64,000 nucleotides of DNA, taken from positions 10,168,001 through 10,232,000 of the forward strand of contig JANJGN010000037.1 of NCBI GenBank assembly GCA_026770705.1, read 5' to 3'. The position numbers and the translations under genes are program-made. Source of the stretch: Isurus oxyrinchus. Taxonomy: Eukaryota. The notes under the pieces were generated by a model that did not search any database, was not told where the DNA came from, and worked only from the letters and a program-made list of their open reading frames with translations. Each line of letters begins with the position of its first letter. Positions within the stretch are counted from its first letter, which is position 1. Shown in pieces: positions 1 to 64,000 of this stretch.

Positions 1-71
1 CAATTACAGTTTCTGTTTGCTGCTGCTCCTTTATGTAGTCCATTATGAACTGATCCACACTGTGATCTTGG

Positions 72-197
72 GTACTGCTGAAAAAAAGAGACTTGTTACC
101 AAAGCTTTTCATCTTGCGCTCGTCAGGATATCTCATAAGAAATTACCAACGTTAATTGGTAATTTCACAACAATATGTCTCTTTTTTTCAGCAGTAC
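72..197. mobile_element. Penelope-like element terminal remnant arranged as an inverted repeat, containing a degenerate minimal hammerhead motif (97-130, -)
   Basis: Perfect 21-bp IR gtactgctgaaaaaaagagac (72-92) / gtctctttttttcagcagtac (177-197). The minus strand reads tatc-CTGACGA-gcgcaagat-GAAA-agctt-t-ggta. There is also an inner hairpin gaaattaccaa/ttggtaatttc. Confidence 0.6.
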
Positions 198-704
198 TGA
201 AGTTCTATACTTCCAAAAGACTAATTGTGATCTGTATGATTCTAAACTAGGTTTGGATGAATGAATCTTAAGAATTCAAACTTAAAAAATGTGACTTATA
301 ATTACCATTGATTTTATTTAGTAAAAGGATTGGTTAAAAACTGGCCTTTCCTCTTCTGAAAGTTCTAGGAAGAGGAGTAGTCCTCAGAACACCTTGAGCT
401 TGTTCTGTCATTTTGGTTGATCTTGGCCCACATACTTTGATATCTTTATCTAACAAAATTCTAGTGATCTCAACCATCTGTTTATGAAACTCCTTGGCGG
501 AAAGTATGGTTTGTGTGTGTTTTTAGGAGATTATGGGTTGTGGAAGGTCCTGGCAAAGCTATATTCACTTATCACTAGTTACCCTGAGATGATAGTATTG
601 GGCATTCTTGAACTGCTGCAGTATTGAAGTGATGTTGCTCTTAAAATGTTGATAGATAAACTATTCCAGAACTTAACCTACTGATCATGAGGGAATAATT
701 TAAC

Positions 705-1589
705 TTCATGTTCAAGCCAGAATGGTACCTCTGGTAGGGAATTTGGGGATGATCTTATTGTTTTCTGTGCTCATTCTGCTGGCATCCACCAGCTCCTCAC
801 CAGTTAATGATGTTGGCATGAGGGGACCTTCTCACTCTTGTCCTTCTCAGTGGTAGAAGTTGCAGAGCTGGATACTGCTGTTGAAGTCAGTTTGTGGAGT
901 TGACACCAAGTTCCCTGTAGATTATGTACAAAATAATCAGTGCATCGGCACTGAACAAAGACAAAGAAAAGTACAGCACAGGAACTGGCCCTTCGGCCCT
1001 CCAAGCCTGCGCCGATCATATTGCTTGTTAAACTAAAACATTTTGCACTTTCGGGGTCTGTATCCCTCTATTCCCATCCTATTCATGTATTTGTCAAGCT
1101 GTCTCTTAAATACTACTATCGTACCTGCTTCCACCACCACCTCTGGCAGTGAATTCCAGACACTCACTACCCTCTGCATAAAAAACTTGTCCCACACGTT
1201 TCCTCTAAAGTTTTCTCCTCTCACCTTAAATCTTTGTCCCCCTAGTAATTGACTCTTCCACCCTGGAAAAAAGCTTCTGACTATCTATTCTATTCATGCC
1301 ACTCATAATTTTGTAAACTTCTATCAAGTTGCCCCTCAATCTCCATCGCTCTAGTGAATATTTTGTACATAATCTACAGGGAGCTTGGTGTCAACTCCAC
1401 AAACTGACTTCAACAGCAGTATCCAGCTCTGCAACTTCTACCACTGAGAAGGACAAGAGTGAGAAGGTCCCCTCGTGTCAGCATCATTAACTGGTGAGGA
1501 CCTGGTGGATGCCAGCAGAATGAGCACAGAAAACAATAAGATCACCTCCAAATTTCCTACCAGAGGTACCATTCTGACTTGAACATGAA
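705..1589. repeat. 231-bp inverted duplication (705-935 / 1359-1589) flanking a CR1 3' fragment
   Basis: The arms are near-identical reverse complements (ttcatgttcaag...attatgtacaaaata vs tattttgtacataat...cttgaacatgaa) with a 423-bp spacer. Confidence 0.9.
953..1358 (-). mobile_element. CR1 LINE 3' fragment (ORF2 C-terminus + 3' UTR)
   Basis: ORF 1033-1224 FFMQRVVSVWNSLPEVVVEAGTIVVFKRQLDKYM is the typical CR1 ORF2 end; ggcccttcggccc tail. Confidence 0.9.
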
Positions 1590-1999
1590 CGGGTGGATAT
1601 TTAGTTAATCGGCAAAGATGCTGATCAAGTGGACTACTTTGTCGCGTATGGTGTCAAGCTTTTCCAGTGTTGTTGCAGCTGGATCCGTTCAAGGAATGCT
1701 GGATATTGACAGTTGATCCGAAAGCATCGGGTTACTGCTTCAGATGGACACTGAAATCAGATGGATTTCCAGAATCTCCTGTTTTTTTTTTCTAATAACT
1801 AACAGACCTGCTATCTGTTTCATGGCAATAATGGACCCTTTTTAGTGTTTAGCCCATATTTTCAGCATTTGCCGCTTTGCTTATTGTTTTTGCCACCAAC
1901 AGCTTGTGTGAGAACAATGATAAAAAGTGAAGTTATGGGCTCATGAATCAACAGATTTATGGTTGAATTTTTCAGTCAATCAGTAGATAACTTCTTTTA

Positions 2000-2770
2000 G
2001 GTTATGGTTAAAGCATACGGTATTCTAGGCTTCATTAATAGGGGCATAGAGTATAAGAACAGGGAGGAAGTGTGAATACACGGAAAAACACGTTCTATTG
2101 AAGGGTCATGAGGACTCGAAACGTCAACTGTGCTCTCCTCCGCCGATGCTGCCAGACCTGCTGAAGTTTTCCAGGTACTTCATGTTTCTGTTTTTGTTGT
2201 GATAAGAACAGGGAGGTTTTGATGAACTTATATAAGACACTGGTTAGACTTCAGCTGGAGTATTGTGTACTGCGTGCCACTTTATAGGAATGATGTGAAC
2301 ACATTGGAGAGAGTACAGAAGAGGCTTATGAGAATGGTTCCAGGGATGTTACACTTCAGATATGAGGAAAGATTGGAGAAGTTGGGACTGTTTTCCTTGG
2401 GGAGGAGAAGACTGAGAGGAGACTTGACAGAAGTTTTCAAAATCATGAGGGGTCTGGACAGAGTAAATAGGGAGAAACTATTTCCCACTCATAAACGGAT
2501 CGAGAACCAGAGGGCACATAAATTGTTTTTGAAAAGGAGCAATTGCGAGGTGAGAAAAGCTTTTTCATACAGTGAGTAGTTAGGGTTTGGAATGCACTGC
2601 CTGAAGTGTGGCGGAGGCAGGTACAAAAGAGGCATTCAAGAGGGCATTGGATGATTATTTAAATAGAAACAATGTGCAGGGTTATGAGGAAAAGGCAGGA
2701 GATTGGCACGAAGTTAAAATGCTCAGAGAGCTGGTGCAGATACGATGGGCTGAATGGCCTCCTGTGATTC
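2000..2770 (+). mobile_element. CR1 LINE 3' fragment, interrupted by a Penelope terminus
   Basis: LERVQKRLMRMVPG..YEERLEKLGLFSLGRRRLRGDLTEVFKIM; 3' tail gggctgaatggcctcct. Confidence 0.9.
2068..2201 (+). mobile_element. Short Penelope terminal (pLTR) insertion with 15-bp TSD
   Basis: Matches the 3' terminus of the element at 46529-47574; flanked by ataagaacagggagg at 2053-2067 and 2202-2216. Confidence 0.85.
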
Positions 2771-3420
2771 TGGTTCCGTCTTGAGGAAAGAAAATGAGTG
2801 AAATATTTTATTAATCTGACAAATGGGCAAATCTGGCTTTTCTTTCTTGCTTGCTTTTTGACATACTTTCATTTGATTAGCTGCTCGTTGATGCCTGTGC
2901 AAGTAGATACATGCCACCTATTGTCTTTTGCAAACTTCATTATACCAGACTTTTCGGGGGGTGGGGGAGTTTTTTGGTGCTATTGATCTTTCCTTAATTC
3001 ACATCTTGCTTCCACACCGCCACATTGTTGAAACTCAAAGTCCTTCACTCCTCTCACCTCAGCATGCCGTTGGTGCCTGTAAGTGGACAGGGTTTCCTGA
3101 CAATCAACAATCTCGATGCACCGCATTTAGTGAATTGTTAGTGCGTAAAGCCTTTGGCTTGGATTTTTCTGGAAACCGGCAAAGTTCGATATCAGGCAGG
3201 GAAATTGGCGTTTGACCTGCCGATGGCAATGGCGGAATTTCACCCCTTATCATGGGGAACATTGTCAAAAAAATCAGAGCTACGGGTTTTACGTTGAATT
3301 GCTGGAGGGGTGACCTTGGATTCGCCCACCCTCAGAGCTTCAGGAATCCGGTTGCCATAATTAAAGACCATCCCTGCACAGAGCTAGCACTCTCCAAGGG
3401 TTAGGAACTGATGGGAACTG

Positions 3421-4920
3421 ATGGCTGCTAAAGCTAGGAAGCAAGCTGCCCCAAATTTAGTGATGCCTCCCTTGAGCGCCTACTAGACGCAGCGGAGGCC
3501 TGCCGCGATGACCTTTATACCCTCTCCAGGCGAAGGCCAGCAAGCAAAGTCACCAATCCAGCATGGTAGGCATTGGCAGCAGTGATCAGTGCCAACGCAC
3601 TCCAAAAGAGGACAGCCATCCAATGCTGAAAGAGAATGAATGATCTCCTTCATTCCGTTAGAGTAAGTCATTTCTCATCACTCTCAACTCACGCACTCAC
3701 CCACAGGGACCTCACTCACTCCCAGCTCAAGGGACATCACCACTCACTCTCTCACACGCACCTTCATCTGCCCTGCAGATTGTGTCATCCCGTCCATGAC
3801 ACCACTCACCACCCACACATGCCAGGCATTCTTCTCATCCGGCCTGGCAAGCGTCCTGCTCACACTCTCTCCACCTGTCTTCATGCAGGACAAGCTGGCA
3901 CATAACAAAAGGGAGAGTTCCCAGAGTGATGAAGAAACGCCCAACCTCAAGGTCCTGACAGACTTTGAAAATAGAGCAACTAAGCTGGCCATTGAGGATG
4001 TAGACTGTTGGTTGGTGCGCTGACAGTGAGGTCAGTGGCACTCAACCAAGTAAGGATCCAGCATTGCAACATCCATCAGACAACCATGCTGTGACTGATG
4101 TCTCCTGTCCTACAGGCCATTGCCATGCACTAATTATCTCTCCTTTCTTTCACAGGTACATCTGGGAAGCAGTCGAGGGAGTCCACGAGCCAAGTCCTCA
4201 ACTGCAGCCCAGAGAAAACCACGGAAGCTGAATTCACAGACACCAACATTGAAGATCCATCACAATGCTCACCCACACCCTCCATCAGCGCAGCGACACA
4301 CACCTCGGTGGGACCTAGTTACAGAGTAGCCTTGGGGTCACAATCTGGTGAGCACATTGCACTCTCTGATCTGCAGCAGGAGGAGGCAGAGGCATCTCAG
4401 GGTGCCAGCACTCAGAGGATTGCTGGAGGACAGGAACCTGCTGAGCCTGAGTCAGGACTCGATTCTACCTCAGTTGTTGGGGCTGCAAAGGCAAGCTCGG
4501 GAACATCGGGAAGGGATGTCTGCTGTACTTCTCAGATTGAAAGATACGATGGAAGCTTCCGTCTGCCTTCAGACTGAGGTGATAACACTGGCATGCCAAT
4601 GCATTGAGGTCAACACTGGTAGAGTAGCGGCTGCCTTGGGGACCTTGCTCCAGGACATCGGCCCTACTCTGCTGCAGGATTTGTACTCCATTGCTGAGGC
4701 ACTTGCTGGCATCCATCAGTGTCAACTTGAGATGGGGGCAGGGCATCTCGAGCTCACTTCAGCTACCCCTTCCTCTCAATGAGTGAGCCAGGGGCCCTTG
4801 GGCACCCATAGGGAGGAGGATCGGTAGGTACACACCCTGGGACCATCCACCCAGGTGACTCCGGGAGTGTCCGGTCCCTATGAATCCACTTTTCCTGTGA
4901 CACCAGCAGCTCTGGCAGTG
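3421..4920 (+). pseudogene. Harbinger Myb/SANT-like DNA-binding protein gene, three exons, frameshifted and 3'-truncated
   Basis: MAAKARKQAAP-FSDASLERLLDAAEACRDDLY...KRMNDLLHSVR | GTAAGT 3663 ... CAG 3888 | DKLAHNKRES... | GTAAGG 4050 ... CAG 4155 | exon 3. Confidence 0.75.
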
Positions 4921-5440
4921 CAGGTCGAGGAGTGGCGGCAGCTATGGCCACTCGACTGCATCCTGAACTCTCATCTCAGGAGCAGACATTTTCCTAATCT
5001 GCACTCCAAGGCTTTGCCGTTTGCTTGGATCCTGAGGGTGGCTTTTCAATGTCTACTTAAACATAATGCAAGGGATTAGGAGCGCACCTCTTCGTCAGTT
5101 TGCATGGCCACCTTTCTCAAGAGAATCCTCAAGCTTGCCCAGTGATTCTGCAGCACCATAGCACTCATTTGATTTTGAAGCCTGCCTGCAAGGGGTTAAA
5201 AGTAGAGGAACAATCAATGGTACTCTCAGGAATTAGTGCTGCTTGAGTGAGCACACACAATTGCTTTACTAGCCTGACTCCAAGCATGTCAATTGAGCTC
5301 AAGCTAGATGGTCTCAACTGTGGAACAGTGCTCACCTTTGACATGGTTTTCCATTTACCTGGCCATTTTTCCCCTTATACCCCCAGCCTTTGGCATGTGT
5401 TAGTGTGCAACCTTTCAGCCTGTGCTGCCATGAGTCCCCT

Positions 5441-5691
5441 TGCACTGTTGCCCTAGCCCCAAAGTTCCCTTCTTTCCCTTTTCTCTGGCACTGTTGCCCT
5501 AGCCCTGAGGTTTTCTTCTCTCTGGCACTGTTGCTGTAGCTCCAAGGTTTCCTTCTATCCGGCACTGTCTCCTTAGCCCCAAGGTTCCCTTCTCACTGGC
5601 ACTGTTTCTCTAGCCCCGAGGTTCCTTCTCTCTGGCACTGTCGCCCTAGCCCTGAGGTTCCCTTCTCTCTGTCACTCTTTCCCTAGCCCCG
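5441..5691. repeat. ~37-bp minisatellite (~7 copies) inside a Harbinger element
   Basis: Unit ~tctctggcactgttgccctagccctgaggttcccttc. Confidence 0.9.
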
Positions 5692-6169
5692 GCACCACAA
5701 GCCAGCCACAAAGAAGCCGCTGTGGAGACTTGCCTGTGACCCCCACTTTGCTGAACCCATGGAGCTGCTTCCTTGCTTTGGGATCCTGGTGAACGCTGGG
5801 CTAAGTTGCATATACTCACCTCTGAGTCCCCCTTGTAGTTCAGGTCGCCTGGTGCATGCCTTTTAAAAGCAGTTATAAACCACGCCGTTCTAAAATAATG
5901 CCGACATGGGATTTAAATTTGACGTGGTGGGGGTGATTCCAGCATGTGGCCGCAATAATGATGTGCAAATGTATTCAAATTAAGTTCCTGATGTCCGCCT
6001 ATGGGAAATACAGCCCACCATTGATGGGGGGAGGGGACAATCATTTCCCAGATTTATGTCGTGCCAGGGCCTTCTCGCAAAATTTTCTGATCTTGCCCAT
6101 CCTGATTGGGTGCGGAAAATTCCGGCCTTTGTTTTCTGAGCTTGTTCTAGCATCCAGCAGCCCCCTCAC

Positions 6170-6360
6170 CAGTTAGTGAAGTTGGCCAGGACCTGGGGGA
6201 TATCTTCTTGCAATTACTCAAATAGTGCAATGGGGCTTGATACATCCGAAAGCAGGCAGTATGAAGGCTTCTCTGAAAATGCAACACTCCCCCCAACTAC
6301 TGCACTGAAGTGCCAACTTGGACTAAATGCTCAAATCCATAATGGAACCTGCTTGAACTT
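6170..6360 (-). mobile_element. Degenerate Deu-domain SINE fragment
   Basis: Reverse complement resembles 44553-45016 (aatagtgcaatggggcttga..., tgcactgaagtgcca). Confidence 0.45.
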
Positions 6361-7394
6361 ACAGTTCTCTGATTTAGATATTTTTTATTGACCTTCCCCC
6401 TTTCCTTGTGATCTCTTACACCATTATAACCTGGCTGAGAGACACCATCATACCTGGCTGAGAGGGTCTATGGGTGATCTAATCCAAGGTGTGTATCACT
6501 GTTTTGAAGCCAGGCACTAGTTAGTATTTGAGAGTGACCTATGCGATTGTCCCTCTGTTTTGGATTTGGTTTCCATTTTGGGGAAATGACTGGCCTGCAC
6601 TTCTATAGCGGTGTGGCTGAAATTATGGATGTTGTTGAAAGGAGTTACACAAGCCACTGTCTCTAACGTGATGAACCACCAAACTGTGCTATTAATATTA
6701 TCCTTTTAAGGATTATTTTTAATTTCCTCCTTGAATACTCTCCAAGCAATGTGGTCTATTTGACCACATTTGTAAATCATAACTTAGAAATACAGAGGAA
6801 TAAGTTAACGTTGTGTCTGTTCTAAATATGGGGTAGGATGGCCTAGTGATTTGGATTCGTCATCTTAAAATGGCCAGAACTTCTAAGGAAAGATCAGGAG
6901 AACGTTTTTGGTCAGTGCTGGTCTTGAATGAATGCTTAACACTTTATCCGGAATTCCTCCCTCTGCTGCTAAAAAAGATATAGTGAAGCTTTTGGTATAA
7001 GCATGTTAAACATTTCTAGGAGAATTGCACCAGTCAGTAAACCTACTTTTAGATATATAAAACAAGATTGTTTTCAAAAATTATTTGAATTAAAAAAAAA
7101 TTAGTTGTGATCTCAATGTCAAATAAAATAAGTTCTACTGATTTTAATTATGGTATTTTGTGCAAATTCAGGGAGATTGTGCTCCCAACATTCCATCCCT
7201 GAAAATGTGAGAATGGGTCATAAGTGGTGGTATTAAATGAGAATTCCAATTTGATGGCTTGTACTGTCATTATTGCAGGACTACAGTACTGAGACCTGTA
7301 TAACATGGTAGGCAGGAGAAAAGGCTGAACAGTTTCCACCTTTGCTGTCCCAGATGTATCCTCGGCTTCTCTTGGCAGGTCACCAACTTAAAAG

Positions 7395-7890
7395 GTCCTG
7401 CAGCATTCTCATTCCATTATTCCATTCATTACTAAGCCAACGACACCTAGGATGGCTCAGCCAAGTTCATCAGATGAGCGATGGCCGTATTCCCAAAGAC
7501 CTGGAAGATGAACTGGCCACAGGGTCATGACCTGCTAGACACCCCTACCTGCTGTGGAAGGACACTTGCAAGCGAGATATGAAGATGGCGGATATTGACA
7601 TTGACACAGACAACGGGGAGATGGTTGCTGATGGCTGTGACCTGTGGAGGCTGACTATTTGGAGGCGCATTGGAAGAGGTGAGGAGAAGCGGAAAGTTCA
7701 GTGAGCTGAGAAGTGGGCCCAGAGAAAACAAAAAGCCAGTGGATCCACACCTTCGCAGCCCACTGCCTTCATCTGCAGCAGGTGTGGCAGAGACTCTCAT
7801 CCGGAGTAGGGCTCCTGAGCCACACCAGGCGATGTCTAACATAGTTTGCACCTTAGCGGTCAGCTCTATCGCCCCACGAGACAGATACTG
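7395..7890 (+). mobile_element. RTE-clade LINE 3' fragment
   Basis: QRHLGWLSQVHQMSDGRIPKDL..ELATGS, then WKDTCKRDMK and a C-terminal FICSRCGRD..GLLSHTRRC zinc knuckle typical of RTE. Confidence 0.8.
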
Positions 7891-8269
7891 GAAGCACAGT
7901 CTTTCTCAAATGATCCGACAGGCCTTTTAACTGTGGGAGTCTGGATGATATACTAGATTAGCAGACCGACCATGGCTTAAATCCTGCCTGGACTGCGATG
8001 AAAGTCTCCTGTCTCTATCTGTGCAAGTCCTAGGACTGTAGTTACGGAGGGTTTGGCTAAATCATTGAGACACCTAAAGGATGGGTGAAATGAAAATTGG
8101 AAATATATTTCTTTCTGCAACAATTCTTTTATTCCCAGGAGCTGGAATAACCGTGTCCATAGATATCTCGATAGATATGGTCAGTGCTGTTTCAGTAATG
8201 GGTGGCAGAGCCCTTCGTTCCTGATCTTGCTTAATATTGGAGGTAATAAAAATTAGAAATGCCAGATAC

Positions 8270-8550
8270 ATGGTCAATGGTATAAAATTATGAGAAACCT
8301 AGATAGAATAGATATCTATTTATCCTCAGCAAAGAGGCCTAGAACTTGCTGCCTGAAAGGATGGTAGAGGCAGAAACCATCACTCTATTTAAACCATCAT
8401 GGATAAAGTACTTAGAATGCATGACTCCTGTAACCTATGAGGCTACAGACCAAGAGCTGGAAATTGGGATTAGGCAAGATGGCTCTTCTCCAGCCGACGC
8501 AAACATGATGGGCAAAAATGGGCTCTGGTGCCATAAATTTTGTAGGAATT
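8270..8550 (+). mobile_element. Degenerate CR1 3' fragment
   Basis: LPERMVEAETITLFK..IKYL, CR1 ORF2 end. Confidence 0.6.
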
Positions 8551-8799
8551 GATCTACCCTTCTGACTAAGGATGGATACAGCATACAGAAGAAAATAGGA
8601 ACATGTATGTGTAACAAAGGAATAGTTTAAAATAGTAAAAGTGAAGAATGCTTGTGGTTTGCACATAGCAGCTGGCTTTAATCACAGTCCCACAGCAGCT
8701 GCTGTTAATTTTTTTCAAATGAAACCCTAGCATATAACAGTAATATTCACACATGGAATTTGATGCAGAAAATAAATAACAATGCGTTTTTCAGGCTAC

Positions 8800-9540
8800 A
8801 TAGGAATCGTTGAGAAAACCTTTTGGCCAATTCACCTCCTCCTTCCATTGAAACATGTTATCTCCATCACAACATCCGACTCTCTGATCCCCAACTGGAA
8901 CCTATTTCGGGGATTAGTTGTGATGTGTATGTGTAGTCAGCCCTGAACTTGCGTTTACCACCTTGTACCCGTGTTTTCTTATTTTGTGGCTGAGATTTAA
9001 CTTGAAATGATTAAAGGGACAAACCTTTTCTACTCTACTTTATACATTTCTGCGGCTTTACCCTCTCATTCGGCTCCTTTTGAGGTTGAAGAATCAAGTT
9101 CATTTTAATGTCCTCTTGTAATTCCATCCTCTGACCTTAGGGATCAGCTTTACTGCCCTTCTCTGCATCCAAGGCCTGGATGTGTCCTTTGTGCTATGGT
9201 GACCAGACTGAATGCAGTGTTTAAAGTGCCTTGGTCGGCCACACTAAATTACAGTTGTAGATCAGTATTCTGTTTGCTTTATTAATTGGTCTTCTGAAAT
9301 GGCGAGATATGGTTTGGTTTCAGTCTGTTTCAAGTCTCGAATTTTAACCTATCTATCATTTAATAAGTAGATTTACCATTTATTTTCTCTATTGGGAAGG
9401 ACCTTGCATTCATCTGAATTGGGTTTCGTCTGTCATGGTTATGCCTATTTGTAAACATTTTATTTTGTAATTCCTTAGCTGTTTTTCAAGACTCTACAAC
9501 TTCCTACCTCTCCCAAGTTTAGCATTATCTGCAGATTAGA
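8800..9540 (-). mobile_element. Old, highly diverged CR1-like fragment
   Basis: Residual similarity to CR1 reverse-strand motifs (accttgcattcatctgaattg, aagtttagcattatctgcaga corresponding to ADDTKL). Confidence 0.45.
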
Positions 9541-9545
9541 CCATA

Positions 9546-9662
9546 GGGCGGGAATTTACGCTGGAGGGATTTTATGACCCAACTGAAGTCAATGGACTTT
9601 TGAACAGCTCGCTGCATTTTTTGACCCTGCCCCCACCGTGACGGGGCTGTAAAATTCCACTC
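9546..9662. mobile_element. Harbinger-type MITE (117 bp)
   Basis: TIRs gggcgggaattt / aaaattccactc; 3-bp TSD ATA (9543-9545, 9663-9665). Confidence 0.8.
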
Positions 9663-9759
9663 ATAGTTATTGTTCATTTAAAATTGATCCAGTTGATATC
9701 AAAAGCTTCTTTTCCGTGTTCAAAGTGAAAAGCACAGCTTGTGATTGGCGTGCAAAACA

Positions 9760-10505
9760 ACTTGAGGTCATCTAAAATGCTGCTGCCCCTATCCTAACAC
9801 TAACCAAGTCCCATTCATCCGTCTCTCCAGTGCTCATTGACAGACATTGTCTCCTAGTTAAGCAGTGCCTTGGTTTTAAAATTCTCATCTTTGTGATCAA
9901 ATCCCTCCCTGGCCTTGCCCCTCGTGTTTTCTAATCTCCTCCGGCCTCACAACCCTCTGCTCCTGTAATTCTGGTCTCTTGAGTATTCCTAATTTTAATT
10001 GCTCAACCGTTGGTGGTTGTATTTTCTGATGCCTAGGCCCTAAACTCTGGAATTCCTTTCCTAAGCCTCTCCCCCTCACTTTCCTCCTTAAAGATGTTCC
10101 TTCATAGAAACATAGAAAATAGGAGCAGGAGTAGGCCATTCGGCCCTTGGAGCCTGCTCCGCCTTTCATTATGATCATGGTTGATCATCCAACTCAATTG
10201 CCTGCTCCTGCTTTCTCCCCATATCCTTTGATCCCTTTCTCCCCAAGAGCTATATCTAACTCTTTCTTGAAAACATACAATGTTTTGGCCTCAAACTGCT
10301 TTCTGTGGTAACGAATTCCATAGGCTCACCGCTCTCTGGATGAAGAAATTTCTCATAGAAAATTCTACCTCATTGACCAAGCTTTGATTGTTTGCCCTAA
10401 TATCTCCTTATCCGGCTTGGTGTTAAATTTTGCTTCTTAATGCTCCTATGAAGTACCTTGTGACTTTCTGTTACATTATTGGTGCTATATAAATGCCAGT
10501 TGCTG
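9760..10505 (+). mobile_element. L2-like LINE 3' fragment interrupted by a CR1 3' tail (~10103-10355, -)
   Basis: L2 tail ctctggaattcc...ggtgctatataaatg; internal catagaaacatagaaaataggagcaggagtaggccattcggccc CR1 tail. Confidence 0.65.
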
Positions 10506-10819
10506 TTACATAGAGATTATTGCTGGCGAATGAATGTGGGCTTTGAAGATTCCCTGTGCTGATATCTGCTAGGTGGGAATTAACTTTTGAATGAAGTCCT
10601 CAAATAAGAATTTGGAGGATTAAAAATTAGAAATGACAACATAGAAATGTAATTTACATTCAAGGTACTCTTTTTGCAGTTAGCTTCTTCAAATTAATTG
10701 TTTACTACAATTTTTTCTTTTCCCGTTCCCACTCCCTAATTCCTATCCTCCTCATGATGCCAAATTACTGGTTCTATCTGCTAGCTTCTGCCTAATATTA
10801 AGTCTACATATTAGCGTAA

Positions 10820-11005
10820 CAAAGAAAGATTTTCATTTATACAGGTCTCTCAGAAACTGCTCAGAGTACTCAGTATGTAATGAATCACTTTGAGTCACGC
10901 TGACTCTCGTTACATAAGCAATCATGACAACCATTTTGAGCACAGCAGGACTTCACAAATAGCAGTGAGATGAATGACCATCTATTTTGGTGATGTTGGT
11001 TGAGG
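10820..11005 (-). mobile_element. Deu-domain SINE 3' part
   Basis: Reverse complement of the 3' half of 44553-45016 (cagcagtgagatgaatgacca). Confidence 0.5.
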
Positions 11006-11007
11006 AA

Positions 11008-11330
11008 GGGGGTGGTGATGGTGTCGCGGTAATATCACAGGACTAGCAATTCAAGGGGACTAGACTAATGCTCTTGGGGACATGGGTTCAAATCCCACCA
11101 TGACCACTAATGGAATTTAGATTAAATTAATAAAAATCTGGAGTATAAAGCCAGTCTCAGTAATAGTGACTATGAAACTATCAGCTCATCTAGTTCACTA
11201 ATGTCCTCCTTTTAGGAAGTAACGTGGTTGATTCTTAACTGCCCTGGGAAATGGCCTAGCAAGTCACTCACATGGGCACCAAATGCTGGCCTTGCCAGTG
11301 ATGCTCACATCCCATGAAAGAATAAATAAT
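11008..11330 (+). mobile_element. tRNA-derived SINE (head+tail derivative of the LINE at 41263-44419)
   Basis: B box ggttcaaatccc; body matches 44140-44419; tail aaatgctggccttgccagtgatgctcacatcccatgaaagaataaa matches the LINE 3' end. Confidence 0.8.
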
Positions 11331-11672
11331 GTTGTCTAGGACAGGATAGGATAGGTCATATCAATCTATAACCATACAGAGCTGTTTCATCTGTGCTAAG
11401 AAACACTGGGTGGGATTTTTCCCTCAGTGCACTAAGTGCGATGGCGGGCATGAAAATCGGCATTTTACCCTCCGGCTGCAGTGGTGGGTTTTTGCACCGT
11501 ATTGTCTGCTTCCTGCCTCATTAAATATGCACGCATGGGAAACATGCCGGAACGCTAGTGGGCAACCTCTGATTTGCCTGCCTCACTGTGAGCTCACTGC
11601 TTCCTCACTGGGCGCCATATGTAGCAACACTGAGTATTCTCAATGTCTGTAGCCCAGGACTGCTGCACTGAC

Positions 11673-13070
11673 ATGGCCCTGAAAGCCAAGAAGACGGCAG
11701 CCCCCAAATTCAGTGATACCTCAGTGGAGCGCTTTTTGGATGCAGTTGAGGCCTACTGTGATGTCCTCTACCCCTGCTGTGGCTGCAGGAGGTCCAGCAA
11801 GCTCAGCAATCTGGCTTGGGAGGCGGTGGTAGCAGTGGTCAGTGCCAATGCTACACAGAAGAGGTCAGGCACCCAGTGCAGAAAGAGGGTGAGTGATCTC
11901 ATCCATGCTACCAGGGTAAGTCAACTCTCATCACTTTCAACTCACAAGCCCATCACACATTCACTGGCACATCACTCACTGCCAGCTCAAAGGACATCAC
12001 CATTCACTCTCACACACACCCTCTCATCTCCGAGGTCGGTTGCAAACACCTACATGAGGATCCTACGCCGTGCACTCATTACCTCTGCTTTCTTTCATAG
12101 GAACCTCAACCTAGTGCCTGATGGCCTCAATCAACCCAGCCAACCCTTAGCACTAGCCCCGACGACACCTCGGATGAGGATCCTGAGGACACAGCAGAAA
12201 ACCTGTCACTGCACTCACCCATACCCTCCAACAGCGCAGAGACATACACCTTGTTGGGACTTCGCTCTAGAGCAGCCTCAGGGTCACAATCTAGTGAGCA
12301 CAGCACACATTTTGGTCCACAGCAGGCAGAGGCAGGGACATCCAAGGTCACTGGCACTTGTAGCACTGCTGGAGGCCAGGATTCTTCTGAGCCCGAGTCA
12401 GATGACGAGCGTCCGGACTCGGTCCTAACTTAGTTGGTGGAGCTGCAGGGGCAATCATGGGAACATCAGGAAGGGGTGTCAGCTGCATCCCTCGGATTGC
12501 TACGGACGATGGAGGAGTCTGTGTTCATTCTGAGGTGATAACGCTGGCATGCCAACTCACTAAGGTCAACAGCGGCAGGATCGCAGCTGCCATGGAGACC
12601 TTGGCCCAGGGCAGAGGTCCTACCCTGGTGGACGAGCTGCACTCATCACTGTAGCCATTGGTGGCATCCATCAGTGGCCATACGAGAGGGGGGGGCGGGC
12701 ATCTTAATCTCACTCCAGCTGCCCTTTCTCCTCAAGGAGTCAGCCAGAGGGCCCAGGCACCCAAAGGGAGGAGGACCAGATGGACACCCCGGGGCCATCC
12801 ACCCTGGTGACTCTAGGAGTGCCCAGCCGAACCCAATCCCTTCTTCCTGTGACTCCAGCATCTCTGACTCCACTGGCTGAAGAGGGTCCACCTGCCCTAC
12901 AGCAGGACACCCAAAACAGGTTGCGGCTCTCCAGGTCTCGGCCCTCTAGAGGATGCCCACTAAAGTCTTCACAGACAACAGGCATAGCAGTCAGCAGCTG
13001 CCTCCACCGTCGCTGTGGATGTCGGAGATGCACTCAAACGTAATTATAGGGTTAGGAAAGTAAAAAAAAC
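11673..13070 (+). pseudogene. Harbinger Myb/SANT-like protein gene (exon 2 deleted)
   Basis: MALKAKKTAAPKFSDTSVERFLDAVEAYCDVLY...AWEAVVAVVSANATQKRSGTQCRKRVSDL; donor GTAAGT at 11916; acceptor tttcatag at 12100. Confidence 0.8.
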
Positions 13071-14171
13071 TTAGGAACACAATTGTGATACTGGTGTTCA
13101 CAGCATGTATATAATAGTCACAAATGTAAATAGAATCAGAGCCATTTCACATCTCCTCTTGTGTATGCCTCCTTTTTATGATGAGCTGTGTTGCTGTCAA
13201 TCAAGTGTGATACCATGGTGCCTCCCCCACTTATCACTGATGTCACTGTCAGGGGTCTCGTCTATGTAGTGTGCTTCCATATCACCACGATATGTGCCCC
13301 TTTTTCAGATCATTCTTGACATCAGTGATGCCTCGACCTTAATGTTAAGTGTGCTTGTGGAAGGGACATCGTTCACATGCTTTGCAGGGTCTTGTCATGT
13401 TTATTCTTAGCTGTGGAAGATTGAGGCAGAGATGTTCTCCTATCTCATCTGCATTCTTGAAAGGTGGAGGTGTAGTGTACAAGGAGATGTGTTTACGCAT
13501 GGAGAAGGGTCATATATCATGCAACTCCATGTGCCAACTGTCATCTAGCAGGGTTTTTATGATATGAACCCCTATTCAGAGCTCGTGTGTGCTCCTGTCT
13601 GCTGACCGTATTTCCAACTTGCCGAGTGCACATCTGCTAAGCTCACCTCAAGGTGCCGAAGCTCTGTCCCTCTCAGCCACATATTGCCCTGGTGTCCGAA
13701 CCTACAACCTTGATCATTTCTCAACCTATAATTGTCTGTATTGCGTCCACAAGGCTCTTGTCACAATATTGGGATGCAGCGCTGTGCCTAAACACATACC
13801 TAAGCACTTGCTGAAATGTGTGATGCTAATTGCAATTGATTTTTGGCGGTCAATGGAACCTTTGAGCATGCTCTGGAAGTGCACATTATAGGTTTAGACA
13901 ATGTTGAGGGGATCTGTAGGATAGGAGTGAGGATGCACTGAAGCGAATTCTGCTCTTTATTAGCAGGGCCTCATGGCATCTGAGCATTTTGGAGTTTTCA
14001 AGGGCCAGGGTTTCAGGCTGGCCATGAAGGCACAATATGTATCTTAAAGAGAAGGCATTTTAATGTCTGACATGCAAGTGGTTGAATGTTGTCATTTTCA
14101 ACTGGTCCACATGCATAGTCAAGTAAGGATAATGTTGGCCCATGATGGAAAGCACTTGTCCAAGAGGGTAC

Positions 14172-15440
14172 TCACTGCAACTTGTCATCCTCCTTGTGGA
14201 ATCTGGTTGCTATGAGGACCTCAGGCACAAACCTGCCTTGTCTGGCTGGTGCTGTGAGCTGCTCCCCTGCAGCCTCGGCTTCCTTGAACTCAATGCCCTC
14301 ATCCCCTTCGATGTCCTCCTCATCGGAGGAGACATGCAGCTTCTCCATATCGGCGTCTGGTTTGTCCTCCCCTCATGTTGTGCAGTGCACAGAAAGCCAC
14401 GATGATCCGTGAGAGCCTCTGGGGACTGTACTGGAGTGCTCCGCCAGATCTGTCCAGGGATTGGAATCACACTTTTTAGACGTCTATGGTCTGCTCCACC
14501 AATGCTCGGTTAGTGGCATGAGCATCATTGTACCTTCTCTCTGCAGGATTCTGTGGCCACTGCATGGGTGCTATCAGCCACATCCTTTGCAGGTATCCCT
14601 TGCCACTGAGGAGCCAACCCTGGATTCTGCATGGTCCTCTGAAGATGTTTGGATCTGTGATCTATTCAAGATATATGAGTTGTGGACGCTTCCTTGGTAT
14701 CTGGCAGAAGGCTGCATGATAGGTTTCTGATGGTTGCAGACCAGCTGTACATTGAGTGAGTGGAACTCTTTCCTGTTTATATGTTGGAGTGCTTGTTGCC
14801 AAGGAGCTTTTAGAGCCACATGAGTGCAGTTGATGGCACCCTGCACCTGTGGGAATCTGGAAATTGCTGCAAAACCCACTGCTCTGGCAACCTGGCTTGC
14901 TTGATCTCTGTTGAAGTTGATGTAATTGTGGGCCTTGGCTAAAAGGGCGTCTATCACCTCATGTGCTTGGTCATTTGAGAGATCCCTCAGAGGCCTCCAG
15001 TAGAGCCCTGGAAGGAACCTGTTATGTAGAACTTCAGTGCGGTGGTTACTATCACAGCCAGTGGCAATAGGTGCCCTCCAAGTTCCTGTGGCGCCAATTC
15101 CTGGAGAATGTGGCAAATTTGAGTCACCAGATCTCTGGACATGTGGAGGCATTGGCGACACTGTCTCTCACTCATCTGCAGATAAGACATGCGAGTTCTG
15201 CACAATCTCGGTCTTGCGAGGTGCCTATGCATGATGTCTCTGTGAACCTCATCCTCTGCGTCTGGAGGGGCCTTTGCTGACCCTTGGTTTTCAGGGTTTA
15301 GCTTCTCCCTTTGGTGAGCCTGGTGCCTCCATCGTAATAATCTTCTCCTGCCTGTATGTGATTATGCAGGCAGCAATAAATCTTCCTGATGGTCTCCTCT
15401 TTGCAGCATCGATGAGAAACGGACATGAGTCAGCATGAGC
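14172..15440 (-). pseudogene. Harbinger (HARBI1-type) DDE transposase, frameshifted
   Basis: FPQVQGAINCTHVALKAP..INRKEFHSLNVQLVCNH..ARYQGSVHNSYIL; HTH region LPLAVIVTTALKFYITGSFQ; acidic C-terminus ending KEDDKLQ* at 14172. Confidence 0.9.
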
Positions 15441-18239
15441 CTGCAAAAGTCCTATTTCTGTCAATGACTTGTCAGTGAATGTGGGTTCAAGGGCTTTGTT
15501 CCACTGTTGGAGACTAGTCGCCCAAAAATCCAGGACAGTCCGGGTTTGTTTCAAGGTGCGTCTCCCACTTTACATGACTGACTGCTATGACATTACTTTG
15601 GCTATGCGCTTGGATCCTCATTCATTGCACTCTAATACCACGCTCTTTTGAATATACAAGAAGGAAAATGTTTAGTCAGGAACTGAGATTATTTGAGGGG
15701 GGCCTGAGGCTTCTCTTAAAAGCTGCCAGTGTCACGATTGTAACACGCATCTGAAGCTTGTCCAGTTGCTCAGTTGTTCTGGAGTGCGTTACTGCTCTGG
15801 GGAATCGCAATGCTGAGTACAAGGGGTTGATACAAGGAGATCAATTAGTGCCCATTTTGCAGGATTAGTCTTGCATGAAATTATATCATAGCTTCTCTTT
15901 CCCGATTCCCTGCATTGTCATTGAAAGGCTCCTAACATATCTCAGCTGTGCTTCTCCTCATTTAGGAATGCACGGTTCAATTGGGTGCCTCTTTAATCGG
16001 CCCCCACTGTGCATGCACTTGCCCTCCAGTCAGGTCTCACAGCCTCACCAGCAGAGCATCTCCTCATTTTAATTTTGTACTGTGCCATTGCTGTAGGTTG
16101 GAAGGCGGTGGCGCTGAGGCCTCACTACCAGACCAGTTTGGACCCTCCCTGAATGAGTGTGGAAATCCTTCCCATCATCCTGGAACTTAATGTTCAAGTT
16201 TCCCCCCTCTAAGAACCTCTCAATCTTCCCCTTGTATTCCTTGATTGTGGTGGATATTCCTTAGTTGCACCCAGAACATGGTGAGGCAGATGTGCCTATG
16301 CCCATATGGACCTCATCCCTCCCCATCTTGAGGACGCTTGCACAGTCTGACATATAACCCTTCCGACACCTTCGAATGCCCCCACAATACCGTTTCCCCA
16401 TCTGAAGGCTGCAGATGCTGCCCCTAACTGAGTGTGCCATCTGCCGCCCAGTATGATGCCAGAAACCCCTTGGACCAGTGCGCGTGATGTTACGACTACA
16501 CCCTATGCACAACATCCTAGGTACAACCAAGACTGGCCTGACATGCCGTCCCCCTGCCTGGAATGGGTCAAGGACAGCCTTTGCAAACTCAAAATTGAAG
16601 CACTTCTTCACTTGGCAATCCTAGCCCAAAGTTGCTTATGCCATTCTGCAACCGACCCTCTCCCCATCCTGGCGCTGAGGATGCTTCCCCCTCCCCCCAC
16701 CCCGTCATGTGTCTGAGTGCAACTTCCCCGCTCTTAACCCCCCAGTGAAAGTCTTACCCTGCAGCCCCTTCCCTTGCCTCAGGCCAGTTCTCCACCCCCC
16801 AGTGGAGGCCTTACCCTGCAGCACATTAAAAGCCAACCGCTGTCTTACCACTGGTCTGGCAGGTAGAGACTTGCGCGACGCAAAGTAGGCGAATGAGCCT
16901 CGAAGTCAGGAGTCACATGTAGGCTGCCAGGTGCATGTCACTTGTATACCATTGTGAAACACATTGGTCCGATTGGACGCCAATCCAATGTGGGAGGATG
17001 ATTTCAGTGAGCAGTCCCTGTAATGAGATGTAAATGAATTAAAGTGACGTTCCCGGCGGGAAACGCGGCCCATCATTGACGCCTGGAGCGGACGACCCCG
17101 GACTACTTTTGCAATGGCGGTAAACTCATTTTTCCAACCTTGCGATATTTTCTACTCCTGCCAGCCATAATGCCCACCTCTGGTGGGGCCAGAAAATCCC
17201 ACTCATCGCCGCATCACCGCTTCTTAATTTACTTTGTCTTTTCTCCTGCGCTTTTCAGCTTGGGTGTTGACTTGCACTATGGGCTTTGACTCTCCACCTG
17301 GCTATTCCTCGATAAATAAGGTAGAAATAATGAGAATGCCCCTCTGAAAGCAGATTGCCCAAAATGCACTCTGTTCCAAATGTGGCCTTAGCACTGAGAG
17401 ACAGAGGCAGGTGGATAAACAGTCTCGCACACTATACAGTTAAACACAGACAGATAGGTAGACAAACGTGCACGCAGACTTGTTGGGAACTTGTGCAAAT
17501 AAGGCACACTCCTAGAAGACGCTTACCTTAATTATTAAAAGTGTTGGCTGCAGAATATGCTTTATGTTGGTATAAAACAACAGAAACAAGTGCAGACAAA
17601 TATCCAAATAAGATGACATAGGCACAGCTCATGGGAGCTTTTGGTTGACTCCCTAAGAGCTGCAAACCCTGGCTTGGAAAGCTGGTGACAAACACAGGTA
17701 GAGACTAAGGAAGCGCGATGAAGTCAATGGAAACTAAAAACTGATCCATGTAAGATATTGACCCATTCACTTACAATATGCTTGTCCAGGATGCACTTAC
17801 TGCAGCTCAATTATAAAACAATTAGTAATATACAAATAATGACCCTGTTTTATCTGCAGCTGTGGTTCAGGCAGACTCCTCTGGGTCAAAAACATTGATT
17901 ATTATGGAATAGAAATAGAGTCAGAAAAAATGTGGTCCGTTTATAATTCAAATGAGCGGAAGTGGAAGTTTATTAAAGTTATAAACAGCCAGTTTGTGGC
18001 ACATGCCAATTTGGCATTTTGAAAAAAGGAATGAGTGTTTTCTCCCTCTCGCTGCATTTTGATTGTAACTCTTTCTATTCTCAATGACCATATTTTCAAT
18101 ACACCCCTACTCTTTGGGAATCCTTCCCACACCACTTTGTCTTGCTAACTGTATCCCATTCTTTAAAGACCTCTTAATCTTACTTGTCTCTTGCTTTATT
18201 CTCGATGAGGAGCAACATCAAACAATCCCAGGAAATCAG

Positions 18240-18530
18240 TGGATCAGCGCCAAGCCAGTGCTGAATTCAGCTGATCTTGGTCATGATTAGTGTGGGGGGA
18301 GGGGAGTGGTGAGGCTTTGTGGTTACAGTTGGATCCTGATTTCCGTCCAGTGTCACTAGCTAGAAAACGTATTTGGGTCGATGTCGGATGTAGACAGAGT
18401 CAGAGTGGGCTGTGTGTCACCCTCCGAAGTTCAGTACTCACATTTGAAAAGTGACCACTTGGCCAAGGCAGTGGAGGGTATTTGTGGAGCCATTCTCCAG
18501 CAAGGACGATGAGCTTTGGAGAGCAGGAAG
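18240..18530 (+). mobile_element. Ancient SINE-like remnant (LF-SINE-like); similar pieces at ~27450-27530, ~28380-28500 and ~31450-31720
   Basis: Shared motif tgctga(a/g)tt.gctgatct...ggcaaggcactgga. The family assignment is from recalled similarity only. Confidence 0.35.
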
Positions 18531-20310
18531 AAAATTGATAGAAAAAAAATGTGATAATTCCGTAGAGAGCAGCATTTAGTTGAGGATGGCATCTTTGTAA
18601 TGGGCTTTTAATGCATTAGTGTTTGAGTGCACGGATGTATCAAATTGTCAGTGATTACTGAAGCTTTTTATGTTGATTTCTATTCTTGTGGCCAGTGTAG
18701 CCATGATTAGTCCTGAGGGTTCCAGGACCTTTCATTAATTGTTACTTCAAAAAAAAACTCGGTAATAGACAATATGCAACACTCTTGTCCTTTGCATTTA
18801 TCTTTTTTAATATGATTGGGGACCATGTTATGATAGAGGCAAGTAGAGAAGGACATCGTAAAAGCTGTATTATTTAAATTTAAGGCAGGATTAAGTAAAG
18901 GAAGAGCAACGTGTAGATTATTTTGCAGTTTTAATTGGATGGTTAATTACTACGCTAATGATGCCTAAGTTGCTGCTTTCAAAGGAAAAATGTGGGGCAA
19001 GTATACAACAGTGAAACACTTGTTTATTCACATTATCCAGAATTTCTGTCAATCTTCTGAAGATATGGCAGCTGATTGGGAGAAACCACAAGGAAATTCC
19101 CAACCTGTTTTTTTTCTCTACTCCCACTTTTGTGCCAAGCCACTAAGCTTTTACAGATCAGTAACCTTTAGAACTTGTACATCTTGCCAGTTTTCTCCTC
19201 TCCTCTCCAGCAGGCACTGATTCTTAATTGAAGAACTATTTCACCTTGTCTTAGCGGCCTTAATTCACCTGTGAACCTTGACAGCTGGTGTTGCCCAGTA
19301 GTTCAGTTGTGTGGCCTCTGGGCTGCGGTGGATCCTGCTCCCGCCTGACAGAATTGGCAATTTCAGTTGGAGTTGCAGCATAATGATTAGCAGCAAGGGC
19401 TCTAACCATATTTTTCCCTCCCTGAGTTGGATTGCCTCTCCCCTGCCCCTCCTGAGTGTAGCTTAGGGCACAGACAAGGAATTGAACCTGGGACCTTTTC
19501 GTCTGGATGGATTAGTGACACATCAGTACATTGGGAAGCTAACGCTTTGTGGTGTTAAACGTGCAAAAAGAGATGCCAGTGTTTATGAAACAATGGAGAA
19601 ATTTTGTCTTTGCCACATGGGTAGTAATCTAGCGGGATGGATTGCCCGCCTGTTATGGAACTGACCCGAATTTCCTTCCTTGCAATCAAATTACCAGCTC
19701 CCTGCCCTAGTGAGTTGAGATGTTCCAATTTAGAAGCGTGAAATCGGGAGCTCCAAATGTTCAATCATTTGGAAAGCATAAAGGATTTCATTACAATTTT
19801 ATCCCCAACATTTTATACATCATTCAGTCAATTACAGAACTGCATCATTCAGCTGTGTCTCCCCCTTAAGCAAGATTAATCTAAATGAATTGGCTTCCCA
19901 AATTGCAAAAAACTAGTTGCCTTGAAAAAATATCCAGCTTAGAAAGCAAACTAATATTCTGAGACATTCAGAGTACTGCAGAGATTCTTGCCTCATTGAC
20001 CTGAAACTGATGCATGTTTTAAAGTATGCATCATCCTCATGACCATGATACCTAAGCTTTTATTCACTAGCAGGCTGCTTTAGTAATATACAGTTGACAT
20101 GTTAAGTCTAAACCGCAACATTTAAAGTAACACGATGGCTGGTAAAGACTTAATTGTTCAAAATATTATCCTAGGGATGCAGTATTTTTATGGAAGGGAT
20201 GAATCACATGCTGAATTGATTGCTGAACTGATTGTCAAAACCCAGTGCACAGTTCAGAAAATTTCGAGCAGGTGCTGAAGATGGCAGAAGGAAGTGAAGG
20301 TGAGTGGGTG

Positions 20311-21344
20311 TGTTATGACCACAGCCGATGTTATTCACTAAGCAAGCCAAATCCCAGAGGGAAATTTGTCTTACTGGCCATAACTTTATTTTTTTTGTAT
20401 TTTAAAAATAAGGGCAAAATTACTGCTCCCAGAAACATAGAATCCCAGTAACACTTTTAGGATTTTAAAATTAAAAGATTTATTAACAGGAAAAAAACAA
20501 TTTAAAACACACGAGTAAAATTACACAGTTGAAATAGTCTTACGAAACATTCCTCAAAATAAACCTACTTGGTCAGAACGTACAAGTAAACTACTTGGCA
20601 ACAGTTTCCTTATAGATTTTTAACCATAAAAATCTAGTAATATTACCCATGGCAAAAACTGCTGCTACATTAATAACATAAAGCACATGACTTCTCACTG
20701 TCTTCCACTCTGCTGTGGGAATCTGAAGGGAGTTCAGAAACAGATTGTCTTCTGAAAACAAAGACTTCTCTTGCTTGAACTGGACAGCTGCTTCTAATTC
20801 ACAACTTTTCTCAACACAGCTGGTCTCAGGACATCACCCTCACACAGCCACCTCAACTCAACTAAACAGCTTTCCTTAAATATCTTTTTTTCCCTTTCAT
20901 CCTAGACTTCATTGTCCTCGGCGCCTCTTTGAACTCAACTTTTCCAAAATATAAAAATCTTTCATGTCTTCCTAATGCCTCCACTTTTGACTAAAACAAA
21001 GTTTCCTTATTTACTATGAAAATGTTTCTAAGTTGTAAAAGCCCCTTGCCATCTCTACTACCCTCTGAAATTCAGCACCTGAAAGGTCAAGTCCCTTACC
21101 TTTCACCTAATGCAAATTTTAAAATTCAATCTATTTACTCATACCTTCAACTTCACCATAGCAAATGCATGCATCTAGCACCTTTACCTTTCATCTCAGT
21201 TCCCATAGACAAACTGCCTGTATGAACCTTCCCTCAGTTTAATTAATCAGGGACACACACACACACACACACACACACGTAGCCTTCTTTACAGAACACC
21301 ACCATACTCCCAAAAACATTAAAATAGTAACATCCATCTTCACG
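20311..21344 (-). mobile_element. Solo LTR (Gypsy-like), ~1.03 kb, containing (CA)n at 21253-21278
   Basis: Ends TGTTATGA...TCTTCACG (TGT..ACA with one substitution); 4-bp TSD GGTG at 20307-20310 and 21345-21348; AATAAA signals on the - strand. Confidence 0.65.
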
Positions 21345-22069
21345 GGTGAGCTGCCCAGGAACTTGCTCTCCCTCCATTGCCAACCATCAGTTATAACACA
21401 GCATTGGCAGGAGCCTGGTAGCAGGTTTCTTTGCCAAGAATGGTAAGTGAAAGAAGGAAGGTTTGCATAAAATTTGGCACAAATTTATAGACAGGTGAAA
21501 ACGTCTTTTTTAAAATGCAAAAATTATTGAGTTAAGTAATTTGCATTAAATATTTTGTTTATCGATGTTTAAAATTGGTGAAAGAAGTGAAGTGCATTTT
21601 TACATTAGGGATGATACTAGGTGGGCTTCTGTACTGGCTTAGTAGCACTGCACGATGCAGTAGCTATTATGACACTTCTCCCTTCTTCACCACACACCCC
21701 CTTCCAATCTGTTGTGTTAGGGCTGAGTCTAATATTTACCATTCTTGAAGGAGGCATGATCAATTTTTACTGTTTAAAAAAAAAAACTCAGACTTTTCCT
21801 CAGTTGGATGTAGAGCTATTGATGCACTATTTTGTACTCATTCCTAATATCTGCCATGGCATTTTACAATTATCTTTGTTATAATTGGAATAAAAAATAA
21901 CGGTTCTGTTATTTATAGAAGATTAGCACAGTTGGTAGAACAGTAGCTAGGCAAAACATATGCTAAAATAGGTTAGACTAAAAAAAATTGTTTCCTTTTT
22001 GTGAATTTCTGTTTATTAAAGTAGAGGATTTGAATTTTGGGCAAAAGGGCAGTTTTACTTCAAGTACCC

Positions 22070-22325
22070 AGTGTCAGCATCAAACACTCTCAGGGCAGTT
22101 ACAGCATGAATTAAATACAGAGTAAAGCTCCCTCTATACTGTCCCCATCATACAGTTGCACAGATATAGCAGGCAGTTTGATACAGAGTAATGCTCTCTC
22201 TACACTGTCGCCATCAAACACTCCCAGGACAGGTACAGCATGAGGTTAGATACAGTGTAAAGCTCCCTCTACATTGTTCCCACCAAACACTCCCAGGGCA
22301 GGTACAGCACAGGGTTAGATACCGA
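22070..22325. repeat. 69-bp satellite, left part of an array split by a Harbinger insertion
   Basis: Unit agagtaaagctccctctacactgtccccatcaaacactcccaggacaggtacagcatggggttagatac, ~3.5 copies. Confidence 0.9.
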
Positions 22326-22587
22326 GGGCATAATTTACCCAGAATTTCACTAAGTGCGGTAGTGGACGGACTTAAAATGGAGTCCTACCCACCGACGAAA
22401 ATGGCGGGTTTTTACACCGTAACGTCCTGAGCCCACCTTATTATTTATTCACTTCCGCATAACACATCGTTTCCATGGTGGGCAGGGTCTCATTCACCCA
22501 CCCATCATTACCCCTCTGTTGCATCATACTGGCTGCCATCTTTAAAAGGCAACCGCCAGCAAAGTGGTCATTGCCACCAGCTCACCA

Positions 22588-23250
22588 CGGCTGCCCAGGA
22601 GACAAGGCCAGCAAAGGAAAAAGGACTGCAGCTTCACTTCAACGATGGGTCCCTCAAGCGACTGCTAGATGCCCAAAAGGCCTGCCAGGGTGTGCTCTAC
22701 CCCGCTCTGGCCGCAGGATGGGCAGCAAAGTCTCCAGCCCAGCTTGGGAGGCGGTGGCCAGCGCATACGCCCTGCAGAGGAGGACAGCCACCCAGTGCCG
22801 CAAAAGGATGAATGATCGCCTCCGTCCCACTAGGGTAAGTCAGTCTTCTCATTACTCCCAACTCACACACTCACAAACTCATCAAACATCCAAAGGGCCC
22901 TCACTCACTGCCAGGGCAAGGGATATCACCATTCACTCTTACACACCTGCGTTGTCCTCAACCCATCCATGTGACCACTCGCCACGCACACAGGCCGGGC
23001 ATACTTATCACCTGGCCCGGCAGGCATCCTGATACACTCTCCCCATCTCTATCCATGCAGGACAAACTGGCTCACAATAGGAGGGAAGGACCGCAGACAG
23101 GTGGAGGGATGCCGGAGTTCAAAGTTCTGACAGAATTCAGAAGCCATCTTTAAAGATAGGGCGTCACAATCAGCAGGCTGCCTCCACCTCTGCTGTGGAT
23201 GTCCAGGGAGCACCAAGACATTGTAGCAGGGTTAGGAAAGTTAGGTAAAA
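22588..23250 (+). pseudogene. Harbinger Myb/SANT gene remnant
   Basis: PAWEAVASAYALQRRTATQCRKRMND | GTAAGT 22835 ... CAG 23060 | DKLAHNRREG; then jumps directly to the gene's 3' end. Confidence 0.75.
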
Positions 23251-24505
23251 GTTGTTGCACAGCTTGGGCATGGGTGTTGACCACTTGTACATACTTTTCA
23301 CTTTTGTCAGTAAACTCCTAAGAATGTCTCCCTGCCTGTGGCTCCTTGTTCTGATGAGCAGTGTTCTCGTCACTCAGATATAAAACCTTTCTGCGCAAGA
23401 TAAAAGGCAGGTGTTTCAGTCCAGGGCCTCTTCCCTGTGCTCTGTGCAGCCTTCAGACCACAGTGATGGTCCAGCCTCACACTTCCTGAAAACATTACTG
23501 ATGCCTGCGCCTCGGCAGTGCTGGTCATTGCTGCCAGAAAGTAGTGGGCAGGTGTCACTGAGTTCTCTCATTCTCTCTGTGTTCCTGGCACCTTAAAGGT
23601 AGGCCTGGCCCCCATCACACCAGCATCCAGCGACCAGTGATGCTGTGCACCAGCTCCTGAAGGGCTGAGGTGCTGAAGGCCTACAAAGCATCAGATGTGT
23701 CTAAAGTTTCATGGCTGCATCTCTGAGATGGCCCTGATCATGGAACGGAAGCGAGCTGCCCTCGGCCAGACAAGAATCAGACGTTCTCAGAGGCTATGTG
23801 AAGATCTATAGAGTGTCCTCACTGCATGTTGTCTTCATCTTCCTGCGGCCGAGTGACTATTAGGGCCTCCATTGCATCTCCATGACAGGAGCATTCTTAC
23901 AGAGGGTATTGGTGCTACCATAAGCCAGAGAAATGCTGCCCTGGTGCAGCATCCTGCGCACAAGCAATCGAGGTGGGGGGTCAGGGTAAGCAAGGGAAGT
24001 GGCAACGCATTAGGGACACCTGTATAAACTGACCATGCCCCTGCAACTGAGACAGATCAGGCACAGCCACAGTGATATGATTGTGGTCAGGCTCCTGGCC
24101 AAGCAAACAATGCGGAGGCACCAAAGGTTCAATCGCTTGATACCTTACCCTGCCCCCCGCCCCCGCGGGCGCACTCTTTGAGTCGGCCACCACTTTATTG
24201 CACTGCGGAGCAGTTGGACTGCACACGTCTCACAATCTCCTCGCCAACGCTGGCCATGTAGCAGTCACTGCTGGAGGTGCTCACAGCCCCTTGCAATCTC
24301 AGCATCCCAGGTTAGACCAGTGTCCCCCATATCGCAGGTCGACAGGGCAGCCATGCAATGCACTCATGTCTGGCCATCCTAGGGATGACCAGCACTCTCT
24401 GGGAAGCATTAAGGGGTCACATAGGGCCAGGAAAGGTGCTAAGTACAGCCATGATAACCACATCTCTCTCTCTTTCATGCTGTGCAAGAGGACCACGTCA
24501 GGATC

Positions 24506-25531
24506 ATGGGTCCTGGTGACCTAGCTGTATGCTTAATGGCCTACAGGGACCGTAGAAGACTAAGGAGAGAGCAGCTGAGGCTCCTGGCTGTGCAAAGGCA
24601 GGAGCAGCAATCTCATGAAGGGGCAGCCACGCTGCCCAGGAGCGACAGGGAGCCATGGCTGGTCGGCACCTAGCAACACCAGCGCCTATAGACGCCGCCT
24701 GTCATTCCTGCAGCTGATTGAGAACCAGTGTCAAAACGACTGCGCATGTCTAGGGATCTGGTGGCTCACATCTGCCACTTTCTGCAGGACTTGGTGCCAA
24801 GGGGACATGGAGGGCATCCACTGTCAGTGGCTGTGAAAGTGACCATGGCACTCAATTTCTATGCCACTGGCTCCTTTCAGGGCTCCAGAGGTGACCTCTG
24901 GGTGTTCACAATCCGCCACCCACAAATGCATCCATAAGCTCACGGATACCATCTTCTCCATGGCCCACAACTTTGTGCATTTCGCAGGGACGAGGACATC
25001 CAGGATGCAAGAGCCTTTGAATTTGCCCTGATCTCGGAATTCCCACAGGTGCAGGGTGTGATCAGCTGCACTCCTGTGGCGCTCAGGTCTCTGTCACTAC
25101 TCTCGGTGGACTTCCATCAACTGCAAGGGCTTCCACTCACTGAACATGAAGCTGGTGTACAACCACCAGAAATGCATCCTGCAGGCGTGTGCCGGTTTCC
25201 AGGGAGTGTGCACCACGTCTTCATCCTCAGTCGCTCGCAAATCCCTTCAGTCTTCCAGGGTCCACAGAGGCTGCAGGGTTGGCTCCTTGGGGACAAGGGC
25301 TACCCACAGAGGCTGTGGCTGATGACACCTGTGCGGCGGCCTCAGACTGCAGCAGCTCGCAACTTGGTGGAGCAGACCATTGGGATGCTGAGGATGCGGT
25401 TCCGGTGCCTGGACCGGTCAGGTGGTGTCCTGCAATACAGTCAGCAGAGGGTGTCACGTGTCATCGTCGTCTCCTGCGCCCTTTACGACCTGGCGCTGCA
25501 ACAGGGAGAAGAGCTGGCTGAGGAGGAGATA
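24506..25531 (+). pseudogene. Harbinger DDE transposase body (its last codons lie at 23819-23880 on -)
   Basis: LSVAVKVTMALNFYATGSFQ; GWLLGDKGYP..WLMTP; RNLVEQTIGMLRMRFRCLD. Confidence 0.9.
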
Positions 25532-26032
25532 GGCCTTTATTCTCTGCCCCCCCCCCACCACTGACCACCGACAGTGGTGACCTCCGAAGCTGGCCAGCAC
25601 TTGTCCCCAGACAACCCCCCCCAGCAGTCACCTCCGGGGCCAGGCATCAGTTGCCCCGACGCCCCTGAGGCCTGTAAACAACAGGCGAGCTGTGGAGAAA
25701 GCTGCTGCTCACTCACCTCAGCTCCCCAAAGTGAAGGCCGCCATTTGCACGTCACCTCCGTGCTGTTGTGAGGCACATCAGCGTGCTTTCCCGCCGAAGA
25801 GGATGGACGATGTGGCGGGGTTCCAAGATCCTGGTGGGCTGGCCTTTTAATTTTATGCTGATGTATTGCAATCAATTCACTGCTGTCCAATGGCAGTAAA
25901 CGCGGCACGCTGTTGGCGGGCTGAACGGACGATCACGGCCTGCCTTCATGCCCTCGTGAAGCCGGTCGCACCATATTTTCCATGCACGCCACCTATCACA
26001 CCCGCCGCCAGCATGCTTGGAAAATTCCACCC

Positions 26033-26540
26033 AGAGTAAAACTCCCTCTACACTGTCCCCATCAAACACTTCCAGGACAGGCACAGCATGGGGTTAGATA
26101 CAGAGTAAAGCTCCCTCTACACTGTCCCCATCAAACACTTCCAGGACAGGCACAGCACGGGGTTAGATACAGAGTAAAACTCCCTCTTCACTGTCCCCAT
26201 CAAACACTCCCAGGACAGGTACAGCATGGGGTTAGATACAGAGTAAAACTCCCTCTACACTGTCCCCATCAAACACTCCCAGGACAAGTACAGCATGGTG
26301 TTAGATGCAGAGTAAAGCTCTCTCTACACTGTCCCCATCAAACACTCCCAGGACAGGTACAGCATGGGGTTAGATACAGAATATAGCTCTCACTACACTG
26401 TCCCCATCAAACACTCCCAGGACAGGTCCAGCATGGGGTTAGATACAGAATATAGCTCCCTCTACACTGTCTCCATCATTCACTCGCAGGACAGGTACAG
26501 CATTGAGTGTGATACAAAGTACATCTTCCTCTACAGTGCC
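26033..26540. repeat. 69-bp satellite, right part (~7 copies)
   Basis: Same unit as 22070-22325; translates as the 23-aa repeat RVKLPLHCPHQTLPGQVQHGVRY. Confidence 0.95.
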
Positions 26541-28904
26541 CCAATAATTGCCTCAGTCCCAACTTCAAAAGAACAGCCCCTTGCGTACCAGTGTGATATT
26601 TTCAAGCTTTCGTACTGCCCTTCCTGTGGATTCTCTAGCTCCAATTAGTGATGAATGAGGGAATGTTTTGTGCTGATGAGAAACTGGGTTGAGGCTGCCT
26701 CAAACTTTTACCAGGAATGCATTTTATAGGCAATTTCGAGGCAGCAGTTCTTGATTGTGCGGCATGTTGAGTTAATAATTCAGTGGAGAGCTATGGGAAT
26801 TGCTGATATTTTATGATGAATAAAATCTTTTATTATTTTTACTAGCCTGAGGCTCAAGATCCAAGCTTAGGCTCGTTATACTTTAACAAGGGGATGCTGG
26901 AGAACCTATAGAAATGGAGTTCTTTGATGCTAAGTTGCTCAGAATGCACTTCTGAAAAGTTCATTTACTGTCCTGACATTGAAGACTTCTGAAAATACTT
27001 GCTGGGACTCTGGGGAGTTTGGGTCAAGAGCTTCAAACTCTTGCACATATTTGGCGAGCAGATGCTCTGACCTTGTTCTGACCCAGACATTCTGATACAA
27101 GACAGCAGGTTCGGGGGTGGTCCCTTAAGTTCTCACTGACCTTAAAGCTTGACTGTTGCTAAATTAAAGACGTATGACACTGAGCTCAATCTAAATTCTA
27201 CATGCGATTGCAAGGAACCTTTATTTAGCAGTTGGCACTATAATTCATGTATGGGGTCACAACTGGTGGTACCACATATTGTGTTGAAGCACTGCTTCGT
27301 GAAACTTATTTTTTGAAATGATTGTTTTAATCTGATTGTGCTGTGAGAAGGGTTACGTGTGGGTAGCCTGCACAATGAGTGATCCACAATGTCTTCAATT
27401 ATATATTAACAATATAATCAAAGCACTCCAGTTGATCCTATGGGTAAAGCAGCATTGAATTGAAGGGATTAGTTGCAATCCTTGGTCTCTGCTAAATTTG
27501 CCGATCTCAGCCAGGGCAGCAGCTGCGGGTGGGACAATGTCCTTTCCCTTATTATTAACCATTTGCTGTAACTATAATCCAGCATTAATCAGCACCGTCA
27601 GGAAAGGAGGAGAGAACTTTTATAGGTGGGTAGCCTGTCCAGGGAGGGATGCCGAACATGTTGAAAATAATCTGCGTTTAGCAATTGGTTTGTTTGTCAC
27701 ACTCCTAAACATCACGCTTCATTTCAGCTGAAAGTCAATTTTGGGGAAAGACCAAGAAAGCAAGTCTCTTAATCTTGTTGCTTCTCACTTGGAGCCTGAA
27801 ACTGAAGAGCATTTTCCAAGTTGCACAATCCCCTGACAAACCAGCTGTCAAAATTGCCATGGGGCTGTTTATTTAAAAAAAATTCAATTTTCTTTAGCCT
27901 TAAAGTGACACCATAGACCATTACATTATGTGATACACAGTATTCCTCCCCCTCCCCTCTTTATAAAACACGAGTAGCATCATCTTATCATGGGTCAACA
28001 ACATGGGGATATAACATTTAAAAACTCAGAGGGAAATAGGGTGATGAAGGAGCCCGTCCCAGTATGGGTCATTATAAAATTACTTTCTGGCACATTTCCC
28101 ACAACAAGCTCTTTTCAGATCTGATGATTTCCTTATCATTGGCGTGGCCACTATCTAGGAATGCCAGCTTCTTGCCAGCTCTCTGGCACCACTCTGCTCA
28201 TTGTATGTCCCTCTGCGATACTTTTTCCTACATAGCGAGTGGTGACATATATTCAAACTTACTCCTTTGTAATTGCACAGGGTAATCTCCTGTACACTGC
28301 TCTAAATTTCTGACTAGTGAGATTTTCAGAACACATTCACCCTACTGAAAGTTAATGGTTGTTTTCAAATGTACATGCTTCCCAGTGGCTAGTTTGAGTA
28401 AAGGCACTACCTTTATTAAAAGCTATTTATGTTAATAAGTCCCAGGTTCACTTAATAATCTCTGCTGAGTTGGGTGATTTCAACAAGGGATGCAGTGCTG
28501 TAGCCATGTGTAGAGCCTTCCCACATTGTGACTGTTTCCACTGGTGAAGAGAGAGTGAAGAGCTTTTTATAACAATGCTGTACATAGACCTAGGAAAAAA
28601 GAGGTAAATCGCTACATGAACCTTTCTTCGCTATATCTTACAGTGAATGAAAATCATGCTGTAATCTAGTTGAATGCACCCACACTCTGACACTTTGCTA
28701 TTCTTCATGTGTGAATCCAGACAGTGAATAGCGATATGCTATTTGTCTATTAATGCTCCACAGCCATGCCTATAATCCTGCATGCACTTTCACAGTGCCC
28801 ACTTTCCTTAAGAGACTGTTGATTACAGTTATGATTGAGAAGCTAACCCTCGTTAGTTTCGAAGAACTGAAACCAATTTAAGGACCTACTGGTGTTCCGG
28901 TTAA

Positions 28905-29620
28905 TCCATAGAATCACAGAAGCTGTACAAAAGAAAGCCATTTTGGTTCATTGGGTCTGTGTTGGCTCTTTGTAAGAGCAATCCAGAACTTGTCTCCCTG
29001 TTCAGTTATCTCCCCTCTGCCCTAGCTGTACTTCCACTGCTTCAATTATGTATTAATGCTTTGGTTTCTGCTTCAACTTTTCCCTGTGGGAAAACATTCC
29101 ATTCTCCAGCAAATCTCTGCATCAAGAAATTTCTCCTAACCTCTCTCCTCACCATCTTAGTGAGAGTAAAGTTGGAGGCAGTGGTGTAGTGGTATTATCT
29201 CCAGACTATTACTCCAGGTACCCAGGGTTTTGCTCTGGGGACCTGTGTTCAAATTCCACCATGGCAGAATTTAATTTTAAAAATTTGGAATTAAAAGTTT
29301 AATGATGACTATGAACCCACTGTTAATTGCTGTAAACCCCATCTGGTTCGCTAATGTCCTTTAGGGAAGGAAATCTGCCGTCCTTACCTGGTCTGGCCTA
29401 CGTGTGACTCCAAACCCACAGCACTGTGGTTGACTTTTAAAAATAGGAAGGCAATATATGCTGGCCCAGCCAGTGATGCCACACCCCATGAACAAATAAA
29501 AAAAAATGTTTTAAACTGATGACCCCTTGTTACTGATTTCCCCAACTGAAATATATATCCCCTGTTCATCCTATCACAAGTCTTCCTAGTTGCAAAAACC
29601 TCTTAACTCTCTCCTCATCA
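28905..29620 (-). mobile_element. Degenerate CR1 3' fragment interrupted by a SINE
   Basis: catagaatcacagaa tail; ctctgcatcaagaaatttctcctaac; resumes at ttaaactgatgaccccttgt after the SINE. Confidence 0.55.
29175..29506 (+). mobile_element. tRNA-derived SINE (same family as 11008)
   Basis: A box tggtgtagtgg, B box gttcaaattcc, LINE-derived tail and poly(A). Confidence 0.85.
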
Positions 29621-31074
29621 GTGGGAATAGTCACAGTATGGGAAGGCTGTACTCATGGCTACAGCTTGTCATCCCTTTTTAAAATCACCCAACTCTACGG
29701 GGATCATTAAGTGAACCTGGGCTTTTTAATATCTGTTGTTTTAAGCGCCTTTACTCAAACCAGGCGTTGGGAAGCATGTGCATTGAACATCATCATATAC
29801 CAGTCATCGTATTGCTTGTTTGTTATTAAGATGGGCACGCTCAGAGGACATATTGGATCGCATGGGATCGTGATCTGTTTATTTCCAAAACCACCAGACC
29901 ACCTTTGTGTTATGAAGCACATCACATCACATCTGGCATTCTTTGGTATTTATGTATGAAGGCTCCTTTTCTTCGCCCAGGGCAGGAAGAGCCTCCTGGC
30001 TGTGTTTAATAACACTGGAGTTGGGTCTGAAATCTTGACAGTTCTTTAAAATGTACATGACATCTGTTTATTTTATTCACCATAAAATGGCAAATATTTA
30101 CATTTTGAAGTTTGGGAATTTGGGGTACTTGTAAAAAAAAATCTTTGGGATACTGTTAATCTTCAGTGCATTAATGCATGCTTAGCCCCCGTTAAAATGT
30201 CGTGGTGGTCTTCAACAACTCCCTGTGCATGCTTCCTCCTCCCCACTTCCCCAGGAGGCACTGATTCTTGCTCGGGTACTGTTCCATAGGCTCTGACAGC
30301 TCTTTCCTACATAACCTAAATAGTAATCCTTCATAGACAGAGTAGGAGATTCAGTTCCACTGCAAAGCCTGATTCTGCCTCAACTTGACATCTACACGGG
30401 TGCACTCTCCAGAAAAGGTCACTGGAAGGGTCTGAAGCAGGAACCCTGTTGAATTTATCCCAACCCGACTCCCCCCCACCCCCCCAGCCCAGGGGCAATG
30501 AGACCAATTGTAGAATCTATCCCCTGCCCTAACTGAAATCGAAAAGCCTTTTTTTACGAGCGATGCTCAAGAAACGTAGTGTTAAAGGGGTGAAAGATGT
30601 AAAATGAAATGATTTGTGTTCATCTGTTTCCAGTTAATATTTATATAGACTGAGAAAAATCAGATGTTTGGGTAACCTATGGGTTGACTGGAAAATGCAT
30701 ATGCAAAGCATTATATGTAGTCAGATCTGACACCTAAAGAATTATAGAGTTGGAAAAATTCCATGGTCCTTTCTGCATTCCTCATATGGGGGGGAGGGTT
30801 CACAATTTAATCCACCACAGAAGTTTCCCTGAAGCACGTAGTTGCACAGTTTAAGTATGTTAGGGTTTTTCAGCATTTTGAATTATTTTCCTCCCCTTTT
30901 CACAGCCGTTCCTCTTCACCATCACTCAGTATTCCCTGACAAAGGGACAGTCAAGTGAGAACACCAGCAGTGGAAACATAGCTTAAAGAGCATTGAAAAG
31001 ATACCCTCATATCTCAGTTATTACTTGTATCCGTTGTGGCACTGGACTGTACTATAACAATAACTTGCCTTTCT

Positions 31075-31265
31075 ATCACCTACAAGGCACAAATCAGGAG
31101 TATGATGGAATAGGCCCCACTTGCCTCGATGAGCCTAGTTCCAATAATGCTTACGAAGCTGGACGCTATACCAGGATAAACATCCCATCCACCACTTTAA
31201 ACATTCACTCCCTACATTATCAGTGCAATGTGGCTGTATTGTGTATCTACAAGATGTATTATAGC
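31075..31265 (+). mobile_element. Decayed fragment of the 41-44 kb LINE family ORF
   Basis: PSTTLNIHSLHYQCNVAVLCIYKMY matches PSTNIHSLYHQRTVAFVCTIYKMH (41475-41708). Confidence 0.7.
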
Positions 31266-32577
31266 AAAGGAGGAGAGCGAGATGGAGACGTTTCGGCAGG
31301 GAATTTCAGAGCTCAGGGTTCTGGCAGGTAAGGGCATGACTGCCTTTGGTGGAATGCCAGTTGCAGCTGCGCAAGATGCCAGAATTGGAAGAGTGCAGAG
31401 ATCTCAGCATGCCACAGGGCTGATGGTTACAGAGTTAAGGAGGCAGGACGGTCCTGGATTCAACCCTTGGCTTGTGTTGAGTTAGCCAATCTCATTCATT
31501 GTGAGCAAGCTACTTGTTTCTGGACTAGGGGGTGAAGAAATATCAGCTCTCACATATCTTGCTGCAAGGTATACCCGTGAGGACATCAGAGAAAGACAGG
31601 AGTGGTCTGTGATGTCTGCCATAACTAGCCTAGACTCTCAAAGATAGAATGACTGTTTGAACAAGGCACTGGAAAATGGCTGCTGAGAGTCACTTTAGGA
31701 AAGAATGGAGCATAATTAAAAGGAAAAAAAATCGTTGGATTTTCTCTCCCAGCTCTGCTCAGTGCATCCTTAACTAATTGTGTGGGGAATTGATTATATG
31801 TTGCATTAGTTAATCAATCTGCTCTGTTACTAGGCCAACTCCCCATAGTGTTTTAATCTACGTACCACTGTGAGATCTACAGTTACACAACCATCTGCCT
31901 AGCTGAGGAATCATGAATTTTTTTTGAATCTATTGATCCCTTCCTGGTTTGTTCATGAAATGAGCCTTTATTCTAATTCTCCAGGTGGATTTGAGTGACA
32001 GCCAGGCCTGATATTAATCCTTGGGACCATCTGGTTACGATGGCAGTTGTGTAATCCTCCCTGTTTGCCAGTTCAGTCAATTTTCTGTGCATGCTGTAGC
32101 AGTGAAATTCTGTAGATATATTGGGACTGATCAAGGTTTTATTGTTAGCACATATCCACTATGTAATTTAAATGTCTGAGCAATGGTTAATCTACTGCTG
32201 AGGATATCAAGCATTAGAAAATTAAAATATGAAAGAGAATCTTACATTGTTTTGGTAGATGGACTGACTACACTGAGGCTAATGGATGCATGTCAGATAG
32301 ATTCTTCCCACTGAACATATTCTCTTCAGTCAATTATTTTTCTTATGGAAATTATGGTGAAACCCTTCAATTATGGGTATTGCCAGAAGGAATGATCATT
32401 TATTTTGCTTCTTTTCTTCCTCCCCATCTCTTTCTCCTCCCCTTACCCCACCCCCCGCCCCTCCAAAAGCCACGGGCATAGACAGTCCTCAGCTACTTAA
32501 TTCAAGAGGGGATTCTTCATTTGTGATCATCAACAGTGAGTGTCATTGGTCAGTTTGGCATGGTGGTACACTATAGT

Positions 32578-32580
<3 letters not shown>

Positions 32581-32614
<34 letters not shown>

Positions 32615-32620
32615 ACACAC
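32581..32620. repeat. (CA)n microsatellite
   Basis: ~20 AC units with one interruption. Confidence 0.95.
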
Positions 32621-32699
32621 AATTGTTGACACAATTGTTTGCACTATCCCCTTTGTGTCACAAAGTTACGAATTCAGGCCGTTCTCTTGAATTTAAGCA

Positions 32700-33080
32700 A
32701 TTATATTCAGCTGACACTCTGGTCCAGTGCTGATGGAGTGCTACATTATCAGCAGTGCTGGCTTTCAAATGATGTATTAAGCTGAAACGTGTTTGAGTTA
32801 TCAGTAGTTCAGTTGGACTTTAATAAAGATTCCCCTGTGTTGTGCAGAGAAGAGCAGGGGGTTCTGCAGTTCTCCTGGGCAGTGCTCCTCCCTTGATCAA
32901 CAACAGCAAAAAAGAGGTTAAGTGTCATTTATCGCATCCTGTTTATTGTTTAACAGTGCATATAATGTTCTCACAGTTGCATTCACAACAACAATCCTTA
33001 CATTTCAAAAGTAACATTTTTTAAGTGTGAGATGTATTTGACAGAGGTGATAAGGTGGTATATAAATTAAATTATTTCTT
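32700..33080 (+). mobile_element. Degenerate Deu-domain SINE
   Basis: Similar to 44553-45016 (aaagattccc...gaagagcagggg...tatataaat). Confidence 0.55.
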
Positions 33081-33254
33081 TTCAAATTAATACATGGTGT
33101 ATCCCCAATTCTATCAGCATATACTTCAAAAGAAAACACAACATTTTTTAGGTTAATAGTTTTTACACGCCCCCTAACTGTAGAAGGGCCTGAGTGTGTT
33201 GCTGTGCTTGTCCATGTGCTGTGCAGTGACCTGGGAAATAGGCTTCATATGGCT

Positions 33255-33607
33255 TTTCTTATTTGTTCATGGGATGTGGGCATCACTGGCTAGATCAGCA
33301 TGTATTGCCCATCCCTAATTGCCCTTGTTCAGATGGCATATAAGAGTCAATCCCCATTGCTGTGGGTCTGGAATCACATGTAGGCCAGGCTTAGAGTGGC
33401 AGATTTCCTTCTCTAAAGAACATTGGTGAACCAAATGGGTTTTTACAACAATTGGCAATGGCTTCATGGTTATCATCAGACTTTTAGTTTCAGGTTTTGT
33501 TGAATTTAAATTTCACCATGTGCTATGGTGGGATTCAAACCCGGATCCCCTCGAGCATTCCCCTGGGTCTCTGGAATACTAGTCCTGTGACAATACCACT
33601 ATGCTGT
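33255..33607 (-). mobile_element. tRNA-derived SINE (same family as 11008)
   Basis: Reverse-complement copy with B box gggtttgaatccc and tail gggcaattagggatgggcaa. Confidence 0.85.
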
Positions 33608-34361
33608 GCATTTCTGGATTCAAAATGTTCGTTCTTATGGATGGCAACAGAAATGTGATACAGCGTGGAATTCTGAATTTAAAAAGAAACGGAGCATATC
33701 AGTGATTCACCCAGCAACAACCCCATTGAAATTATACAGATACAGAACTTTCAGCTGATTATCTATTGAAAGTATCTGTGAACTTAGATTCTTCCTCTAT
33801 CTTGACATTTTATATTTTTGTCTAAAAGTCAAATCTTCTAATTCGGTTTCCTGCCAGTAGATGGGCCTTTGTGGATCCTGATGTTTACTGCAAATGTTTT
33901 AGGGGGTGTACTAGTGCAGTTAGTCTTAATCCCAGCCGCTAGATCTTGGATTGAGAAACTGAGGGCACATACAAAATCTGATGTCTGGTGTTTGGAAGAC
34001 AGTAGAGAAATGGCTTGTGCACCAATGAACATTAGGGCAAGAGATTTATCTGGGACAATATCTGCTATTTCTACAATTGGCCTTGCAGAGTGATTGGTTG
34101 CTTGTGCAGTGCAATTTTGCATCAAGATCTCTGGCCTGTGAAAGCTATGGTTTCTGGTGGGCTTCTGGTAATTGACCACATGTTCTAAAGCCGGTGTGTA
34201 AGCTTTGTGCTGTTTCAGTGCTTGGTCGTGTTTTACTTGGATCGCACAGTGGCCTGGATGTTCTGGGAGCTGATGGTGCAGTGCTTGTTGTAATGGGCAG
34301 GGCAGGCAGCTTCAACCACGGTCCGTTCAAAAATATTGGCTGCAACTGAGTCCATGGTGCT

Positions 34362-37110
34362 TCACAGTATCTTTACAGTGCAGAAGGCGGTCATTCGGCC
34401 CATCCAGTCTGCACTGGCTGTCTGAAAGAGCATTCCACCCAGTCCCAAGCCCCTTGCCTTATCCCCGTAACCTTGCACATTCTTTCTTTTCAGGCAGCAA
34501 TCCAATTCCCTTTTGAATATCTCGATCGAACCTGCCTCCACCGCCCATTCAGGAAATTTGTTCCAGACTCCAACCACCCTCTGGATGAAAATTTTTTTGC
34601 TCATCACATTTACCCCTTTTGTCAATTATTTTGAATCTGTGTCCTCTAGTTCTTGATGCTCTCTTGAATGGGAACAGTTTCTCACTATTTATCCTGTCCA
34701 TACTCCTCAGGATCTTGAATATCTCTTATCAAGTCTCCTCTCAGCCTTCTTTTCTCCAAGGAAAACAGCCCCAACCTCACTAATCTACCCTCATAGCTAC
34801 AGTTCTTTATCTCTGGGATCTTTCCTGTGAATCTCCTCTGTACTCTCTCCAATGCCTTCACATCCTTCCTCAAGTATGGCGCCCAAAACTGGACGCAGTA
34901 CTCCAGATGAGGCCTAATTAGCGTCTTACACAAGTTCAACATGATCTCCTTATTCTTCTACTCAATGCCCCCATTAATAAAGCTGAAGATACCACATGCT
35001 TTATTAACTGCTCTCTCAACATGCCCTGCCATCTTCAGTGACCTTTGTACGTATACACTGAGGTCCCTCTGTTCCTATACCTCCTTTAGAGGCTTTCCCT
35101 TTATTTCATACTCACCATATCTTTCCTGCCAAAATGAATCACCTTACACTTCTCTGCATTGAGCTTCATCTGCCACTTGTCTGCCCAATCCACCAACATG
35201 TCTATGTCCTTTTGAAGTTCAAGACTATCCCGATCAGAGTTGACAACATTTCCAATCTTTGTATCATCTGCAAAATTTGAAATCATGCCCTGTACACCAC
35301 AGACTAGGTCATTAATATATATCAGGAAGAGCAAGGGTGCCAACACTAACTCCTTGGGAACTCCACGACAAATCTTCTTCCAATCTGAAAAACAACCATT
35401 TATCACTACTCTCTGTTTCCTGTCACTCAGCCAATTTCTTATCTAAGTGCCAACTTTCCCTTTTATTCCATGACCTAGAATTTTGCTCACAAGTCTGTTG
35501 CGTGGCATTGTATCAAATGCCTTTTGAAAATCCATATATGCCGCAGCAACAGCGTTGCCCTCATCAACTTTCTCTGTTACCTTCTCAAAAAACTCCAGCA
35601 AGTTAGTCAAACATGATTTTCCCTTGATGAATCCATGCTGACTTTCCTTAATTATCCTACACTTGTCTAAGTGACTATTGATTTTATCCCGTACTATAGT
35701 TTCCAGAAGTTTCCCTACCACTGAAGTTAAACTGACTGGCCTGTATTGGCCAGCTTTATCCCTTGTACCCCTTTTTGAAAAAGGGTGTAATATTTGCAAT
35801 TCCCAGTCCTCTGGCACTTCCCCTGTGTCTAAGGAGGACTCGAAGATTATCACTGGTGCTTCTGCAATTTCCACTTTCACTTCCCTCAGTACCCTTGGGC
35901 CCATCTCATCCAGTCCTGGTACATTATCTATTTTAAGTAAAGATGGCTTTTACAACACCACCTTCCTCTCAGTTGTAAGTTCTTCTAGTGTACCAGTTAC
36001 CTCCTCTCTCACCTTGGCCTGGGTGGCAAGTTCTTCTTTGTAAAGACAGATCCAAAGTACTCATTTAACAGTTCTGCTATTTCTCCAGCCTGCACATGCA
36101 AGTCCCCTTTTTGTGCCCCTAATCAGCCCTACTCTTTCTTTTACCACCCTTTTATTATTTACATGCTTATATAAGACCTTGGGATTCCTTTTTATGTTCG
36201 TTGTCAGCCTCTTTACATGCTCTATCCTTGCTTCTCTAATTAGTTTCTTCACTTCCCCTCTGGTCCTTCTTTATTCATCCTGATTCTCCATTGTATTTTC
36301 TACCTGACATCTGTCATACACGCACTTCTTCCTTTTCATCTTTATCTCTATCTCTCTCGTCATCTGGATTTATTTGTCCTACCTTTCCTCTTCAAGGGAA
36401 TATATCTCGACTTTGCCTGCAATACTTTTCCTTTAAAGGTGGCCCATTGTTCAGCCACCATCTTTTCTGCCAACATTTGATTCCAACTCGCTCGACTCAG
36501 ATGCATTCTTATCCCATCGAAGTTGGCTTTCCCCCAATTAATTATCTCTGCTCTGGATTGTTCCCTGTTCTTTTCCATGATTAACCTAAACCTTATGATA
36601 CAATGGTCACTGTCCCCTAGATGCTCTCCCACTAATATTTAATCCACTGGGCCAACTCATTCCCCAGAACGATGTCCAAAAGTGCATGTCCTCCATTGGA
36701 ATGGAAACATATTGCTGCAGAAAATTATCTTGAATACACTCCAGGAACACTCCTCTTGTCCCTTTGCACTATTCTTATGCCAGTATATATTTGGATAATT
36801 GAAGTCCCCCATTATGGTTACTCTATAATTCTTGCACCTCTCTGTAATTCCTTTGCAAATTTATTTCTCTACATGCCTTCCACTAATTGGTGGTCTATAT
36901 ACTACACCAATCAATGTTATTTCACCTTTTTCATTCCTTGCCTCTAGCCAGAGAGATTCCATCCTTGACCTCTGTGGAACATCCTCTCTCTCCAGTACTG
37001 TAATGCCATCTTTAATCAATATTGCCAATATTCCCCCTTCCCCCACCCCACCCCCATCCCCATTCTTCCTTCCCTGTCTCTCCTTAACACCTTGTATCCA
37101 GGATTACTAT
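34362..37110 (-). mobile_element. CR1 LINE, 5'-truncated, decayed ORF2 (APE + RT) and 3' UTR
   Basis: APE fragments (GVVYRPP, HLGDSDH); RT motifs YRPVSLTSVVGKLLE, QHGF, YMDFQKAFD, GVPKELVLAP, FADDTK; multiple frameshifts. Confidence 0.95.
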
Positions 37111-38299
37111 TATTTACGTTAGAAATTGAGTTTTCCATAGCACTGTACAACATTAGAGACAGAATGTAGGTAGGCAGGGGTAAAAGCAACACAATTTTGG
37201 TAATCCTGAGATGAATGGGGATGTAGAGAACCAGACTAGGAAATACAAATTGGAACGTGGACAAATATCAATATATTAGAGCAATAGGTTGAAAAGCGAC
37301 AAGCATTCACAACAGGATGCAATAATTAAGTGTGACTTTAGAAGAACGTGGGAAAATATATGTAAGAACTTTCATATATTACATAGAGAGGGTTTTGCAT
37401 CTATTGCAGATCCATAGGGTGTTGCACTTGAAATATGGATGTCACACCCAAGAATGTCATAACCTTGAAGGTACCTGTAGGGCAAACATATTTTGATTTT
37501 AAAATGTTTTTGATCCAGAAATACAAGGAGACAACAGCTGGTATAAATTGTTCCCAGCACCTGCCCTTTAAAACTTTTTCTCATTTAAACCTGAATCCCA
37601 AAGTCCTTTTAAAATGCAGACTGGGATCATGGCAGACTACCCCTCCTCTGAAGTTACCATTAGATGGTGTAGTACCCCTTGTGAGTTGTGGCAAAGGGGA
37701 AATGCATGCGCCGAGTGGTCCTGGCATTTTGCTTACTCTTCATTTGCAATGTTGCACCGTGAAGTCACTTGACAGCAGCACAACAGCAGCATTCTAAGGC
37801 ATTTCAGACTATGAGGAAAACAAATGCCAAATGCAAAAAAGCTAAAACCAGACAATCTGGTCCATCAAGCCATACGATCCAAACATAATACACTTTACAC
37901 ACAGCGTTAAATCCCGCTATCTGTCACACAAACTCCTGGAAAAGACAAAAAGCCGGAGGCCAATTTAGGAAACGCTCATTCCTCTTCAATTCCCAAAGGC
38001 AGTGTGGTGAGCTCCAGGAGGCCACACTAAATCATATCAAAAATCTAATCTATATTCTCCACTTTCAAGAATACATTCTGCTCCCTTCTGAAGGATGGCT
38101 GTGAATCTATATTTACACCAGGCTTTGGTACGCTATTCTGGAGGTGCATAACTCTCTCAAAAGAAATAGTTCCCAGTATCTAACTTAACTCTTAGCTTTC
38201 ATATTTGGAATAGGTAAATGGATGAGTGAGATTAACATGGATTATCAAAGGCATGATTGAAGAGCTGCGACAGAATTACACAGGTGTAAGAAGGGAGTA

Positions 38300-39400
38300 T
38301 GGTGGGGTGGGGCATGTTGGTGGCTGAAAGTCCTACCACCAATGGCAAGACAAGGAGGGGTGGTTATACAGGAGGGTGTCAGAAGAATAGTGCATTCAAA
38401 GGGATGGAAGGACATTATGTTGGAGGAGATTGTTGAAATTAGGTAGAAGTGAGGCCATGAAGGATTTAAATATGAATATTACATTCTAAAATTTAATACA
38501 TGGGGAATGGGAACCAGTGTAGATTAGCAAGACGTGAGCAAGTGAGCAGTACTTAGTGGGGCAAATTACATGCAGCAGAGTTTAATATAAATTGACGTTT
38601 TGGGAGGGCAGGGATCAAGAGAACAGTAGGGAGAGTATTAGAAAAGCCTGAGTTTGAAGATGATAGCATAGATATGGGTTTGATTGGTGGGGCAGCTAAA
38701 AGTGGCAATGTTGCTGAATTGAAGTAGATGGACTTTGTGAGAGAGAAGATAGGGGCTTAGAAATTCAGCTCGGGGTCAAACCGGAGGCTGAAGTAGAGAA
38801 CAATCGTGCTTAGCTGGAGACTGGTCAGGCAGTGATCAAATTAGTGGTGGGGGCTGAAGAAAACAGTTTCAGTCTTTCAATATTGAAAAAGATGAAGACA
38901 AGACTCATACAGCACTGGATATCAGACAAGTAGGTTGGCAGCATGGTGGTGGTAGTGAGATATGGCCAGGTGTCAACACATCCATATGGAAGTTATTCCT
39001 GTGTCTGTAAATAAATGTTACTGAGGAGCAGCATGCAAATGAGGAAAAGCAGATGGCCAAGAATAGATTCTTGAGGAAGCTTGGAGAGGAAGGGGTGGAC
39101 TTGGGGTTGGGAAGAAAAGCCACTGCTGGACAGGCTTGAGCTGTGCAGGAATTTAGGAATGGAACCATCCAACAACAGTCCCATAGAATTGTACAATACA
39201 GCAGGCCCATCGAGTCTGCACCAGTTCTTTCAAAAAGCAATCCAACGTGCATGGAGCGTGACGAGGAAAAGTTTTGAAGGAGGACGTTGTGATTGATTGT
39301 GTTAAATGCTGTGCAGAGAGTGAGGAGGAACAATACACTATGATGACATTCATAAAATATATCGCCCTTGGCTTTGGTTGAAGGCAATTTTAGTGATAAG
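38300..39400 (-). mobile_element. Old L2-like LINE fragment with a small CR1 tail at ~39180-39250
   Basis: LLTLCTAFNTINHNVLL resembles the L2 RT motif LLDLSAAFDTVDH; LPQESILGHLLFLI resembles VPQGSVLGPLLF. Confidence 0.6.
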
Positions 39401-40236
39401 AGAATGGTGACAGCCAGACAGCAGGTATTTGAACAGAGTCAAGGGAAATGGTGATATATTTAAGGATCCCAAATCAAAGGATGTTGAAGATGTGGCAATA
39501 ACTTGCCAGGATAAAGGGTGTACGGAAATCGTATCTTCAAGAACTGTATTTTCTTTTAAAAATATTGGAAGGACAATGCATTATTTGGACGTTTGAGAAT
39601 TGACCTGGATTTTTTTTTTCATAAGATCATAAATTCACCTTTGACTGTGAGTCTTTTCCAAGAAATCACATGACTTTAGCTAAACAACCAACATGGCACT
39701 TGAGGAGGAGAGCTATTTGCTTATTTGAACTGTAATCACTTTAAAGGCTGGGGAAAAAAAAACACTTTTAAAAGGAAAGGCCCTGGTGGTTTACCGGAAA
39801 TCACCCCACGAAGATAACTTTTATGTTTAGAACTTGTTTTTTTTTAACTCAGCTGGGAATAAACTGAGAAGGGAAAAGCTGCCCAACTCGCACTCTCCTT
39901 GCCTTGCCTGAAACGCAATGTAGTTATCAGTACCCAGCTTGTGGCCTTGGAGGAGATGCCAGTGTTGGGATGAACCTACTTCATCACTTTGCAGGTGGGT
40001 AGATCGAGCAACTGTCTTGCCTCAACCTTTTCTGCTTCTTGCTGTCCTTTGCTGTGACTTTGTTCACAGTGTTTTGATGTGAGTCTAAGGTGAAGTACTA
40101 ATTACTCACTTTGGTAATGAAATCCAGCGATTGAGCATTAATTTAATTTTTTCCACTCTTCCCCCAGTTCTGCTTAAAACTTGTTATCTCGTTCAGTTTG
40201 CAAAGCTTGGGTTTTTATTTTTGATTTGGTTCCACA

Positions 40237-40905
40237 GGAACATAGGAACAGGAGTAGGCCATTCAACTCGTTGAGCCTGCTCCGCCATTCAGTTAGATCA
40301 TGACTGATCATTTACCTCAGCACCATTCTCCACACTATCTCCATATTCCTTGATGTCATTGGTCTCCAGAAATCTATCGATAGATTTCTGCTTGAACATG
40401 CTGAATGATTGAGCTCCCACAGCCCTCTGAGGTAGAGAATTCCAAAGATTCATCGCCCTCTTATTGAAGAAATTCCCCCTCATCTCAGCCTTAAATGACC
40501 TAGCCCTTATTCTGAGAATATGTCCCCTGGCTCTAGACTCCCCAGTCAGGGGAAACATCCTATCAATATCTATGCCCTTTAAGAGTTACGTAAGTTTCAA
40601 TGAGATCACCTCTCATTCTTTGAAACTCCAGAGAATACAGGCCCAGTTTCTTCAATCGCTCCTCATAGGACAGACCCAACATCCTAGGGATTAGTGTGGT
40701 GAACCCCTGTTGCATTCTCTCTATGGGCAAGTACATCCTTCCTTAAATAAGGAGATGAAAACTGTACATAATGCTCCAGGTGCGGACTCACCAAGGCTCT
40801 ATATAATTGCAGCAAGGTATCTTTGCTCCTCTGCTCTTGTTGTGATGAAGGCCAGTATACCATTTGCCTTCCTTATTGATTGCTGCACCTGCATGCTAGT
40901 TTTAA
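40237..40905 (-). mobile_element. CR1 LINE 3' fragment
   Basis: FPLTGESRARGH..FFNKRAMNLWNSLPQRAV; caggaacataggaacaggagtaggccattc tail. Confidence 0.9.
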
Positions 40906-41262
40906 GTTCCAATTTTCTCTCCACCTCTGTGAAATCGCTAACTTTTCCTGGTGAAATGGTTCCAGAGGTGCTGATCAGCCCTCCAGTACCTTGACCAAGT
41001 AACTATTATTTATGCATGAAGTTTGTTAGTAATGCCTTGAAATTCAATAATGTATTAAGAGTTGAATTTGCTGATGCTCTACAGAGCTGAATGTGCCAGA
41101 ATGTTGTGGGTCTGCTTATTTGTAGGACGGCTTTCAGTGCCTGAATCCTGTGTAAAACAGGAGTAAGGTGCTGGGGGTGCTTAGCAGTCAGAGTGGAGTC
41201 TTGGAAAAGCTGCTTCTGGGTAAACAGTGCAGATGCAGATAAATGGGATAGTTTTTTTAAAT

Positions 41263-44200
41263 TCATTTACGGGCATCACTGGCTAGGCCAGTATTTGTTG
41301 CCCATCCCTAATTGCCCTTGAGAAGTTGGTGGTGAGCTGCCTTCTTGAACTGCTGCATTCTGTGTGGTGTAGGTACATCCGCAGTGCTGTTAGGAGGGGA
41401 CTTCCAGGATTTTGATCCAGCGATAGTGTAGGAATGGTGCCAAGTCAGGATGTGAGTGGCTTGGAGGGGAACTTCTAGGTGGTGGTGTTCCCAAGTATCT
41501 GCTGCGCTGGTCCTTCTAGATGGTAGTGGGTTGGAAGGTGCTGTCTAAGGAGCTTTGGTGAGTTTCTGCAGTGCATCTTGTAGATGGTACACACAAATGC
41601 CACTGTTCGTTGGTGGTAGAGGGAGTGAATGTTTGTGGAAGGGGTGTAAGTCAAGCAGGCTGCTTTGTCCTGGATGGTGTCAAGCTTCTTGAGTTGTTGG
41701 AGCTGCACTCGTCTTGGAAAGCGGAGAGTATTCCAGCAGACTCTTGTAGATGGTGGACAGACTTTGGGGAGTCAGGTGGTGAGTTACTCGCCACAGGATT
41801 CCTAGCCTCTGACCAGCTCTTATAGCCACAGTATTTATATGGCTAGTCCAGTTCAGTTTCTGGGCAATGGTAACTCCCAGGAAGTTGATAGTAAGGGAAT
41901 CAGCGATGGTTATGTCATTGAATGTCAAGGGGCGATGGTTAGATTCTCTCATGTTGGGGATGGTCATTACCTGGCACTTGTGTGGCTCAAATGTTACCTA
42001 CCACTTGTCAGCCCATGCCTGGATATTGTCCAGATCTTGCTGCATTTGGACATGGTCTGCTTTCAGTATCTGAGGAGTCGGGAATGGTGCTGAACATTGT
42101 GCAATCATCAGCAAACACCCCCACTTCTGACCTTATGATGAAAGGAAGGTCATTGATGAAGCAGCTGAAGATGTTTGGGCCTAAGACATTAACCTGAGGA
42201 ACTCCCGCAGTGATGTCTTGAAACTGAGATGATTGACCTCCAACAACCAGAACCATCTGTCTTTGTGTCAGATATGACTCCAACCAGTGGAGAGTTCCCC
42301 TCGCCCCCCTGATTCCCATTGACCAGTTTTGCCAGGGCTCCTTGATGCCAAACATGATCAAATACTGCCTTGATGCCAAGGGCAGTCACTCTCACCTCAC
42401 CTCAGGAGTTCAGCTCTTTTGTCCATGTTTGAACCAAGGTTGTAATGAGGTCAGAAGCTGAGTGACCCTGGCAGAACCCAAGCTGAGCATCAGTGAGCAG
42501 GTTATTGCTGAGCAAGGGTCACTTGATAACACTGTTGATGACCTCTTCTATTACTTTACTGATGATGGAGAGTAGACTGATGGAGTGGTAATTGGCCAGG
42601 TTGGATTTGTCCTGCTTTTTGTGTACAGGACACACCTAGGCAATTTTCCACATTGCCAGGTAGATGCCTGTGTTGTAGCTGTACTGGAACAACTTGGCTC
42701 GGGGTGCAGCAAGTTCTGGAGCACAAGCCTTCAATACTATTGCTGGAATACTGTCAGGCCCATAACCTTTGCGGTATCCAGTGCCTTCAGCCGTTCCTTG
42801 ATATCATGTGGAGTGAATCTAATTGTCTGAAGACTGGCACCTGTGTTTCTGGGGACCTCCAGAGGAGGTCGAGATGGGTCATCTACTCAGCACTTATGGC
42901 TGAAGATTGTTGCGAATGCTTCAGTCTTATCTTTTGTACTGATGTGCTGGGCTCCCCCATAATTGAGGATGGGGAGATTTGTAGAGCCTTATCCCTAGTG
43001 AGATGTTTAATTGTCCACCACCATTCACGACTGGATGTGACAGGACTGTAGAGCTTAGATCTGATCTGTTGGTTGTGGAATCGCTTAGCTCTGTCAATCA
43101 CTTGCTACTTATGCTGTTTGGCACACAAGTAGTCCTGTGTTAAAGCTTCAGCAGGTTGACACCTCATTTTTAAGTGTGCCTGGTGCTGCTCCTGGCATGC
43201 CCTCCTGCACTCTTCACTGAACTAGGGTTGATCCCCTGGCTTGGTGTTAATGGTAGAGTGGGAGATATGCTGGACCGTGAGCTACAGATTGTGGTTGAGT
43301 ACAATTCTCCTGCTGCTGATGGCCCACAGTACCTCACAGTTGCCCTGTTTTGAGTTGCTAGATCAGTCTGAAATTTATCCCATTTAGCACGGTGGTAGTG
43401 CCACACAACACTATGGAGGGTATCCTCAATGTGTTTGTCTACAAGGACTGTGCGTTGGTCACTCCTCCTGATACTGTCATCAACAGATGTGTCTGCAGCA
43501 GGTAGGTTGGTGAGGTGAAGTATGCTTTTCCCTCTTGTTGGTTCCCTCATCATCTGCCGCAGACCCAGTCTCACAGCTATGTCCTTTAGGACTCAGCCAG
43601 CGATGGCACTACCAAGCCACTCTTGGTGGTGGACATTGAAGTCCCCCACCCAGAGTACATTCTGTGCCCTTGCCACCCTCTGCTTCTTCTAAGTGTTGTT
43701 CAACGTGGAGGAGTACTAATTCATCAGCTGAAGGAGGGCAGTATGAGGTAATCATTGCCATGAGACTTCATGGGGGCTGGAGTAGACGTTGAGGACTCCC
43801 AGGGCAACTCCCTCCCGACAGTGTACCACTGTGCCATCACATCTGCTTGGTCTGTTCTACCGATGGGACAGGAGATAACCCAGGAATGGTGATGGTGGTG
43901 TTTGGAACATGATTCTGTGAGTATGACTATGTCAGGCTGTTGCTAGACCAGTCTGTGAGAAAGCTCTCTCAATTCTGGCACAAGCCCCCAGATATTAGCA
44001 AGGAGGACTTTGCAGTGTTGACAGGGCCTGGGTTTGCCATTGTCATTTCCGGTGCCTAGGTCGATGCTGGGTGGTCTGTCCAGTTTCATTCCTTTTTATT
44101 GACTTTGTAGCAGCTTGATATAGCTGAGTGGCTTGGCCATTTAAGAGTCAACCACATTATTGTGGATTTGGAGTCATATGTAGGCCAGACCAGGTAAGAG

Positions 44201-44419
44201 CATCAGATTTCCTTCCCTAAAGGGCATTAGTGAAGCAGATGGGTTTTTGCAACAATCAACATTGGTTTCATGGTCATCATTAGACTTTTAATTCTACATT
44301 TTTGTTGAATTCAAATTCCACCACCTGCCATGATGGCATTCAAACCCGGGTCCCCAGACCATTATTCTGGGTCTCTGATTTCCAGTCCAGTGACAATACC
44401 ACTATGCCACTGCCTCCCC
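41263..44419 (-). mobile_element. Apparently full-length single-ORF LINE (APE-RT) with a tRNA-like 5' head
   Basis: A box at 44399-44409 and B box at 44335-44346 (-). ATG at 44089 is in frame with KVLLANIWGL..PDIVILTES (APE). Also VGDFNV, SDQ (for SDH), GVPQVNVLGP and FADD. The 3' tail is shared with the SINEs. Confidence 0.85.
41400..44089 (-). pseudogene. APE endonuclease-reverse transcriptase ORF, disrupted by stops and frameshifts
   Basis: Collinear fragments 43170-43574, 42883-43101, 42008-42379, 41680-41967 and 41475-41708. Confidence 0.85.
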
Positions 44420-44552
44420 TATGTGCATTCAGTTCACTGTCAAGCAACTGGATGGCTCATCTATGGTTTTTATCCCATTTTGTTCCATCTGGCGTACAGT
44501 AGCATTAGGTAATGTTACTGAACTAGTTCAAATCCCGCCAACACAGCTGTTG

Positions 44553-45016
44553 TCAGCCGTGACTCAGTTGGTAGCACTACCCGCTTCTGAGTCAGAAGGT
44601 TATGTGTTCATTCCAGAGACTTGAGCATAAAATATAGGCTGGCAGTCCAGTGAAGTACTGAGGGAATGCAGCAATGAAGGACATACCTCCTTTCAATTGA
44701 GATGTTTAAATGAGGCTTGTTTGCTCCCTCAGGTGGACGTAAAAGATCCCATGACACTATTCCAAAGAAAAGCAGGGGAGTTCAGCTCCGGTGTCCTGGT
44801 GAATATTTATCCTTTAATGAACATTATTAAAACAGATTATCTGGACATTACCTCATTGCTGTTTGCGTGAGCTTGCTGTGCCTAAATTGGCTGCCATCCT
44901 TCCTGTGTTACAACAGTGACTACATTTCAACAAAACGTATTTAATTGGCTTTAAAGCGTTTTGGAATGTCCTGAGATCGTGAAAGGCACTGTATAAATGC
45001 ATGTCTTTCTTTCTTT
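44553..45016 (+). mobile_element. Deu-domain tRNA SINE (SacSINE1-like)
   Basis: tRNA-like head gactcagttggtagcac; central ctcaggtggacgtaaaagatcccatg..agcaggggagtt; tail tataaatgcatgtctttcttct. Confidence 0.75.
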
Positions 45017-46546
45017 CGCACACTGCAGCTCTGGTGACAACAGGAGACAATAGACAATACTCTGCCATCTTCTAGACCATGGGACACAGAATACAGGGTG
45101 ATGTGTCTGAGGGCTTTCAAGATCTGATAGCTGACATTAGACTAGCCATTCTGCTGACCATTGAGAATACAGATCCTGGATCTAGTGGAATGTTGGCAGC
45201 TGGAAGCAACCTTTCTTGAGGTTGCTGTCGCCCAGGACAGCTGCAGAGACTGGCCTCAAAGGATTACGTTCATAACATGTAGGAAAATGCTCTGGTATAA
45301 GCTCCAGAAATGCAGCCAGAGCGGTTCCCTTCTAGGAACTAGCTGCTGTGAGGGGAAGTCCTCCTCGGTCCTATGAGTGCCTTGTAGCACAGCAGCCGGC
45401 CACCTTTTGCAATACTGACCCTCGGCTCATACCTAGAGTGGCAGCAAGAAAATGGAACACCCAGGGAAAGTAGGTACTGAGTAGTTTGGCTTCTGCTTAT
45501 TTGGAGTTTGTTGTGTTAAAGGGGAACATGGCCTCCTTCTGTGCTGTATCATTCTAGTCTATGATTTTATGTATCCTTATGTGAAACTGTTTTATTCCTG
45601 GAGATTAGTGTATACAGGAAATGGTATACTTATTTTCTTCTGGCATTCATTCAGGTGATTACTATTCATTTGATCATGTAGCGGTAAAGAGGGCTGATGT
45701 ATTGTGATGTCTCAGGGTGGGTCCTCTATTGAAGGATTAGGTTTTATTTGAAGGAGGTGGGCCTGGTTACAAAAATAGACTGCGTTAAACAGAAGAGAAG
45801 TCATCAGTTATCTTCTCATTCCTCTTGCAGCAATTACCGAGGAGGCACTGAGATCGCCCCTGGTAGTAATCTGTTTACTATATCAAATGTACTTCTCTGC
45901 TGGAGACTTTGAATTGATGAGTATTAAACACCCAGGAGCTTATACAGATTCAGCAACTGATATTTACAATCAGGTGATGATATGAAACACAAAAACAATA
46001 AATAGCGAAACTACATCTGAACTTGCATACAGCGCTGACAGTCCTTAAATGGACTTGTTGCTCTTAGTAAGAAGAACCTTGGCAGATCCTGGTAGTCCAT
46101 TACATCAAGTACTGCTTTCTGGCAAGGCAGATTTGCTAAGTATTGCCTTGCATAACTTCTCGTGCATATTGCGACATAACATCTCAAATGAAAAAGAAGC
46201 ATCCTTTTCTATTGCCATAGTAGAACTCTGGAACAACAACTTTTAATCTCATAATTTCTTTTGAAATGGAGATTTTCAGGTGAGTATAACAATATTGCAT
46301 TTGGGTTTACAATTTACAAAAATCCAAGTAGGTATGTTTTGCAAGCGTAGAGCTAGACAGGATTTATACCATATAGAAGTAAAAATGTAGTTATATCTGT
46401 AGTGTTCCAATGCGTTCTTTAATTAAAAATGCAGCAAGAAAATCCACACACATTTAAAAAAACCCTTGAAAAAAGAGTAAAACTCTTGCTGCTTAATTAC
46501 AGCTAACTAACCAAGCAAGAAGAGTGGTATTTCCGCCAACTCCAGC

Positions 46547-47089
46547 ATGATGCCACCACCAAACACATCTTCCCTTCACCCCCCCTTATCGGCATTCCGT
46601 AGGGATCGCTCCCTCCGGGACACCCTGGTCCACTCTTCCATCACCCCCTACTCCTCAACCCCCTCCTATGGCACCACCCCATGCCCACGCAAAAGATGCA
46701 ACACCTGCCCCTTCACTTCCTCTCTCCTCACCGTCCAAGAACCCAAACACTCCTTTCAAGTGAAGCAGCATTTCACTTGCATTTCCCCCAACTTAGTGTA
46801 CTGCATTCGTTGCTCCCAATGTGGTCTCCTCTACATTGGAGAGACCAAACGTAAACTGGGCGACTGCTTTGCAGAACACCTGCGGTCTGTCCGCAAGAAT
46901 GACCCAAACCTCCCTGTCGCTTGCCATTTTAACACTCCACCCTGCTCTCTTGCCCACATGTCTGTCCTTGGCTTGCTGCATTGTTCCAGTGAAGCCCAAC
47001 GCAAACTGGAGGAACAACACCTCATCTTCCGACTAGGCACTTTACAGCCTTCCGGACTGAATATTGAATTCAACAACTTTAGGTCGTGA
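46547..47089 (+). CDS. Penelope ORF C-terminus: Cys-rich linker + GIY-YIG endonuclease (truncated, RT absent)
   Basis: PCPRKRCNTC linker; NLVYCIRCSQCGLLYIGET..AEH..VACHF..EEQHLIFRLGTLQPSGLN; open to the stop codon. Confidence 0.85.
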   Translation: MMPPPNTSSLHPPLSAFRRDRSLRDTLVHSSITPYSSTPSYGTTPCPRKRCNTCPFTSSLLTVQEPKHSFQVKQHFTCISPNLVYCIRCSQCGLLYIGETKRKLGDCFAEHLRSVRKNDPNLPVACHFNTPPCSLAHMSVLGLLHCSSEAQRKLEEQHLIFRLGTLQPSGLNIEFNNFRS

Positions 47090-47472
47090 GCTCCCTCCCC
47101 CATCCCCACCCCCTTTCTGTTTCCCCCTTTCTTTTTTTTTCTTTCCAATAAATTATAAAGATTTTCCTTTTCCCACCTATTTCCATTATTAAAAAAATAT
47201 TAAAAAAAACACCCCCACTAGAGCTATACCTTGAGTGCCCTACCATCCATTCTTAATTAGCACATTCGTTTAGATAATATCACCAACTTTAACACCTATT
47301 TGTTCTATTGTACTATTGTCGTTGACATCTTTTGATGATCTGCTTCTATCACTGCTTGTTTGTCCATACAACCACACCCCCCCCACCTCTCTCTCTCTCT
47401 CTATCTCTCCGCCCCCCCACACACACACCTTAAACCAGCTTATATTTCAACTCTTTCTTGGACTCGAACTCA

Positions 47473-47511
47473 AGTTCTGTCGAAGGGTCATGAGGACTCG
47501 AAACGTCAACT
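47473..47511 (+). ncRNA. Minimal type I hammerhead ribozyme-like motif (core variant)
   Basis: agtt-CTGTCGA-a-gggtc(atgag)gactc-GAAA-CG-TC-aact; palindromic ACGT stem III as in PLE hammerheads. Confidence 0.65.
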
Positions 47512-50500
47512 CTTTTCTTCTCCGCCGATGCTGCCAGACCTGCTGAATTTTTCCAGGTAATTTTGTTTTTGTTTAAGAAGAGTGGTGGTTGGGTGGCAGG
47601 ATAATTTGAGCTGAGGGGTGATATATTGACTGATGCATTGCTTTAAATTATTGATTCCTGTCAAACTGCTAGTAGGTTTGGACTGTGGTGTAGTAGTCTC
47701 AGTTCTTCACTGGGGCAGTACTGATTTAATGGGAGGTTGGGCTCTGTTGCACCCTTATCATGCAAACTTCTCAAACCTAAATTCCAGTTTAAAAATAAGC
47801 AAGTTAGGAGTAAAAAGCAACATCGTATGAATTAAATGTTAAAGAGGAACACTTTTGAAGCAGACAGTATGAAAGAATTAGACCTGTTCCTGGAGAGAAA
47901 AGGGTATGTTGAGAGGGTTTATGGGATTGATTAGTTTAATGGGACAGACTTTTGTGATAAAACTCTTCCTTTTCGTCAAAATTCTTACAAGTTATTGCAG
48001 TTCTTACTGCTGCCAGTGAGGAAAATTGAAAAGCTTAAAATGCTTTAGGTATTTCAATGGAGTTTTTTTTCTACACTTTTACCTAGACCAACCTCACTTT
48101 CAGTATGTTTTTTATACTTTGCTGTTTTCTGGCTTCACTGCGTCACACCGCAAATATGTGACAGAGAGAGCAGGTCACTTGTTTCCAGGACTCCAACACC
48201 ATTCATTAACAAGCTACCAGGAGACTTGCGTGTGTGGCCTGCGGTGAGAATCAGCTTGTTCTCCCTTTTTTAATGTAGCCTATTTCACCCAGTTATGAAA
48301 ACATTATTTAAAATGATACAGATATCAGTAAACCAATGCTGAATTTTTTTTTGGATCTACCTTAATTATTTTACAGTGAGTTAACTGTGATTTCTTTTTC
48401 TGGGATGTTCCAAAGTATTGCGGCTGTTATGCAGGGTGAAATTGGATCACAAGATACAGGATGTGCAGGCTTAACATTTACAGCATTAACATAACAGAAA
48501 ACACTGACAGTAACTTGATATTTGCTCCTGGGGTTTAGAGCTGTCTGTCTGAACTAATGAAAGAAAATGGCAATTAAAAAATGAACATTACAAGAATATT
48601 AGAAATCAGCAATGATTTCACGATCTTGAACTACTGATAGCACTTCATTATCCGAGAGTCTCATTCTCATTAGCCGCATTTCCCACAGGAGCTGCTTGTC
48701 ATCACGTTGTCTCGTTCAGCTCAAAGAGCAGAACAGTCTGGTATGCAGATGTCTGGCTGAATCCTGTTATCGACCAATACGTGACACACTTCGGGCACCA
48801 AACCTGCCACTTTTCCTTCCCCAGAGACAAAGCTTATCGCCATAGTGAGACGCTCGGCACAGCTGTTCATTTGAGAGCTGGGAGCTTCCCTTCTGAGGAC
48901 AGACTGATCAGCTCAGGTACTGAGCCTGTTCTGCTGACTCAATTGATCAGGTAGGTTTTGCATAATTGGCATTTTGACCTTTCACTTCTCGGATCAGTGT
49001 TCAGTCCAGTGGTAGAGGTTAAAGGTCAAAGTGTTACTAATGAATCAAAGGAAAGTCTGCAAATCTGACTGTAAGAATCAATGGTGAAATGGGTTTGGCC
49101 TGTCTCAATTGAGTAATCATGAGCTACTAGCACAGAACTTCCCCAAATTCACCACAAATTGGAACTAAATTGGGCTGTAATTTATAGAGGCCACAGCATG
49201 GCTCGGATAGGAAAAGGAAAAATATTGTACTGCTTCAACAGTGTGTGCTCTTCACAGATTTGGAGGTAGAGTAGAGGAAGTTTGTTCTGCGATTAGCTGT
49301 TCTGTGTAACTGCCTTCAAAAGACCCCATGCTGATACTGGGTGCTGAGCACAGAATTCACACGAGAAAAATTTTCAAAATGAGCATTCGCAACTTACAGA
49401 AAATCACTTCTGATTTCCACATTTCTCCCATGTGGAACTATATTTTTAATATCTAGTGTCTTTTGAAAAATTTATGTTAAGAACTTTGGGGGAGTTCCAA
49501 AGGACAGTGAGTTATGATTAAAAGAATGGTTGCCAGTAGAGTAGTGGGGAGAATGCACGCAATCCAATGTTGGAGGAACAGAGTACAGTAGTATAGGTAC
49601 AAGTGAAAATTAAAGCACAAGGAAAGAATATGTCCCCTAACATTTTGCTGCAGAAAGGCAGCCACTTCATTAAGATAAATGCTTTTCCCTAAAGGTTTTT
49701 AGATCTCTTAAGGAAATGGTGGAAAGTTGTCGCTGGTTTTATTGATTTTTGGATAACAATATTCCCTTTACAGCCACTCGGGGTAAGAAAATAAAGCCAG
49801 CTAAAAATGTATGAAAAATGGTGGGTTAGCCAGAAATGTACATGTTAGAGGTTGGCACCATTCTCACAGAGAGTAAACTATCAGTTAATAAAATTGGGAC
49901 AACACTCTTTAAATAAATGAGAAAGTGCAAATATTGGACATTTATCCACTTGCAGGAAGGTCTCATGCACCTCTATCTTACTGCAGACATCATTTTCAAA
50001 GTATTTAAAAAAACAAGAGGGAATTTCAATCTTTTCCTACTGGTTTTTCTGAACTTGATAATCTGGTCATTGCTCAGGATCATCAGAGCCCAGGATTTAC
50101 AACCAGCTGCCAATCTACATAAACTTCCCTCAAAAATCTGCCTCTAATTAATTTCAGGAAGTCCCTATTTAGCCTGTTTCCCAACAGGAACTGCCTGAGC
50201 AATGGGTTTAGAAAGGACAAGCCAGGTTAAACATAGCTGTTAGCAGTTGAACATGACAACTGTACTATGGCCATTAGATGGCTGTGATGTCTGGGTGAAA
50301 AGGTGAAGCTGTGCAATGCCATAGGAAATTTACTGACTAAGATACTGGAAATATTATATCAGTCTTGTCTGTAGGCTGCGGAAAAGTGAAGAGATGTAAG
50401 ACCTATCCATGTGCCTCCTCCTGCCCTACTGTTCGCAAATCTTTCATGTGAGATATTAATTTACATGTACTTGCTCCAACCTAATGTACTGTATTTGCTG

Positions 50501-50699
50501 GTATTGAGTGGTATAGTCTGTTTACCGTGAGGAAGACCAACATATCTTGTAACTTTATTAAATTAACTTTTTAACAAATAGTAACTTACAAAAGGGAATT
50601 GGGGAAAAGAGCAGGGAAGTGGGACTGATTAGTAGCTCTTTCAGAGAACCCAGTTAGACATGATGGACCAAACAACCGCCTCCGTGATTTATGATTCCA

Positions 50700-50900
50700 T
50701 ATGTCCGTTCTGTCTGCAAGTGTGCAGTGCCTATCCTAGTCTCACTTTGACTTTTTCAACATTTGGCATCTTGCGCGCACCAGCTCAGCCCATTACAAAC
50801 ATCTGGAGAAAAATGTCACATCTTCCTCCTGGGCATCCTGCAACCTCGGGTCTAAATATTGATTTTAGCAACTTTAGGCTGCGGCTGTTTCCTCCATTTT
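50700..50900 (+). mobile_element. Old Penelope GIY-YIG C-terminal remnant
   Basis: atcttcctcctgggcatcctgcaacctcgggtctaaatattgattttagcaactttag is homologous to 47024-47082. Confidence 0.65.
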
Positions 50901-51087
50901 CTTGCCTGTTTCACTATTCCAACTCCACCTCATTTCCAATTTCCTTTTGTTTTTGCATGCCATTTCACTTCCTGTTCTGAAACATTTGAGCTCATTAACA
51001 GCCAATGCATGATATTTGTCAACATCCCAGACTCTGCACTTGTTATTCACCCCTCCCTTCTTCGTTTAGTGCCATTTTGCTCAGGTT

Positions 51088-51432
51088 AGGGGAAACAGCG
51101 GCGTAATGGGAATGTCACTGGGCTAGCAATCCAGCGATTCAGGCTAATGTTCTGGGGGCACAGATTCAAATCCCACAACTGGTGGAATTTAAATTCAATT
51201 AAAAATAACCTGATTGAATTGAAAGCCAGTCTTAGTAATGACGGCCATGACAACTAGCATCGATTGTCATAAAAATCCATCTGCTTCACTAATGCTCACC
51301 TGGCCTGGCTTACATGTGACTTGATACCCACAGCAGTGTAGGTGACTCTTAACTGCCCTCTGAAATAGTCTACCAAGCCATTCAGTTCAAAGGCAATTAG
51401 GGATGGGCAACATATGCTAGTGCTGCCAGCAA
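51088..51432 (+). mobile_element. tRNA-derived SINE (same family as 11008)
   Basis: A/B boxes cggcgtaatgg / gattcaaatccc; junction caagccattcagtt-caaaggcaattagggatgggcaac. Confidence 0.85.
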
Positions 51433-51552
51433 CACCTCTATTCTATGGAAGAACAAATTTAAAAAGGTTTAATGGCGTACACTTAAAAGGGTGCCTCTAT
51501 ACTTTTTCTTTTATTATGCTGTTGAGCTTGCTGCATATTTTCAACAATTTCT

Positions 51553-51952
<400 letters not shown>

Positions 51953-52229
51953 TAGCAATAATTATGCACATTAAGTCTGTAGCACCCTTCTCAGATGTAG
52001 CTGAGAGTCTTTTGCCTGTTGTTGCCGACTAGATGTTGGGCTTGCACCTGGTGACTCCCAGCTGCAGATACCTTTGAAGTCAACAAAACTAGGTCTTGAG
52101 TTTCAGTGAAAGAAAGGCCCTCATTCACACAACTTAGCTGCCAGCACATGATGAAAAAATGGCAAGGCCTTGTGTGCTTCTGCCATATCAAGTACAAGTA
52201 ACAGCGAAACTCCCCAGTTACTTATAAAA

Positions 52230-52500
52230 AAAAAATTGTGCAATGATAATACACCTTCCACATCAAAATACCTCCAAGTGCCTCACATACAATGAATTAC
52301 TGTTTCAAATGCAGTGAATGTTTTAAGTAAACCCAGCAGCCTTTCTACACCAGTAATGTTGAACAGGCAGCGATGAGATGAATGATCAGTTAATCCGCTT
52401 TTGTTGGTATTGGGTTGGGAGAGAAACCTTAGCCAAGATATCAGGAGAACTCTTTGATCACCTTGGAATAGTGCCATTGATTTTGAGTCCTGAACCACAT
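52230..52500 (-). mobile_element. Degenerate Deu-domain SINE
   Basis: cagcgatgagatgaatgatcag..ggaatagtgccat, reverse complement of the Deu core. Confidence 0.5.
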
Positions 52501-52559
52501 GGATTACGTTTGAACGAAGTAGGCCATTTGCCGCCTTGACCTTTTTCTGACATTCAAGC

Positions 52560-53035
52560 ATTGAAGAGGCTGCAGAAAACATTCATGAGAATGGTTCCAG
52601 GGATGAGGAATGTCGGTTACTTGGATAGATTGGAGATGTTGGGACTGTTCTCCCTAGGGAAGAAAAGATTGTCAGGAGATTTGATAGAGGTATTGAAAAT
52701 CATGAGGGGCCTGGAAATGCTGTTCCCACTGGTGGAAGGATTGAGAACCAGAGGACACAGATTTAAGGCAATTGGCAAAAGAAGCAAATGGCAACATGAG
52801 GAGAAACTTGTTCTTGCAGCGAGTGGTTAAGATCTGGAATGCGCTGCCTGATAGTATGTTGGAAGCACAGGACATTCAAGAAGTAATTGGATTATTAACT
52901 GAAAAGAAAGAATGAGCGTGGTCATGCGCATTCAAGGCATTCCAGGGGGAATGGCATTGAGTTTTTCATTTGGAGAGGTGATGCAGACATGACGGGCTGA
53001 ATGGCCTCCTTCTATGCTGTAACAATTCTGTGATT
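52560..53035 (+). mobile_element. CR1 LINE 3' fragment
   Basis: FMRMVPGMR..RLEMLGLFSLGKKRLSGDLIEVLKIM..RTRGH. Confidence 0.9.
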
Positions 53036-53179
53036 ATGTGAATTCAGTGATTCAGTTCGACTATGACTTTGATTTGCACTTCAGCATCCACAATGTTTTC
53101 AGGGAGCAAGTTTGAGATTTTTATGACCTTTGTATGAAAAAGTGCTTTCATAGGCAAATGACCTAGCCCTAATTTTAAG

Positions 53180-54835
53180 GTTAGAATCATGGAAAGTTTA
53201 CAGCGCAAAAAGAAGTCACTGAGCCCATCATGAATGTGCCAGCTGAAAAATAAGCCACCCAGTCTAATCCCACTTTCCAGCATACCCAGACACCTTTTAA
53301 ATGAGTTGAGGGGACCTGTCTCTACTGCCCTTTCGGGCAGTGAGTTCCAGACCCCCACATCGCTCTGGGTGAAAAAATGTTTCCTCATCTCTCCTCTAAT
53401 CTTTCTACCAATCTTTTTTTTTGAAAAATATACTTTATTCATAAAATATCTGGAAGAACTTTACAAAGCATTTCAAAATCGCCATCACAAAAAGTACAAT
53501 CAACTTTTACACATGGATCACAAGGTGCATCAATGCAATCAATGAATATTACAATCATTTCAATATGGTCTTTACAGAAAATCAGACAATGGTATTGGAG
53601 TTATCAATATACATCATGTTGCACTCTGAGGTGCTTCAATACAATTAGTATTCAATGCATACATTCATGGTGAGCTGTACAGCCCGAGGGGCTCTAAACA
53701 GTTCCCAGCCTCTCGGTGCACTATGGCAGAAAGGTCTTAGACAGCAACCTTTCTCCATTACGCCTTTGCGGCGGCTGCCCCAAGCTTTAGTGCGTCCCTT
53801 AGTACATAGTCCTGGACCTTGGAATGTGCCAAGTCTGCAATGCTCAGTCGGGGACAACTCTTTGTGCTGGAAGACCAACAGGTATCAGGCAGACCAAAGA
53901 GCGTCTTTCACCGAGTTGATGATCCTCCAGCTGCAGTTGATGTTTGTCTCGGTGTGTGTCCCTGGGAACAGCCCGTAGAGCACGGAGTCCTGTGTCACAG
54001 AACTGCTCGAGATGAACCTCGACAGAAACCACTGCATTTCTCTCCAGATCTTTGCAAAGGCACACTCCACAAGGAGGTGAACAACGGTCTCGTCCTCACC
54101 ACAGCCACCTCGAGGGCAACGTGCAGAGGGGATGAGACTCCTGGCATGTTGGAAGGATCTGACGGGGAGGGCCTTTCTCATCACCAGCCAAGCTACATCT
54201 TTGTGCTTGTTGGAAAGTTCTGGCGATGAGGCATTCTGCCAAATGACTTTGACAGTCTACTCGGGGAACCATCCCACAGGATCCACCCTATCCTTTTCCC
54301 GCAGGGCTTCTAAGACGTTACCTGCTGACCACTGCCTGTTGGACTTTTGGTCAAAGGTATTTCTCTGCATAAATTTTTCCATAAGGGACAGGTGGTACAG
54401 CACAGTCCAACTACTTGGATCGTTCCGCGGCAGCGTGGCCAGACCCATCCTTCGCAACACCTGGGACAGGTAGAACCTCAGCATGTAGTGACATTTGGTG
54501 TTTGCGTATCGAGGGTCTACACATAGCTTGATGCAGCCGCACATAAAGGTGGCCATCAGTATGAGGGCGATGTTGGGCATGTTTTTAGTCTTTCGACCAA
54601 TCACTTTAAATCTATGCCCCCTAGTCACTGACCTCTATGCTGAAGTAGATAGGCCCTTCCCATCCACTCTCTCCAGGCCCCTCACAGTTTTGTACAACTC
54701 ACATCCCTTTGTCCTGTGCTTCCTGCCACCAGAGGATATTGTTTCTCTGTATCTAGCTTATTGAATCCCTTTATCATTTCAAAAACCTCGATTAGAACAC
54801 CCCTCAACCATCTAAACTCGAGAGAATACAAACCA
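53180..54835 (-). mobile_element. CR1 3' fragment split by a Tx1-like insertion
   Basis: FFTQSDVGVWNSLPERAVE on the left and TRGHRFKVIGRK on the right. Confidence 0.8.
53414..54585 (-). mobile_element. L1/Tx1-like LINE 3' fragment with poly(A) and ~17-bp TSD
   Basis: C-terminal CCHC motif CPRGGCGEDETVVHLLVECAFAKIW; AATAAA plus A-tail; TSD taatctttctaccaatc (53397-53413) / tagtctttcgaccaatc (54586-54602). Confidence 0.85.
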
Positions 54836-55649
54836 AGATTTAAAAAAAAAGCCCCATGCTTGACAGTTACAGAAAATAAATGCTGGGATGGGTAGATAGA
54901 GCACAGCTGATGTTTAGAAGCATATGCCTTTCGTGTTGACTAATCAGTATCTGAATATTCATGTGATGGTGGACAAGAGTTCAGACCTGCTAAATAAAAC
55001 ATATGCTACCTTACAGTAAAGAGACATAAGCAACCAGATGTCTTTCAGTTCTGATCTTTAAATTAAAATGAAAAGGCTCAACATCTAATCCCCATGTTAT
55101 GACAGATCAGATTATTTTGTTCATTGTAGTTTTAGTATCAAAAAATGAAAATGCCATGAATTCAGAGGGTTCCAGATGCGATTTTTAAAATCCTTCATAT
55201 ATTTTTGAATAGATAATGATTAAAAACTAGGTTGAACTGTGAATATATGCTAACAAATGATTTTATAACATGCATTCTTCCAGCATTAAACTGTCCCAGG
55301 GCTAACAGTGGTATGCTGGTGCTATTCGAGGAGAGTAGCGAAACTGAAATCTGCATTTGCTCTGTGTGCCATTTATCCTATATTCCAAGATATGCATTGT
55401 CTCTTTCCAGTGCAAAGTGCCCAACCTGTCAAGTGTGAATGATTTCATTGCTGCCTTAGGCCTGATTCTGTTTTGGCTCACTCCATTGTTGTCTGTGGTA
55501 TAGTAATGCTCTTGAATAGCCCATTCCTCCATTAGCGGTATAACAACTGCAAATCAGTAGTCTATAACAAACTTGACTAAAGTTATAAATTATCATAGGG
55601 TTAGAAAATCCAGTCCCAGCTGCAAAAAAAATGATGTTGCCTTTTGAAC

Positions 55650-55830
55650 ATTGAGAGTGTATATCCTAGACAAGGATGAAGGACAGAGTCTATTTGGTCA
55701 AGTTAAGAAATAATAGTGCTACCATTACACTGCTGGATGTATTCTATAGGTGACCAAATAGTGGCAAAAGTATTGTGGAGCAAATTTTCAGAGAAATTAC
55801 AGAGAGGTGCAAAAGCTATAGGATGTCAAT
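55650..55830 (+). mobile_element. CR1 APE-domain remnant
   Basis: Resembles ESIW..LRN..ITLL.VFYR.PNSGK.IVEQI (compare 36861-37046). Confidence 0.5.
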
Positions 55831-56249
55831 TTGATTATACTTTTCCCCTTTCTGGCCTGACTCCATCTCCATGTTCCTATTTCTCTTAATCCTCTGGTTT
55901 CCTGGCTGAGAAGGTGAGTGAGTTATTTTTTTCTTCGGCCTCTGTCAATAAGATAGCTTGTTTTTTAATTTTTTTTTCATGAGATGTGGGTGTCTCTGGC
56001 TAGGCCAGCATTTGTTGCCCATCCCTAATTTCCATTGAGAAGGTGTGTAAGAATGGCTTGGGTGACGTTCTAGCCAATTTCTCTCTTCTCTCTCATTCTC
56101 TCTCTCTTTGGGGTGACGTCTGGCTCCACTTGACATCTTCTGTGACAGCGTGGACAACATTGGAAACTCCCCGTAATGGGAAACTTGAACCCGCTCTCAC
56201 ATGGTGAACCTACCAGTTCAATGAATTACTTTACCACTCAGGTAATAAC

Positions 56250-57258
56250 GGGAAGAATTTTCCGGTCGGCGGTCGGGGCCGGGGCCTGCTCGCTGACACG
56301 TAAAATGACGCGTGGTGACGCTGGGTGTGTATCCCGACGTCACCGCGCATCATTTAGATTTTCAGTTCGGCAGGTCCTACTAAAGCCTGTTAAAAACTAA
56401 TTAAAACAGTTAAATGAGCTGCCCGTCCAATCTTAATGTTGGCGGGCAGGCGAAGAGCCCAGGCGGCCTTTGCATTTTACATGAAACCTCATCCATGGGC
56501 GGGATGAGGTTTCATAAAGTGTTTTAAAATTCAATAAAAATTATTTAAAAAATTCAGTGACATGTCCCAGCTCATGTGACACTGTCACATGTGGGGACAT
56601 GTTTTAAGTTTTTTATTCCTTTATTTAAATTTTCAAATATCTAACTGATCTCCCCGAGGCACAGAGGTGCCTGGAGAGATTTCTGCGCTCTTCCTTGCGC
56701 ATGCGCGAAAGAGGGAAGGCCTGGACTCAGAGATCTCTCTCCCCCGCACCCCCCCCCCTGCCCGCAGCAAAATCAGGCCATTGACAGGATCATTAAAACA
56801 ATTAAGGTTGGTAGGCAGGCCAGGATCCCCGGCAGGGAATAGAAAAAACATGAAACCTCATCCACCGGCGGGAATGAGGTTTCATGTAGGGATTTAAAAA
56901 GTTTAATAAAGTGTTAGTGAAATTTATGAACATGTCCCATGAGGGGGACATGTTAAAGACTTTTTTTTCTATTTTTAATGTTTTTAAAAGTGTAAGCGAT
57001 CTCCCTGAGGCAGCACTTAGCCTCAGGGAGATGTGCGCTCTTTCGTGCGCATGCGGGAAAGAGCGCAGTCTCGCATTTGGGGAATCCCCCAGCCCCGCCT
57101 GCACAGGATGCACATAGCGCTTCCCGCCGGATGTCACGCTGGGCGGGCCTTAATTGGCTGCCCACGTAAAATGGTGGTGGGGCCTGCTTCTCCGGCGGGG
57201 ATTGGCTCCCTGCCCGCCAGAGATTGGGTTGGGCCCGCTCGCCCAGAACGTTCTGCCT
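56250..57258. mobile_element. Harbinger-type non-autonomous element with a duplicated hairpin array
   Basis: TIR-like gggaagaattttcc / ttctgcct; two direct copies (~56480-56725, ~56850-57075) of four palindromes. Confidence 0.7.
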
Positions 57259-57410
57259 TATATGTTGGGAAATGAGGACCAAATGTTAATTCTTTTGTCA
57301 AAGCAGAATGAGGGATTATAAGATTGAGGTGAAAAATGTATTTTAATATCAAAGATGATGTACAAGGTTGTGATCTATCTCTTTCTAGTTACTGAAAAAA
57401 AGAAAAGAGC

Positions 57411-57940
57411 AAACTGAAAAGTACAGAGCAGAACAGAGTCAATACCTGGATAACTGAGAAGTACAGAGCAGAGCAATCAGTACCTGGCAAACTGAGAAGT
57501 ACATGGCAGAACACAGCCAGTACCTGGATAACTGAGAAGTACAGAGCAGAACAGAGTCAGTACCTGGCAAACTGAGAAGTACAGAGCAGAACAGAGTCAG
57601 TACCTGGATAACTGAGAAGTACAGAGCAGAACAGAGTCAGTACCTGGCAAACTGAGAAGTACAGAGCAGAACAGAGTCAGTACCTGGATAACTGAGAAGT
57701 ACAGAGCAGAGCAATCAGTACCTGGCAAACTGAGAAGTACAGAGCAGAACAGAGTCAGTACCTGGCAAACTGGGAAGTACAGAGCAGAACAGAATCAGTA
57801 GCTGGATAACTGAGAAGTACAGAGGAGAGCAGAGTCAGTACCTGGCAAACTGGGAAGTACAGAGCAGAACACAGTCAGTACCTGGATAACTGAGAAGTAC
57901 CTGGCAAACTGAAAAGCACAGAGCAGAACAGTCAGTACCT
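57411..57940. repeat. 40-bp minisatellite (~13 copies) with an alternating two-unit pattern
   Basis: Unit actgagaagtacagagcagaacagagtcagtacctgg(ata/caa). Confidence 0.95.
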
Positions 57941-57964
57941 GAGTTTTGCCTGGTTAGCACCTGG

Positions 57965-59136
57965 GATGCTAAGATGGCTTTCAGTGTCCTAGGGGAGGAA
58001 ATCAACCATTGTTGCTGTTCTGCATTTACTAAACTCTGACCCCTTCTAAAAAGTAGGCGAATTGATAATAGTGGCTGGATTGAACCCGGTTGACCTGTCC
58101 TAATAACTTGAAAAAGCTGCCAAAAACTTACTGTCACATATGTCTATCTCTACTGGAGAGTGGCTGCTGCCTTTTGAACTGGAATGGTTCGCAGCCTTCA
58201 GGGGTGAGGGAGAAGGCAAGGAAAGGGCTGCTGCAGTTCGAGTAACACTACTTAACCAGTAGAATTTCTAATGCTGGACCTCTGTGTCCTGCAGAATTTA
58301 CGAGGCTATTTACAGTGCTGGGTATTAGACTGGTAATTGGATAGCTCATTTCTTTCAGTACAAGATCCATTAGCATCAGCTGGGGCATCATCAATATTCA
58401 GGACTGGATGTAACCACCAGAAAATAATTTGCTGTGCTGTGACAGCAGTAAATGACATGTGCTTGTTGTAAAGTGAAGGCGTTGATGTCTCATTCAAACA
58501 AAGGAAAATCCCCTTCTGTAGTTAAGATTTGTTGATTTTAAATCTGAGATTGATAGATTTCTGTTATCCAAAGGTATGAAGGGATATGGAGCTGAGGCAG
58601 CTGTATGGAGTTAGGTCACATTATCAGCCATGATCTCATTGAATGGCGGAACAGCCTCGAGGGCTAAATGGCCTCCTGGTCCTATTGCATTTCTTTGCTG
58701 TTATGTGTGTCAATGATATCAATATTCAGTGCGGTGCAGAATTTGACTGGGAATAAATAATTTGAATTTCTCGATCAGAATTCAAAGTTTAGCATTTTTA
58801 AGTATTCGCTTGACTTAGCCATTGGATAGAAAAGTACAGAGCATGACACAAAGGATATTTACTTATTTTGGATCACCCAGTGTGTGAAAGTGAGGGCGAA
58901 AATAAATTAATTACTTAGGTTTAGTATTAGAATATGATGCTAAGATGGCTTTCAGTGCCCTAGGGGAGGAAATCAACCATTGTTGCAGTTCTGCATTTAC
59001 TAAACTCTGACTCCTTCTAAAAAGTGGGCGAATGAATAATGGCGGCTGGATTGGACTTGGTTTCCCAGGCCCAGTTGCTTGAAAAAGCTGTTGAAACTTT
59101 TTGCCACATATGTCTGTCTCTACTGGAGAGTGGCTG
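57965..59136 (+). repeat. ~200-bp direct duplication (57965-58166 / 58936-59136)
   Basis: gatgctaagatggctttcagtg...tctctactggagagtggctg occurs twice, 971 bp apart. Confidence 0.9.
58530..58690 (+). mobile_element. CR1 3' tail fragment (another at ~60690-60820)
   Basis: atcagccatgatctcattgaatggcggaacagcctcgagggctaaatggcct. Confidence 0.7.
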
Positions 59137-59678
59137 GTATCTTTCAGGGGAAGCTGAAGGGAAACGTCACCTTGCACTGCAGCTTTTCAGGCTAATGCTC
59201 TTGTCTTTGCAAAATGGTCATTGCAAGTCCTGGTTCAGTGCTCTTGGTGTCCTCTGATCGATATGCCAAGCTCTCTGATCACGTCTTGCCAGGAGAAATG
59301 GTATTGATGCTCAGCTTGACACTTCTAACTTGCTCATGCAAGTGGCAGTCCCAGGAGGTTAAGTAGCTCATTAACCTGTTGATGCTAAAAATCTTATAGG
59401 TACTCCCGGGATTTTGGCAGGCTCTCCAGCTTACGGAGAATCCCAATGAAAATCCCACCCTGTCTCTTGGGTGGTGTACTTTGGATGCACCGTGCGTGGG
59501 CTTGATGGGCCATATGTATATTCATACGACACCTCCCTGCTCTTCTTTCCATAAAACCATCTCATATCTGCAGCTACTAGAGGTATTACTTCAACTTGGC
59601 ATTTAAAAACTGATATCTCTGATAATGTAGTAGCCATTCAACATTGAGCTCAGGTTGTGTGCTCAAGTTTTACACCAA

Positions 59679-60362
59679 GGCAAGGATTTTGCCCTTGTCG
59701 GGGGTGGTCGGGTAGCCGACTGCCACCCGCTATCGACTCCACTCCGCGATTTCACACTGGCGAGCCAATTAAGGCCCACCCTGCGTGGATCGCAAGCGGC
59801 AGTGCTGAGCACTGCCTGTGCGGGTAGGGGGAAGAGGGAGAGCCGGGCCTAGCGCACAGTTCACGCATGCGTGAGAAAGAGCACTTCAATCTCTCTGAGG
59901 CATGGAGCTTCCTCGGAGATTGAAGTGCTTTGATAAAAAATTAATAAAGACAGTAAAAAATTTAATAAAACATGTCCCCTCCTGTGACTCTGTCACATGA
60001 GATGGGGCATGTTTTTAATTCCAAAATAAAGTTTTTATTTAATGTTTATTTGCTTAAGGAAACCTCATCCTGCTCGTGGATGAGGTTTCCTAAAAAATGT
60101 AAAGGCCGCTTGGCCTTTTTGCCTGCCAGCCAACCGTTAGGTTGGACGGGCAGTGTAGAATTGAATTTAATTAGCTTGTTAATGGCCTTAATAGGCCTTT
60201 TAATTATCGGCGGATGCGCAGCTGACTCCAGCTCACGCCCGCCGAACGAAATTTCACGTGAGTGCGCGATGACGTTGGGACGCATGCCCAATGTCATTGT
60301 GCATCATTTTACGCTTGGCTGTGTCAGGCATGTGCCCGCACACCAAGCGTAAAATTCTGCCC
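59679..60362. mobile_element. Harbinger-type MITE, same family as 56250 in opposite orientation
   Basis: TIRs ggcaaggatttt / aaaattctgccc; TSD CAA; the same hairpins in reverse order. Confidence 0.8.
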
Positions 60363-61723
60363 CAAGTTTCAAACATATCCTCCAGACACAGAGGCAAGAG
60401 TGCCAGTAGCTGGGCAAAGCTGTGCACCAGCTTGTAAACCATGGAAATGAAACCTGACAACCTTCAGATTTAATTGCTGCCTTAAACCTGTTATAAAATA
60501 TATGAGTAAATATTAATAATGTATGTGTACAGAATGGAGCTTTGGCAAGTTATGGACATCCACCCCGTGGTTTTCCATCTATTACTGGGAGCATGCTTAG
60601 TAAAATGTGCCCTGTAGCTCTAGTTTTATTAAAATGAAACAAAATTAACTGCACCTTCTAATGTTGTGGAATGTCACACTGTGTGTGACTATCAAGGGAG
60701 TCAAAGGTTATTGCTGGTAGGTGGAATGTGGAGTTGAGGCCACAATCTGATCAGCCATGATCTTATTGAATGATGGAGCAGGCTCGAGGGGCTGAATGGC
60801 CTACCCCTGCTCTTAATTCGTATGGAGCCGGCATTATGTCAGTGAAGGCGCAGGAATGACAGATAGTGATGTCAGACATTGGAGCAAAGTAACTGAATAC
60901 TGGGAAATAAAACCATGCACAAGTTGAATTCTTATAGTACAAGGATGTTCATGCTTGCCATGTTTCTGTGCCTTGAAAATGCAATTTTTGTTTTATTTCT
61001 GGAATTAATTCTCCTCTGTTGGCTGCTTGTCTGTACATTTGGGTAGTCTTAATCCAGTCCCTTATAAGTACTGGGTACTCATCTCTTGTTGGTGCTAGGG
61101 AACATTGTTAGGGTGCAAGAGAGAGAACTTGGCTCTTACCTTAGACTGAGATTATCATGTCTGAGAGAGTGAGGGAAATTTTAGGGGCGGTTCTGCAGTT
61201 TGAAACTGGGAGGAAAGAGGGATGACCACCTTCCATACTACATATTAAATAGGTGGGGATGGGAAAGAGAGAAAGCATGTTCTTCTCACCCAGTCCTACG
61301 GATTGTGCCCATGGAAATGTTTGATGTTGGACACACGAATTGATGTGTTGCATTCCCCAGTGTGAAACTGTAAGCAAAAGAACCTAACCTATTTCATTTG
61401 ATGGTGCAAAACCTCTTTTCATAGTATCAATTTTCTCTTTTCATGACCTAATTTCTGCTGCCATTTGTCAACCTTGAGCATAAGATGGCATGGAGCATGT
61501 CTTTCTCCCATGCATGGTATCAGGACTGCCCTTCATTGTCTGACGGAATGGATACTTTCAGTATGGATTGATCTCCCTGTTGGGAAATTTCCTCTCCCCC
61601 ACATACCCCAAAAGTATGCACTAGCGGCTCATCTAGAAACCATTGAAACCTCTCCTTTGCATGAATCACACTTTGAGTGCCAGTCAAGATTAGGAGTAGT
61701 AAATCAATTCCAGTAAAAGACAA

Positions 61724-61954
61724 AGTTGAAAACAAAGAAAACTGCGGATGCTGGAAATCTAAAACAAAAACAGAATTACCTGGAAAAACTCAGTAGGTCT
61801 GGCAGCATCGGCGGAGAAGAAAAGAGTTGACGTTTCGAGTCCTCATGACCCTTCGACAGAACGAAGGGTCATGAGGACTCGAAACGTCAACTCTTTTCTT
61901 CTCCGCCGATGCTGCCAGACCTACTGAGTTTTTCCAGGTAATTCTGTTTTTGTT
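61724..61954. mobile_element. Penelope terminus inserted as a perfect 93-bp palindrome, with 16-bp TSD
   Basis: Arms 61763-61855 / 61862-61954, loop ACAGAA; TSD ttccagtaaaagacaa at 61708-61723 and 61953-61968. Confidence 0.9.
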
Positions 61955-62084
61955 CCAGTAAAAGACAAGCTTGGAGACCTAGTACTGGAGATCTGAGGCT
62001 ACTTGATGCTGAAGGATGTGCCTTTTATTGCAATACAACTTGTTAAATGGACAATTTAAGATTTATTCTGCTATCATTCTAATA

Positions 62085-62400
62085 TGAAAGCAAAATTCTG
62101 TGGATGCTGGAAATCTGAAAAGAAACAGGAAATGCTGGAAAAACTCATCTTGCCTGACAGCGTCTGTGGAGAGAGAAACAGTTAATGTTTCAAGTCTGTA
62201 TGACTCGCCTTTAGAGTTGAAGGGAGGTAGAAATGTGATGGGTTTCATGCTGTTAAAGAGAGGGGTGGAGTAGGTGAAGCAAAATAGAAGGTCAGGGATA
62301 GGTTGGAGCTCAGGAGAGATTAAATGACACAGATGTCATGAACACAAGACAAGGGGAGTGGTAATGATAGTCTTAAAGACTAAGGCAAATGTTAATCATT
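62085..62400 (-). mobile_element. Older Penelope 3' terminal fragment
   Basis: tggatgctggaaatctgaaa..gctggaaaaactca..gtggagagagaaacagttaatgtttc is homologous to 61741-61850. Confidence 0.7.
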
Positions 62401-63414
62401 CTAGATGATTGAGACAGCTGCTGAAATAAAAATGAATTTGATTAGATTACAAAATCCATGAGATGTGTTCAAGGTCTCCTGGTGGTTTCAGAGCACTGGT
62501 GTACAGAGAGAGACCCAAGATGTTGGGATACGGAATGACCTTGCATTGCAGGGGTTTGTTGTGCAGAGTGATGTAGGCTGTAGGTGTACAGAGTTATCTG
62601 ACAGCTATAATTGTACTAATTTGAAGCGTGACATGAATTCCCAAAGTAATTCCCCATGGCAGGTTTCTGATTTAACCCGTGTGACATAAAGACAGTCGGC
62701 AACTTGAGGTCAGATGCCATTTTACACGTAAGGAGGGAAACTCAGCAAGCTAGCCATCAGTTTCAGCTGGTTAAAGAGTAGTTTTGGCAGAGTGCTGAGA
62801 GTAGGCTACAAGCCCAGGCTCATTATAGAAATAGTCTTTGGCAATTGAGAAGAGATGTTATTAAAAGAAAGGATACTCTTTTACCAAAACAACTAAAATA
62901 TACCAATAAATCAGTTTGACACTGAATGAATAATGTTGCAAATAAGTAAAAAGTAAAAGCCAATGCTACCTGCTGAGCAGGTCATTACCATTCTGCTGTA
63001 CAGTTTACAGTGTGTAGTTGAATCAGTGTCTCGAGATGCACGGTATAGCATCTCCCTCTGCTGCATGTTTCTTCATTGTTGGCTTAAATATAATTTGAAA
63101 ATTTCAAATGCTTTCCGAAAACCCACTTGTTAGTGCTGTTTTGTCACTAGTTTGTAAACGTTTCTTTCTGTACAGGTATCCCTTTTTTTGTTTGCATTTT
63201 TCTTCCCTCACATTGACCTCAGAGTAAGCTGATCTAAATAAAAAGGACCATTGTTCGCTGTTCAGAAGCAATTATTGAAGCTGCTAACTTTATTTCCTTT
63301 TGCCATCCTATTTTGTGCTGTGTTATAGTTGAAATACTTGGCAGCTTGGGGCGTTTTTACATACTTAAACTGTGGTTTCAAATTTGATTGGTGCACATAA
63401 TATGATGCAAAGGT

Positions 63415-63785
63415 AACTCAACAAAAACTTGCACTTATGTGATGCATTTTATGTAATAAAATATCTGAAGACACTTCACAGGAGTGTTATGGAACACAAT
63501 TTGATACTGAGCCACATGTTAGGGCAGATGACCTGAAGGTTGGTCAAAGAGGTAGGTTTTAAGGAACTTCTTACAGAAAGAGAGAGAGAAGTGGAAGGGC
63601 CTAGGGAAGGAATTCCATAGCTTTAGAGCCCAGGCAGCTGAAGGCAGAGCTACCAGTGGTGGAATGATTAAAATCAGAGATGCCCAAGAGGCCAGAATTG
63701 GTGGAGCTCAGGGCATTGCAGGGCTGAAGGAATTTACAAAGATAGAGAAGAGCGAGGCCGTGGAAGGATTTGAAAACCAAGCGCA
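63415..63785 (-). mobile_element. L2-like LINE 3' tail fragment
   Basis: aggaattccatagc..gcccaggcagctgaaggca..; reverse complement of the 9900-10500 family. Confidence 0.65.
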
Positions 63786-64000
63786 GGAATTGTGGTTCAG
63801 GTCAAGATGCTTGATACCTTATGAAGTCTAAATTCAGTGGGTAAATGGATCTTGCACTGAACCTTATGTATCACAGCACGTAGCAGGACCCAACAGGCTT
63901 CCACACTGAATCACATGTTGATGCAGAGTGATGACAGGGGAACTAGGGCAAGCGTTCTTCTCAATTCCCCCTGCTCCACTGAGGTAAGAAACTGGGATCC

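Follow-up and report, generated by a model that had tools for sequence, protein, structure and literature searches.

We describe here a LINE copy whose 5′ end is made up of the head and body of a local SINE. It lies on the minus strand (44419–41252) of the window, by which we mean the whole 64-kb stretch of shark DNA analysed, and it belongs to a very abundant shark LINE, of which it is an old and dead copy. Our best explanation, held with moderate confidence, is that it represents an L2-type single-ORF LINE subfamily whose 5′ end is a SINE head acquired by capture, the full-length form being known here from this one copy. Its parts are co-linear on one strand, with 24 nt between the SINE likeness and the start codon, and it begins at the point where the SINE copies begin; against this explanation, the unit is without a bracketing target-site duplication.

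Results

Structure of the element

Read from the sequence, the element is a single co-linear LINE copy of ~3.17 kb, in which a head with A and B boxes is followed by a SINE body, the ATG at 44089, a decayed frame of putative endonuclease and reverse transcriptase (RT) with an FADD motif and a tail common with the local SINEs. The parts are as follows:

44335–44419, minus strand: tRNA-related SINE head with A and B boxes; the local SINE copies have their 5′ end at the same point (nhmmer, alignment)
44141–44334, minus strand: SINE body, 70–79% identical to the SINE copies in the window
44114–44140, minus strand: segment X, ..AAGCCACTCAG..TCAAG, also present in the 51k and 11k SINE copies
44090–44113, minus strand: 24-nt leader of LINE sequence only, reaching from the SINE-like part to the start codon
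41683–44089, minus strand: decayed single endonuclease and RT frame, with ATG at 44089 and FADD at 42115–42104 (three-frame translation)
41252–41320, minus strand: 3′ tail common with SINEs, GGGCAATTAGGG..., with a stem-loop around CTGGCCTAGCCAG; the A run at 41258–41252 ends the tail

A preliminary description of this DNA had ended the element at 41263. The true end is the A run, and the extra stretch adds no run of four Ts (T4). Its statements about the sequence were each checked and, as a whole, the observations were confirmed. Its interpretation fared less evenly: head, body, single frame and tail do form one co-linear unit, but the term "autonomous" does not hold for this copy and the T4 argument is weak.

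The A box (TGGCATAGTGG) at 44409–44399 and the B box (GGTTTGAATGCC) at 44346–44335 correspond to element positions 11–21 and 74–85, respectively. Both are present where they had been reported, close to the 5′ end and spaced much as in a tRNA gene. ARAGORN found no tRNA genes in the whole window, and a comparison with Rfam found no match to a tRNA, whether at E ≤ 1 (40500–45000) or at E ≤ 10 (44310–44440), so that no tRNA cloverleaf was recovered for the head, whose predicted fold has a z-score of −1.3. The head is thus to be called tRNA-related by its boxes only, and it provides what is, as judged from sequence, a Pol III-type internal promoter. Alignments of the SINE copies by nhmmer begin at model positions 1–13, that is, their starts coincide with the 5′ end of the element.

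At the SINE/LINE junction the SINE tail is absent when the sequences are laid side by side. No second tail was seen 3′ of the element and no SINE remnant past the LINE 3′ end. With the SINE part tailless and a single tail for the whole element, a SINE that simply inserted next to a LINE does not account for the unit. L2-type elements often make no target-site duplication, and a search for one bracketing the whole unit found none. The 24-nt leader has no match elsewhere in the 64-kb window.

Reading frame and clade

The ATG at 44089 starts a frame of 48 codons (MKLDRPPS...ANIWGL...) that is closed by a stop, and three-frame translation shows the remaining endonuclease/RT frame to be interrupted by many stops and frame changes. 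The least-interrupted frame, followed in 180-nt windows, switches repeatedly along the element, and coding remnants were traced as far as 41683. The many stops and frame changes mean that the copy is dead, which is why "autonomous" fails for it. The preliminary description had also led the ATG in frame into an APE N-terminus, with the RT following. The ATG and the FADD motif are both there; the endonuclease motifs were read by eye in the translation, the two pieces tried having no Pfam match. It was right that no room is left for an ORF1, the SINE likeness stopping at 44114, 24 nt before the ATG; no ORF1-like frame was found within 2 kb upstream of the element. The lack of an ORF1 is ordinary for the L2 clade; ZfL2-2, according to the accessible text of PMC4176376, has only ORF2 and yet retrotransposes.

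The RT piece, which carries the FADD motif, matches Pfam RVT_1 with E 4.7e-6 and 26.9 bits, under the Pfam cut-off of 29.6 because the copy is broken. Protein searches gave 11 matches to related RT fragments (82–171 aa, 70–79% identity) and 8 matches to the linker piece (2 at E ≤ 1e-10, with related fragments at 65%), whereas the 48-aa N-terminal piece yielded no candidate; all the matches were short, and none was to an intact protein of the family. The LINE is L2-type by its tail, the label resting on the likeness of that tail to the tail of a SINE that is called L2-like in the available part of PMC5499810.

Relation to the local SINEs and to other copies

The local SINE, whose body is putatively Deu-like (SacSINE1), consists of the element's first ~306 nt and last ~60 nt with nothing between them, so that the short element comprises both ends of the long one, as in a bipartite pair. 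Besides the element's head, the window holds four SINE copies. Three of them (29174–29441, 33604–33337 and 51087–51295) are 70–79% identical to the element's SINE body, and the fourth, at 11010–11247, was located by nhmmer. The element's tail is 90–91% identical to four SINE or tail copies in the window. LINE and partner SINE thus have a 3′ stem-loop tail in common; the stem-loop is predicted, with a fold z-score of −0.7 that is not unusual in itself. Segment X carries an ATG (44140) in frame with the ATG at 44089, and a TAA at 44098–44096 closes that frame. In a tail copy at 55988–56046, an X-like stretch adjoins a longer 3′ UTR-like stretch. This raised the idea that segment X is part of the LINE 3′ UTR, but upstream of ..CTTCTCAAGGG the two sequences, compared by eye, are hardly more alike than chance would make them.

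Public sequencing runs, all of them stored as contigs and hence not able to show transcript starts or strands, indicate a huge and mostly 5′-truncated LINE family. Records matching the family at a likeness of at least 80 number 581,397 in run X1 and 363,088 in run X7; contig depth figures were not taken as copy numbers. Joints of the SINE form, from 41320/41321 to 44138–44141 and skipping ~2,817 nt, occur in contigs of all four public runs, the joint 41320 to 44138 in 33, 22, 6 and 5 contigs. One other contig (record 24, X17, 408 nt) has the same junction between SINE body and ORF; it covers 43909–44176, reaching 63 letters into the SINE part and 205 into the LINE part. No relative of the RT piece was found among metagenome or viral contigs, nor any exact match to a 20-nt tail motif among viral, genome and metagenome contigs; these collections apparently contain no shark DNA.

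Runs of T in the sense strand

The sense strand contains no run of at least four Ts, compared with 13 such runs of A, 10 of C and 9 of G, in agreement with the zero sense and about 13 antisense runs reported previously. In the control LINE at 34362–37110, for which ~10 sense T4 runs had been given, we counted 11. When the shuffling comparison that had been suggested was run, a T4 deficit was present, but for a single copy P ranges from 0.04 to 0.27 depending on the null. Dinucleotide shuffling expects 3.0 runs (P 0.04), an order-1 Markov model 3.1 (P 0.05), an order-2 model 1.3 (P 0.27), and codon and synonymous shuffling over 563 codons 2.4 (P ~0.06; synonymous 0.057); mononucleotide shuffling expects 5.9 (P 0.0015). 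The chance that a T run is extended falls stepwise (0.176, 0.114, 0), compared with 0.276, 0.261 and 0.269 for A runs.

Ordinary coding bias explains much of this lack, because T stands at only 15% of first codon positions and the TTC:TTT ratio for Phe (10:5) is like the corresponding ratios for Tyr (8:4) and His (14:6). No sense T4 is created by any of the 32 majority differences among the 40 family differences listed (there are 663 further rows). The decayed SINE copies in the window did gain T4, with 4 runs in 1,298 nt, in two of the four copies. Decay of 10–15% would be expected to add about 2–3 T4 runs to a T4-free master, so the exact zero is partly luck. Moreover, copies of one master are not independent, and one master lineage therefore amounts to one sample. 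For one copy the argument from missing T4 is weak, and the lack is only suggestive.

Discussion

Our best explanation is that the headed form is a propagating LINE subfamily in which the captured SINE head would serve as the 5′ untranslated region. The entire unit would have been reverse-transcribed from a single RNA starting at the SINE's start site. Capture may have occurred by template switching or by the joining of two RNAs, with the product then being amplified; SINE copies that match both ends of the headed LINE may themselves derive from it by internal deletion. A SINE of this kind is known from chimaeras and coelacanth too (PMC5499810, in the part available), so the SINE is probably older than the composite, and for this reason a derivation from the LINE fails for the SINE family as a whole.

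Within this explanation is nested a stronger one, in which the A and B boxes drive Pol III transcription over ~3.1 kb, the sense strand is kept T4-free by selection and the protein is made from uncapped RNA or in trans via rare Pol II transcripts. The boxes lie at tRNA-like positions, the unit begins where SINE copies begin, and the absence of T4 with stepwise thinning of T runs, the 2.4 runs expected under synonymous shuffling, the majority differences that create none and the T4 gained by decayed SINE copies all fit such selection. This is tempered by the coding bias, by the single sample with its dependence on the null, and by a B box that differs from its counterpart in the 33k SINE copy, so that full-length RNA made by Pol III is possible but on the unlikely side. 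The headed copies could instead be dead-on-arrival insertions, formed when the LINE RT at the 5′ end of the LINE RNA jumped to SINE RNA or when the two RNAs had been joined first, an account to which we give only tentative credence. SINE/LINE chimeras are known, a start at the SINE RNA 5′ end is predicted here as well, and segment X and TCAAG sit at the break; if the LINE 5′ end has segment X like the SINE, a homology-guided switch would recur at the same junction without any headed master. A chimera of the Alu/L1 type is recognised by a complete SINE with its tail, joined to a LINE of any length, and a target-site duplication around both parts. In the present unit the SINE tail is absent, unlike in the mostly full-length Alu of known chimeras, and the duplication was not found. 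The LINE part is also full length in the window copy and, to judge from record 24, there too, whereas LINE lengths in the L1 case mirror the usual truncated spread.

Descent could also have run in the other direction, as in Kojima's bipartite model, with the body, segment X or both belonging from the outset to the LINE as its 5′ untranslated region, the SINE being assembled from a tRNA head, the LINE 5′ part and the LINE 3′ tail, and headed LINEs arising later by recombination through the common part. The SINE does correspond to the 5′ part of the element joined to the 3′ tail, the ATG within segment X is in frame with the LINE start codon, and exactly such an origin for SINE bodies is proposed in the accessible text of PMC5786205; the cases given there are limited to RTE and Vingi LINEs, however, and an in-frame ATG arises by accident with a chance of ~1 in 6, so we consider this reading improbable. 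More improbable still is a coincidence in which a full-length LINE inserted, in matching orientation, into an older SINE copy whose remaining part was lost. SINE copies are common, and no target-site duplication delimits the unit, but no SINE remnant follows the LINE and a second copy (record 24) has the same junction.

A LINE family bearing its SINE's promoter head would blur the division in the usual view, where LINEs are Pol II genes and SINEs are Pol III parasites that borrow only the LINE tail. It would be a concrete case of LINE 5′ end renewal by recombination with other RNAs, and would offer a route to new SINE subfamilies via internal deletion. At its furthest reach, which we regard as a rather unlikely conjecture, a whole shark LINE subfamily would have had its 5′ end swapped for a tRNA-SINE head and would be copied by Pol III over ~3.1 kb, its sense strand kept T4-free and its protein made from uncapped RNA or from rare Pol II transcripts of sister copies, with new SINE subfamilies budding by internal deletion. 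In effect, a retrotransposon that codes for protein would then behave like a giant SINE, and if Pol III truly makes its RNA, we would have one of the rare examples in nature of a long Pol III transcript that codes for protein. Gunnery and Mathews reportedly studied the translation of Pol III transcripts in 1995, B2 is said to act as a Pol II promoter in work by Ferrigno of 2001, and non-canonical Pol III termination was reportedly treated by Orioli in 2011. If, on the other hand, template switching yields the headed copies as a by-product, what we describe is reduced to a frequent chimera of a kind already seen in Alu/L1.

No description of an autonomous LINE with a tRNA-type head was found in open PubMed Central papers and bioRxiv. 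The closest relatives of the SINE part appear to lie among the Deu-SINEs, reportedly a subject of Nishihara's work of 2006. SacSINE1/LmeSINE1-type Deu-SINEs with an L2 partner resemble the local SINE in having a tRNA-related A/B box head, a conserved body and a tail common with an L2-type LINE, and they likewise reach very high copy number in cartilaginous fishes (PMC5499810, part seen). In the same part of that source, LINE and SINE are described as having only the tail in common, whereas the LINE copy described here also has the SINE head and body.

Elements such as ingi and RIME form a bipartite pair. In bipartite non-autonomous LINEs generally, the short element is made of the 5′ and 3′ parts of the long one, as it is here (Kojima 2018, PMC5786205, accessible text). 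Within that text such systems are reported only in the RTE, Vingi, Ingi and R2 clades, and the LINE there is without a tRNA head. The LINE in our window differs on the latter point.

"Stringent" L2-clade LINEs, UnaL2 among them, have one endonuclease/RT frame and no ORF1, as appears to be the case here, and a 3′ stem-loop tail that is recognised by the protein; for the present element the stem-loop is predicted from sequence. ZfL2-2 has these features too, and at ~4.2 kb has a repeat-bearing 5′ UTR for which the accessible part of PMC4176376 describes no tRNA-type head, whereas our element is headed.

Alu/LINE-1 and U6/LINE-1 chimeras likewise have a sense Pol III transcript joined 5′ of a LINE, the two having inserted together (Law and Burns preprint; PMC4476161, both in part), and the authors of the preprint speculate that chimera events renew LINE 5′ UTRs. 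The Alu/LINE-1 chimeras are scattered, mostly truncated one-offs with a complete Alu, whereas here a tailless SINE precedes a full-length LINE, in a form that seems to recur. Finally, Cassandra, Helenus and Ajax (PMC10886601, accessible text) also contain Pol III-gene-like sequence inside a retroelement; those are non-autonomous LTR elements, whereas the element described here is a protein-coding LINE.

Structure of the element

The minus strand from 44419 to 41252 reads as a single unit, a LINE copy of about 3.17 kb and probably of L2 type, with its parts in the order head, body, segment X, leader, frame and tail. The preliminary description had placed it at 41263-44419. Its 5' boundary and unity hold, but the end lies at 41252, as the A run had been missed by a few letters.

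Parts of the element
44409-44399 and 44346-44335, minus: A box TGGCATAGTGG and B box GGTTTGAATGCC of a tRNA-related head (sequence)
ending at 44141, minus: SINE body (sequence)
44140-44114, minus: segment X, last letters TCAAG (sequence)
44113-44090, minus: LINE-only leader, 24 nt (sequence)
from ATG 44089, minus: endonuclease-like N-terminus, MKLDRPPS...ANIWGL (translation)
42115-42104, minus: FADD of the reverse transcriptase (translation, Pfam)
41320-41252, minus: 3' tail, predicted stem-loop and A run (sequence, fold prediction)

The boxed head, ATG 44089, the reverse transcriptase frame with its endonuclease-like N-terminus and FADD, and the tail are all present as first described. The reverse transcriptase piece matches Pfam RVT_1 at E 4.7e-6, beneath the curated cut-off. 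ARAGORN found no tRNA gene in the 64-kb window and Rfam no tRNA match in the head, so the head reads as tRNA-like through its A and B boxes alone; across the whole window, no Rfam match reached the gathering score. This copy is dead. The frame opened by ATG 44089 is 48 codons long before its first stop, and the least interrupted of the three frames changes repeatedly along the element. No target-site duplication surrounds it. The reported lack of ORF1 stands in that nothing ORF1-like occurs in the 2 kb upstream, but this is ordinary, because the L2 group includes elements, ZfL2-2 among them, that retrotranspose with a single ORF (PMC4176376).

A further ATG (44140-44138), within segment X, shares the frame of ATG 44089; 14 sense codons and a TAA separate the two, and the TAA (44098-44096) is two codons upstream of ATG 44089. 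In intact copies the frame start might fall within the SINE-shared part. The shared tail (41252-41330, minus) is open in one frame (..GQLGMGNKYWPSQ), and the LINE frame of intact copies may extend into it.

Relation to the local SINE

Head and body recur as four additional copies in the window (29174-29441, 33604-33335, 51089-51358 and 11010-11247), three of them at 70-79% identity to the element by BLAST, and its last ~50 nt recur at four places at 90-91%. Placed side by side, the SINE corresponds to the element's first ~306 nt plus its last ~60 nt. At 51 kb the SINE copy matches the element up to and including ..CCAAGCCATTCAG..TCAA, where it jumps to GGCAATTAGGG, a sequence found 2.8 kb downstream in the element. 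The element's SINE part lacks a separate tail, and beyond the LINE 3' end there is no second one. A plain SINE insertion beside the LINE is therefore ruled out, and a LINE nested inside an older SINE is unlikely on the same grounds.

A further repeat at 55988-56046, extending upstream to ~56120 (minus), bears the same GGAAATTAGGG.. tail. Preceding it are a longer stretch resembling a LINE 3' UTR, a GA-rich run and CCAAGCCATTC, which resembles X. The repeat may represent a different SINE subfamily or else a sister-subfamily LINE that has been truncated. Remnants of Harbinger/PIF-type DNA transposons are suggested elsewhere by open frames at 11643-12428, 14574-15161 and 25049-25564, which match DDE_Tnp_4 (1.4e-9, 6.1e-13) and, weakly and below the cut-off, Myb/SANT-like domains (E 0.0035).

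Family-level evidence from contigs

Logan contigs from four runs, two guessed to be DNA and two RNA, were aligned to 41000-44700 at 80% likeness. The family is enormous, with 581,397 (X1), 363,088 (X7), 22,488 (X15) and 9,887 (X17) aligned records. SINE-form joints from 41320/41321 to 44138-44141 were present in all four runs, the joint 41320 to 44138 in 33, 22, 6 and 5 contigs. Record 24 of X17 (408 nt) covers 43909-44176: it starts in the last part of the SINE body, crosses X and continues into the frame, placing 63 letters on the SINE side of the junction and 205 on the LINE side. At least one further copy therefore has the same SINE-body-to-frame junction. Contigs carry no RNA starts, strands or levels, so these alignments are uninformative on the polymerase.

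The element's 3' flank is single-copy. Organism B shares the insertion, as judged by the 3' junction only: record 25 of X7 crosses that junction, has 40 of its letters within the element and differs at 5 of 303 positions. The insertion therefore predates the divergence of two closely related species. At the 5' end, record 32 extends no more than 24 letters into the element, under the 31-letter rule, and was not counted. The 5' flank (44596-44700) is repeated, with a summed contig depth of 17,514 (X1) versus 48-64 in the 3' flank, and the element appears to lie inside or adjoining another repeat. At 41263-41275, 1,784 X1 and 1,381 X7 records part from this copy at 41271 into a longer, different 3' end and a long A run, so the extreme 3' end of this copy is unlike the family's usual one. 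The tail motif had no exact match in three contig collections, apparently without shark DNA, scans of metagenome and viral contigs for loci related to the reverse transcriptase piece gave no relative, and protein searches with the element's pieces matched fragments only.

Absence of sense T4 runs

Our recount agrees with the reported absence of T4 (runs of at least four T, the Pol III terminator) on the sense strand: sense runs of at least four number 0 for T, 13 for A, 10 for C and 9 for G. The control LINE (34362-37110) has 11 T4. The element has fewer T4 than shuffled expectation, but how surprising zero is varies with the null model.

Expected T4 and probability of zero under each null
Mononucleotide shuffle: 5.9; 0.0015
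Dinucleotide shuffle: 3.0; 0.04
Order-1 Markov: 3.1; 0.05
Order-2 Markov: 1.3; 0.27
Codon shuffle, 563 codons: 2.4; 0.056
Synonymous shuffle, 563 codons: 2.4; 0.057

The last two nulls used six coding pieces, two of which share 41 nt; extrapolated to the complete frame, these shuffles predict about 4 T4. The thinning of T runs is partly plain coding bias. The chance of extending a T run is 0.176, 0.114 and 0 with growing length, with A flat at ~0.27; first codon positions are 15% T, and TTC:TTT (10:5) is similar to TAC:TAT (8:4) and CAC:CAT (14:6). A T4-free master decayed by 10-15% should gain 1.9-2.9 T4, and the four dead SINE copies in the window did gain 4 in 1,298 nt; an exact zero in a dead copy is thus partly luck, whichever model is adopted. 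Among 40 listed differences from the family majority, with 663 others besides, 32 lie inside the element and none of these creates a sense T4. One master's sequence is common to its copies, and many T4-poor copies are therefore not many tests. The lack of T4 fits Pol III read-through and is suggestive, not decisive. The control LINE is a second, unrelated remnant (minus; RVT_1 1.5e-11 at 35446-35904), with a very C-poor sense strand (13% C, no C4 run).

Discussion

Our results confirm the preliminary observation and partly support its interpretation. The element was probably copied from a single RNA starting at the SINE's start site, since the unit begins where SINE copies begin and ends in the LINE's tail. 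Such RNA could be produced repeatedly by a headed master, an active LINE carrying the SINE head as its own 5' end, or template switching or ligation could join SINE RNA afresh to LINE RNA with every insertion. We prefer the headed master, at roughly an even chance, because the SINE part is tail-less, the LINE part is full-length and a second copy has the same junction. Fresh joining is a less probable alternative, though a homology-guided switch via segment X could imitate all of these features. Reverse descent on Kojima's model, in which the body or X would be the LINE's own 5' UTR, is improbable; Kojima 2018 (PMC5786205) found LINE 5' parts within SINE bodies only for RTE and Vingi. Set beside a junction found in a second copy, mere coincidence is more improbable still.

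Given a headed master, Pol III would be the simplest account of initiation at the SINE's first base. Protein might be made, inefficiently, from the same RNA, or sister copies transcribed by Pol II might supply it in trans; the latter is plausible, as the tail is recognised by L2-type proteins (PMC4176376). Overall, full-length Pol III transcription is possible but less likely than not. A single copy cannot decide either question. A headed master, if borne out among copies, would be of real interest to transposon biologists, and Pol III transcription, if true, of high interest.

We found no description of an autonomous LINE with a tRNA-type head in the literature covered, open PubMed Central papers and bioRxiv. 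In chimaera, sharks and coelacanth, SINEs of this kind and an L2 LINE have a tail in common (PMC5499810); there, in the excerpted text, the LINE partner shares the tail and a shared head goes unmentioned, whereas here the LINE also carries the SINE head. The bipartite derivatives listed in PMC5786205 are confined to RTE, Ingi, Vingi and R2; the same paper remarks that Pol II and Pol III signals may conflict. Alu/L1 chimeras, 113 of them catalogued and mostly sense, have been proposed as a route by which LINEs acquire new 5' ends (Law and Burns preprint). The element is a variation on the LINE/SINE partnership and on LINE chimeras, both known kinds.
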